This document shows, piece by piece, positions 1 to 64,000 of a DNA stretch of 64,000 nucleotides (its first letter is position 1; each line of letters begins with the position of its first letter). The translations under genes were made by a program, and so were the position numbers. Origin of the DNA: Nageia nagi. Taxonomy: Eukaryota > Plantae > Pinophyta. The notes below the pieces were generated by a model that saw nothing but the letters and a program-made list of their open reading frames with translations, had not been told where the DNA came from and searched no databases. The stretch covers positions 18,352,001 to 18,416,000 of the forward strand of contig JBITNC010000002.1 in assembly GCA_050084985.1 (NCBI GenBank). The letters are read 5' to 3'.

Positions 1-1366
1 TATTAGGATACAATGTGTTGTTTGGATTAATCCATTTACTCACACCTTATTGTTGGAGAGTTGATCAACTAGATTGATCATGTGGTAACTTATGTCTATT
101 TTAAGGCTACTCCTAGTAATTCATTATATCATTGTTCAAATCATCATATATTTGATTGACCTATTATTTGGGCTTAGTAATATACTTATTCTTACATGCA
201 TCGTTTCCCTTTTTCATTGTATTGTATTATTTCTTTTGTTTTGATTTTTCTTGTGTAGAATTCACATGGTTCTCAACTCTTCAAAATTACTACATAACTC
301 ATCATGGTTAACTTTACATTATAGGGCATACCTTTGAATCATGTAATTTCTCAATTACAATAGTATATTAAATTTGTTAGTATTTAATTTCTTTGCAAAA
401 AGAATATTAATGGACTTGTGCATACTACTATTATTAATTTATATCACTAGTATAAATTTTATTTGTGTCCTTATTTCTATTAGTGTTCTTTGTAATGAAT
501 CCATACCAAAAGAATGAAGGGAAATAGTTGTTTCTTATTTGTAAAAATTGGTTCTTCCTCTCCTTTTCTTGTTCATCTTTTGATTTTTCCTCCCTTTAAA
601 TGGAAACCAATTTTTGTGTTCATATATTCATATTCCTTGAGTTTATTTCTCTCACAAAGTATAGACCCTAAGTCTTCATATCTACAATGCATCTTTACTT
701 CATATAATTTCAATTCATTGCAAATCATCTATATATACACTTTTTTCAATTTCTCTATCTCAGGCAATGAGTGACAATCCTTTTCATTTAATATGAACAT
801 ATCCATGAGTTAACCATATATCAAAAAGCATGAAGGTGAACACTTTTAATGTTCAACCACATAATTTCAACATGAATTTGGCCTTAGTACAAAATATAAA
901 GTACATCTTTCTGATTTTTTATGAACTTTTCAAATAATTAAGAAATTCCAAAAAAAAAAATTGTTTAAATGTTTAATTGAATACTTTTCTTTCAAACCAT
1001 TAAATTGTAATAAGTTGCTCAAAAACATATGAAAATAAGCTAAAATTTGAAATGTAACTTGTAGAATTTTCTTTCTCAATGTTAGAATACCCAATATAAT
1101 AACTAGTTTATAGCATGAATAAAAAAGAAAGTCTTAATTTTATAATTATTTCAATTAGTACAGGTTTAATTTACCTAAAATTTGAACAAGTTCTCTAGTT
1201 TATCTTTTAATAGTCATCCAAATTTTATAAATAATCATTAAAAAAAACACTATGATAAGTAAGATATTCATGCTGTACTTGACCTTCAAAAGAACCGTTT
1301 TTAACCCTCAAAATACTAAGAAAATGCCCTAAACCATTTCAGCAAACTAATCAATTATAGAAAAAA

Positions 1367-2703
1367 GGTTTGGAAATTGGTGAATTCCTTGCACAGGCGC
1401 GACAGGAAGAAGCTAAGGAATTTCGAATAGGGCTTATTTGCAGTTTCACTCCATCTAGGCTGAAATCGGATCATCGAAACCCTTTGCTACTTGATCAATA
1501 AAATCAGAGAGGATAGAGGGAAGCTCAAGGAGGAGATTAAAATAAATCTAAAGATCAAAATTGTCAATAATGAAATGCGGATGACCCTACCTAAGGAAAT
1601 AATAAAGTGTGAAATGTACAGACAGAAGAATACTTTGATAGGTAAGCTTTTCGAGATCAGGCCAGGCATAGAAATGATTCGACGATGGATTGTTGCAACT
1701 TGGAAGATTAAAGGAAAAATCGTAGTAGTAGCTCTTCCAAAAGAATTTATGTTGTTTAAATTCTCTTGTGAAGAAGGCATCCCTAAGGTTCTGGAAATGG
1801 GACTTCGGTGTTTGGGAAAAAAAGGGTTATTACCAAAACACCAGTATAAAGGTTTTAGGTTGGAAAGCTAGAATATGAATCTAATCTCAACTTGGATCAG
1901 TTTCTCAAATTTGCTTATAAACTTTTGGAATATAAATGTAATTGCAAGCAGGTTAGAAGAATTGATTTCAATAGAAAAAGGAATCAGAATGCGAATCAGA
2001 TTGACAGACGCTTGATTTTGTGTGAACATTGACATCTTTAAAGATTTCAAATATCAAATCCTCCGTGATGGAGGAGGAGGAGAAACATGGAAGCAAGAGA
2101 TTGTGTATATGAATCTCTCTTTTCAATGCACTTACTACAAACAATTTGATCAGTACGCAAAGGATTGCACAAATAGAAAGAAAGTAATACAGGAGGAAGA
2201 AAGTAGAAATGAAGATAGAAGAAAAGAAAAGAATATATGGAGAACGATCCATAGTAAAAATAATAAGAGGTAAGAACAAAAAGAGCAAAAATATAACCAA
2301 AATGAGCAACAAGGTTCGAAGAAGATAAACTTTGAAAGCAAAAATTCTTATGATATCTTGAATCAAATCGATAGCAATAGAAAAGAAGAAGCAATAGTAA
2401 ATAGAAGTGAAAATGAAGCAGAAATGGAACCAAATATCAACAAAGTGACAAAAATGGAAATAGAGGAACATTAAGGGGAAATGACCTTGAAAAAAAACTC
2501 GTTTTGGAAACCATATTGTGACAGGTTTTGGGATCCTATAAAAAACTCGTTGTTTAGCTATGTTTTGATGAAGTTCTAATGTAATAATGCTACTTACGTG
2601 TATAGCTGGGTAATCAGTCTCATTTTGAGACAATTTTGATTGGTTTTTGGGATCAAACTAAAACCCGTCATTTTTTTTGTTAATATAATTTATCTATTAG
2701 CAA
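1367..2703 (+). mobile_element. Degenerate L1-type LINE derivative carrying only ORF1 (DUF4283-like domain plus decayed zinc knuckle)
   Basis: ORF 1491-1871 LIGKLFEIRPGIEMIRRWIVATWKIKGKIVVVALPKEFMLFKF. ORF 2022-2273 QEIVYMNLSFQCTYYKQFDQYAKDC. Flanking direct repeat aaactaatcaattata at 1344-1359 and 2704-2719 (probable TSD). Confidence 0.7.
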
Positions 2704-2937
2704 AAACTAATCAATTATAAAAAAATACCAAAAATTAAAAAATAATAATAAAAAATAATTGAATAACAATATTTATGAACCTCCCCGTTTAAAAAGGTGA
2801 ACCTCCAAACAAGTTTACAAATCCAAATTCTATATTTATGAACCAAGATTATTCATTTATTTATAGCAAATCCTATCTAAAATAGTAATCCCTCTAAATA
2901 AATTAAAAAGGTAATCAACATTTAACCTCCATGAAAT

Positions 2938-3218
2938 CTATTAGTTTGTAGGATCTACAAGAGTTTTAAATATCATCAATGTAGGAGGTGGGAGTTGACC
3001 TTGGGGCCTTCAATGTGGGTGCCTTCACATTGCACTTGTCTCCCAATTCCCCTAACAGGTGGTATTGAAAGAAAAATCAACATTTTAACATCTTTTTAAA
3101 CTATTAGTTTGTAAGACTCATCAAGAATTTTTAAATATCAACAATGTAGAGAGTGGAAGTTGAACTTGAGATCTTTAATATGGATGCCTTCACAACTCAC
3201 TTCTCTCCCAACTCCCCT
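2938..3218. repeat. Local tandem duplication, two diverged copies of about 118 bp (2938-3055, 3101-3218)
   Basis: Both copies start ctattagtttgta and end ctcccaa(t/c)tccccta. Confidence 0.8.
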
Positions 3219-3669
3219 ACGCTTTATCGTCAACATTCAATACAATCCTAAAGACAATGAAAGTATAGATAACCACAAGGATTAAAGATCATTACGCATT
3301 CCCTCAGTAATTTCAAATCCTTGTTTGATAATTGCCTCACTTTTCTTTTTATCTTATGATATTTTACATTTCATACTTCCCTATATTTCTATATAGTCTT
3401 TTACCACATGTTCGAACTCAACTGTCAAATGCTTATGTATACTTCTCCCCATCTAACTGATGTGAAAGCTCAATATATTGAAGAAGGCCAACATCTCATA
3501 CAACAACTTTCTTTTCAACCAAACTATAATCCTCTCCATCTAACTGATGTGAAAGCTCAATATATTTCTGAACACTTGCTCTACCCAATGATTAGATATA
3601 TTATGTTTGTATCACTACCAAACTTTTGTATAGTATCTAAATTTATGTTCATAGATAAATGTATTTTTC

Positions 3670-4543
3670 CAAGCTCCATGGGAACATGTTCCCTAAGGTG
3701 GGGGAGTCATTCCCTCATGCTACCCCCATTGGGAACACCAAGGGGAACAGCTAGTTGTTCCTGAAAATGGTCAAGTGTTTTCCAAACTATGGACAGACAA
3801 TCAACTTGAAAAAAAAAAAATCACTTCAAAATTAAAAAATAAAGTGTAAAATTATGTGTGTACTACAAATGTCTCCATCCCTTAAATCCTAAAAGTTGTT
3901 AGAACTTAACAAGCACTCTGCAACAAAATAGTAGAAGTCTGAGAAAATTGATTTTTGTGGAGGCGGCTTGTCAAGGGGCGCAATGTCATGCACCATGCAT
4001 CACCATACTACCACATCCATGCACCATGTAGAAGAATATTAAAGATTTAGATATTAACTTCACCTACTAACAAAAGTGACATTATATATGCATGCAAAAG
4101 CAAACACGCTTTATTTTATATTCACTTTTGACATTTTGATTTGACATATTCATTTCAAAGTCTAGACTATGCATTTACTTAGTACTGTTTAATTTTTTTG
4201 TTTTACTACTATGATTTCAGATTTCAATATTTCTAATGTGAAATTTCACGTGTCATTATTTGCTAGATTAATTCAGACTTTATGACATTATGTGATGATT
4301 ATGTCTATAATCTTATGATCATTGATTGTGATTCATTTTGATTCATACTTGATTTTTAATTTCAGTTTCAAGTTTTGTATACATCATTGAATTGATAATA
4401 ATAATGAATTTTTAAAAATCTAAAAATTTCAAGATTTTTTACCAATATTATACTAACTGTTTATGGGATGTTCCCTAAAATAACCTTCGTCTTTCCCCAT
4501 TCCTGAGAATACATTCTCCGTTCCCAAGCCTTGTGGAGCCTTG
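3670..4543. mobile_element. hAT-type MITE / non-autonomous DNA element
   Basis: Imperfect TIR caagctcca...tggagccttg. GGGGA/TCCCC-rich subterminal motifs and an AT-rich body resemble the elements at 43873 and 48068. TSD not clean. Confidence 0.5.
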
Positions 4544-5626
4544 TATGTTATTCGTAAATGCAAGTAAGTTTGCATGTAGGTAAGAAATTAATGGAAAGGT
4601 GTCTTTCATATGCTATATTAGTGTAGTAATTTTGTGTAATATTTTTCCATTAAACCAGAAGTGTTTGGGCAGCACTTTGAAAATGGACATTTAATAAAAC
4701 TCACCAAAAAGTGGAATAAGTGGGAAAATTATAAGACTGTTAAAACGTTTCAAGTAGTCAAATGTTCAAAATCAAAATATTATGCGCTTAATAATCACAA
4801 GTACAAAAAGTGGAGATTAATTGGACTTACATGATTCCGTTACTAAGATAATGATGATACATTTCAAATCAATTTCGAATCCCAAAAATTGATTGGATAA
4901 ATAAATCTCTCAATCGTAAGAAAATTCTTGATAATTTTGAGAACAAATGCCTCTCATGTAGCGCTTGTCTTGCAACAAGTAAATACCTTATATGTTCGCA
5001 TGGCCACATGGAAAGATCAGCAAATATAAGTTACATTAACAGGTTTATGTCATCAAGATTTGCAATGAATATTACTTACATTAAACACTAAAAACACAAT
5101 CAGGTCTCGTTATGTATTCTTGCACACCTAGCATCCAAAAAACTCACTCGGAAGTTTTCGAGATGTTCAAAGAACAAGATAAAAGATAAAACTGAATGGT
5201 CGTCTCAAAAGTCACATGACTCGTTTAACCAGTATAGAGTTTCTTGGTTTCAATCTTTTCACTCAAAATATAAAACTATGAATTATTGAACGTGACAATT
5301 GCAGTTGCTGTGAAATGTTACCAATATTGATAAGCTCTTGTCTGTGCTGATATATCTTTAGGCAGAAAAGATAAAAGCTGATAACCTCAAATAATATTGC
5401 ATTTGTTGTCATGTAGGATTTGCTTACATTCTCAATATGAACTCTAAGTTGGCAAAAAAAAACTCGGGAGAAATTTGACTTGTAATCTGCAAGTAATTTA
5501 ACAAGAGAAAAAGTGTAATTCTTTGATAACCACCCATAGGCTGTTGACTAAAGTAGAGCAGCTTCAAGTTTTCCACATGTCATGGAAACTGATAAAGAGA
5601 CTAAAATAGCACTGAAATAAGGACAT

Positions 5627-5714
5627 TTACTGCTGTTCTAGGTCTGGCAAGTCTTCATTTGCACTGTTCTGAGATAACCTGTAATATAGCAGCATCATAG
5701 TGGCCATACAGGAC
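5627..5714 (-). CDS. ZFPL1: ZFPL1 exon 9 ([28 protein letters not shown])
   Basis: CAG acceptor, TAA stop at 5627-5629. Confidence 0.92.
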
Positions 5715-8700
5715 CTGTAGAAAGAACCAATCACAAAAATGATTAGATAAACATCAAATTTTAAGTTGATAACTCCAGGGTAGAAAGAACCAAACACAAA
5801 AAGCTAAAAGATTTTTCATCAAAAACCAATTGTGAGAATAAGCTAATAGCCATGAAAGTCTCATGGACATAAGTCGCAAAGGGAAAGTAAAAGTGAAAGC
5901 ATACAGAATTGCAATAATGAGGAGGATCTTTCGTGGATCTACAGTGGAACGTCGTCGTCTAGTGTACCCCTCAATCAACTCATCAGTTGCAGACCCATCT
6001 CGTTCTTCTTTACGCAGATTTGTTACTGGTAAAGTAGGCAAAGCAGGAGACCAGAATGGTAATAAAAATCTCAGAAACTTTCTAGGAAAACGGCCTGCCA
6101 TATAGACCCCAAAAGTAAGATATATAATTTGTCCAACAAAAAATGATGAATATGAAGTAATAACTTTTAATCAAATAACTCTAAGAAAAGCACGACAATG
6201 GCAAACTAGAAGTTATGAAGATGTCCTTTTCAATAGATGACAGAAACTAGAAGCTCTGAAGATGTCCCTTTCAATACTCATCTTGAATTTCACGCAACAG
6301 AAAATAGATTACAATAATCCATCTATCAGAAAACAGACAACAAAAGACTAAATGCTTATATTGTTTATTGGTATGCACTTCACAGGTCAACCATGATATA
6401 CAGTGTATGTTTCTCAAAAAATGAAATATTTCAGAGAAAGACTTGCCTCGTCGAGTGTACTTCCGTTTGCTTTCATCATCATCATCTTCATAAGCATCAA
6501 ATGTTGGGCTGTATCTGTCACCACGATACGAACCTTTTCTTGTTGTTGCACCTGGCTGAAATTAACCCATCCCATAATGACACAAACATTCTTAGATTCC
6601 CACAGAGATGAGGTCAAAAACATAGCCAATGTATAGAAGCCTTCCAAATTCTAATATTTCTATTTATATGATCCCTTTGCCATAGCGCTATTTTAATATG
6701 TTACAACTTCACCGTACAAACTTACACCAGCAGTATTCGGAGACTTTGTGAACTGCGAATCAGGAGACAACGAAGATTGCGGACCAACAGATACAGCCCC
6801 ATCTATCTCAATGATATCCGAGCTCAAACTGGTTGCCGTGCCTGACCGCGTCCGAGGAGTATATGATCCATTAAAAGTTGATGATGATGACTCTCCAGAT
6901 GCATTTATCTCTTTTGTTGTAGTTGATGCTAGGTTAGAACCAGCATTTCCTAGTAGGGGAGCAGTAGTCGTAGTAACAAGCGGCCCTGATAAAAATGCTG
7001 GTGGAGTATCCCGAGGTTCATGCAATTTACCAACATTCAAATCATTCCCCAACAGATTCTTTGCCGGTTCAGTCTGCTAGGATGACAAATAATATCAATT
7101 TATATAAAATAACCAAATGTAGCAATGTATTTATTTCCAATAAAACACAAAGCAGCTCTCTACTAAACAAGGTTTAAGCACTCACTGCATGTAGTCAAAA
7201 ACAAGAAATGAAATCAACTAAATAAACTGCAGCGCTTGCCAAAAAACTATCTTAACATAAAATAATTAGAGAAAAAGAGAGGAAAAACTTAGCAAATCCT
7301 GAATAATTCTGGAGGATAATGCCACATAGCCATAAGCTCCAAACACAACACCATATACTCCTGCCACTTTGATTGGACACTTTTATATTAACCATAAGGC
7401 AATATTAACAATTCGACTTGTTAGACTGTTCTATTATTCTTTAATTGCTTTCCCTGTTATTCACTAAGATTATCTTTCTTTTGACCAATGTTGGCCATCT
7501 TTAGTATCATCTAATGTCTTGTTTTGGAAAAATGAATTTTATATTGAAGAATGTACAAATATATACATATAATGTAAAGGCCGTCCACTTCCTATTTCAA
7601 GGCCAACAATGATGACTCAAAAGTAAAGCAGCAAAGGACATCCAGCCCTGAGCATTTTTTCTTACTAAAAAGATAGAATTTTATTGATGATTCACAAGAG
7701 AACAAAGTAAGTCAAATGGAACCAAATGATATGCCTGGATACAAATGCTATAGGAGCCCAAAGATGATTCAAAATTAAGAAAAGAATAAATAAATAAAAC
7801 ATAATCAACTAAAAAAGGCAGAGTACGATACAAGATCAATGTACAATATTTGTTCAACCAGCATGCAGCCGTCAAAAGCACAAGTGGAGTTAGATCTCAA
7901 ATAAGTTGAACTGCTGATCGGTAAGAATAAGATAAATGATCTTCAACCACTTTGAAAGGGCTGATATAAGAGTGATGATGTACATGGCAGAGTGCCATTA
8001 CTGATCGGACCTGGATGGATAGTATAATTCAAACGCTTCTACTATTCAACATAGATGAAACTGTTGAAGATAACAAAAATCTAGTGATATGAATCTCTCC
8101 AAAAAGGAACCGAAAGCCACATAGGGGACTTGGCACACATCTGAAAGCCAGAGACCATCACTTCTTAGGACAAGAAAGGAAATTTCAAGATTCTATAGTA
8201 GAAAGAACAGCTTGTGCAAAAGACACCTCACAGTTTGCTCTTATCAACCTAGAGTGTTTGATGCCCCAACACTAGGAGAAGAGAAAATAAAGAAATTGTT
8301 AATCCAGCCATTCTTAAGCTCTACCATAGGGTGCGATGCTTGAGGGCGATAGCCTCTTGAATGCATAAAGCCAAGCACCTTTTATCTGAATAGCAAAGGA
8401 AGGTAACCAGTAACCTCCATTATCTCTAATCAAACAATATATTTCCCTCAAATCTCTCAATAGAAGGGGCATCTAAAGACAAAATGTTAATCTCAATCAG
8501 GATTCAAGACCCCTAAATGAAGCACAAGTGCCAAATCCTGTCATATCTGAGAATTTTGTGATTTATCTCTACATGGAATTATGGGAGTGAACTTTGAGCT
8601 GGAAGAGTGAGGTACCTTATAAAACACGAGTTCCATCCTGCTAAATATACTCAAGACAAACAACAATCCCACTGCTGATATAGAAAGCCAAATCTGAAGC

Positions 8701-11700
8701 TAGCTGGGTGGAAAGAACCATGTAACATTGATATTCTCAATAGATATCTTCTCTGACATATACATTCACCAACTTCTTCTCCAATGGGTGAGAGGATCTA
8801 TCAAAGTGTACTTGAAGGGATGGATTCTATCAGTAGATATCCCAAAGAACGAATTTCAAATGCCAACCTTCATATCATACAACCAAACTTGTAGTCACAA
8901 GCCACTAGAATAAGAAAACAGAAACGTAGAGAAATTTTCACCAACATGGTACATACAGGAAATAATCCTATAGATGCTCTCAAGATGTAACAGTTGGTTG
9001 AAGAAACTGTCTTCAACAAAACACTGCATGACTTTCCACTTACAGGCTTACAGCGGTTCATATGCTAGAGGAGAGTCTGAATCAGGTCTATACACGCCAA
9101 TTCCCAGATTCGAGCTCCAAACCTCAAAGCCATCAAGAGTTGTAGGCTTAATGATTTCATCCAGAAGGTACATTCTTCATATTGATATTCTGGAAATGTA
9201 TCTAGAAATGCTGTGCTCCTAAATAGAGAGGGAGGTGTTTCCCTTACAAGGGCATGAGTGCATAGCAAACTTATGATAGAGAAACATCCTTGAACTCTCA
9301 AACATATTGGCAAGAACAGGTAACCTCGAGGGGATCACCTTCGTAGAAGAATTGGATAACCTTAATTTTGCTAAGGTTAACAACAAGCTGATGATCACCA
9401 CAAAGTCTTCAAGTGAATCAATGCAAATCACAAGGAAGGAGGAGATGTTTGACTCCAATAGTACTACTGATCTCATCAGAAATCCTGGATCAAGTTTTAA
9501 AGTGCTCATGCAGCCTTATAGTAGCCATGACCAAGAGGGCGGAGATGTTCATCACTTCATACCTTTTCAAATGCTGCAATAAGTAATGCCTTAGAACTGT
9601 ATCAAAGACTTTCCTCAAGTCCACAAAATAGTGAAAGACCTGCAGAGATTGCAGGTAAGCTTTCTCAAGATTGTTCCTGAAGCCTGCCTGACCTCTCATT
9701 CAAAGCCCATGAATCATGACGGTTCTATAGTTATTTGGGTTGGAAATATCCCTAAATATATGACTTTGGTAAATAATTAAAACCAAGAGGTGGAAGAAAG
9801 AACAGGCAACATCATTAACAAGATCACAAGAACACTCTTTGGCTCTAATTTGACTAGATTAGTCTGGAATATAAAGAATCTAGAAGAAAAGCAAACAAAA
9901 CTAAGAATAATGCAAGAGTTTTCGCCTTCAAATGCTTAAATAATATATAGAAATGTAAAATTATGGCATTACCAAATAACCAAAATGTAAACCACTGAAA
10001 AACAACTGGATGAACATACTATGAAAAACTTAATAGGATACAACAGGAAGATTAAAAAAAAAAATTAAAATAAGATCAAAAGAATATCCACTACCTGAGA
10101 AATAGCTTCCTTCAATTTTGCATGAAGAGCAGTTCCTGAATCCTTAATGATCTTTGGAGGCCAGACCTGATTCACACAAGCATGATTAGGACAGAAATGT
10201 ATTATGCGGCTCATATGTGACAATTTAGTATCTACAGTATTTGATTTTAGTTAGCAAAAAAAAAAATTAACCTTTGAATTCAGTGATTTTGAGACACGAG
10301 ATTAAACCTAAATTCAAATAGCAAAAAGCCTAAGACACAAGCCAAATTTAGTATAATGAATAAAACTTAGATAGAGACAAAGAATCTCCATTCGTTTGTG
10401 TTGAAATAATATGCCAAACGGCATAAAAGACTAGAAATGGCACATATAACACTTTCAAGTAATTGGTTGAATATACTATTTACTATCATTCAATAAACAG
10501 TGAATGCAAACACAACAAAGTAATGTTACAACACATTGTGAGATAGAAATTCAAATATTAGTTACTTATAACTAGTCCCATCTAACACAACTCAATAATT
10601 ATTTTGTATAAAGCTATCATAAAAGTTTTCCCTGAAAGAAAGAGAACATACCATTTAGGGCAGCTTAGGTTACATAGGACTCGTTGAGGACAGTATTGTT
10701 GTGACTAGACACAACACGCCCCAAAATCTTGCGATTTTGGGGACCCTCAACGTGTCATGTATATACTTCGTTTTACCGTCGTCTTGTCCCACCCAAGTTG
10801 TACTGCAAAGACCCGAATTCATGGACAATTCCTCTTTGGTTCAAGCCTCATTCTTCGCCTAGGGTTAGTCATACCAAGTTAGAAATCTTGAAATTCCAAA
10901 AAAATGACAGTCTGAAAAGTGTGAAGTCGACCTTAGGTGAACCAGGGAGTCCAGGAAGAGGCGAAGCCTAACCAACTCAAATTGGACATCTCCAAGGGCT
11001 GGCACATGGTTCAAAAAGACAATCTTGTCTTTTAAAATCATGCAACTGGCCCCGGAGGTCTTCCAAACTTGAAGAAAGACTAAAAAAATGCAATCTGGGG
11101 CACCTACAAGCCCAGCGCATGCCTCCAGGAGACAAATTCTTGTCTTTTTTGGACATGTGCCAAGCACAGGAAACAGGTTGGAACGAAATGGAGCACGAAA
11201 AGTCTAAGGCATAACAAGGCTGGCGCATGGTTTCAAAAGACAAAATCTTGTCTTTTTGAACCATGCGACCAGGCTGGGAGGAGGAACAGGACAGGTTCAA
11301 ACGTTAGAAAGTGAAACCCAAGCATCCAAGAGGCTGGTGCATGCCTTAAAAAGACACAATCATGACTTTTTGAATCATGCACCCAGCCTAGAAAGGCTTC
11401 CAATTTGTTCGAAGACGAAAAATTGGCCAAGGCATGAGGCCCAGAACCCCAAGACCAGCTCCAATACACCAAGGAGGGCTGGCGCATGATTTCAAAAGAT
11501 AGTTTTTTACTTTTTGAATCATGCGCCAAGCTCAAAAAGCCTCCAAGAGCAAAGAAACATGAAAAATTTGGCTTAGGCACAAAGACAAAAAAACGCAAGA
11601 ATGCAAAATTGACCATCTGGAAGCTGTCGCATGATTTCAAAAGACACAATCATGACTTTTTGAATCATAAGACCAAGTTGGAAAGGCAAGAGAGGCTATC

Positions 11701-14700
11701 GCATGCCTCAAAAAGACAAAAACATGATTTTGTGAATCATGCGCCAAGCTTGGGGAGTGCCCAGGATGAGATGAAGGATGAAATTTAACAAGCCTAGGCA
11801 CCAAAAAGACAAAAAATCAGGCAAGATCAGGTCACAGGGCGAGCTTTAGGGTGAAGATGAGCAAGCGAGCAAAGAAGGCCAATGTGAGTAGAGCACTCAC
11901 CCTTAAGGCTGGCACATGATCCCTAATGACACAATCTTGTCTTTTTTGGGCATGCGCCAAGCCTGAAGGTGCTTTGGAACCCCTACATCTGGTCCTGGCC
12001 GAATGGACTTGAAATTTAATGCAGGCACACATCTCGAGAGGACGGACACATGGATGCCTAGAATGGAACTTTTCTCATGCTATGAAATTCCTAGATGAGG
12101 AATTCGTGGAACATGTTGGCTTGGGCCCACTGGCATCTTAGTCACAATTTTCCAGTTTATTTTTATTTCCAAGAAAAGACATTTACTTTTGCCAAAATAC
12201 TTTATTATATTATTATTTAATTCCCAAACTTGTGATAGATGAGGATTTGCTCCCACAAGTTTGGAAGAAACCTTGTAACGCCATGTGGCGATCTGTGATT
12301 GGACCTTTTGTATTTTCTCGTAATTTGCATTAGGGTTAGGGAAACACTTTGAGTTACCACAAAAACCATTTATAGTCCATTTGGGCTCATTTGCAGAGGA
12401 TTAGACATTATGCAAATTGGGCTACTTACACAATATTTATTATTTTCAAACTTGCAAGTTTCCCTCTTTTGTAATTGTGATATAATTTCAAGTAATTGAA
12501 GCGAGCATATTTTCATTTGGAACTATGGATGTGAATGTGTGTTACATCTCTATGCTATCTTGAGTGTTTGGAGCATTTTGTAAATCTTACTAAGGTGGAC
12601 AAAAGAGTGTTTGCAAATCTTTTGAAACATTTCAATTAGTGTATGGTTGTGACGTTTCATAGTTTGCACATTGGACTAGTATGTTTTGAGATGACTTTTA
12701 TATGTCGTTTAATCTAGGAACTTCACTCCCTGTTTGAGTTCTACCAACGTCATACCTTTCCTTTCCATTGCCTCAGTGCCAAGCTCCCCTTGTTAGGACA
12801 CTCATGTTGTTGCCTTCCAAGTTGGATTTGGAGTGCGTGGAACCTGGGCCAAACCCGTACGAGTCTTGTCTTAGAAACCCATACTAGTCGGTGAGAATAT
12901 TGCCCCTAGATCTGAATTCATATATCACCGTCTTCTCACAACCTCTTTTCTTTATTTTCATTTCTTTTGCGAGGCTTTCACAACAAATCTTTTCCTTTTT
13001 CTTTCTTTTTTGAGAAACAACTATTTCTAGATCATGGACCCTTCGAGTCCTTGGTTAACAAATGTTATTTGAGTTGGTAACAGCTTTAAACATCTCCACC
13101 GAATCACCTGAGTGATCCCTTGCACCCTTCACTTTCAAAGCTTTGGGGTAAATAGTCCTCATAGCGGGTAGGGGGTCATACCCTACACTCAAGTGTTGGA
13201 GTCTTTCCATAGGCCTTGCAGTTTCTATTGCCCATTAGCAAGGTGAGAAAAAAAAAGCCCCCAACAAGTACCAATTTCAAGTTCGAGTAATATAACATTG
13301 CAAATACAGATGAACTAAAAATGTCTGATGAAATATAAGTCCAGATTAAGTAGAGAAAAGGCTTGGTTTACAATAAGCTTTGTCAAAACATCAAAACTTA
13401 CGACCGTGAAAGTTTGAAACAATATGTACAGCAATTATTCCAAAACCTTCTTCTGCCCAATAGGTCGCATATGTATTTCTGTTAATGTTATTGTTTGGAT
13501 ATACATTATCTTCGGAGCATATACATTCTCTTGGGAGATTTGAATTAGATCCATTAATAAAATCAATACTAATTATACAAGATACCTTCATTAAAGTTAC
13601 ATATTGATCTAACTTGAGAGTTTATTATATTTATGTTGTGAGCAATGGCATAAACTAAATATATTGTCAAATTACAAAGTTGGATATAGTTCATGGTATG
13701 TTGTGAAACTTGTGATTCTACAGTAAATTCTAGGTATATAAAGAATCCTACAATAACAATTGGTGTAGGTAGGGACCATCAAAATGTGGGCATTCTAACA
13801 GTTTTGCATTTTGATTATATTCATTCTTTATGGTCATTAAAAAAAATCAGTGATGTGAAACTTGGCGAGTGTTTGAAAAACTCACAGTTGGAGCCAGAGT
13901 CAATACATTACTCAGGATCAACTCATCAACTTTTACTCAACTTGCAGAGTTTTTTTTTAATCACAAGTTTAAAAAAGCTTGACAAGTACAACAAAAAAAC
14001 TCATTCAGCACTGAACAAAAAACAATGGGATAAATTAAGAAACTCTTGTTCATTTAGTTCATTCTTCACTCCGCAATTACAAGAACAGAGCACGTTTGTG
14101 ACCAAGCAGAGAGGAGAGACGAGCATTTGTGTTTGGAGGCATTTGTGACAAAGCAGAGAAGATTGAAGACCATTTGTGTTTGAAGGAGTCTGTGTTTGGA
14201 CTCTGGAAGACAATTTGCCCAACAGAGAATGTTTATGTTTGGAGGATTACAACAGCAGAGCATTTATGTTTTTCACTTGTGTTTCACAGCCCGCATAGCC
14301 ACTCAACATTTTTAATTCTAGACTTCTAGAAAATTGAGGGCCACCACCAAGTAGAGCAGAGAACAACCGGAATTGCGGGCTTGGAATTTGGCGGAGGATT
14401 ATAAAATTATGACAGCTGTCAGAGCCTGCCCAGCCACTTAACAGACGTAAGTGATTTGTTATATATCTGACAAATTGTATTATTGTAGCACCCAGCCAAC
14501 CAGCCACCCTGAAAAAAATTGTACAGTATAAATGTATACTGTATACTGTAACCGTATAGTATCAAAGAACCCAGACAATTCCCTCTCATCATATATATGC
14601 TAACAATAACTAGGATAGTATTAGTCGTGCTAGTCATACGCTATGTAACAGTTTGGAACTTAAGTATTTTGGTTTGACATTAAAAACAGAGTCATCTTTT

Positions 14701-17700
14701 GGCCATGCTTTTTTTTGAAATCCAATATTGTATGTCACATAAGGCGTTAGAAATCTAGTCAGAAAAATCAGTTCCCTTTACAAATCAAAAACTATAAACT
14801 TGAGAAATTAGCTATCAGATGGCATGGTGAGAAATTAGCTATTAGATGGCATGGTGAGATGTAGAATGTAGCAGAACTTAAATTTTTTTTCTGTTTTTAT
14901 TTGTATGATACTCTAAAATAAAATGCAGATACCAATCTTTCACTATTCAAAGTCAAACTGTATACCACCCATTCCCTGAAAAATCCCATCAAAATCAGAA
15001 CGTTGGAATGCTGTTCATATGTGGCTGCTATACTCATCTGACTCACTGCCATAATCATCCGTCTCCACCCTGTGTTTGTTGAAAAAACAATTTGCCCAAT
15101 TTCTTATATTTTCTAAATGCCCAACAGAACCAAATGAAAAATGGCAACTGTTTATATTTGCAGTTTTGTTTTTTAATTTTGAAAATTTTAAGTTTCAACC
15201 AGTTAACTATTTGTTTATGATTTCCGTTTATTGATTAATTTGAGGAGGTTGTGTTAAGAGTGCCAAGATGCTTGCTAGGTTGCTGGAGGAGGTTGTGTTA
15301 GAGGTGGGGATGGAGAGAGTTGTCCAAGTGATTACAGACAACGCAGCAGCATGAAAGGAATAGAGGTCAAAGGCAAAAACAACATTCCAAGCCAAGATCA
15401 CAGACATGCAAAGCATCACAAGAAACACCAAAGAGAAGCTCAAAGACTGATTGAAGCCTTGCATAAATAACAAGTTACAATATGAGCCATTGGATCAAAA
15501 CACTCTCAACCATTCGATCGTGGGAGTTACAAAGCAATCATAACCACCGATCATGGGAGTTACAAAATACTCTCCACCACTAGATTAACTAGGAAAAGGA
15601 CAAAAAGAAAAAAAGAAACCTAATATCCTAGTACATAATTAACATGTACTCTAACACCCTCCCTTAACTAATACTAGAAGGAAGTGGAAACAAACAAGGC
15701 CAAAAAACAAGTGGAATATCCACAAATATGAGTCCTGGCAACAACGCTTGATCAGGTACTCATCTATAGTAAGTCCATAAAACTCTGCTGAAAGATGATG
15801 AAAAATCACATGGGAAAAAACCATCAATCTTTAGAGAAGAAAAGAAGAAAGATGGAGAGAAAGATGTCCTTCAACACCCCCAAGGAAAATTTCTATCACC
15901 CCAAGCAAGAAAGGTGATGAAAAGATGTCTGGAGCAATACCCCCTTTAGGACAATTGTCATTCAAGGGAGAACTGCAAATGCTCCATGTGATATCCCCAA
16001 AATATGTAGATGCCTTTTCGCCAAACTGAATATCTCCCACGAGGAAGAAAGAAGCTAGAAGGCATACATCGAAATTCTTCCCACTCCAAAAAAAGTGTGA
16101 GGAAAGAACATGAAGGTTGGTACTTGTGACGATGAATGAAACTGCGAACCATGTTGAAGTGAAGCAATCACCAATAAACTAGGAAGTGTAGAAGGACCAT
16201 TGTATTGTTGCTCAAGGAAAATAGCTATGGAAGCAATAAGAGGTAAAGAAGCCTCAAAATAGTCTCCAAGATCTCCTAAAGAGAGTCCAATCGAAGATAC
16301 TTATGAGAAAATCTCACAAGACTCCTAATGAAAGATAAAGAAAGCAAAAGAATGCTCCAAGGCAACAAGAGTAGAAGGACAAGGTGGCTCATCAAAACAA
16401 GGAAGGCCCAACACAATAGAGTCTTCAAAATGCTTTGCATCGACAAGATATGGAGGCAAATATCCTCATGAAGGTCAACAACATCCAAAATGTATGACTC
16501 TATGAAAAGAGAAGCAACTCCATCCAAAATGTCCTCGTCGAATGTGATCTCTGAAGAAGCTAAAGCCATGCAAATGTCCTGCAATAGAGTGTTTGTAACT
16601 GGATTAGAAACATCATCCTCATCCAAAACATCCTTATGCATCAAAGATTCTTCATCACAAGATGATATATCCTCAATGTGTGCACAAATAATGGAAAAAT
16701 CCATGTGAGGAGATGGTGGTAAATCCTAGTTAACAGGGGGCAAAACATCACTAGAAACCATGCTAGTAGTGTATCTAATAAGAGCAAAAACATAACCTGA
16801 TCTAGGGTACCAAAAATGCCACCCATATGTGTAAGGACAAGGCTTAGAAATAAGACCAAGAAGATATGGCAAAAGATAGAACCTAAGTGCTCAACAAGTT
16901 GATCTCCCAAACGTCCTCAAGCTGGGCGAACCTCCTCAAGCTGGGCCAACCTTCCAAAAGGCTTAAATGACTGGATCTGAAGGCCGGATCTGATCTTTGG
17001 AACACAATTGCTCTAGAGCACCTCGTGAATCTTGTGAGAGATACACTCCTATGAACACAAGGTTTCTCGTTCTTGGTTAACAAAAGCTCCTTGAGGGTTT
17101 TCATCCTCAAGAAACCTCCTCACTACAGGTTTTCATCCACATGAAGGGAAGAAACTAGCTTGGCGGCTAAGTCTCAAAGAAGATGTCCTTCAAGTGATGT
17201 GCCACACCCTTATATAGTTGGATGTCCCATTTTGTGGGTCTAGATCTCACTTCGAAGTCATGCACAACTGGACGCCTCACCTAGGATCTCACAATGCCAT
17301 TTCGGAAGAGTAAAAATCATACCTAGAGAGCTACGCTACAAGATTACAAGTGAGAACATAAATTAATGCCTCAAAAATATTAAAATCACTCCTAGATATG
17401 CGACATCCCACAAAGAGAGGATTAATCATCTTTTGGGGCTCACAATTATTCATAAAGTCCCATTATTATTTAAAATATAAAAAATAACTTCTAAATTAAT
17501 TAAATTGCAATCACACATCCTTAGGAGAGGGACGTCCCACCCTTGGTGGTCAAATAAGTCATAATGAAGCAAATGAATAGAGCGCTCCATGTGTGCATAA
17601 TTGGATAGTCCTCCACAAGACTCCAAGCTCCCCCTTGGGCCCCATGAACCTTATGAGAAGCTCCAACGTGTCGAAAATCACCATCAAGATGCCAAGTGTC

Positions 17701-20700
17701 CTCCAAATCATGACACATCTTGCTTGGATGTGGGACATACTCCTCCAAATAGGCCATATCATCTTCAAAATATACTTTATTGAAAGGATGTAAAAATGGG
17801 AACATTACAAGTCCACCCCACTCAAAATTGCTAGTCCTCAAGCAATGCCAGATTAGATGCATGACTCCATTCACTGCAACAAGATCTTCAATATCAAGAT
17901 CATAAGCAAATATGAAATACACTAACTCATGAGCATGCATGTCCATCCTAGCAGCTATTGCCCCATGAGCCCAAAGGTAAAACACCCAAAACATCACAGA
18001 AGTTTCAGCTAAGAACATCACACCCAACACCACCTCAAGGTCCTTCTTCATCATTGCATAGATGAAATCTACTAGCTGGTGCATGTGCACATCAGTCCCA
18101 AACTCTGTGGAAAACACAGCCATCCTCATCAACTCCATGGCAGCCTCAAACCACATTTGTTATCCCAGATGCAAGCCCAAACATCACCATTGCAGCCTAT
18201 ATCACCATCAAGTCTGCAGTCCAAATCAGCACAAATGCAGCTCCTAAAACAGCCCCGAACCATATGAAACATACTGTTGTTCTCAATGGGTCTGCTGTTC
18301 CCAATTGTTGAGATGACAGTCCCAGATATCATCATTACAACAGCAGTGAGCAATATCAAAAACTCAGTCCAAAAAAAACCAAATGCAGCAGCAAACACAG
18401 GAAAAGAATCACAGCTGTTATTAACAAAAGTGCAGTCCTAAATGTCATCAACGGCACATAAAATCCAACAGTGCCAAACATACAACATACCATGTCACAA
18501 CAACAGTCAAGATCACAGCAAACATACCACAAGATCCAAACCAAATTCAATCACAACCTTCAATGCAAAAACATCGAACTCCCAGATTACATCACGAACA
18601 AGTCTCAAAAGACCAAACCATTACTCACCTCTTGTCTATCTAGACAGAGAGTCCAAAAATTGCAACAGTAGCTCAAACATGAAATCTCAATGATTACATG
18701 CAAACCAAAATGAACATATAATCTTCTAGTGTTCTTCATTAGCATTTACCCCCCAATGCATACGACTCTTCACCTAAGGGTAGGACCTGTCAATGTACAA
18801 CGATTTGTTCTCTCAAGTGTCTAGGATCTCCTCGGCAAATTGCCCTAAGTGGACTGCCCTCCAGATGATGCAGTCTGAGCCAATCAAGCCTCCCTAAATC
18901 TGGACGTCCAACTTGGATGCTTGAATCTGGATACTTAAAACTCCCAACGTCCACCTTGCTTGTCCTTTGGACCAAATTCACCCCATGCTCCCTGTAATCT
19001 GAGATTTCATGTTGCATGTTGAGATCCTTATCCTTCATTTCCTCCTTCAAATCAGAAATGAAACTTTCCTCCTTCATCATATACTACCTCCAATTTGCTT
19101 GAAGTTCCTTGTTGAGGGTAGCGATCTTTCATTCCCCTTAAGGTGATCTCACGTCCTTGAGACTTGAATCTCATCTCCAAGGTTTGATAATTGGTGTAGA
19201 TCTCTCCCAAGGAATACAACCATTGTACCCCAAGCACCATGTGGGGAAATCCACCAATCGAAAAAACATAGAAATCATCTCTCACCACATAATCCTCTAG
19301 TCTAACTCCAAGCTTCTTCACCACCTTGTCGCAAAGAGAGATCTGACCATTGGTGTTTGCTACTCGGAATCCAAAAAAATCCTCAAATAGGAGACTCTTC
19401 TTCACCACAAACCCCTCATCGATGAAATTGTGGGTTGCCCCACCATCAATCAAGACAATAACATCCTCTTTGATTGCCTTTCCTTGCACCCGAAGAGTTA
19501 GGTACTTGGATGCCCAAAAATTGTGGGCATCCTAGATCTGGCCGTTTAGACTCCACTCGCACGAGATCTGGCTGCTCAAGATCCTCCAAATCTAGCTCCA
19601 TGTCTAACTCCTCATCATCCGAAATCACTTCAACATAATGGATTTTTCCTTTGCCAAGGCAACGGTGACCCAACTCCCATGGATTCCTACAACTTCTTCC
19701 ACTCCAAATCATTCCTAGTAGCCTCATCCATCTTTTTGGTAGCAAGGGGTAACTGACTCTTCAGGAAGTTGGACGAACTCTTCTTAGTGGAATAGTGGGT
19801 TTGGATCTCATCATAGCAAGCTCCAAGGTTAACACTCTTTTGATGGCATCCTATTGGGAAGTGGGGGCAAAAGCCTTCACCATGCCCCTCAATGGTTCCA
19901 TCAAACCCTCTATAAACAAAAACAACACCCTCTTCTCTGAAATGTTTGGCACCATAACGGAGATTCGCTGAAACTCGACAATGTAGGCCTCCACATTGCT
20001 CTTCTGCCTCATTGATGCTAGATCCCAAAAATACTCGTCCTCATCCTTTAGATCAAAGCGCTCCAAGACTCTTCAACTAAACTCTCCAAAGGTACAAACA
20101 AATTTATGGCCTAATGTAGTTAAGCCATGAAACCACCAATCATATGCAACTTCGTCCAAGTGTAGAGTTGAAAACTGCATAGCATCCTCTTCTAGCATGG
20201 GGCTAAGGGTGAAGTATGTTTTCAATTTCTGCAACCATGCCCTAGTCGTCATCTTGTTACTCCCATCATACATCGATACTTGCATCCGACTAATCTTGAG
20301 CTGAAGATCTCTCCTATCTCTATAGTGTCCTCCTGGTAAATGGCCTCCTCCAACTCTCTTCCCCAATATTTCGGGATAATTCTGGAAAATGATCAAAGCT
20401 TTGAACTATTCATCATTCCCTTGGTACTCCCGCTATAGGGCATTCAACTCCAAGGGGGTCACGAAACTCGGATCTACTTCTTCCTTTTGCAAGAACATAA
20501 GCCTAGACGACCTAAGTAGAGGTGGAAGACGCTCAAAGGATGGACGCACGAGTGACTGCCTTGCTGACATCTTTCCTCCTCGTGGATCCAACATGGGTCC
20601 TTGAAATGCAGGTTGGGTGGACTCTTTCCTGGTGGAACTTTCTCCTTGCATCGACTGAACAACTCCTTGCTCCATCTTGGGTGACAATCTTGTCATCATG

Positions 20701-23700
20701 TCAAGCATAGCATCAAATTTCCTCTCGGCTCTATCATTATAGTTTTAAACCATTTCCTCGTGCCTTTCTTCGTCTCCATGCATCTCTCCTTCGAACCTAT
20801 CCTCCATCTGATCCATCTCCTCTCCTTCTGGCCGGATCTGAAGATTTGGATTCAACTTATTCTTCCTTATGTAGTATCAATGAGTAGATTGCATCAATAC
20901 TCACTACACAAGCTACCAAGAAACCAACTCTGATACCACTGTAATGTCCCAAGTTAGCACAAATAATATTTTACTCAAAATTGCAAAATGCAAATTCCAA
21001 ATCACGACAATTTTATTTGAGCCACAAATAAATCAAATCTAGAATAAATGACAATTGTGCAATTGCAAAAATGCTCAAAATTTGTCCACGGGTTGGACAT
21101 CTCACTCTAAGCCACAAACAACTAGATCTAATACACCTAAAAATGCTCACAATGCTCCTCAACACTGAACAAACCACTGTAAGGCTGAGAAACAGAAAAT
21201 TGACCTTCTAGGCTAGGTGCACACTCCCACAAGCTAGAAAAACCCCCTCAAGCTGGGCAAACCTTCCAAAAGGCTTAAATGACTAGATCTAAAGGTTGGA
21301 TCTAATCTCTGAAACACAATTGCTTTGGAGCACCCCGTGAATCCTGTGAGAGATCAACTCCTATGAACACAAGGGCTTTCGTCATTGGTTCACAAAAGCT
21401 CCTTGAGGGTTTTTGTCCTAGAGAAACCTCCTTACTACGGGTTTTCATCCACAGGAAGGGAAGAAACTAGCTTAACGGCTAAATCTCAAAGAAGATGATG
21501 AATAGCAAAAGAAGTCCTTCAATTGATGTGCCACACCCTCATATAGTTGGACATCCCATTTCAGAGTCTAAAGCTTACCCCGGAGTCATGCACAACTAGA
21601 CACTTCACCTAAGATCTCACAATGCCACTTAGGAAGAGTAGAAATCACACCTAGAGAGCTAAGTTACAAGATTACAAGTGATCATAAATTAATGCCTCAA
21701 AGATATCAAAATCACTCCTAGATATGGGGCATCCCACTTAAAGAGGATTAATCCTCTTTTGGGGTTCACAATTATTCATAAAGTCCCATTATTATTTAAA
21801 ATATAAAAATCACTCCTAAATACAAATAAAACACTCCTAACTTAATTAAATTGCAATCACACATCTCTAGAAGAGGAACGTCCCACCCTTGGTAGTCAAA
21901 TAAGTCATAATGAAGCAAATGAGTGGAGCACTCCATTTGTGCATAGCTGGATAGTCCTTCACAAGTCTCCAAACTCCCCCTTAGGGTTTAGGGTTTTTTT
22001 AGGGCTTTTTTTAGGATTTAGGGTTTATATTAAAATTTTTAGCTTTATATTAAAATTTTTAGCTTTATATTAAAAATTTTAAGCTTTATATTAAAATTTT
22101 ACCATATCACTCGCTGCTCACAGATAAACAAACAGAGACACAGATTTCACATAATTGAAATTATCATTGGAGGACAAAAACAAAAGATCTTACAAAGTGT
22201 ACATTGCAAAACCAGTTTCGGATTATGTAATCCTCACCAGTTGCAGTAGTACTTTGAAGAAATAATATGGAAATATGTCAATTAAATAGGCGAGAGGAGG
22301 TTGAAACAATATGTGTTTTCAGAACAGATGCAACTGTTCATCTTCAATTCTCACCAATGGATGAAGGAGCAACACCACATGCTATCAAACTTCATCCCTG
22401 AAATACACAGGAGTCTTTCATGCTAATGAAATAGATTTCATAATAATTTAAATTGATAAACTTCATAAATTTAAATAAACTTAAAGTTTAAATAAATAAT
22501 AAAGTAAATTAATAAAAAGTATTGAATCAATTAAATTTAAATAATCTTACGTAGATTAATAATAATCATTATATAGTAAAATTTAAATAAAACTGATAAT
22601 TAATAATTATAAAATCAGAAAAATGATATAATATCAAAATTCAATTAAAAGTTTATCAAAATTAATATATTAATTTAAAAAATAAATCAAGTAACAAAAT
22701 AATAAAACTATAAATATAGTGTAAACTATATAAAATAGTTAAAACTAATAAATAGTTTAAATTATTAAATTTATTAAAAAATTAATAATATTATATAATA
22801 ATTAATTAAAATAATTAAAACTATATAAATAGTTAAAATTATTAAAATTAAATATTATTTTTAAATAATATAAGGTAATAAAATTTTATAAATTTTAAAA
22901 CCAAATACTATTTATTGAAATCTACTACGTAACAAAAAAGAACCTAGCTTTTTTGGATTTCTCCAACAGGTGATAGGGGGAAGTATGAATGACAGAGCCA
23001 GAACTTCTTGGTAATGCCCATGGAGTTTAGGGTTTAGGAAAACCCCCAACTCCAAGTCTAGAGTAGAAGAGCTGTAGTTAAGCTTGAAGACAAGGGGGTC
23101 CGTTTTCTTCCTCTTGGTGCCTCAAGGAGACGAGAAAGAAGCTCTGGTTTATCTCCCTAGGAGACTTTGTTGAAGCAACGAAGTAGAAATTTTGGTGGGT
23201 ATACTCTAGCCCTCAACCTTTGAAAGAAAGAATTCTTCAACTCTATGAAACCGGTAGTATGAGATTTTCTCAAGAGATACCTACGGAGCTCATTGATAAC
23301 GAATGCTCTCTTCTAGTGTGGAGGATGCCATGACTTGTATGGAATATATTGATAAATGTTTAATGGTTTTGGATAGCACTTTGTGGATAAAATGCCAGAA
23401 GAAGTAAAGCTTGCATCCTTGTAAAACGTAATATCAAGAATGTCTACAAAGAACTGTGAAACACATAGCGTAATGTTGATCTCAAGATAGACGTTTTGGT
23501 AAAGCTGGAAAAAATCCTATAAAGACTCTTTGGAGCCAACCCAGATTCCAAACGCATAATCTATGAACCTCTTAAAAAACAGCAAGTTCTCTTTGTTGAA
23601 GCATGAAAACACTTGCTTCTCCAAGTCGCAGAGGAAGAGACAAGCATAAACCACTACGAAGTTAGAACCCATTGTTGTGCCGCGAATCTGTTGGTACACT

Positions 23701-26700
23701 ACACCGCCAAATTCAAGGTAATACTCAGTCAAAACAAGTTCGGCTAAGCCCATAATAATATCCAGAAGGGGGGCGGGGAGTTCATTTTCTGCAAAGAAAA
23801 CTTCAAGTGTGCAACGGAGAGCCTGAAGTCCAACAGAAGTTGGAATACTTGGGTATAATGACTTTACATCAAAGGTGAAGAGCCAGCAATCCGTGGGAAG
23901 TCTCATGGAGGAGAGACCGCAGAGAAGGGAAAGCGAATCCTTCAAATGCGTCTCTTGCTTCAAGAGGACAAGAAGTAGTAAACAATGCAGTAGTCTTAAG
24001 GTAGGTTCTAAAATGTAGCCCGTATAGGAACAGATTGGTCAGCCCACAAGCACTGGTTTGTGGATTTTTGGCAGCAGAAAGAATGTGCATGGGTGTCCTT
24101 TGGAAGAAAGGTTCTGTAGCAGAAAGCTCTTTAAAGGCTTCAAAAGATTAGAAATACCAATAAAGTGATTTACCTTATTCCATATAAGACACCATGGAAC
24201 CTCCAAGACTTTACGATAGATCGCCTCATCAGAGAATTGTCTAAACCCTTCAGTCGCATACCAATCTCGATCCAAGACGCACAAGCCTAAATTCTTGTCG
24301 GCAGGTCTGATAATAATGTTACGATCTTTGCGCAGGAGCTTCAAGCTTCTGAGAAGACATCTTGGGAGGGGAGGAAGTTTAGTGAAGTCACAATGGGAGA
24401 TGCGATCTTTGAACTCCAATTTACATTTCTGTATGATAGCCTCCAAATCGTTGTTAATCTCTATGGGATTCCAATTGGATTTAGGAATCTTGAAAGGATA
24501 AACGCAGAAAAATGGAAGCAATTCAGTCCTTGCATCAGGTAGTGGAATCGACTTTGGTTCAGGTCCAAAGTATGCACGGAGTCAGATCTTTCGTATGAAT
24601 GATCTGAACTCATCATACATTTCATTCTGGGTCATGGGCGGTGGACGGGGGATAAATTTGATTCCCAAGCCTAAAAGCCTAAAATCACCTTCAAGACACC
24701 AAGTCTCCTCCAAATCACGAAATATCTCTCCTAAATGTGGGATGTACTCCTCCAAATAGGCCATATCATCTTCAAAATATATTTTATGGAAAGGATGTAA
24801 AAATAGGAACATTACATTCATCCAAATGAAATGAAATTTGGACACAAGGTGGCAGAATACAGATGCAGGTCTCCACAAAATTTGGTGAAAAAATTCATAA
24901 CCAATCCAAAGATATCACGAAAATACAACTGCAATACGAAATCTGGATAGGCTTTAGTAGAAACACCATAACTTTCTCAAGATGCATCCAAATCACCTGA
25001 AATTTTGGGAGCATGTGCAAAACCTATAGATGCAGACCTGTACAAAATTTCGTAACAAAATTCATAGTCAATCCTAAGTTACAGAAGCAGTACGAAATCT
25101 GGATAGACTTTCGTAAAAACACCATAACTTTCTCAAAACAAATCCAAATTGCCTGAAATTTGGGGAGCATGTGCAGAACCTGAAGTGCAGTTTTGTACAA
25201 AATTTGGGGAGCATGTGCACAACCTGAAGATACAGCTTTGTACAAAATTTGGTGACAAAACACATAGCCAATCGAAAGATAGTACCAAAACATAGCAGAT
25301 CCTTTTACTGGGTGTCCTCAAAAAAAGCAACGAAACCATCAAATTTTCAAACCTTCATAACTTTCACATACGAGCTCGGATTCAGGTGATTCAAAAAGTA
25401 AAATTGATCTACTTGAAAAAGGATATCCAAATCTATACTCAGAATTCAGATTTGATGGATAAAATATAGTAGTCAGAAAGACAAAGTTTCAAACACAAAC
25501 TCATCCTTCACAATGAACCAAATAAAAAACAAACTTCAAAGGATATCAAGGATGCATACAAAAACTCTATCTAGCTTTGGTACCATGAAAGGAATGGAGG
25601 CCAAAGGCAAAAACAACATTCCAAGCCAAGATCACAGACATGCAAAGCATCACAAGAAACACCAAAGAGAAGCTCAAAGACTTGCATACATAGCAAGTGT
25701 ATACAATATGAGCGATCGGATCAAAAACACTCTCAACCATTAGATCATGGGAGTTACAAAGGAATCATTACCGCCAATCATGGGATTTACAAAATACTCT
25801 CCACCACTCGATTAACTAGGAAAAGGACAAAAAAGAAAAAAGAAACCTAATATCCTAGTAGATACTTAACATGTACTCTAACAGAGGTTGTGTTAAGAGT
25901 GCCAAAATGCTTGCTAGGTTGTTGGAGGAGGTTGTGTTAGAGATGGGGATGAAGAGTGTTGTGCCAAAATGCAGCTGAACAGATTTTGGAGGAAAAATTT
26001 TGTGATGAGCTGAAGTAGGGCTCACTTCTCAAACGTGCCCTAGGAGAGGGACGTTCAGCTTGATGCTACGAAATTGTCCAAACAAGCTCAAAATTACCAT
26101 AATTATCTAACGTCTAGCTAATTTGACAATTAAACTATTTCGAACATGCAAAATATCCCCACAAACTTAATGCAGCAACAAGGAAGCAATAACAAAAATT
26201 TAGCTATGAAAATGCACTTCTAGATCCAACGTCCAAGCATAAGAAGACAAATGGTAAATCGAGATAGCAATAATGTAATTGCATTTGATATAACAAGAGA
26301 ATAGCGCAATTACAATATTTTTTACCTAAGGAGCTTGTACTAAGACTTCCTCCAATTGGATTTTGTTGGATAGCTACGGAGCCTTTCCAATCGTAGTAGC
26401 AACAAGGCCCAACCTAGGGCTTCCCAACTCCTCTGTGATGGAACCAATAGTGTTCGTCTCAAGAAAGTTGAAGTGAGCTTGAGGCTAGCTTCCTATCACC
26501 TCAATACCTCAAATGCAAGTTACCCTACAAGTGGCAGAGATAGAGTTCTCACACTCAATCCAATACAAGGGGGATTTTCATCAATAATCAACATATCTCA
26601 TAATGACTAAGAGTCTCCCTTTTATAGACTATGTAGTCTCTCTTCTAATCTTGCATTGAGATGATCCAACAGTGGAGAGATGTGATCCTGTGCTCATGTT

Positions 26701-29700
26701 TGCAACATCCAAGACGGAGAGCCTTAGGATAAGTGAGATCACATCCAACGGTCAAGGAATGCAATGTCTAAGAGGCGGTGATGTCGATGTGCCTTGGGAT
26801 CAGCAACTTCAATCTAAGAGCCTCCAAGGGAGATGTGGGTGTCTTGGGATGCCCAACTTATGATCTTGATGGGTCCAATCTTCCTCCTCAAGCCCAACAT
26901 CCAAGTGTGGAGTCTTGCAATGCCTCGTAGTAGGTAAAAAATACCTTGGTATCATGCTCTACCACAAAAGCGGAGCAATACTATTAATTAATGAGGCCTA
27001 TTAATGCCAATATTACATGCATCAAGACTTGATATATGCAACTTCCCATAAATGGTGACAATTAATAATTGCCTTGGTATCATTTATACATCATTATTGG
27101 CATAATTAATTATCGAATTACTCCTATCATGCTCAAGAGGCCCAACGTCCCATAATTGGAGCAATTAACTAGTCTCCAAGTGGAACTTACAATAAAGGGC
27201 TTATTACAATGAAATACTCCTAACTAAATATAAAACACTCCTAAATTAATTAAGTAATCATTGCACATCCTTAGAGGAAGGACGTGACCTTTCCAGCAGT
27301 AAATTGGAAAGAGAATTATGGATTCCCGTGTGCATTCGCGATATTAGAAAATTGGTTGGATAGACGAACTTCAAGATGCCATAACTCCCTCGTTTCTCAA
27401 CCAAAATAGGTCATGTAACCTATCAAAATCATTGGCACGAGGTCCTCTTTCCATTCCTAGTGTTGAAATGCCCATTTTTGGCTTGTAGAAGACGTAATCT
27501 CCTTAAAACCAAAAATGAATAGAACTTTGCAAATTGGGGACATTACAAATTCCCCCTCACCCATTTTTTGCACACTATGTGCAGCTCATTGTCTTGATTT
27601 TCTTTTTTAATACATTAAAAAATTACATTGGGTCTCTAAGATTATACAAAAGGCCAAAGGCATCACCAAATTCATCAACAACCACACAAGGTCCTCTAGC
27701 TTACGAGACAAGAAGGTGAATAAACTAATGAGAGGGAGATTGTGCGACCTAGAGTTATGGGATTTGCTACAAACTTCATTACATTGCAGAGTCTCTTTGA
27801 TGCAAAAGGGGCATTGAAGAGCATGTTTGTTAGCAAGCAATGGGTAGCAGAAGATGATGCTAAATGTTGACTCTCTAGCGAGGGCCAAAAGGTATATGAT
27901 TATGTGTTTGAAGAGACCTTGTGGACAACTATGCATGAAGCAATCAAGGTACAAGACTAAATTTTTTAAGTATTCTTCCATTTGTTAATTTTGAATTGTA
28001 AACCAAATTTCAAATTGCTAAGTTGTTGGAGCTTTATGTGATGTTGGATTCGAGTCGTTGACAAATGGTAATTGACGAGCTGCTGTGGCGGCAAAACAAA
28101 TGATCAACTTTCAATTGTCGATTAATCAGCCAGGCCGAATTGCTGATCAGATCGACAATTAATTGTGATTTTGACTACTATGCATCACAGTAAGCCCCAA
28201 GCACTCCACAAAATCTTTATACAGCCTGAAAAACTCAAGTACAAATAAGATTCTATTTTGAAAGAAAATTGACAGCTATGAACAACATCATGTATCACAA
28301 GTTACTCACACAAGATATAGAAGAAGCTATTGGGATGCTTTTCTTTCCAGCGGTGACCTTCTAAGGATCGCGTGTAGGACTTACGAGCTGCCCAACAACA
28401 TAGTTGGGAATGCGTTACCAATTCCCCCATTTGAAAAGGATGGGGTACCTTCAAGGCTTTTGTTGAAACACCTTGCCCAACGACTCCAACGTTGTGACGT
28501 TGTAAGGTATGTCCGCCAGGTGTGTTTTCTAAATAGGAATAGATAAATAAAAGTGCAGTATCCCTCTTTGGAATCAGCCTCAATGGAATGGAATGAGAGG
28601 TAGCAGTGTGTTAACCAACGTTGTTTATTTGATATATAGAGTTTATTCAAAATATCTGTGTGGACTTAACAATTGTATTTGGTTTTGAAAGCATAAAGAA
28701 AGCATAAATAAAATACTGTAAAGTGAGAGACTACACTTGTGAAACGGAAACAGATACTTGGTCAGATACCAAATGAGTCACCACGATGAAGCATTGTCTA
28801 AAAAGTTCATCCTTTTCGGATCAGTTTAGAGATTTCATCCAATTCATCCAGCTTTACGAACAAACAACTATGTTCAAGTTGTTCCAAAGAGGAGCAGGGA
28901 GGAATGCTACTTACGAGCAATCAAATGGACGTGGTGGAAGAACATGGGAAGAACAAGAGTTTGGATGTAAACCTCTACTTTGATGTCATAAAACAAGAAA
29001 CAGATTCAGATTACCTCATCTAGTGAGTGGTATGAACCAAGAATTTATTGAAGACTGATTTCCAACACTTTAAAGAATAAAGCAATGATACATTTCCTAA
29101 AACTCTCGAGTTTTCAAAGGAAGGATGCGAAAGTGTCAAACGAGCAATGATAATTCTTAAGAAACAATTCACAACATGACAAATGGATAAACAAGCTCAA
29201 TCTTTGGCTTAACCACTTTGTATTAACTTATAAAAGAGTTGTGCAAGGATACATCAATTTGCTCCTCTTTTACCAAAGTTTCACTTTTTTCACAAAATGA
29301 GCTCTAGTGAAAATGAGACCCCATGCCATTTATTTATAGGAAAAATTAGTTCAAATTCTCAAGTGTTGCCCTAATTTCTAGAAAAACACACAAATGCTAA
29401 TTTGAATGCTAAATTGAGATTACAATATCGTTTTAGTGGGAGAATAGTCTCATCTCACTAAAATATGCTTGAAATAAAATATTTACAAAAATCGATGCCC
29501 TCTAGCATGCATTTCGAGGTGTTTTGCATCAATTTGGCAAAAATTGGAGCTTCAAATCCTCGTTCCGGATCCTTCTGATAGTGTTTTGAGCTCCTCCCTT
29601 TTCTGAATCTGGATTTGCCTTTGATGTGATCATTGTGGCAAATTTTCAACAGATTCTGAGAGAATTTTTTGAAAAAGTGGATATTTTGGTCTATTTTTTG

Positions 29701-32700
29701 AAAAAGATGGGAGGGGTCCGAAATTTGGAAAAATTTTAAAAAGTGGATTTGAGCTCATGGATGGATGGAGGATGGGATTACAAGGTACTTGGCAAGTTTT
29801 GAGAGGTTTTGGGGCTTTTAAGAGGTTTTGGGGCTTTTAGGAGGTTTTGGGAAAGATTTGAAGTTTTTGGCAAAATTTTCGATTTTCATGTCTAGATTTT
29901 TTTAGGTAGAAAAAAATGAAAATTTCCATAGAAATGAAAAATGCCTCCTAGATTTTTGAACACCTAAACTTGCTCAAATTCAAAAATTCTCAAGTTTAAA
30001 GTTGCTTAGAATGCCATTTCCCATGCAATGAAAGTAAAAAATTTTAATTTTGAGCAAAATTTATCAATCCTCCTCAAGTTATACGCTAGTTTTCACTTGT
30101 ATGGTTTTCTAATGGCATGAAAACCTGCGCCTAGCTTTTTGGTGCCTTTAATTTGCTCAAAATTGAAAATTTGAAGTATTAAATGTGCTCAAAATGACAT
30201 TTTCCTTGCAACAAAGTGCTCAAACATGAATTTTGATCAAAATTTGTCAATTTTCCCAACTCAGGCGCTAGTTTTCAACCCTATGGATCTTCAATGACAT
30301 GAAAACCTGTACCTAGATAGTAGAGCCCCCAAACTTGCTCAAAAATGAAAATTTGCAAGTTTAAATGTGCTCAAAATCATGTTTTCCATGTAATTGATCC
30401 CTTAGATTCGAATTTTGAGGCAAAATTTTGAAATTTCTTCATCCTATGCGCTAGATTTCACTCCATTGGATTTCCAATGGTATGAAAACCTGTGCCTGCC
30501 TTTTAAGTGCCTTTCCTTTGCCCAAAATCTAAATTTTGAAGTTTTAAATGTGCTAGAAATGGGGTTTTTCACCTAATAAACACCTTGGAATCATTTTTTA
30601 TTGGTTTTTCACTTATCTCTCCAAGTTAGGTGCTGATTTTCAGCCCATTGGATTTAGAAAATTATAGAAAACTGTGCCTAGCCTTAGGAGTGTTAGAAAA
30701 TGGAGACTACAACCGGCTAGAAAACAGAGAGCAGTTTCTTTCTCGTTTTTCAGTTGCCAAGAAGCCATGACACCTGGTTATCAGTTATAGAAGGGTTGGG
30801 GGTTACCTAACAACCTTCCTGATCCAACTTGGGTTTAAGTTGGGTTAGTTTGTACCTATAAATAAGAGGCTTGAGTTGAGGCATGTAGTATTGTAGTTTT
30901 GACAGCAATTGTGAAGTAGATTGTGATTATTGAGAGAGAGATTGTAGTGAGGTTTTGTTGTAACTCCAAAGTGAAGATTGTAGCAAGGTTATGCTGCTGG
31001 TTTGTTACTTGGAGGACTTTGAAGAATGATATGCAAAAGGGTTGAAAGCTTCTCCGTGGATGTAGCCTACATTGGGTGAACCACGTTATCTCTTGTGTCT
31101 CTCTTTGTGTGATTGATGTTCATGGTTATTTGATTTCAGTAGTATGCTTTGAATGTTGTTTCTTTTGCTAAGGAGTACGAGAATTATTGATGCTCTTGCT
31201 TATATAAACTTATTAAATCCTAACAAGGAGGGTCAAAACCTGCTCAATTTCACTTTTTTCAAGACCTAAATGTGCTCAAAATGGTGTTTTTGACCCAATG
31301 AATCCCTCAAATTGGAGTTTTGACCAAAATTTATCAAATTTCATGCTTCTAGACGCTAGATTTCATCCCATTGGATTTCCATAGCCTTGGAAACCTGCGC
31401 CTAGCCTTTAGGGTGCTTAAATGTGCTCAAAACCGAAAATTTTAAGACCTAAATGTGTTTGCAATCATGTTTTCCTTGGTCCCAAGCACTTAAACTTGAT
31501 TTTTGGTCAAAAAACTTTCCATCTTGTCATTCTAGGCGCCATTTTTCACTCCAATGGATTTGGAAAATGCTAGAAACTTGCGCCTAGCCTTCTGGGGATC
31601 TTTAGTTGCTCAAAACCAAAAATTTCAAGACCTAATGTTGCTTAGAACCATCATTTCCACTCATTCATGAATTTGGATTTCATTTTCTATGCATTTTCAT
31701 TTTTTTTCCACTTCCTAGGCACCAAAAAGCATCTCTATGGTTTTCCCATAGGCTTGAAAAACTACACCTAGCCTTTGAGTGCCTTAGACTTGGTCAAAAT
31801 CGAAAATTTCAAGTCCTAATTGTGATAGAATTCACCTTATCTCTTCGAATACGCTCTTAAACTCGAATTCCAATACCATCTACATTTATCTATGAGAAAC
31901 ATGCACCATTTTTCCCTCACTTGGGTTTTCAATACCTTGGGAAAACATGCCTAGGGCTAAGGGTACTCAAACTTGCACTTTCAACCCATTCTAGACTCAA
32001 TCTGTGCATTTCTGACCACTCTCAGTGTTTCCGAGCTCAAACTCGATCAAAACGCCTTTTCCAGCACCTCCAAGCTCAAACTCTACATTTTCGGTGATTT
32101 CGAGCTCAAACGATGCAAAAACAACCATTTTCGCATTTCTAGGCTCAAAGTTGTCATTTTCTATCATTTCCAACATTTCCGGGCTCAAAGTATTCAATTC
32201 CACCCATTCCAGCTTTTCCGGGCCCTAAGTGTGAAAAAACGACCTTTTTTCGACATTTCTAACATTTTCGAGCATTTCTAGCCATTCTAGGCTCAACTCA
32301 TCACTTTTGGTCATTTCCGAGCTTTCCGAACTCAAATCGTGCAAAAATGCACATTTTCACCATTCTGACCATTTTCGGGCTCAAAAGTGATTAAAAAATG
32401 CCTTTCTACCTTGCCTTTTTTCAGCTTTCCGGGGTCAACTTTGGAAAAAACATCAATTTTTGCCATCCTTGTCATTTTCATGGCACCCGGACTCAAAACT
32501 GACAAAAACGCTCATTTTTGCCACCTAGGCACTTGTGAGCTCAATTCCTACAAAAATGCGTTTTTTCTATCAACTTGATACTTTTGCATTGAAATGTTGC
32601 AAAAAGCCCGCCTTTTCTGCCCTGTTGGCCACTTGTGAGTTTAACATTCTGAAAGATGACCGCATCTCTACTAATTGCACTCTATACCCAAAAATATGTG

Positions 32701-35700
32701 CTCTAATGCTATCTCTTAGATCTTGACTCCTTGGCTCCAAAACTGGTGATTGTATACTCTAATGCTCTTTGGGTTTTTCGTCACAAAATCTCCTTGAATT
32801 GCTCCCAAATATCATATTTGCACTCTTTAGAATGAACTATCCGTCACCAGAAGCCAATCTCAAGGCAATGCACCTCATTGCCTTTGCAAAAATTGGGTCC
32901 CCAAAATGCTGCATCTTGGGGTGTGTTGTGCGGGCACAATAATAGCCATGTAAAGAATGCATGGAATTTGTTGAAAGTTGAAACATAGCAGCTGAAATAG
33001 TAGCAAAAAACATGACCTAGTGAGGACTGCAATTGAACACAACAAATATGGATTTCTGTTTGATTTGAAATTAGTCACTAACACCAGCAATATGCATATT
33101 GGTCAAAGACGGTTGGATGATAAAAAGATAGCTCGTTCATGTATATTTACAATAGATATAGAAAATGGGATAGAACATTGTTCTTGTGACTTGCATGTTG
33201 TTGCAGTATCCTTTTTACAGTCACTTAGGCCACTATTGGCCCACAGTGAACATTAATAATACTTCATTTCATTTCGTACATGCTTACAGTAGGTATGCTC
33301 ATAAGCAATAAGGCACATATTTCTGGCACGCACAATGAGTATACAGTACCTGCAATAATGCATAGCTTTGTCCAATGTTGTTATGATCTAGGGATAACTT
33401 TCGGGTAGAAATGGGTGTGTAGTCTCAAGTTTCACAAAATTGACCCCTTCAGTGGTAAGTCTGAATCATCACTAAATAGTGCCAAACCTTCGTAGGCACA
33501 TGTTGCCATTGATTGTTTATTACACAAGGTTTTGGGAGGTGCTGGCCATCTCCTTCAAAGATTCCTTGAAAAATAGATCATTTTGAAATTATGCAAGTAA
33601 TTTGTATAAGGTAAATATATAACAGAGGATTAAAGTGAGAAGCTGGAACCATTGGATGCCTACCAGTGCTCAACACTGTCACAAGGCATGGGATGTAGAG
33701 TCAGACTCTGAGCTTTTTATGGGAATAGAAAGATCTCAGGATTGAAGAGACATAAAAGGAAAACCATTCTTTATTTCTCGAAATAATCCATACAAATGCT
33801 ACAGAATTTTCGAGGAACCTAACAAGTTGATAGCCATTCCTCACGAATCCTCTTGAGAATTTGATGCTCTATACCACAATTTTACAACAACAAATTTAAA
33901 CATCAATTCCATAAAGAGTTGTTTTATTGCATCATGCATATACTGCACTGGATATAAATGTTAAAACACTAAAAACAATTAAATTAATTGAGCATATTGT
34001 TTTTAAAACACTTAAAACACCATTTCCATAAAGGGTTGTTTTATTGCCTTATGCATATACTGCACTGGATATAAATGTTAAAACACTAAAAAACAAGAAC
34101 AAGTACAAATCTGCTTTTCCATTCAATTTCTGTATTCTCTTATGATAAGTTGCATATAACAAGGGCTAAAATTTACCAGGATGCAAACACCAACGATCAC
34201 GTTTTGGAAGTATCTTTAATTGATTTAAAACTCCCAAGTCCACCTTCTAATTAGAGGGTATTCCCAATTCTGAGTGACCTAACATTAATGTACTGATATA
34301 TCAACAGGAGGAGTCACACAAAAAGATTACATAGATGCAACCAAATATCCTTATTCTTGGAACACAACCAATCCAAGACATGACTTTTTAGTTTGTAGTT
34401 AGTTTCAAATGGGAGTTGAACTTCAGAAAATATTCAGCAATGTTTTTCCAGAATGCCAACAAAACAATAACTTAACGAAAAGATGAACTGCAAATGGATA
34501 TGCACTGCTAGTTAATGAAATAAATTCAAATATGAACATATAAAAAGCATGAAAGAGTTATAGCAAACACATAAGCAAATTGAAATAACACTCTCGTAGT
34601 ATTAAGTTATATTTATGAAAAAAAATGTTTTAGTTTAGTGAATAAAATAAGGTTAAAATACTTTACTGGAGTTGAACAGCCAGGGCAAACATATCCTGCT
34701 GGAGCCGTGTGAGGAGGAAAACTTTGGAGATGTGACACCAGACAATGTGTATGCATGACGTCTAAATTCAAATTGCAAATCCCAAAAGTATAAGGAATAT
34801 TTTACAGAATCCATAATTACACAAAAGTGGAAAATTCCATGACCATATTTAAAGGGCAAAAAGATCAAAAACATTAGATGCTATTTTCAAATAGTAAGTC
34901 TTACGCAAGCAACCCAATCGAGTAGTAACCGCCCCATCTTCCAAAACTTCATGGCAGACACTGCAAGTAGGAGGCCAATCATAGTCCCCATCAATCACCC
35001 ACTCTGAGTAGGTCCGCACCTGATTGATGCACATCATATTCCAAATCACAAATCATCCCCATGCTTCAAATTTAGATTATGTTATTAGCACCTCCTAATA
35101 AGCACAAATCGAATTCTCTTTGTTGAGAATAAATAACTATACTTAAAGTTTTGATGCAGCTATTCCAGATGAGTTGTCACACAATAAAAATTGCTGCAGA
35201 TATTTGGAAAATTTAATGACAACTTGCTTGAAATTAAGAATATAACTGGCCACGGCAAATTAGGTCACAGAAATTGCTCATCATAATATTCAAAGATGTT
35301 TCAACACAACAAGCAACTAAAAACAATATCACTTCTACATTTTTGAGGATCAATTAAAATAACTAGAAAAACAAATTTCCCAATTTAATTCATCGAGTAC
35401 ATGTTTCATGAATTAAATGCACAAAATGCTTCACAGAGTTGGTTCTTAATTCAAATGTCACCAGCATGTCTTTCTCCACCAGATATTTTGAAAACTTTAT
35501 TTTGAACTACCAAAGGGTATTACGAATTCAGAGCAATGATTTTGGCTTAATGCTCCTACAACAACCTTGTAGAGATCAATAAACACTATTTTTCAATCTA
35601 GTCTAATGATGTTTATAATTTATTTGTCAATAAATAACTGCTGTATTGCTTAGGAAGAGGGTCCTTATCACCTTGCAATGATTTTAGAGGATTGATAATC

Positions 35701-38700
35701 AGTAAGAACAAATTTCCTATTAGTAATTGATGACATCCTAAGCGAGTTACATGGGGTGAAATACATCACAAAGATCATCAATATGGGAATTACCAGATTC
35801 ATATCCATCCACACATATTCTGAAAACTGCATTTCAAACTAATGTTTGTGCAACCTTTTAGGTAGCAATTAACACAATCTTCGAACCTAGTACAAGGAAG
35901 TGTCTATTGATTTTCGTATACAACATTCTCATTTACATGAATGCTGGCCCTCGTCTCATGTAACTAAAGTCCTTATGTTAAAAAAAAAGAATTATATAAT
36001 TCAATTTAAAGCTGCATTTGGGCTAAACTAATGCTTGTTCAATCTTTTAGGTAACAATTAACACAATCTTGGAACCTAGTACCTACTACAAGGAAGTGTC
36101 TATTTATTTTCATATACAGCATTCTCATTTATATCAATGCTGGCCCTCATCCCATGCAACTAAAGTCCTTTTCTTAAAAAAAGGATTATGTAATTCAATT
36201 TTGTAGTTTTATAAGACAAAAGTTGAATATTTGTGTCATACTGGACAATGAGTCAAGGATGGCACACATCAAAGATAAGAATGATAGTAGAATGGATGAG
36301 ACATGCAACATTTCAAGAGTTAGATGAATTTTTACAGTTTACATGATACTATTGTCATTTAATCAAATATAGATTGCAGCAACCTTGACAACAGATTCAC
36401 TAAAGAAAGATACATTTTCTAAGACAGATTTAAAAAAAAAAGTAGCTTCAATGAATTGAAAAACTTATCATCTGAAAGATGTCCTGCGCCAGATAAATAT
36501 ATAATGGATTTCATAAATTGAAAGATGAAACTGGAAGAGTTGCTACACTAAAAATGTGAAAAATGAACTTTTGGATATAATGCATCAATAGCTAAATGAG
36601 CAGTAGCTGCTAGCAGCAAGTACCTGGTGACAACTGATATTGAATGTACTTCTATTGATAAGGACCTCTTATTTTGAGTGCAGTACCCAATTAACACTAA
36701 ATTAAACCAGATAAGAAACTATGCTATCAGATATTCAATAAATCTCAGATGGATTCCATCAATCAGAAGTGCTCAGAACACAAGAAAGGACCATAAGAAT
36801 ATTCATCATTAAGTATGAGGTCTTCTTTACAATAGCCTTGCTATGATCCTTTATACATGACACGTAATTTATTATTAGCTGCTATAATTCCTGCTCCAAT
36901 ACGATCCAACTGAACAGTTGATGAATTTGTTAAACACGTGCATGTTTTTAACTTTTAAGATAAGGAGGTACTCCACTATTCTGGATGCCACACTCATTAG
37001 TTTTACTCAATACATTTGTTACATACTAACAATCTGTCCTATAATAAAAAGTTAGTACAATTAGATGTTTTGCCTCTTCAAACAAAAATAATTCAACTTG
37101 CAGCGATACAAAATTCCGACTCTGCAGACGCAACAAGGTACATAGCTGGCTGAATCTGACAAAAAAATTCTAAAACATAAGTTAATCCCGGAAGAAATCT
37201 TCACTGCAACTAAAAACACGTATAGAACTTGAACCTGTTTCTGTTTTCACTTCCAGAATATCTCAACTTTACTCTCTGCATTTGTTATGTTCCTTATCTG
37301 CACTCAAAATTAAACAAATGATAATCCCTGTGCAATGTGAAAAACTTGGCTCTTGGGACTAAAAATTGTCTCCCTATAATGTCCCCAATTTTGACGTCTC
37401 GCTCATTCTGGCCACTTGGAGTGAAACATTCCTCTTCATTGTGATTTTTTAGCACTTAGGAGTATTTAGAAGTTATTTTGATACTTTTGGCATTGTCGCA
37501 TGCCTTTTGAGATATTTCTGGCATTGTCACACGCCCTTTGATGTAATGATGTGTAACTTGTACTCCCAAGATCTCTAAATGATGTAAGAACTTCACCATT
37601 GGGCAGATCTCATCAAGTACATGCGAAACAAGTAGTCACACGACCCCCTTTGGATTAGAATTGCGCTTTGGAGCAGGTCAGCCATGATGATAATGTTTTC
37701 TCCCAAGATAAAGTTGGCCATGTTCATAATTATTTTGTATTTTCAAGACAAATCCATCTATAAAAGGGAGGAAGAGTGCACCATTTGAGGCCATGCTTGG
37801 AGAACTTCAATCTTTGATCTTTTGAGTTAGGGTTGTGCCTTATCACCCTTCTAAGGTCTAGGGATGCGTTCAAAACCCTAGGAGTGGCATTGGAGCATCT
37901 TGGAGAGCAAATCCACCTAGGATTTGCATTGGAGCTTCTTGAAGACTTTCAGCTTTCAACAATTTAGATTTCAGTTGAGGGTTTGGAACCCTATTTGGAG
38001 CCATTTCAGATTGTAGCACCTTGGAGAGACTAAAGGCACACTTTGAGTACTTTCTCATACTTGTTTCAACCCCTAAAGAGGGTTCGTCCCTCTTCCAGGG
38101 CTCCATACTTGCTCATTTGTGGTTCATACTTGTTTGTTTTGGTATATGAAGATGATTGGTACTAATTCTGGTTTTTATGGAGCAATTACATGTTGGGATT
38201 TACCGATTAAATTAAAAATTCTAATCTTCTTGAAGAAATATATCAGAGATTCGAAACAACATAATAGACAATATCAGAGAAACAATGCACACAACAATAA
38301 ATCAGAGACAAACACAGCATGTGCAGTAATTCACCCAAAATATGGGCTACTCCACAAAACAATCCTCCTTGTATTATTCCTCAAAGGGATCTCCCTTGCA
38401 ACAATGTTACAATCAATCCTCTCCCAAATACAATCAATGGATCCTCTCACACACTAGTCTCTCTCCTTGCTCCTGTTCTCCCTAATCCTCTGTCAAACTC
38501 AATCTTGCACCTTACACAATAAATCGCGAGCATACAAACAATAGAATACCCTCTCCTACTTATAAAAAGTAGGTTACAATATGGCTTGGGCAGCCATGCA
38601 ATTCTATCCATGCAGAAAACTAAAATTAGAAAAAACAACTGATCTATTAGAGGTGGTTATTGATGGAAAAAACAAAAGTTAAACTTAGCAATTTTTAGGC

Positions 38701-41700
38701 TCCAAAAAACTAACAATCTCCCACTTGGAGACTGACAGTGTTGCAACAACCCTGTAGCCTAGGACTAAATCACAATAACTCTACCATTATTGCATCTCTT
38801 GAAGACACCTCTTCAACCAAACAAGGAATGTCACTTCCTCCATATTATTGTATCCATGCAATGAACCATCACACCGGCCTAGTGTCATCCATGCACTTTT
38901 ATCCTGTGATCAACAAGCAACATACAATCTACCTACCACAAATAAGTGATAATAACAACATCCTTAGAATTACTATGTATCATGGTAAATCAAACATCAC
39001 CACCATGGAAAGATCTACATACTATGGATGACCCATAGCATGCACACACACAATATGGCTTTGCCACTAGCTTCGAAAGCACACTCCTCGAGTGTGGAAT
39101 TGCCTTCCAACTTAAAGACTTGGAGTCAAAACGATCCAAAGCTATGACCATATTATGTGTTCCATCCTGAAATCACACAGTTAATCCTGAGGCATGTCCA
39201 TCTTCCTGGACATGTCTCCCAGCTCCCACTGCTTGCTCATCCCCTGCAGATGAAAGAATCAAGGCCTCTTTATCGGCTACATTTGCTTTCTCTTCCTCTA
39301 CTTTTTGAGCCCGCAGTCCTTGTTTGGGTTCCCCTTCTTGTGACAATACCAGCATTCTGATCTTCCCTTGGACTTGGATCCACTTTGCTCTTCATGGTTC
39401 CCTGAACTCACTCCTCTTGTCTTTCGTTTTCCTTTGGCAATCGATGCTACATCAGATGATGACTTCCATGTGTTCTTCCTTCACATCTCATTGCTATGGA
39501 TTACACTCACCGCATCATCAAAAGAAAGATCACCAGAAACAGTACTAATAGCCATTACTAAGCTCTTCCAGCTATCAGATAATGAACACAAGAATAGAAT
39601 GGCCTTCATCTCTTCTTCTACAGATCCACCTTTTGGCATACGTAAATTATAAAGTTGTTTCACTAAGAATACCTCGTTTGATGCAGAGGGATTTTCATAG
39701 AATTTTTTAGTGCGTCCATAAGATCCTTCGCGGTCTTCTCTTCGAAGACGTTGAATGCTACAGAAGATGTGAGACTCAACTAGATAACAGCCAATGCCTT
39801 CCTATCAAGAAGACTCCACTCCTCATCCACCATAGAAGAAGGTTTCTTCGCTACTCCCTCCAAAGGTAGATGAAAATCTTAGATCAACAACAAGTCTTCA
39901 ATCTCCATTCGCCAAAATTGGTAATTCTTTCCATCGAATTTCTACACTCCCAATTTTGATATATCTTCCATTGCTCCCACTCGAACTAAAAACTCTCCTA
40001 TTTTCTGAGTACATTGAATAGTTAGCTTTGATACCAGTTGTTGGAATTTACCGATTAAATTAAAAATTATAATCTTCTTGGAGCAATATATCAAAGATTT
40101 GAAATAACAACAGAATAGACAATATTAGAGTAAGAACACACACAACAATAAATCAAAGACAAACACAGCATCTGCAGTGGTTCACCTAGAATATGGGCTA
40201 CTCCACAAAACAGTACTCCTTGTATTATTCCTCAAAGGGATCTCCCTTGCAACAATGTTACAATCAATCCTCTCTAAAATACAATCAATAGAACCTCTCA
40301 CACACTAGTCTCTCTCCTTGCTGCTCTTCTCCCTAATCCTCCCTCAAACTCAATCTTGCACCTTACACAATAAATTTGGAGCATACAAACAATAGAATCC
40401 CCTCTCTTACTTATAGAAAGTAGGTTACAATATGGCTTGGGAAGCCATGCAATTCTATCCATGCAGCATACTAAAATTAGAAAAAACAACTGGTATGCTG
40501 GAGGTGGTTATTGATAGAAAAAACACAAAATTAAACATAGCAATTTTTAGGTTCCAAAAAACTAACACTACATTCATTTTTCAGTCTTGTTTCAGTCCTG
40601 AGATATTGATGTATGAGTGGTATATAAATGAAGTTTTCTTGAGTTGAAGTAATAAACTTGGGCATGAAAGTGTATGAATGAAATTGGCTTTGAAGTTGAA
40701 ATTCATAAACTAGTGCATAATTTGGTAAATTCTGAAATTAAAAGATAATTCATTGCTTTTTCCTAGTATGGGTTATTACACTCCCCCTCGAAGACACTTG
40801 CCTTGGAGGGAAGATCCTTGTCCAAGGTAACTTCATCCTCTTCCAAGCCCACTTCATATCACAAGAGAGATCTTTGAAGTTCATCGAACTTCAATTTGGT
40901 GAATCTTAGGTGTACTCACATCATTGTGAGTTGTCAATACTTGGGAAAAGTGACCTCAATACTTTCTTGCAAATAATTGAATCATCCATGTTTTCTCCAT
41001 TTATGGGCATCTTGTTAAGAACATTGCCATTTTTTACTATTGTAGAAAAATCCTCTAGTTTTTAACCCTCCATTATCTTGACATTTTCAATTAACCTCTT
41101 GAAATTTAGCAATCTTGCAATTTTGATTTGAACATTTGAACAACCAAAGGCAAAGTTGTCAGACTCGGAATCGAATCGGAATTGTTTGGCTGGAAGATTC
41201 TGATTTTCAAGAATTGGCCAAAAATCAGCAAAAAATCGACCTATAAGAAAAACCAAGAATTTTTACAATTTGACATTGTAACAAATTATTTTTAGCTCTC
41301 TCTCAAAACATATCATATGAGAGTCTGATACAAGAAGTAGAACATAGCAAAATACCAAAATGTCAAAACATATCATATGACTCATGAGACTCGAGAGTCA
41401 AAACATATCATATGACTCATCCGATAATATTTTAATGAAACCTAATGAGAGTGTCCAATGGGTTTTGTTCACAACCCCAAAAGGACCTCTTTACAAAAAA
41501 TGGCACTTAAAACTTTTGGGACCCCTCCAAGAATTAAATGTAGTCCCTTTACGAGGTAAAAATGCATGTTTCGGAAGGGTAAAAATTGTGCAAATAATGT
41601 TTCTCCTAGCTCCTCTTAGCTCCTCCCAACTGAAGTTTGCAAGAAAAAGTTTAAAAAAAAAAAAAGAAAATCAAATTTTGAACTTTTTCTCCTCCCTAGC

Positions 41701-44700
41701 CAATCCTACGATTTTTTGCCAATTTTTTTGCCAAAAATCAGATCGAGAATCGCCAGGATCGGACAAAAAATGCCATGTCAGTAAAATTTTAAAAAAAATC
41801 GGAATTAGTTCAAAAAAAATCATTTAGGTTGCCGATTTTCCCGATTTTTGGCCGATTTTTACAACACTGACCACAGGAATCCTCCAAAGCTTTCCTAGCT
41901 TTATTTGCAATCCCCAAGGTTGCCATGAGGAAAAAATGGGTTTTATCCAAGGCTGAAGGATGTGGTAAGAGCACCTCAAAGTTCTTTTTCTCCTCCTCCT
42001 TGGCTTTCTTACATCCTTTGACAAGGTCTTCCAACCTATTGAAGGAACATATCGATTTTCCACAGCCATTTGGATCTCAACAGAATCTGTATTTTGATAC
42101 TACAATAACCATAATCTTCACCATTGAACTCAAAAAGAGGAAGATTTGAGTTGCCTTTATGCTCTACCATTGTACCTTATAAATGACAAGGAAAACAAAA
42201 CTCTTCAAACTTGTTTCTAGTAGAAAAAACATTCTTTCTTAATCTATACTCCAAATGGCTCTAATACCAAATGTTAATTTTGCTAACTCGGATTGCACTT
42301 ATTCATTTTGTGAATCTTTCAAAAAGGAACTGCAGACCCAGTAAAAATGATAGCAAACGAGCAAAACCACATGAACATACATCACACACAATGATGGAGC
42401 TGAATAAGAAAAAGACCCAATTTTGCCACTTCAATGGAGTTTTGAATTCCTCTCAAATCAGTACATACAGTCTCAGTACAAACACACAGCTACTCCATAC
42501 ACTAAAAGAGAAGAAATAAGTATACAATATATTATACTCTTGGTATGACCCTTTACTTTCCCATGCCAGTTGGATTCTCATGGAGTATTCATAAATCACA
42601 CATCTCTTGGCTTGCTTGAAGCTCAAGAGATAGACTTTTTATTCTATTTTATTATCCATTTTCTGAATAAGAAATAGATATCTCAATTTCCTCAAGAAGT
42701 GATCAACTCTCGATCAAAATACAAATTATGTTTAATGTTTTATAAGACGATGCTGCACTTTATTCAAATAATCCCCTTTTTGCCAAATTACCTGAAGCTT
42801 ATGCAATTATGTTGAAACATTAATACTAGATACATGTTTATATGTCGACAGGTCTTCTATCATGTTTTAGTCATGCATACGAAAAGTTTGAGGGTTTTCA
42901 ATAGATTGAAATTGACATCAATTAGTCTTAGGTTTTGCCCAAATAGGGTTCAAGTCTAAGCCTCTCATTCCATTAATTTGATCATGCATGGCTAGCCAAA
43001 GCCCTTTTTGAAAAGCCAAAGTGGAACAGGTGCTCAAAGCCAAAGTGCTATCTTCAGTTATGGTGTCCTCTTACTTAATTTAGATCCTTATATTGTCATT
43101 CTAAACAAAAATATAATAAAACTAATCACTCAATCATATACAGATTCCCATAAATAACTTGAATCTTCCATGGCTACTTCGCACAAACTAACTCCACTAA
43201 TCCCCAACGTCAAAGGAAAAGTTCTACTTCTCATAAGACACATTGTCACAATTTTGTCATGTTTTAAAATGAAGCTCACAACCTTCCAAGCTCCTCCTTG
43301 AAGGTGGTCTCATAATTATGTTCTACAAATTGTCCCACACTAAGCAAATTATATTTCATGTTTGGCACATAGTATGTATCAAGAATTTTCTTCTCGCCAT
43401 GTTTAGTGTCCACTTCATTGACTCATTTTCCATGCATACCAAGTGTCCAATTTGATGAAAAGCTCCTCCTTTCACATCACATGGTTGCAACAACCAAAGT
43501 CAACACATCACACTTCTTGAGAGATGTTTTCAAATTTATCAACTGTCAAGAACATAAATTCTTCATCCACTTCATGGACACTACTTGCTTTTGGCATCCT
43601 TTATTTTCGTTGTTCCTTTCGCTTTTTTGCTTTATTGGCAGCTTTTTGTCTACATTCTCTAGCAAAATGACTTGGTTTTTTGCAATAATAACATCAGAAA
43701 AAATTCTTCTTTGGCTTTCCATTCCCTTAGATCCATTAGCTCCATTTCCTTGGTCTTCTCCTTGGTTCTTGTGACTAAAAACAGCCTCCTTCTTGGGGAC
43801 ACTTGCCTTAAAAGGAAGAGCCTTGTCCAAGGTGACTCCATCATCTTCCAAGCCCGCTTCATATGACAAGAGCAAGGTTACAAATGGGTTGGGGACAGGG
43901 ACAGGGGCAGGGACAACAAGCCAATTTGGGGATGACTAAGAAACAGCAAGTATATTACTAGTCAAAATACTAAAAAATTTCAGATTTATGAAAAATAAAG
44001 ATAGTTTCTTCATTCATATTAGCAATTCATTCATGTGACATAATGATAATATGAAATTTCAAATGTGAAATGCATTACATCAGTATTCAAATGACAAACA
44101 ACTACAAAACTGAAATATGAATCAGGATATAAAAATGAGCTATAATCAATGATCATAATGTCAATTAGTCATAAATTGGCCAGAGATCACATATTGACCA
44201 TAAATCAATCAAATGGATTTTAAATGGTTTGAAATATAAATTGTAGCTTGTAGGAGAGACTTGTAAGCCACTGTCCAAAAGCAGGATATTTTTTTCATTT
44301 CATGCCTCAAAAATGCAGTAATGGGTCTAGAGTATCTTGACTGTATTTCAGTTGTCTGATGCCACAATGAGTTGAAAATTAACCATAGACTGCTAACATA
44401 TTCTAACTTCAAAAGTCAACTCAATATGCTGTCATTTTCTCTTCAAAAACACAAGAAAACATTCTAATCTGAAGTTGATTTCTACTTTTGTTGATTTGTG
44501 GAACATAAAGAGGTAAAATAGGCAAAATGAGAGCAAATTCATGCATGTTGCTTATACGCAGATTGGAGAGACTGTGACTACGAAGGAGCACTACAGAGTG
44601 TATATATTATAGAACACCTGACAATGCTTGTCATCATCACATGAGATCTGAAAGATGAATATCCATGCATGTTGCCGATCATGCGCAAAAAATATATGTG

Positions 44701-47700
44701 ATGATCTTGATGTGTTCTTGAGTTTTGGTCTATGATATGGACTAGTAATCACCATGTATTTAGGAAACCCAGCTTCGTAGGTTGTGAATGAAACATTATG
44801 CTAACTTAATGGGTTATCCTCTTTGTGAATAATTAAAAGGTTGGCAAGAGCAAATGTAATGTCCTAAAATATTTTCAGGCTTGTAAATATTTCAAATTTA
44901 TGTTTAGTTGTTTGTGGGCTTCTAAAGGGTGGGAAATGTGTTTTGAGAAGTTTTATTGTTAGTATAAATGTTTAGGGAGTTGGTTATATATTTAGAATAG
45001 TTTTGGGACAAGCAAAAAGGTATTAATTAATGTCATTGACTTGGTACATGTTTTTAGCTTGATGGTTGGGATGACAAAGCAGTATAAAATGTCTCTAGTA
45101 TTTGTAACTGCCATTTTGGCAAAAGTTACTGGTATGATGTGAAAGTCCAACGTGTTATTTAATGCTTTTGCAACTGCCATTAACTGTTATGAGGCAGACT
45201 TTTGTAACTGTCAAAAGGCTTAAATTAAAATTTCCAAGACTATTAAAGAAGAAGAGTTGGTCATTTGAAGGCGGCTGATTTTGGTAGAGAACTTGGAAAG
45301 CTTGCATGCTCTTGGGCCTTAGTATTCTGCTAAGGACATTTCAAAAGGGTTCCCATTAGATTTGATCTAATGGAGGTTGGAGGAAAGATCTGAAGACTAT
45401 TTACCCATTTGAGAATAGATCTATTCAAGGTTTGTATTTGTGCTTGCATATTTGAAGTCAGTTTGTTGGGGATTTTGAGGAGTTCGTTTGGGGCTACATG
45501 TACCAGAATTGCAGTAGTGACTGCATCAGTGCCAGATTACTATTCCTTTAAGGGTTTGTTTACCACTTTGAGGGTGTTACAAATGTTCTGCCAATTTTGT
45601 TGAGGTATGTTCAATGATCTATAGGAGTTTTAATTACATATAATCATAGTTAGAAAAATCGGAATCGGATCAGAATCGTTTGGTTGCAAGATTCAGATTT
45701 TTGAAAAATCAGACAAAATCGGCAAAAAATTCGGATAAAATCGGCCAAAAAATCTTATAAAATTGGCAAAAAATCGGAGAAAATCAGCAAAAAATCGTCG
45801 ACCGATTCAATGCCGATTTTAAAAATCGCAATTTTTTAGCAAAAAAATCACGATTTTTTTGTCAATAAAATCGGAATCGGAATCAAAAAAAATCGGATAA
45901 ACATTTATTTGAAAAAAATCGGATCCGATTTGAATCGGATCATTTGCTTGGCCGATTCCGATTTTACGCGATTTTATCCGATTCAGATCCGATTTTTGTA
46001 GTTAAAGTTTGTGTTACTTGAAAACAGAATTAAAATATAAAATCAGATTTGGTTCTATTGCGTTATTGTGAATTTGCATACATTTGTATTTGGTTTGTTT
46101 CAAGGTTACAACTATTCTTCCAGTTTTGTTGAGATGTGTTCAGTGATCTGTAGGAGTTTTGATTACATATAAGTATAATACATTGTCTCTAATCTGTTGT
46201 AGTTGCAATTTGTGTTCCTTGAAAAGAGAAAAAATATATAAAATCAGATTTGGTTCTGTTGTGTTATTATCGATTTGCATACATTTGTATTTGGTTTGTT
46301 TCAAGCGGTATCAGAGACTGCATTCTTGTGGCATGATGAGTTGACATATGAGGATGTATCCTTCATAAGTTGTTGGGCTGAATTTTGGATTGAAATGGCT
46401 GCATTAATGATGCCATTTTGGGACTGTTCCTGTTGAGTTGCCTTCTGCTGTCTTTTGGACAATGTGGACAGCACCGTTGTGATGTATACTGCTGCATTTT
46501 GGTGGACATTCACAGCTGTCACATTGATGTGGTTTTGGACTGCGTCTTTGACAGCAGTCTTAGGAGTGCCTACCGCTGAGGTGTTGAGATTGTGGGCTGC
46601 ATCATGGATAAGATCAACTGCTGCAATTTTCACACTTTTGGGAAGTGATTGGGAGAGTGACTTCTGCTGATTTTCTGTTATCTCTTTGAGCTGCACATAA
46701 CATGCCTTTTGAGAATGTATTGGTGACTGTTACAAGCATATTTGTTGTGGTGTTGGGGACTGCCATTTTGATGTTATTTGGGGCAGCATGCTTGATGAGG
46801 ACAACAACATGCTACTTGGTATTTGGGGCTGAGTTGATGATGATGGGGGCCACACTCTGTCTCAAATGTGTATTCCTTATAGCTGCTGCATTTTGTATCA
46901 CATTGCTTGGTTTTCTTTGGGTTGCATACTTCATGATGATGTCCCCTTGGGCACTTAGAGCTGAGTTTGCTTGGCTAAGAAAGATCGCATGTATGGAGCT
47001 TTATGTGGCTTTGAGGGACACTTGGAGGGTTGTATCTCTACATGTTGATAATGTTGTTTTTGCACCCTTGTTTACTCTTGTCAAGGATAAGAGAGTGGTG
47101 CATCGATAGAATAGTGGACCTACTTCTTTGACATTAATTTGGGACCCTGGGATCACAGTTGGCTTTATCTTGGTGATGATGACATTGTGTTGGCATTGCT
47201 TGAGGACAAGCAATTCTGGAGGGGCAAACTTGTAATGTCCTAACATATTTCCAGCCTTGTAAATATTTCAAATTTATGTTTTGTTGTTTGTGGGCTTCTA
47301 AGGGGTGGGATAGTGTGTATTGAGAAGTTTTATTGTTAGTATAAGTGTTTAGGGAGTTGGTCATGTATTTAGAATAGTTTAAAGCAAGAAAAAATATATT
47401 AATTAATGTCATTGACTTGGTACACGTTTTTAGATTGATAGTTGGAATGATAAGATAGTATTAAATGTCTCTAGTATTTGTAACTGCTATTTTGGCAAAA
47501 GTAACTGTTATGAGGTCAAAGTCCAAGGTATTATTTAATGCTTTTGTAATTGCCATAGGAGAGGATTTGTAACGGTTATGAGGCAGACTTTTGTAATTAT
47601 CAAGAGGCTTAAATTAAGATTTCAAAGACTATTTAAGAGGAAGAGTTGGTCATTTGGAGGGGGCTGATTTTGATAGAGAACTTGGACAGCTTGCATGCTC

Positions 47701-50700
47701 TTGGGCCTTAGTATTATGCTAAGGATATTTCAGAGGGGTTCCTATTAGATCTGATCTAATGGAGGTTGGAGGAGAGATCTAAAGAGTATTTACCCATTTG
47801 ATGATAGATCTATTCAAGGTCAGTATTTGTGCTTGCATGTTTGAAGTTTCATGAGTTGAGATAATAATTTTGGCATCGGATCAGTTTGTTGAGGATTTTG
47901 AGGAGTTCGTTTGGGGCTACATGTACCAGAACTGCAGTAGTGACTGCATCAGTGCCGGATTACTCATCCTGTAAGGGTTCATTTATCACTTTGAGGGTGT
48001 AACAATTGTTCTTCCAGTTTTGTTGAGGTGTGTTCAATGTTCTGTAGGAGTTTTGATTACATATAAGCAGGGAAACACGGGGACACATCCCCCCACCTGA
48101 GAAATGCGTTTCCCCGTCCCCCTATCCCCAAGAACATGGGGACCCTGAAGGGGACGTTTCCCCGTCGTACCCCTTTTGGGGGGAAATGACAAGTGTCAAC
48201 CCAGAAACATTTCCGAGCCTCAGGGAGCCATCCCCAAAAAAGAGGACAAAAAGGGGACGGCTAGGGGATGTTTGATAGTCCCCGAGGACAGTCAGTCATC
48301 CCCTTTTACTTGATAATATCAAAATTATAATTTTAATACTTTTATTTATGTAGAGCAGAGAAGCTAGTTGCAGTGCATAGCTCTTTTCGCCTTTGTGAGA
48401 GAGTTACGCAAGAGTACAAAACATCTTTAGCTACTCGATGGGATGTAAATCTAAAGGATCCGAGCCAAATTGATGAGGATGAGTATCAGGAGGAGTTTCT
48501 TCAATTGGATGATGTTGAGGAGGATAGCTTCTCAAATAGATCAGTGGAGGATGAGCCATTGGACTTAGAGTCATTAGGCTTAGACCAATAGTTTTACTTT
48601 AGTTTTCATTTTGACTTCATGTATGACATAATGATCATTTTGACTTCACATATGAGTGATATGACATTAATTATTAATATTATGTACTTGATTCAACTTA
48701 ATGACATTATATAATTATGGATCATTGATTATGCTATTAACCTATTGCTCATTTATATTTGAATATTATTATTTTAGTAACTTAGTTTCACTTCCAAATT
48801 TCAGTATTCTGAGTTCTCAAGTTTGTATTTTTATTTTTAGTATTTACTATTTGATATTTAATTTTATACTTGATTTCAAATTGAATGTTTCATGAATAAA
48901 TTCAATTATTGATTGAGTCAATGAATTGATAATATGAATATAGATTGTAGAATTAGAAACTAAACTACCTTTATTTCTAAAAAATCTGAAATTTCTGGGA
49001 ATTTTTACTAGTTATATACCTACCGTTTCCGGGTCGTCCCCTAAAATCAGGTCCCCGTACCCAACCCATGTATAACCTTGCATATAAGTGTAATACATTG
49101 TATACATTGTCTCTAATCTGTTGTAATTGCAATTTGTGTTACTTGAAAAGATAATAAAAATATAAAATTAGATTTGGTTCTGTTGTGTTATTGTGAATTT
49201 GCATACATTTGTATTTGGCTTGTTTCAAGGTTACAACTGTTCTTCCAATTTTGTTGAGGTGTGTTCAATGATCTGTAGGAGTTTTGAGTACATATATGTG
49301 TAATACATTGTCTACATTGTCTCTAATCTGTTGTAGTTGCAATTTGTGTTACTTGAAAAGAGAATACAAATATAAAATCAGATTTGGTTCTGTTGTGTTA
49401 TTGTGGATTTGCATACATTTGTATTTGGTTTGTTTTAGCAGAAAAATTTGGTGAGAACCAAAAGCATTTCTTTATACAAATTTCATTTTACCAAAAATCA
49501 AATAAAAGTTACAAAAGGATAGGCAAAACAGTTATCAACTAAAGATTTAACTTCATAGAAAACAACCAAGAAAAGAACAATTTCTTATTTTTTTTTTCAA
49601 TGGTTGTCTGGTCGTAGAGGACAATTGAGAGATGGCTCAATTGGGGAATGTACCAAGGACAATCCCCAACTGACCCTAGACGTCTTGAAGATGGCTCCTC
49701 ACATTTGCCAAAAAAGGGGACAGCAGGGAAACATCCCCAATGATGTCCCTTCATTTGGGGGACACCCACAGGACAAGGGGAGGGGGAAGCATCCCCCTAT
49801 AACCTTGGACAAGAGAGATCCTTAACGCTCATCAAACTTCAATTTAGTAAAATCTTTGGTGTCCTCAAACATCATTGTGACTTGGCAAAACTTGGCAAGA
49901 AGTAACCTCAATACTTTCTTGCAATTAACTGAATCATCCAACTTTTCTCCATTTATGGGCATCTTGTAAGCAGCATTGTTGACTCTCGTACAAAAATCCA
50001 TTATTTTTCCAACCCACATCATCTTGAGATTTTCAAATATCCTCTTGACATTTTGCAACCATACAATCTTGATTTGGACATTTGAACAACCATCAGAATC
50101 CTCCAAAGCTTTCCTAGCTTCATTTGCAATCCTTAAGGTTGCCACAAAAGGAAAAATGGGTTACTTTTATCCAACGCTATAATGGCCCAAATTCCCTAGG
50201 ACCTTTGATTAAGGACAAAGCAATAATTATTAGGAGACATCACATACACCTTGAAAGACTTGACCCTCTTAACATTTTAATGTGATTTAGTTATATTGAA
50301 TTGTGAAGATGAACCTTGAAATTATGAAACATGATGCTATTTTCTACGATACTATGAACAGACTAATTATGAATTGTTACTCTAAAATTGATGTTGAAAT
50401 TGGAATTTAGCGGTGCCACTATTATACTTGGTATTTGGTTTTTGTTGGTTTTCCTTTGTGTTACATGTCTCATATGATCGGGAGGATCTTAGGGAACGAC
50501 ACAAAAGGTAAAGAGGATTTTCACTTAAATCACTTTTGGAAGGACACAATACCTTAATTTGATATCCTTTAAACATGGATATCTTTTAATGTTAAAGGGA
50601 GAATTCTATATATATATAGAAGGGAATTATCATGGCAATAGACAAAAAGAAAGAAATTTTATTAACGTCATCGGGAGACCCAGAGTGGTCAATGGGATGA

Positions 50701-53700
50701 TTGTAGGGAGTACATTGTATCACTCTTCGTGGGATTTGAACATGGGACCCTCTGTGAAACAAGGTCATAATAGAATTAAAAAAGGTTTGATTTTAAAAAT
50801 GCCTCTTTGCCACATTGGGGATTATTGTTTTATCTTTAAAAGAAACTTGTTTCTTTTGGCAAGCCACAATATTGAGGTTTAAACATATAAAAATAAAAAC
50901 TATTTTGTTAACCCTTTGAATTCGGGTGAATTATAGCATGGTAAAGGTTTCAAAAAATAATAATTAAGTTGGAATATAAACCATATAAGATGTATATATA
51001 CATGGATATCCCTATGTTTATTTTTAATTACGCCATATTTTCATTTAAATGAGCCAATTCTCATTCATGGAGGAAGTAACTCCTTGTAGTGTGTTAGGAG
51101 AATGAATGTCCATTCTTAAACAAAGGAATTGGACCGGAAATCAATAAGGTACAATCTCTAATCGTAGGGAATCTTTGAAAAGAGTGAAAAATTCCTGGAA
51201 AACAAGGTACCCATGCCTTGACATGCTAAGAGGAGCTCATGCAAGCGACCAGCTTATGCCCTCCTTGCAAGGCTAGTTAAATGAATAAGGAAGAAAATAG
51301 AGTGAGGTATGTAAACAAGAGAAGGAAAGGAGGTCTAATAGCATCGTTTCAACAAGAACATTCTTTGTGGAGTACTTTGTGGTATCTTCTTTAGTTATGG
51401 TAAAACCTAATTGTTACATTTACTTCTTGTTTGAAAGGTGTTGTGTTCGCTAGTAAGAAGATAGTGTATTATCTATGAGATGTTCATAGACTATTGAGTT
51501 GTGATATCCCTCCTTTAGCTTGGTTATGGGGTAAGTTAGTATTAAGATTAAGTGAGAGAGTTGGCATACTAGGACTTGTATTGTCTGGTAAACTTCTTAC
51601 AACATTTCAATTATTCTAATATGAACATAAATGATTGTTGCATTAGTTCTAAGCAATGGATTTGTTTGTTTGTTCTTGAAAAAGGCTTGCACACATTGCA
51701 CGTATATTTCACAAACCTTGTGGGAAAACTTGGGTGAAGACAACATGTTCACAACGTCACTAATTGTCCCCTAAGCATATGTAAAGCTTGGGTTGTTAGC
51801 CTTCATGGCATCATTGTTTGCCTTCTTTAGCAATTGAGAAGTCTAGTTGTTAGCTTTTGGTAGCTTTGCCTTGTCACTTGTCGAGATTATTATGAGGAAA
51901 AGAGTCATCATTAAAGATGATGATGCAAACATTTGCATTTTTCCAAAGCATATAACATGTTGCTTGTCGCCATTTTAGTTGCACACAACTTTTCCATAGG
52001 TACCAGCGTAGGGTTTCCTTGGAGGGTAGCATTGTTCCTTCTAGGTCTTTCTTGCAACGTCTAGCTTGGCAAACTTTAAGGCTAGTAAGATGTGTTACCA
52101 TGCCTTCTAATAATTCCACAATTGGGAAAGGAATAGTACAAACTGTAGGAATGAACCCAAGATTATTAGTCTCTTTTTTTGTGAGACGTTAGTCAAAGTC
52201 ACTTATTGGAATTGTTTTGCTGTCTTTCAATCTTCAAATAGCTGGAACATTTCCTTACCTTAGGGATTTGGGGTGCAAGTCTTAAGATTGTTTTCAGAAA
52301 GGCGTAAACAATATACTCGCATTATATTCATTTACACCAATAACTATAACAAGTCTTTAAACTATGTTGTTTATCAACTATAAGAAGGTGTGAGCAAAAT
52401 CAAGCTCAATTTGATTATTAGATTAGATTTGAAGACCCAAGAAGTTATATCTTTTAATATATACAAGAAATAGAGGTTTGTATAATAGAATTTAATTGAT
52501 ATAATTTCTTTATTGCAAATGAGAAATGAAAGTTTGTAAGATAGAACTACTTGATTAATTTCTTTATTGCAATTGAGAAATGAAAGTTCATAAGATAGAG
52601 CTAGTTGGTTTTATTTCATTATTGTAATTAAGAAATGAAAATTCATATGATAGAACTAATTGAGAATATTTCTTTTAATACATATGAAAATGAAAGCTCA
52701 AAGGATAGAGATTTGTTGAGATTGTTTCTTTTCATGTAAATGAGAAATAATGGTTCATAAGATAAGAAAATTAGTTGAGATTATTTCTTCATTGTACACG
52801 AGAAATGAAGGTTTGTATGATAGAAAAACTACTTGAGATGATTTCTTCGATGTATGTGAAAAAGAAAGTTTGTAGGATAGAAACTAGTAGAGTTTGTTTC
52901 TTCTAATGTAAGTGAGAAATAAAGGTTCATATAATAGAAACTAGTTAAGGGTAATTTCTTTATTGAATATGATAGAAACTAGTTGAAATGATTTCTTTAA
53001 ATGCATATGAAAAAGAAAGCTCTTATAATAGAAACCGGTTGATGTATATGGGAATGAAGTTCTTAAGATAAAAATTAGTTAAGATCATTCTTCAACACAT
53101 ATGAAAAATGAAAGTTCTTTAAATAGAATCTAGATAAGATCATTTCTTGCTCATAAGATAATCATAAGCTCTTGTGATAGAAACTGTTCGAGATCATTTC
53201 TTAAGAATAAGATATATAGGTTCTTATGATAGAACCTATTTATTTTTATTGGAATGGTTCATACTTAATGGAAAGGAGACAATTAAGGATATGTTGTAAA
53301 AGAAGTTCAATTTAATGTTCAAAATGGAGACTAAACATTACAAACATGCCTTTAAAGTTGATTATCCACAAGCAATGTATCGTTGTTAAAGTTGATTAGG
53401 TGACTTTTTTAGGATTGTCACATAGGCTGAAAGGATGTAGTAGATTGCTCCAAAGTTCTTTTTCTCCTCCTTCTCCTTGGCTTTCTTTAGTTCTTACATC
53501 CTTTAACAAGAACTTCCAATCCATTGAAGGAACATGTTGATTTTCCACATCCCTTTGAACCTCAACAGAATCTGCATTTTGACAATAATTATAATCTTCA
53601 CCATTGCCTCAAAAAAGGGAGATTTAAGTTCCCTTTGTGCTCTGCCATTGTACGTCACAAATGACAAGAAAAACAAAATTCTAAAAACTTGTTTCTGGTT

Positions 53701-56700
53701 AGAAAAACAAATTTCTCTCAAACTACACTCCAACTGGCTGTAAGAGTCTAAAACCAAATGTTAATTTTGATAACTCAGATTGCACTTATTTATTTTATGA
53801 ATCACTTTCAAAAAAGAATTGAAAACCTAGCAAAAATGATAGCAATCTAGCAAAACCAAATGAACATATCTCACACAGAGATTAACACAATGGAATAAGA
53901 AAAAGACCAGATTTTGGCACATCAATGGAGTCTTGTATTGCTCCCTAATCAGTACATACAGTCTCGGTACATACACACAGCAACTACATACATTATAAAG
54001 TAGACATAAATGTACAATATGTTATATTCTTGGTATGGTCCTTTAGTTTCCCATGTCAGTTGGATTCCCATGGAGTTTTCATAACTCGCTTGGCTTGCTT
54101 GAAGCTCAGAGACAAACTTTTTATTTTATTTTACTGTCTATTTTTTGAACAAGAAATAGACATCTCAATTTCCTCATGAAATGATCAACTCTTCATCAAA
54201 ATGCCAGTTATGATTGATGTTTTACTGGACGATGCTGCACTTTATTCAAATAATCCCTTTTTTGCCAAATTACCTGAAGCTTATGCAATTAAGTTGATAC
54301 TGGATAAATGTTTATATTTTGTGTACTCTCATGTTTTAGTCATGCATACAATAAGGTCAATAGTCTTAGAATTTGCTCAAAATGGGGTTAAAGTCTAAGC
54401 CTCGCATTTCATTAATTCAATCATGCATGACTAGCCAGAGCCCTTTTGAAGAGTAAACTTTACTCCCGAGTCCCAATGACCCACTTTGATCATGGATCAG
54501 GTGCTCAAAGCCAAAATGCTATCTTCAGTTATAACCATACTAACATAATATGGTCTCCTCTTACTTAAGTCAGATCCTTATTTTTGTCATTTTAAACAAA
54601 TAATATAATAAAACTAATTACTCAGTATATTTAAATTCATTATATTGAATCATTCATACTGGATGAATAATTATATTGTGTAAGAACCTTCTATAATGTT
54701 TTAGTTAAGTCCACATCTCTCACTTCATTAAACTGGTAATGCATGGCTGGCCAGAGCCCTTTTTGAGGAATGAATTTTACTCCCACAATGATTCTCTTTG
54801 ATCAAAATGGTCGGATGCTAAAAGTCAAAGTGGTATCTTCAGTTATAAACTTACAAACATAATATGGTCCATCTCTTCCTACTGTTAGATTTGTGTTTCA
54901 TTCTAAGAAAATAATCCATTAAAACATTAGACAATAAATTTAAAAGCAGTGTAGAAATCTTGCAAAGATGAGACCTATAGTAGATTTGGTTTAAGATTCT
55001 GCAATCAGAAAAGATGGTATATATGAGATTGTATAAATGTTTACACATCTGACCAAAAACAAATGTACTTAGTCAATTTCAAACTGAATAGCCTTTCTAT
55101 TCTTCTTCCTCATCTACGTCACATAAAGAATTAAATAAAACATTCTTGGATGCAAATGGAAAAATAAAAATGTTGGCTTTAGTCGTTTCAGTGAATTCTG
55201 AATTAATCACAAAGAAGATTTAGGCACTTACCACACATAACTGATGTTCTGAAAAGCATATGCATTCCCCACAAACTGGAATTTTATGCACGAAGCAATA
55301 AAGCTTAGTTGCCTACCACAGTATAGATTTCAACATATTAATCCTCAAGGTATATTTCATATGCAGAAAATACTATCTTTTGCTCCACATAATATACTGC
55401 ATTGAGAAGCAAGTAACAATCATAGTTCGGAAAGTGGCATACATATTAAACATAGCATAAACTTGTGAAGATAAAACAAAAAATTAGCAAATGCACTGAC
55501 TAATTTGAGATGGAGTATGATTTGTCTCAAAATAGAATCAATCTCAAACATCAAAAATATCATGGAACCACAATTGGTAAGAAGCAAAACATGTTGCATA
55601 AGGCTCAAGCTTATCACCACATTGCAATTTTACTACCACAACTAAGCCCGCAGATGACTAGGACCAAATAAACAAACAAAACCACTTGTATATACATTAG
55701 TTGCCTCCTAATTTTGTTATGTTCGAAATTTGTTCATACATGACAAGGAACATCATCAGAAAACAGATTATGTACATACATGTATGTTGCTGTGACAATA
55801 TTTAAGAGAGAAAAAAAGGTCTACTTTGAAGAGAGAGAGAAAGAGGGGCATCAGTAGTGTTCAAATCTGGTGCATCTACAATATGTATAAATAATTAAAC
55901 AATTCGTAAATTCATAAATCTGCTCCCTGCAATTGTTGCAAAAAGACCTCCTTGCTAATTTTTTAACACAAACAATCTAATAAGTGAAATTCTATGTATC
56001 TATACAAGGAAGAAGAAAGATAATTTTACTGTTGACCATCTAACCTTAAATAAGAGGCCAAAAAATGTTTTTGCCTGTTCAAAACACACCTATTGGTAAA
56101 TTACAAACAAACCAAATGTAAATTAAGCATTTCACAGTATGAGGTTCATAACTCTTTTATTCTTAAGTACTTGTTTCTTGCATAGTTTCCTTAGTCCTCT
56201 CATTGATGTTTTTTAAACATATCGAATTCAGCTACATATTCATTTCATGTCACAACTTTGATGATTGGTTATAGTTATAAATCTCATAATATGTTGAGGT
56301 TGGTTGTGTATTGCTACTTGTACATCTCACAACATTCAGATTAATGGCAAAGATTGATGTTCCTATACATCATTTACACAATTGTGTTATTCTTGCCTAG
56401 CCATATATAAAGCTATTTTATCATGTGCCTTTTTCAAATTGCACTTATTTGTGTATCCCTAGCATCTGAAATCACTTTCACCATCTCCTTAGTCTTTCTT
56501 GAATTAAAGGATGTAATCCAAAGTCAAACAATAAGCATCAAAATCACTTAGGTTTGCTAGTGCTATTGAACAACTGACAGACATAAACCAAAAACAAATG
56601 ACCACATAAATATTTAGAGAAACCATGTTACAGATTAACAAGCCTCCTGACCTTTAAGTGTCATATTGACATCAAATAATTATAACATACCACACCTCAA

Positions 56701-59635
56701 GATGTAAAGATATATTGAAGTAGATGAAGGAGAACCTCAAATTCATGTAAGAGATAATGAAATAGCAATAAAACTAGATTTACAAAAACCAATAACTTAA
56801 AATGGCAAATATGGTCTGTTTGAATTTAAAAACCTTACAAGAAAAGCCACACAAAGGGATTGAACAATTTGTTTTAAATACTATAAGACTTGTAAGGCTC
56901 TAACAAGAGTTGGGCATGTCTTCCACTAAAATAGAATTGCTAGGTCAAAAGTTAAAGTTTCAACATTCTTTACAGATTACAAAAAAAAGACATGCTTTTG
57001 TGATTGTGTTGTTAACTTTGGCAACTAAAGAGAAAAGGATCAATTGTAAGATATTTTCTTTGCAATATCTCATTCAATGGAAGGATTTCACATTGAAGGA
57101 TGCAACAAGGGTGACCCTAAAACATTGTAACACTCAACTTACAATTGACTTCAGGAAAAATAATTGAAAGGATCGGGATGTCACCATACTCGAGGGCAAA
57201 CAGAAGCAACACTAATTATTGGTAGTTTGTATAATGTTGTAAGCCCATTGAAATCAATTTTGTGGTTCCAACAGAAATCCTTTCTGTAATTTATATTTTA
57301 TCTCCACATGGATTGAGTTCTTACAAAAACTAATACATTATTCAATATCCAAAAGTTAAAATAAAAAGGGATAAGATGAGGGAGAAGTTATAATATGCTT
57401 CCATGTGTTAGAGGGAATACATTTTGATCTATTTTCCTGGGCAAGTTTATTAAGAAAGTTCTCTTTTCTGTTAACCAAATTCATATTTATTAGAACTGTG
57501 GTTTCATTTACTATTTTTTAATTTATGCAATTACGTAAAAAATTACCACAGACATAAATTTCTATTAGTGGACATTTAGATTTTCAAATTTCAGCTCTTT
57601 AATTCGTTCCTTTGTTTCCCCACCTAGGATTTGTGCCCTAAAAGATTACAAGAGTTTCCCTTGAATTATTAACCTCCGTAACAAAGCCTATGAGATAAGC
57701 CTCCAAAACCTATTGAGATTGTCATTACATAGCCAATTTAATGCTTCTAACACGTTCAATTCAAGTTCATGCTTCACAACATTCAATCCAAACAATGAAT
57801 TGTCTAATTGAAAGTTCAGTAATAAGGAAAGATAAGAATGTTGTGAAACCTGGTTTTAATTCAGGTTAAGAGGAATGAATTCCATCATGGATTTACAGCT
57901 CCTAAATCACTAAGTCATGCTCCTTGGTTTTCATTGACATGCTGAGAATTATAAGCAATGAAAGTTTTGCAATAGTTCTAATAAATCTATAAATGTAAGA
58001 TGGCTAGTTAAACACCAATCACACAGTCCAAAGTCTATCTTTGTTTTTTATCAATTGTATTATGAGCTCTGCAAGTTCAAAAATTTTGCTTCTTATCTTC
58101 TTCTTTTACAAAAAGTGTTCATTCTTCAATTTAAAATTCATATATATATTTGCTCAAGATATGCATTGCTAAATTGTTTTTCCAATTACCCAAAATAAGA
58201 ATAATATAAACAAGAATCTGCATAAAATCTCAAAAGACAATAACCTTTTGCAAATTCCTGATCAAGAAAGAAAAATAGATACTACACTTACTATATCTAA
58301 ACTGCAGCATTCAACAAAAAGCATTTTAGGTACAAGGAAAATTATTCAAACAACCTTTCACAAAAAATGTTTAGGTACAAGAAACGTTCAATACTATATA
58401 TGTTTACTGTGCATGCATTAGGAATCAAAACCAAATTCATAAATAAGAGGTTCTACCCATTCAACCATGCATACTAGGTAAAACTAATGATAAATAACCA
58501 AATCGATTAATGATATGCATATTGAATCAGATCGAAGATGTCAGATCCAATCTCATTCTTTCATATTTAATTCATGTCATGTATTGTCAAGATCACAAAC
58601 AAGGCTGAAGGATAATATTAAGATAGATGCTATAATAATAATAATATTAATCTAACATAATGTCAATAGGGTCATGATTTATTGGAGAATTTGACCCGCC
58701 ACTGCTTCCTCCCAAGCGAGGTCTGACCCTATGCAACTAAGTGCAAGTCGTTGCCAAACATGCCCTAATGGATACTGCCAGTTTGATAAGCTAAAGGGAA
58801 CTTGTTTCAAGAAAAATTCTGATAGAAAGCTTTATCCAAATAAATAGATCCGTAAGTTGAGTGAAAAGGATAAAGGGAAAACAAGAAAGTCACTTGCTAG
58901 TCATCAAAAGTGACAATTGCATTTTGGTGAAGGGCACAACCCACTCCAAACCATCCTTGCTGAAATTTATCAAGTTTAGGAAGTAAACCATAGATGCCAA
59001 AAACCGCTCTCTATATGAAATCATACCACAAAGAAAACCTCAAATTCCAACACAGTCACCAAATTCCCATGTTAGGAGTTTTCAGGCACAACCACAACCA
59101 ACCATCATGGGCCCGATTTCTGAGATCTATTGAAAAAATCTATAAGTGCTTTACACATTTCCTAATTATATTGAAAAATGCATTTTCTCGAACCCTTTTT
59201 TCTACATTTGCAAATAATTGTAGAAAACGCGAATCCAACCATGTGGGTAGTAATAGTAGACAACCCACATACCAAATTAAATAAAACAAAAAACTGAACC
59301 TATGCTTTATGGTTCAGAAAGTTGCAGGCATTGAAGATAACAGAATGCCAATATTCAAAAGGCATTAAATGTCCAAAAAAACATAAAATTCCAAAACAAA
59401 ACAAAATTAAAGTGATGGGCATTTTTTGCCTCACAGATCTTACCTAAAAATATTAAATTCAACTACATTACAATGGGATCCAAGGGCATTCTTAATGGTA
59501 TGATTTGATAATTTCAACCCTAGTAATAATCACATACAAATAAAAAAATTCCGAAGCCACAACGGAGAACAATGATAATAGTAATTTTCAATTGTGTAAC
59601 TCAGTGAATACCTTTTTGCACTTACAGACCACCAT
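5627..59635 (-). CDS. ZFPL1: Zinc finger protein-like 1 (ZFPL1) homolog, whole-gene span. Join of 9 exons: 59612-59635, 55232-55312, 34905-35019, 34667-34761, 10095-10166, 6726-7073, 6447-6555, 5905-6094, 5627-5714 (1122 nt, 373 aa)
   Basis: Exons join in frame with matching phases. N-terminal zinc cluster [57 protein letters not shown]-like CSVC...RLGCLHVMHTHC...[14 protein letters not shown], and C-terminal [22 protein letters not shown]. Recognised from memory as the plant ZFPL1 family (At2g14835-type). Confidence 0.93.
5905..6094 (-). CDS. ZFPL1: ZFPL1 exon 8 ([25 protein letters not shown]...[12 protein letters not shown])
   Basis: CAG acceptor, GTATGC donor, 190 nt, lies within ORF 5754-6101. 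Confidence 0.92.
6447..6555 (-). CDS. ZFPL1: ZFPL1 exon 7 ([36 protein letters not shown])
   Basis: TTTCAG acceptor, non-canonical AG|GCAAGT donor, 109 nt, phase compatible with exon 8. Confidence 0.88.
6726..7073 (-). CDS. ZFPL1: ZFPL1 exon 6 ([12 protein letters not shown]...[10 protein letters not shown]...KSPNTAG)
   Basis: TAGCAG acceptor, GTAAGT donor, 348 nt, overlaps ORF 6693-7052. Confidence 0.9.
8000..9745 (-). mobile_element. Decayed non-LTR retrotransposon RT (ORF2) in intron 5, boundaries approximate
   Basis: Motifs [16 protein letters not shown] and [11 protein letters not shown] (ORF 9490-9699), plus RVQGCFS (decayed QGCPLS). Many stops and frameshifts. Confidence 0.7.
10095..10166 (-). 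CDS. ZFPL1: ZFPL1 exon 5 ([24 protein letters not shown])
   Basis: CAG acceptor, GTAGTG donor, 72 nt. Confidence 0.92.
10697..13266 (+). mobile_element. Solo LTR (2570 bp) with internal hairpin-repeat array; strand tentative
   Basis: Termini TGTTG...CAACA, TSD agtat/agtac (10692-10696, 13267-13271), no coding remnants. Confidence 0.75.
10998..11963. repeat. Eight palindromic units of about 50 bp separated by variable spacers, inside the solo LTR
   Basis: Consensus ggctggcgcatgatttcaaaagac-N8-gtctttttgaatcatgcgccaagc near 10998, 11113, 11218, 11332, 11477, 11623, 11693, 11907. Confidence 0.85.
19052..20870 (-). pseudogene. Gypsy gag-protease pseudo-ORF of element B
   Basis: Retrotrans_gag-like [20 protein letters not shown]...[10 protein letters not shown] and [21 protein letters not shown]. 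Aspartic protease [13 protein letters not shown]...[11 protein letters not shown]. Frameshifted, no RT or integrase follows. Confidence 0.88.
21981..22026 (+). repeat. Interstitial degenerate plant telomeric tract (TTTAGGG-like, about 5 units)
   Basis: ttagggtttagggtttttttagggctttttttaggatttagggttt. Confidence 0.85.
22024..22101. repeat. 20-21 bp tandem repeat, four copies (tttatattaaaatttttagc)
   Basis: Directly visible next to the telomeric tract. Confidence 0.9.
22199..22252 (-). ncRNA. Minimal type I hammerhead ribozyme motif with one core mutation, in the PLE 3' UTR
   Basis: Minus strand reads GTAC-TAC-TGCAA CTGGTGA GGATT-ACAT-AATCC GAAAC-TG-GT-T TTGCA-AT-GTAC. Stem I TGCAA/TTGCA, core CUG(A>G)UGA, perfect stem II, GAAA, minimal stem III. 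Confidence 0.7.
22912..24680 (-). pseudogene. PLE reverse transcriptase pseudo-ORF (about 590 codons, several stops, at least 2 frameshifts)
   Basis: [120 protein letters not shown], then [17 protein letters not shown] with TAA at 22912-22914. Confidence 0.92.
26001..27547. mobile_element. Solo LTR (1547 bp) inserted in the hAT transposase
   Basis: Termini TGTGATG...CATTACA, TSD aattt/aattc. Removal restores the transposase reading [16 protein letters not shown]. The segment near 27230-27285 resembles element B LTRs. Confidence 0.85.
29930..31970. repeat. Tandem repeat with unit of about 183 bp, roughly 8-9 diverged units, interrupted by a solo LTR
   Basis: gaaaacctg(c/t)gcctag anchor recurs near 30125, 30305, 30490, 30672, 31395, 31578, 31762, 31945. 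Confidence 0.85.
30691..31225 (+). mobile_element. Solo LTR (535 bp, Copia-like)
   Basis: Termini TGTTAG...CTAACA, perfect TSD aggag/aggag, TATA ctataaata, U5-type motif ccgtggatgtagcc...gtgaaccacg. Confidence 0.92.
33898..34095. repeat. Local duplication of about 80 bp (33898-33978, 34016-34095)
   Basis: ttccataaag.gttgttttattgc...gcatatactgcactggatataaatgttaaaacactaaaaa occurs twice. Confidence 0.85.
34667..34761 (-). CDS. ZFPL1: ZFPL1 exon 4 ([32 protein letters not shown])
   Basis: TAG acceptor, GTAAAG donor, 95 nt, phase 1/0. Confidence 0.94.
34905..35019 (-). CDS. ZFPL1: ZFPL1 exon 3 ([38 protein letters not shown])
   Basis: CAG acceptor, GTAAGA donor, 115 nt, lies within ORF 34849-35049. 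Confidence 0.95.
35854..36201. repeat. Local duplication of about 155 bp (35854-36008, 36043-36201)
   Basis: ttttaggta.caattaacacaatctt.gaacctagtac...aactaaagtcctt...taattcaattt occurs twice. Confidence 0.85.
37375..40780 (+). mobile_element. Solo LTR (Gypsy-like, about 1 kb net) interrupted by a Copia element
   Basis: Termini TATAATG (from TGTAATG)...TATTACA, perfect TSD ctccc/ctccc (37370-37374, 40781-40785), TATA ctataaaag near 37758. Confidence 0.85.
38191..40567 (-). mobile_element. Copia non-autonomous element (two LTRs, gag remnant only)
   Basis: LTRs 38191-38715 and 40039-40567. PBS TGGTATCAAAGC (rc of 40025-40036). PPT rc of atctcccactt. TSD ttaca/ctaca. Decayed gag [18 protein letters not shown]...LDRKALAVI...KQLYNLRM. 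Confidence 0.92.
40786..43130 (-). mobile_element. Old Copia remnant, copy 1 (LTR-like region from 42272, PBS, decayed gag)
   Basis: PBS-like rc of gctctaatacca (42258-42269). Gag remnant [12 protein letters not shown]...[12 protein letters not shown]. Collinear with 43750-43872 plus 49816-50177 plus 53423-54625. Confidence 0.65.
41151..41869. mobile_element. hAT MITE (ATCGG/CCGAT-rich family)
   Basis: TIR CAAAGTTGTCAGACTCGG / rc CAGTGTTGTAAAAATCGG, 8-bp TSD accaaagg/accacagg, empty site visible in the paralogous copy near 50089. Confidence 0.88.
45645..45997. mobile_element. hAT MITE (ATCGG family) with right end deleted, in the 5' LTR of E
   Basis: Starts CATAGTTAGAAAAATCGG right after catataat, dense atcgg/ccgat motifs, absent from the 3' LTR. 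Confidence 0.75.
48068..49080 (+). mobile_element. hAT deletion derivative (GGGGAC family) in the 3' LTR of E
   Basis: Perfect TSD catataag (48060-48067, 49081-49088), ends CAGGG...CCTTG, transposase C-terminal remnant [13 protein letters not shown]...TRWDV (ORF 48373-48591). Confidence 0.88.
50178..53422. mobile_element. Solo LTR (about 3.2 kb) with internal tandem array
   Basis: Termini TATAATG...GTCACA. Flanks aacgc/taggc are each one mismatch from aaggc, the empty site in the paralog at 41941-41960 (ttttatccaaggctgaagg). Confidence 0.7.
52440..53240. repeat. Degenerate tandem repeat, unit about 55-58 bp
   Basis: gagaaatgaaagtt...gatagaa(a)ctagttga...atttctt recurs about 14 times. Confidence 0.85.
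55232..55312 (-). CDS. ZFPL1: ZFPL1 exon 2 ([27 protein letters not shown])
   Basis: TAG acceptor, GTAAGT donor, 81 nt, phase 0/0. Confidence 0.93.
59612..59635 (-). CDS. ZFPL1: ZFPL1 coding exon 1 (MVVCKCKK)
   Basis: ATG GTG GTC TGT AAG TGC AAA AAG followed by donor GTATTC, with GCC before the ATG. Confidence 0.88.
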
Positions 59636-60074
59636 GGCAATGACTGATTTGAATCCCTGATGTTGTCCAGATCTGGCAGTTCATCATCCAGATGAAGTAC
59701 TTCACTAAATTAATCTATATTTCGATGAAGTATTTATTCATTATGATTTTATTAAATCCAGCGCCGTAATTTCAGCTGGAGGTTTGCTTGGGCTTAATCC
59801 CCATGATTTGGTGGGAGGAGTGGATTAAATCCCGATCAGATGAACACTTCTAGATTTTGAGATCCTAACATACTTTTGTTTGTGATTTAATGCTCCTATG
59901 TCCCATTTCAGCGTACCCTAGATGACAAAATATGGATTATAAATGAAACTTAAATACTAAGTAGTATTTAGAAATTATAAAATTATTATATTTTCTATAA
60001 TATTTTATTATTGCAATATTTTTTAGTCTGTTGATTTTTTTAGTATTTTACCATTATTTATAGTAGTATGTAAG

Positions 60075-61600
60075 TGTTGTTAATTTCTATATAATAGGAT
60101 GATCATAAGATACATATAATGATGTTATAAGATAATCGCAACAGGATTTAAGATGTTACAAGATCACCGTTAATATGTTCACAATGTGATACAGTCAGAG
60201 ATAGAAGTGTCCTTTGAATAGGTACACACAAAGTTCTACTAATACATATGATATAACCATAACCATTAGATTACATGATAATATACTATAATCTTGCATG
60301 TTATGTATACATTTATATTGTCAATAGGAGATAAGCATGTAGCCTTATTACCATAAATACTTAAGTGAATAAATACATGGCTTACATTAAATCTTACTTG
60401 GTATCCAACACCCTCTCTTAAATTAGACTTAGGGCAACAACATTATTTGAATAAAAGGTGAATGTGTCATCATCCCAACACCCTGTATTGATGAAAGCTT
60501 CCCTTAGAGCCTCACACATCTCAATCAATTGATGTAAATGAATAAAATTAAAGCATCCTCTAATAATAGTTTGGTGAAGATATCCATCAGTTGGTCTTTT
60601 GTAGGAAGATATTCACATCAATTTTATCATTGTGAAATTTTCTTAGACCGAATATATGTTAATCTCAAGATGCTTGTATTTTTTATGAAGAATTGGATTC
60701 TTGGCCTTGTGGATGGTACTTTGGTTATTGACCCATAACGATATAGTTCCTTTTGTGTGAAGATAAGTTCTTAAAGCAGAAGATGTGTCCATTAAAGATG
60801 TTATTTTGTTATCGCACAAGCTTCATATTTTATTTTCATAGAAGAATTGGATATTACACCTTATTTCTTGTTCATCCATACAATTGGACCACACTTATAT
60901 ATGAACAAGTACCCAAAAGTAGACTTTCTCTCATCTTCACAATCTTCGTAATTAGAATCAAAATACCCAATCAACTTAGGTCCATCATCTCTCTCATACA
61001 TAACACTTATCTTCAAATTCGCTTTGATGTACCTCAAAATGTGTTTAATTATTATCTAATGGCTCTCCCATGGATTCACCATGTATCTAGCAACATATCA
61101 AATAGTAAAATAAATATTCGGTATAGTATGGATAAAATATAACAAATTACCCACTAATGAATAGTAAAAAGAGACATTAATCGAGGGATCATTCGAAGAG
61201 GCCTTACAAATATTTGTTCCAAAATCCATATCTAAGTCTTAGATTCATTACACTCCATATTGATTTTCTTTAAGAGGTCTAAGGCATACTTAGATTGCAA
61301 AAGAAAAATACCTTCATTTGTCATACTTATAGGCCTAAAAAGTAGTGTAACAAACCAAGATCTATCATCTCAAAAGTAATTTCCAACCTAGCCTTCATGC
61401 CTTTAATTTTCATGGGAAAATTTCCTACAAGAATCAAATCATCTACATAAAAAATAACAATGATAACATGTTCACCTATCCTCACATGTATATTATTCTC
61501 CACAACACATCTAAAGAATCCTAGATTAATGAGAAAAGAATACATTTTCTCACATTATTCCCTTAATGTTTGTTGAACAACTCATATAATGACTTTCTCA
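60075..61600 (-). mobile_element. Truncated Copia element: RT/RNase H remnant, PPT and 3' LTR (about 60075-60410)
   Basis: ORF 61327-61545 IFYVDDLILVG...FEMIDLGLLHYFLGL. RNase H end QLMDIFTK at rc about 60570-60595. PPT rc of ccctctctta at 60411-60420 abutting tccaaca. Confidence 0.85.
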
Positions 61601-62559
61601 ACTTACAATTACGAGGTTTTGATTCATAAATATTAATAGCCTATGGCTCTCTAATCTCATCACATATGGATTTACAAATTTTTAGCATAAAAATTCAATA
61701 ATAAATAAACAACAATGAATTTGAAATTAAAATTTAATATTAGGTTTGTGGGTGACTATGAATGGTTAATAGGATTGTAGAAAAATGCATATAATAAGGG
61801 TAAGGGAGTGTTTAGTGCAATGTAATGTGTAAGAGTGAAAATTAGACACAAAAGTATGTTAAAAGAAAATATTTTTTAGTGAGTCAGAAAGCTTACTTAT
61901 GAAGAGTCAAGGGGCTTCAATAGCATTTGAGGTTGAAAAGAAGCTCTTGATGTGATAACCAAACAAAGTAACCTTGGTGGCATTAGACCAAAAATAGGCT
62001 TTGGAGGCAAGCAATTTGGGGTGGTTATGCGATGGCAATTTAATATTGCTTGTATTTGTTCTTTTTATGGGGCGATTTTAAATTATCCTCATAAATTATT
62101 TAAGAGGTGGTTTGAAATTGCCCTTGAAAAATATGAAATATAAATGGAAAGGTGCAGGTGAGAAGAAACAAATAGATTATGCGGATGATTTTTCATCATC
62201 CACATAAATCATAAGGAGGTGATTTACAACTACCCCTTAAATTAAATCTAAATTTTTTTAAAATATCTCACATAAAGAAACTTAAAGGCAAGAAATATTT
62301 TGAGTTCTTTGAGTTTACCAAGGCGAAGGGTAGAGGAGAGGAGAGATCTCATTTCATTTTTGAGTTTTGCAGAGGCTCACTCTCTTATGTATGCAGTTAA
62401 CCCTTGCTCATCACCATGAATGAATCTTCACTCTCTTCCATAAGCAGGTACCCTTATGTAGGTATCTTAGCACATTTTGCAAGAAGCTCCATGGGGATGA
62501 TGAAGAAGTCTTACAGTTTCTTCAATGGAGGATTTGGCATTTTGTTATGGTTGTTAACA

Positions 62560-63130
62560 TAGACAATTATTTTTTGCTTACTTGGTGGAGTTATGGTTAT
62601 CCTTGAGTAAAATGCCCTAATCATAATTGGGTATTTTTAACATGATTTTGTGGTTATCCTTAACTACAATTTTGTGGGGTTTTTTAGCATGATTCCATGG
62701 TTATCCTTGAGTAAAATTCCCTTATTGTGATTAGAATTTTTTTTTCTTATGGGGAGTGGTTAACATTATTATGTGGCTATTATTGACTAGAATTTTGTGG
62801 CATTTTTTAACATGATTATATGGCTATCCTTGAGTAAAATGCTTTGATCATTACTACAATTTTGCAAGGGTTTTTAACATGATTCTATGGCTATCTTTGA
62901 GTAAAATTCTCTAATCATGACTGGGGCTTTTTAACATGATTTTGTGGCTATCCTTAATTATGATTTTATGTGGGGTTTTAACATGATTATGTGCGTATCC
63001 TTGAGTAAAATTTCGTAATTATCACTATGATTTTGTGGGGATTTTTAACATGATTATATGGATATTGTTGACTTTTATTTTGTGGGGGATTTTAACATGA
63101 TTCCATGGCGATCCTTGACTACAATTTTAT
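62560..63130. repeat. Degenerate tandem repeat with units of about 40 bp (ttttaacatgattttgtggctatccttgagtaaaa), probably TE-internal
   Basis: About 12-13 visible units. Confidence 0.8.
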
Positions 63131-63617
63131 TTCTTGTTGTGATTTTTCAAGCTTTGAAATTAGAAAAGCATGTCATTTTATATGAATTACATAAATCATT
63201 ATCAAATGGAAACTTGTAATTCATAAATCATTGTCAGTAATAATTTTGTAGATTGTTAGTAATCTAATAAGAAATATTAACTTACTTAAAGTTAATTATT
63301 CACTAGGGAGGATTTTCTTATTGATATGTAAATCTCACATATGTTAAATTATTGCTTGTGTTCTAGTAGAACCACAAAGAGAATGATGGAGGATTCTAGC
63401 TATAGGAGCCTTAAAGATTCACCTTAGATAATTATTTTGATTATTGATTTTGGCAAATTAATATGTTATTATATTACTTCTTAGAGCTTACCCCTTTGAG
63501 ATAAACTTATTGATGTTAATGTGTTTTAGTTAGATTCTATATTTTGTATTAATACTATGTCTCTTTGTTATTATTGTATCAAAACTTTTTTACAATAAGT
63601 TATAACATGTAGCAATA

Positions 63618-63785
63618 TTGTAGAGCATATTTGAATCATTTTAGCATAATAATTAAAACTATAGAGCATATTTGAATCATTTAAGAATAATTGAAATTGT
63701 AGAGCTTATTTGAATCATTTGAGCATAATTGAAATTGTAGAGCATATTTGAATCATTTGAGCATAATTAAAATTGTAGAGCATAT
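63618..63785. repeat. Tandem repeat, unit about 37-41 bp, 4-5 copies (ttgtagagcatatttgaatcattt...ataatt)
   Basis: Directly visible. Confidence 0.85.
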
Positions 63786-64000
63786 GATAGGAAATTGTGG
63801 ACTTTTAAGCATATGCATGATGCAATGCTTGGAATTGTTTAATAATATGCATGATGCAAATACAATTTTATTATATGTAATGATTACAAGATGCAAACAC
63901 ATGATGCAAGGCCTGTTAATTATTTAAGAAGATGCATGATTCCAATACAAGTTTTTGATGAAGCTTAATAAAATTCAAATATGTTCTACAATTATTCTCG

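Follow-up and report, generated by a model that had tools for sequence, protein, structure and literature searches.

Penelope-like elements (PLEs) lacking an endonuclease (EN) are known from several hosts, and two types come closest to the locus described here. PMC13159263 and PMC12477314 name fungi, the diatom Phaeodactylum and Selaginella moellendorffii (Sm1/Sm2) as hosts of the Coprina type. Coprina elements have one reverse transcriptase (RT) ORF with DKN, RT1-7 and thumb but without GIY-YIG, reverse-complement telomere repeats 3′ of the element and a hammerhead in the flank, and they sit at chromosome ends with the 3′ end centromere-ward. Athena and the Terminons of bdelloid rotifers, as described in PMC8557442 and PMC12477314, also combine an EN-less PLE RT with C-rich telomere-complement 3′ repeats and a hammerhead. 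They form head-to-tail chains with telomere repeats between the units, and Athena has at least two ORFs in very large units, its extra upstream ORF or ORFs having a coiled coil. The mechanism known for Athena and Coprina, as summarised in PMC8557442, PMC12477314 and PMC13159263, is the basis of the model proposed below.

Two other kinds of PLE have to be compared. Dryad is an EN+ PLE of conifers, presumed to stem from horizontal transfer, with a C-terminal GIY-YIG and a position within the Penelope/Poseidon clade, which is otherwise found in animals (PMC8557442). In Chlamys elements the GIY-YIG is N-terminal and a CxC linker is present; the target of PLE-X is 28S rDNA (PMC8557442). In reviews up to 2025-2026, Selaginella is the sole plant with telomere-associated EN-less PLEs and Dryads are the sole conifer PLEs (PMC12477314, PMC13159263, PMC8557442, PMC10473749).

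Here we describe a locus in a stretch of 64,000 nt (the window). The minus strand from 24680 to 21986 very likely holds a dead, 5′-truncated copy of a Coprina-type EN-less PLE, which belongs to a lineage common to Cryptomeria, Ginkgo and Selaginella. Its priming by a telomere seed at an internal break is probable.

Boundaries of the insert and its empty site

Table 1. Features of the insert and of its empty site (window positions)
Feature	Positions	Strand	Basis
Whole insert, 5′-truncated, decayed EN-less PLE copy	21986..24680	(-)	Empty-site paralogue
RT ORF remnant: N2 motif, DKN, RT1-7, thumb, C-terminal tail	22915..24680	(-)	Translations and tblastn
TAA, natural stop of the family ORF, no EN after it	22912..22914	(-)	Same end in relatives; EN-tail HMM negative
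AT-rich 3′ UTR block, degenerate short tandem repeats, GC 5-15%	22440..22911	(-)	Composition and repeat finding
Minimal type-I hammerhead ribozyme	22203..22247	(-)	Structure scan and relatives' covariance model
20-bp tandem repeat, 3.8 copies, between hammerhead and tail	22024..22100	(-)	TRF
3′ tail of C-strand plant telomere units	21981..22023	(-)	Sequence, repeats, pattern statistics
Paralogous empty site of the host repeat	17554..17809	(+)	Alignment of both insert flanks

The features of the locus are listed in Table 1. Both ends of the insert are fixed by an empty site, because the flanks at 21900-21985 and 24681-24816 match a single uninterrupted paralogue at 17554-17639 and 17674-17809 with 88% and 87.5% identity, respectively. 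No target-site duplication was found when the filled site was compared with this one empty site. The empty site carries ∼34 bp (17640-17673) missing from the filled site; since there is just one paralogue and it is 88% identical, this apparent target deletion may be an indel between paralogues. The telomere-type tail coincides exactly with the insert boundary defined independently in this way, and the paralogue contains no telomere tract. The clean comparison of filled and empty sites illustrates how such an element can land away from a telomere: the window copy is dead and interstitial, inside a dispersed repeat, whereas Coprina sits at chromosome ends. Its neighbours in the window are repeats and Ty3/gypsy remains. 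For the intron setting given in a first-pass annotation, no exon evidence was found in the 64,000 nt, where ORFs of at least 130 aa yielded only a retroviral protease match.

Reverse transcriptase frame and its C-terminal end

The first-pass annotation of this DNA had reported a PLE-type RT, truncated at its 5′ end, whose frame ends in TAA directly after a C-terminal linker, and all three observations were borne out. The minus-strand translation, read with X at every break, contains the PLE-specific N-terminal motifs LGLKFIP and DKN, as well as SWHP and RARVYP. A HMMER search gave 5018 matches with PLE proteins at the top. At 54-57% identity, tblastn alignments spanned P0168 of Cryptomeria (626 aa) from residue 37 to 622 and P0001 from 44 to 600. 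Alignment to full-length relatives begins at their residue 37-44, precisely at 24680, and a sibling contig continues past this point into the N-terminal ...NLSQRYLSH motif. The frame is broken by five in-frame stops (24584-24582, 24041-24039, 23519-23517, 23315-23313 and 23159-23157) and by one frameshift near 23091. The catalytic YIDD is changed to FIDY, the second Asp being replaced by Tyr at 23558-23556; the DD pair is unchanged in 15/15 aligned relatives. Pfam gave no match on eight ORF pieces, which is uninformative because full-length relatives are also scored weakly or not at all by the local Pfam.

The position of the stop is shared by the family. In fifteen relatives, Cryptomeria and Selaginella proteins among them, the C-terminus lies at most ∼10 residues from the CWxNxRxLxSxLVxS motif, and the closest proteins, from Cryptomeria japonica, Ginkgo, Selaginella and Closterium, have this motif as their end without GIY-YIG. 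Full-length EN-less relatives with a matching C-terminus are P0168 and P0171 of Cryptomeria, P0002 and P0011 of Ginkgo, and P0003 of Selaginella. Pfam GIY-YIG was positive in 5/6 tail-selected EN+ candidates and negative in P0168, P0003, P0002 and P0011. An HMM of the EN tail, which recovers 8/8 held-out EN+ proteins, detected no endonuclease in the six-frame translations of the window (best E = 1.9, at an unrelated place). The frame thus ends as in the Coprina type, and the expectation that relatives do not read through into GIY-YIG was confirmed.

A permuted N-terminal endonuclease had been kept as a caveat. The relatives begin 20-45 residues ahead of the IHNLS motif or, in the Ginkgo models, have N-terminal extensions of ∼215 aa (P0002) and ∼1,000 aa (P0011, a chimeric model). 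No GIY-YIG was found in these extensions by Pfam or by the EN-tail HMM, a C-terminal-trained model that may miss Chlamys-type domains, and to that extent the relatives' N-termini speak against the caveat. The elements share a green-lineage host with Chlamys and PLE-X, and the PLE-X families of Selaginella and Chara are likewise without endonuclease; they differ in having telomere repeats and, as far as these models reach, no N-terminal EN. An endonuclease could conceivably be encoded apart from the RT, in an ORF further upstream in the full element.

Phylogeny of the reverse transcriptase

In a careful tree the window copy grouped with Cryptomeria, P0001 and P0170 (98/90), then with Ginkgo (99/95) and then with Selaginella (100/99); a quick tree of 84 rows was also made. 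The EN+ side was represented by proxies, namely a frog Poseidon-like protein and 13 tail-selected EN+ candidates (Pfam GIY-YIG in five of the six scanned), which formed two separate clades (100/98 and 100/100) apart from the window copy. The RT is therefore not nested among these EN+ elements, in line with the first-pass reading, in a tree built without named Coprina (RepBase Sm1/Sm2, fungal), Athena or Dryad references. Within this set of sequences its clade is sister to the EN-less Selaginella protein, as may suit the Coprina type. The branching order is at least compatible with a long residence of the lineage in land plants.

These data bear on whether the copy could be a Dryad-type element of the EN+ kind, from which a deletion removed the zinc finger and GIY-YIG and which lies beside telomere-like repeats by chance. 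Dryad likewise has a PLE-type RT and a gymnosperm host, but the gymnosperm-like genome of the window is all that favours this origin, which is hardly credible. It is contradicted by the stop codon at the natural C-terminus of the family, by the split of the RT clade from all EN+ proteins through branches of at least 100/98 (no named Dryad in the tree), by the lack of an EN remnant in any frame of the window and by the tail exactly at the independently defined boundary. The window element differs from Dryad in having no C-terminal GIY-YIG and in falling outside the EN+ clades, as represented by the proxies. Judged from its sequence, the copy is a Coprina-type EN-less PLE rather than a deleted Dryad.

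The proposal of a second, telomere-primed PLE lineage was supported, with qualifications. The lineage is EN-less by HMM and Pfam and separate from the EN+ proteins by tree, but it adds to the Coprina type as documented from Selaginella and is not a new kind. It differs from them in its seed-plant hosts (Cryptomeria, Ginkgo and the window genome), which are unrecorded in the literature searched.

AT-rich block, hammerhead and telomere-type tail

Three features had been noted from the sequence 3′ of the stop: about 470 bp of near-pure A/T, hammerhead motifs and a sense-strand end of CCCTAAA-like repeats. The first and the last were recovered as such (Table 1), and the second was reduced to a single hammerhead with one core change. 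A sibling contig bridges the ORF end and the AT-rich block (22804-23080). The relative L001 likewise has a shorter AT-rich block (∼100 bp) between stop and hammerhead, with 8% GC in the one 100-bp bin measured.

The hammerhead consists of helix I of 5 bp, helix II of 5 bp with a 4-nt loop, and helix III of 2 bp with a 2-nt loop. Its core reads CUGGUGA, not CUGAUGA (A6 to G), and helix III no longer has its palindrome (ACUGGU); given the one core substitution, the ribozyme is probably inactive. It was the sole match in a structure scan of both window strands. It was also the single significant window match of covariance model R1, made solely from the relatives' hammerheads (22.5 bits, E 2.8e-5; next best E 0.13). 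Searches with Rfam gave no hammerhead for the window (gathering score or E≤10) or in 20 relatives (gathering score), because the 2-bp helix III puts minimal hammerheads below its models. A hammerhead in the 3′ flank agrees with the Coprina type. In Athena the hammerhead directly adjoins the repeats, whereas here it lies 0.16-1.5 kb upstream of them. In the window copy the distance to the tail is 180 nt, so the template's telomeric 3′ end cannot be exposed by cleavage itself.

On the sense strand the tail reads CCCTAAA TCCTAAAAAAAG CCCTAAAAAAA CCCTAAA CCCTAA. It is short and imperfect, with two perfect units, a partial third and A-rich variants, and the units closest to the element body are variant 11-mers (TTTAGGGTTTT). 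With at most one mismatch, the pattern CCCTAAACCCTAA matches the window three times, always on the minus strand and within the element, against 0.12 expected; 0/100 shuffles reached three matches. The final tail unit overlaps the host CTT(A/G)GG, with a 3′-junction microhomology of TT(A/G)GG(G) at 21981-21985. Reverse-complement telomere repeats at this place are those expected of a Coprina element.

Layout of relatives in metagenomes

The layout of parts was also read in 80 metagenome relatives. They contained 39 telomere-repeat arrays in 18 loci, with the C-strand on the sense strand in 39/39 and the G-strand in none. Arrays occurred both upstream and downstream of ORFs, as in head-to-tail terminal arrays, and in this respect the relatives resemble the chains of Athena and the Terminons. 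Hammerheads numbered 49 (E≤0.01), and the sense strand carried every one of them (49/49); each lay 0.2-1.3 kb 3′ of an ORF or, within a preceding unit, upstream of the matched one. Loci with a downstream array read ORF, hammerhead, spacer and telomere repeats, as does the window copy. Athena, with its two or more ORFs and very large units, would differ in these respects; the window copy is without its 5′ part.

Proposed mode of insertion

The full element would have a single RT ORF ending just past the C-terminal motif, a 3′ UTR with an AT-rich block and a minimal hammerhead, and a (CCCTAAA)n 3′ end. The CCCUAAA repeats at the RNA's 3′ end would pair with a G-rich DNA 3′ end, and the annealed end would prime reverse transcription without an endonuclease cut, the usual primer being a telomeric overhang. 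For the window copy the primer may have been the plus-strand end ...CCCCCTT(A/G)GG at an internal break in the dispersed repeat. Synthesis of cDNA would have halted ∼40 codons inside the ORF, with the 5′ end then linked to the opposite side of the break, ∼34 bp of target lost and no target-site duplication made; decay would have followed. We infer priming by telomere repeats from the tail, the junction and the relatives, the window copy itself being interstitial. This copy was probably primed at an internal break through microhomology with its telomere seed.

The tail might instead have been made by telomerase, by healing of a break with TTTAGGG or at a once-terminal or interstitial tract, with the PLE attached there and the end later rejoined. 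The orientation would equal that of the model above, relatives do lie between true telomere arrays, and the host end TTGGG is a plausible telomerase substrate. Nevertheless we consider this origin unlikely. The empty-site paralogue has no telomere tract, and the variant 11-mers (TTTAGGGTTTT) are more readily explained by templating from a degenerate seed in the element than by telomerase. A loss of only ∼34 bp on rejoining the two flanks of one repeat is better fitted by a one-step repair.

Integration by an endonuclease acting in trans, from an EN+ PLE such as Dryad or from a LINE, would leave the tail without a priming role and is very improbable. The interstitial location would suit it, and EN+ Dryad elements are reported from conifers (PMC8557442). 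However, there is no target-site duplication at this one filled and empty pair, where target bases were apparently lost rather than duplicated; the junction shares microhomology with the tail; and end attachment is favoured by the sense-strand telomere repeats throughout the family.

Priming of the window copy by its telomere seed would leave a break-repair footprint. That gymnosperms, at least Cupressaceae and Ginkgo, retain an old telomere-attaching EN-less PLE lineage, which is the sister of the Selaginella lineage and of which the seed-plant literature has no record, with this copy as such a footprint, is in our estimate evenly balanced. As the Cryptomeria ORFs are intact, the lineage may still be active, perhaps at ends and internal breaks. 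The picture of plant PLEs would have to be revised if conifers and Ginkgo hold a second PLE lineage, one without endonuclease, and plant telomere biology would gain a retroelement partner to test.

A comparable case exists in another class of retroelement. Morrish et al. (2002, 2007) reportedly described EN-independent insertion of LINE-1 at DNA breaks or uncapped telomeres. The shared traits are the lack of a target-site duplication, loss of target, 5′ truncation and, under the proposed model, priming on a pre-existing 3′ end; the seed here is telomere-complement, in contrast to poly(A).

Contigs from two weakly matching sequencing runs contained no full-length sibling of the window copy. They comprised diverged sibling contigs and short pieces, namely 161 identical bp in an air metagenome and 290 bp with one difference in the other run.

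Absence of an endonuclease and relationships of the element

The Penelope-like element (PLE) lies on the minus strand, and its reverse transcriptase (RT) frame includes RLRARVYPP. The frame contains a one-base frameshift near 23091, beyond which PLVFKL is read. Its catalytic motif is FIDY, the second Asp being replaced by Tyr where DD is invariant in an alignment of 15 relatives. With five in-frame stops and FIDY in place of the invariant DD, the copy is dead; it is also interstitial. Inside the ORF, the codons of the conserved C-terminal peptide FLNPKLHG form a telomere-like string of two units, CCTAAACCCTAAAC. Identical nucleotides (CTAAACCCTAAAC) occur at about 2150-2165 of L001, the closest metagenome relative; the string may be a coincidence or an internal seed.

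Coordinates of features in and around the element
Feature	Position	Strand	Remarks
Insert	21986-24680	minus	read 24680->21986
In-frame stops of the RT frame (5)	24584-24582, 24041-24039, 23519-23517, 23315-23313, 23159-23157	minus
Telomere-like string in the ORF	23027-23039	minus	in FLNPKLHG codons
Terminal stop TAA	22914-22912	minus	from translation
AT-rich block	22911->22440	minus	470 bp, GC 5-15%, directly downstream of ORF
Hammerhead, covariance model	22247->22203	minus	22.5 bits, E ~3e-5, full length
Hammerhead, structure scan	22245->22205	minus	UGCAA CUGGUGA GGAUU-ACAU-AAUCC GAAA C-UG-G U U UUGCA
20-bp repeat	22100->22024	minus	3.8 copies
3' tail	22023->21981	minus (sense)	CCCTAAA TCCTAAAAAAAG CCCTAAAAAAA CCCTAAA CCCTAA
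8-bp unit AAGCCTAA	24667-24684		2.2 copies
Host repeat, internal similarity	24816-25000 and 24982-25156		75%
Host repeat, 44-bp unit	25156-25252		2.2 copies
gag-like ORFs	19687-20396	minus	Ty3/gypsy-type LTR retrotransposon remains
RVP_2 retroviral aspartyl protease match	19055-19489	minus	Ty3/gypsy remains, E 1e-5

A HMMER search of 1.84 billion representatives with a 173-aa piece of the RT core gave 5018 matches, the best full-length ones being 555-660 aa long. Relatives were named by a word-indexed search with the best match, P0001. They include Cryptomeria japonica RefSeq "uncharacterized proteins" (P0168, 626 aa; P0169, P0171, P0172, P0174), Ginkgo gene models (P0002, P0011, P0207), Selaginella moellendorffii XP_024523476 (P0003) and Closterium proteins. 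In the alignment of 15 relatives, all complete ones stop no more than about 10 residues past CWxNxRxLxSxLVxS; the incomplete P0001 stops some 40 residues short of the others. The C-terminus of the window copy lines up with that of Cryptomeria P0168. We therefore rejected a deletion of GIY-YIG from this copy, since complete relatives likewise end just past the motif.

Pfam GIY-YIG was detected in five of the six scanned proteins selected by their tails as endonuclease-bearing (EN+) candidates (P0231, P0083, P0130, P0144 and P0240; not P0046) and was absent from P0168, P0003, P0002 and P0011. An HMM of the linker and endonuclease tail, built from 11 tail-selected EN+ PLE proteins, recovered 8/8 held-out EN+ proteins (E 1e-11 to 1e-68) and did not match the endonuclease-less (EN-less) proteins. 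When the whole window was translated in all six frames, the best match of the HMM had an E-value of 1.9, in an unrelated place. An EN+ ORF was also found by this HMM (E 4e-30) at 1246-4521 of L065, a distant metagenome relative (26% identity). The first-pass annotation, which read the RT as ending without a C-terminal endonuclease, had allowed for a permuted N-terminal one. No GIY-YIG signal was found in the N-terminal extensions of Ginkgo P0002 (∼215 residues) and of the chimeric model P0011 (∼1,000 residues), which argues weakly against a Chlamys-type N-terminal domain because the HMM was trained on C-terminal endonucleases.

The window frame entered the trees unrepaired and without a consensus, with X at each break. 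In the careful IQ-TREE analysis (43 rows, 606 columns, LG+C20), the window copy grouped with P0001, two Cryptomeria proteins and P0170 (98/90). This group was joined successively by Ginkgo P0002 (99/95), P0173 and P0175 (97/90), Ginkgo P0011 (98/90), unnamed metagenome proteins (99/98) and Selaginella (100/99); Closterium branched outside these. The 14 EN+ proteins, a frog Poseidon-like one among them, all fell into two other clades (100/98, 100/100), so the RT stands outside EN+ elements as had been proposed. A quick 84-row tree agreed. Craig et al. placed Dryad inside Penelope/Poseidon (PMC8557442), and the window clade does not sit there in our tree, where Dryad, Coprina and Athena are not represented by named sequences.

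The feature is real and its first-pass interpretation is correct: an EN-less, telomere-tailed PLE in a gymnosperm is borne out by the C-terminal ends, the HMM and Pfam negatives, the tail at the insert end and the tree. It is best classed as a Coprina-type EN-less PLE in a new host group. For Coprina elements, Selaginella is a recorded host (RepBase Sm1, Sm2) and the plant example that reviews of 2025-2026 still cite (PMC12477314, PMC13159263). The conifer PLEs of the literature are EN+ Dryads (PMC8557442), and one genome paper reports Penelope as absent from other gymnosperms. Our full-text literature searches turned up no account of EN-less PLEs from seed plants; the relatives' proteins are present in RefSeq and Ginkgo gene sets without a PLE name.

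Hammerhead and telomere-like tail

On the sense strand, the 3' region of the window copy reads AT-rich block, hammerhead, 20-bp repeat and CCCTAAA-type tail, with ∼190 bp of ordinary sequence before the hammerhead and ∼100 bp after it. The A/T stretch after the stop and the telomere-like end are thus as first described. The block is part of the element, because a sibling contig of run X2 crosses the ORF end into it and L001 (51% identity to P0001) has a similar very AT-rich block between stop codon and hammerhead. CCCTAAACCCTAA, with at most one mismatch, matches three times in the window, each time within the element on the minus strand (0.12 expected; at least three in 0/100 shuffles). Two of these matches are the tail, located at the independently defined insert end.

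Of the hammerhead motifs noted at first pass, a single one with an altered core was retained. Rfam searches of the window, whether cut at gathering score or at E<=10, yielded no hammerhead, and 20 relatives scanned at gathering score were also negative. A structure scan requiring the core CUGANGA...GAAA and helices I, II and III found 21 hammerheads distributed over 20 related loci. Without exception they are on the sense strand, 0.2-1.3 kb 3' of an ORF (for two, that of the preceding unit). Every one has a helix III of 2 bp which, with its loop of 2 nt, makes up a palindrome (ACUAGU, ACCGGU, ACAUGU or AUGCAU). With one core position relaxed, the sole match on either strand of the window was that in the table. 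In the hammerhead alignment of 13 relatives, pairing is 93%, partly by construction as the scan itself demands pairing; compensatory changes occur at 6/11 pairs and shifted controls collapse, which fits a real hammerhead structure. A covariance model of these 13, with the window sequence left out (E-values rough), gave one significant match in the window, the next best having E 0.13. On the 80 loci obtained by scanning metagenome contigs with protein alignment it gave 49 matches at E<=0.01, none of them on the antisense strand; 26 loci with matches were absent from the training set. In the window hammerhead A6 is changed to G and the helix III palindrome is gone; it is therefore probably inactive, which fits a decayed copy.

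Arrays of at least three CCCTAA or CCCTAAA units (39 in total) were found in 18/80 loci. They occur on both sides of the ORFs, the pattern expected of head-to-tail chains at chromosome ends. The C-strand lies on the sense strand in 39/39 and the G-strand in none. Loci with both features (e.g. L055, L033, L027, L036, L011) show the window order of ORF, hammerhead, spacer (0.16-1.5 kb) and telomere repeats. Plant-type CCCTAAA arrays occur in some (L033 1044-1067 and 6239-6301; L035 4-88). L033 has CCCTAA and CCCTAAA arrays on one contig, suggesting either a chimeric assembly or a host whose telomere units are mixed. In L001, some 250 bp past the hammerhead and a lone CCCTAA unit, a further ORF begins (MVRSYTGPITRSRS..., Q/P-rich repeats; 2800-3389). 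This ORF resembles the N-terminal or ORF1 portion of a following tandem unit and recalls the N-terminal extension of Ginkgo P0002.

Boundaries and insertion of the window copy

In the window self-comparison, flank 21900-21985 matched 17554-17639 (88%) and flank 24681-24816 matched 17674-17809 (87.5%). As the two flanks are parts of a single repeat, of which an uninterrupted paralogue lies nearby, the insert can be delimited as in the table. Protein alignment with full-length relatives starts exactly at 24680, their residue 37-44. A run X1 contig can be aligned as far as 24687; past this point its reverse complement encodes NLSQRYLSH, the PLE N-terminal motif missing from the window copy. Because this sibling runs on into the motif, the window copy is 5'-truncated relative to siblings, as claimed at first pass.

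In the published Athena/Coprina model (PMC8557442, PMC12477314, PMC13159263), reverse-complement telomere repeats at the RNA 3' end pair with the G-rich telomeric overhang, which primes reverse transcription with no endonuclease needed. The anatomy of the window element fits this model. At the 3' junction, 5-6 bases are common to the host (CTCCCCCTT(A/G)GG) and the tail start (TTAGGG). No target-site duplication was found between the filled site and the single empty-site paralogue, ∼34 bp of which are absent from the filled site. With no duplication and this apparent loss, the insertion resembles capture at an internal double-strand break. The cDNA would have started at the CCCUAA end, abutting the host 3' end ...CTT(A/G)GG with microhomology, passed the uncleaved hammerhead and halted within the ORF. 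Healing of the break by telomerase before the element attached is a live alternative to direct capture; a less probable reading is that an endonuclease acting in trans integrated the copy. Endonuclease-independent insertion is known for LINE-1, and the proposed break capture would be its PLE analogue.

The 8-bp repeat lies exactly across the 5' junction and is possibly microhomology or a repair footprint. No exon was found around the element within the window, so the intron setting given at first pass is putative. The host repeat beside the insert is internally repetitive. A wind-pollinated gymnosperm as host is consistent with the Cryptomeria and Ginkgo relatives, together with two short pieces of the window met elsewhere: 290 bp with one difference in a run of organism A, and 161 bp identical in an air metagenome.
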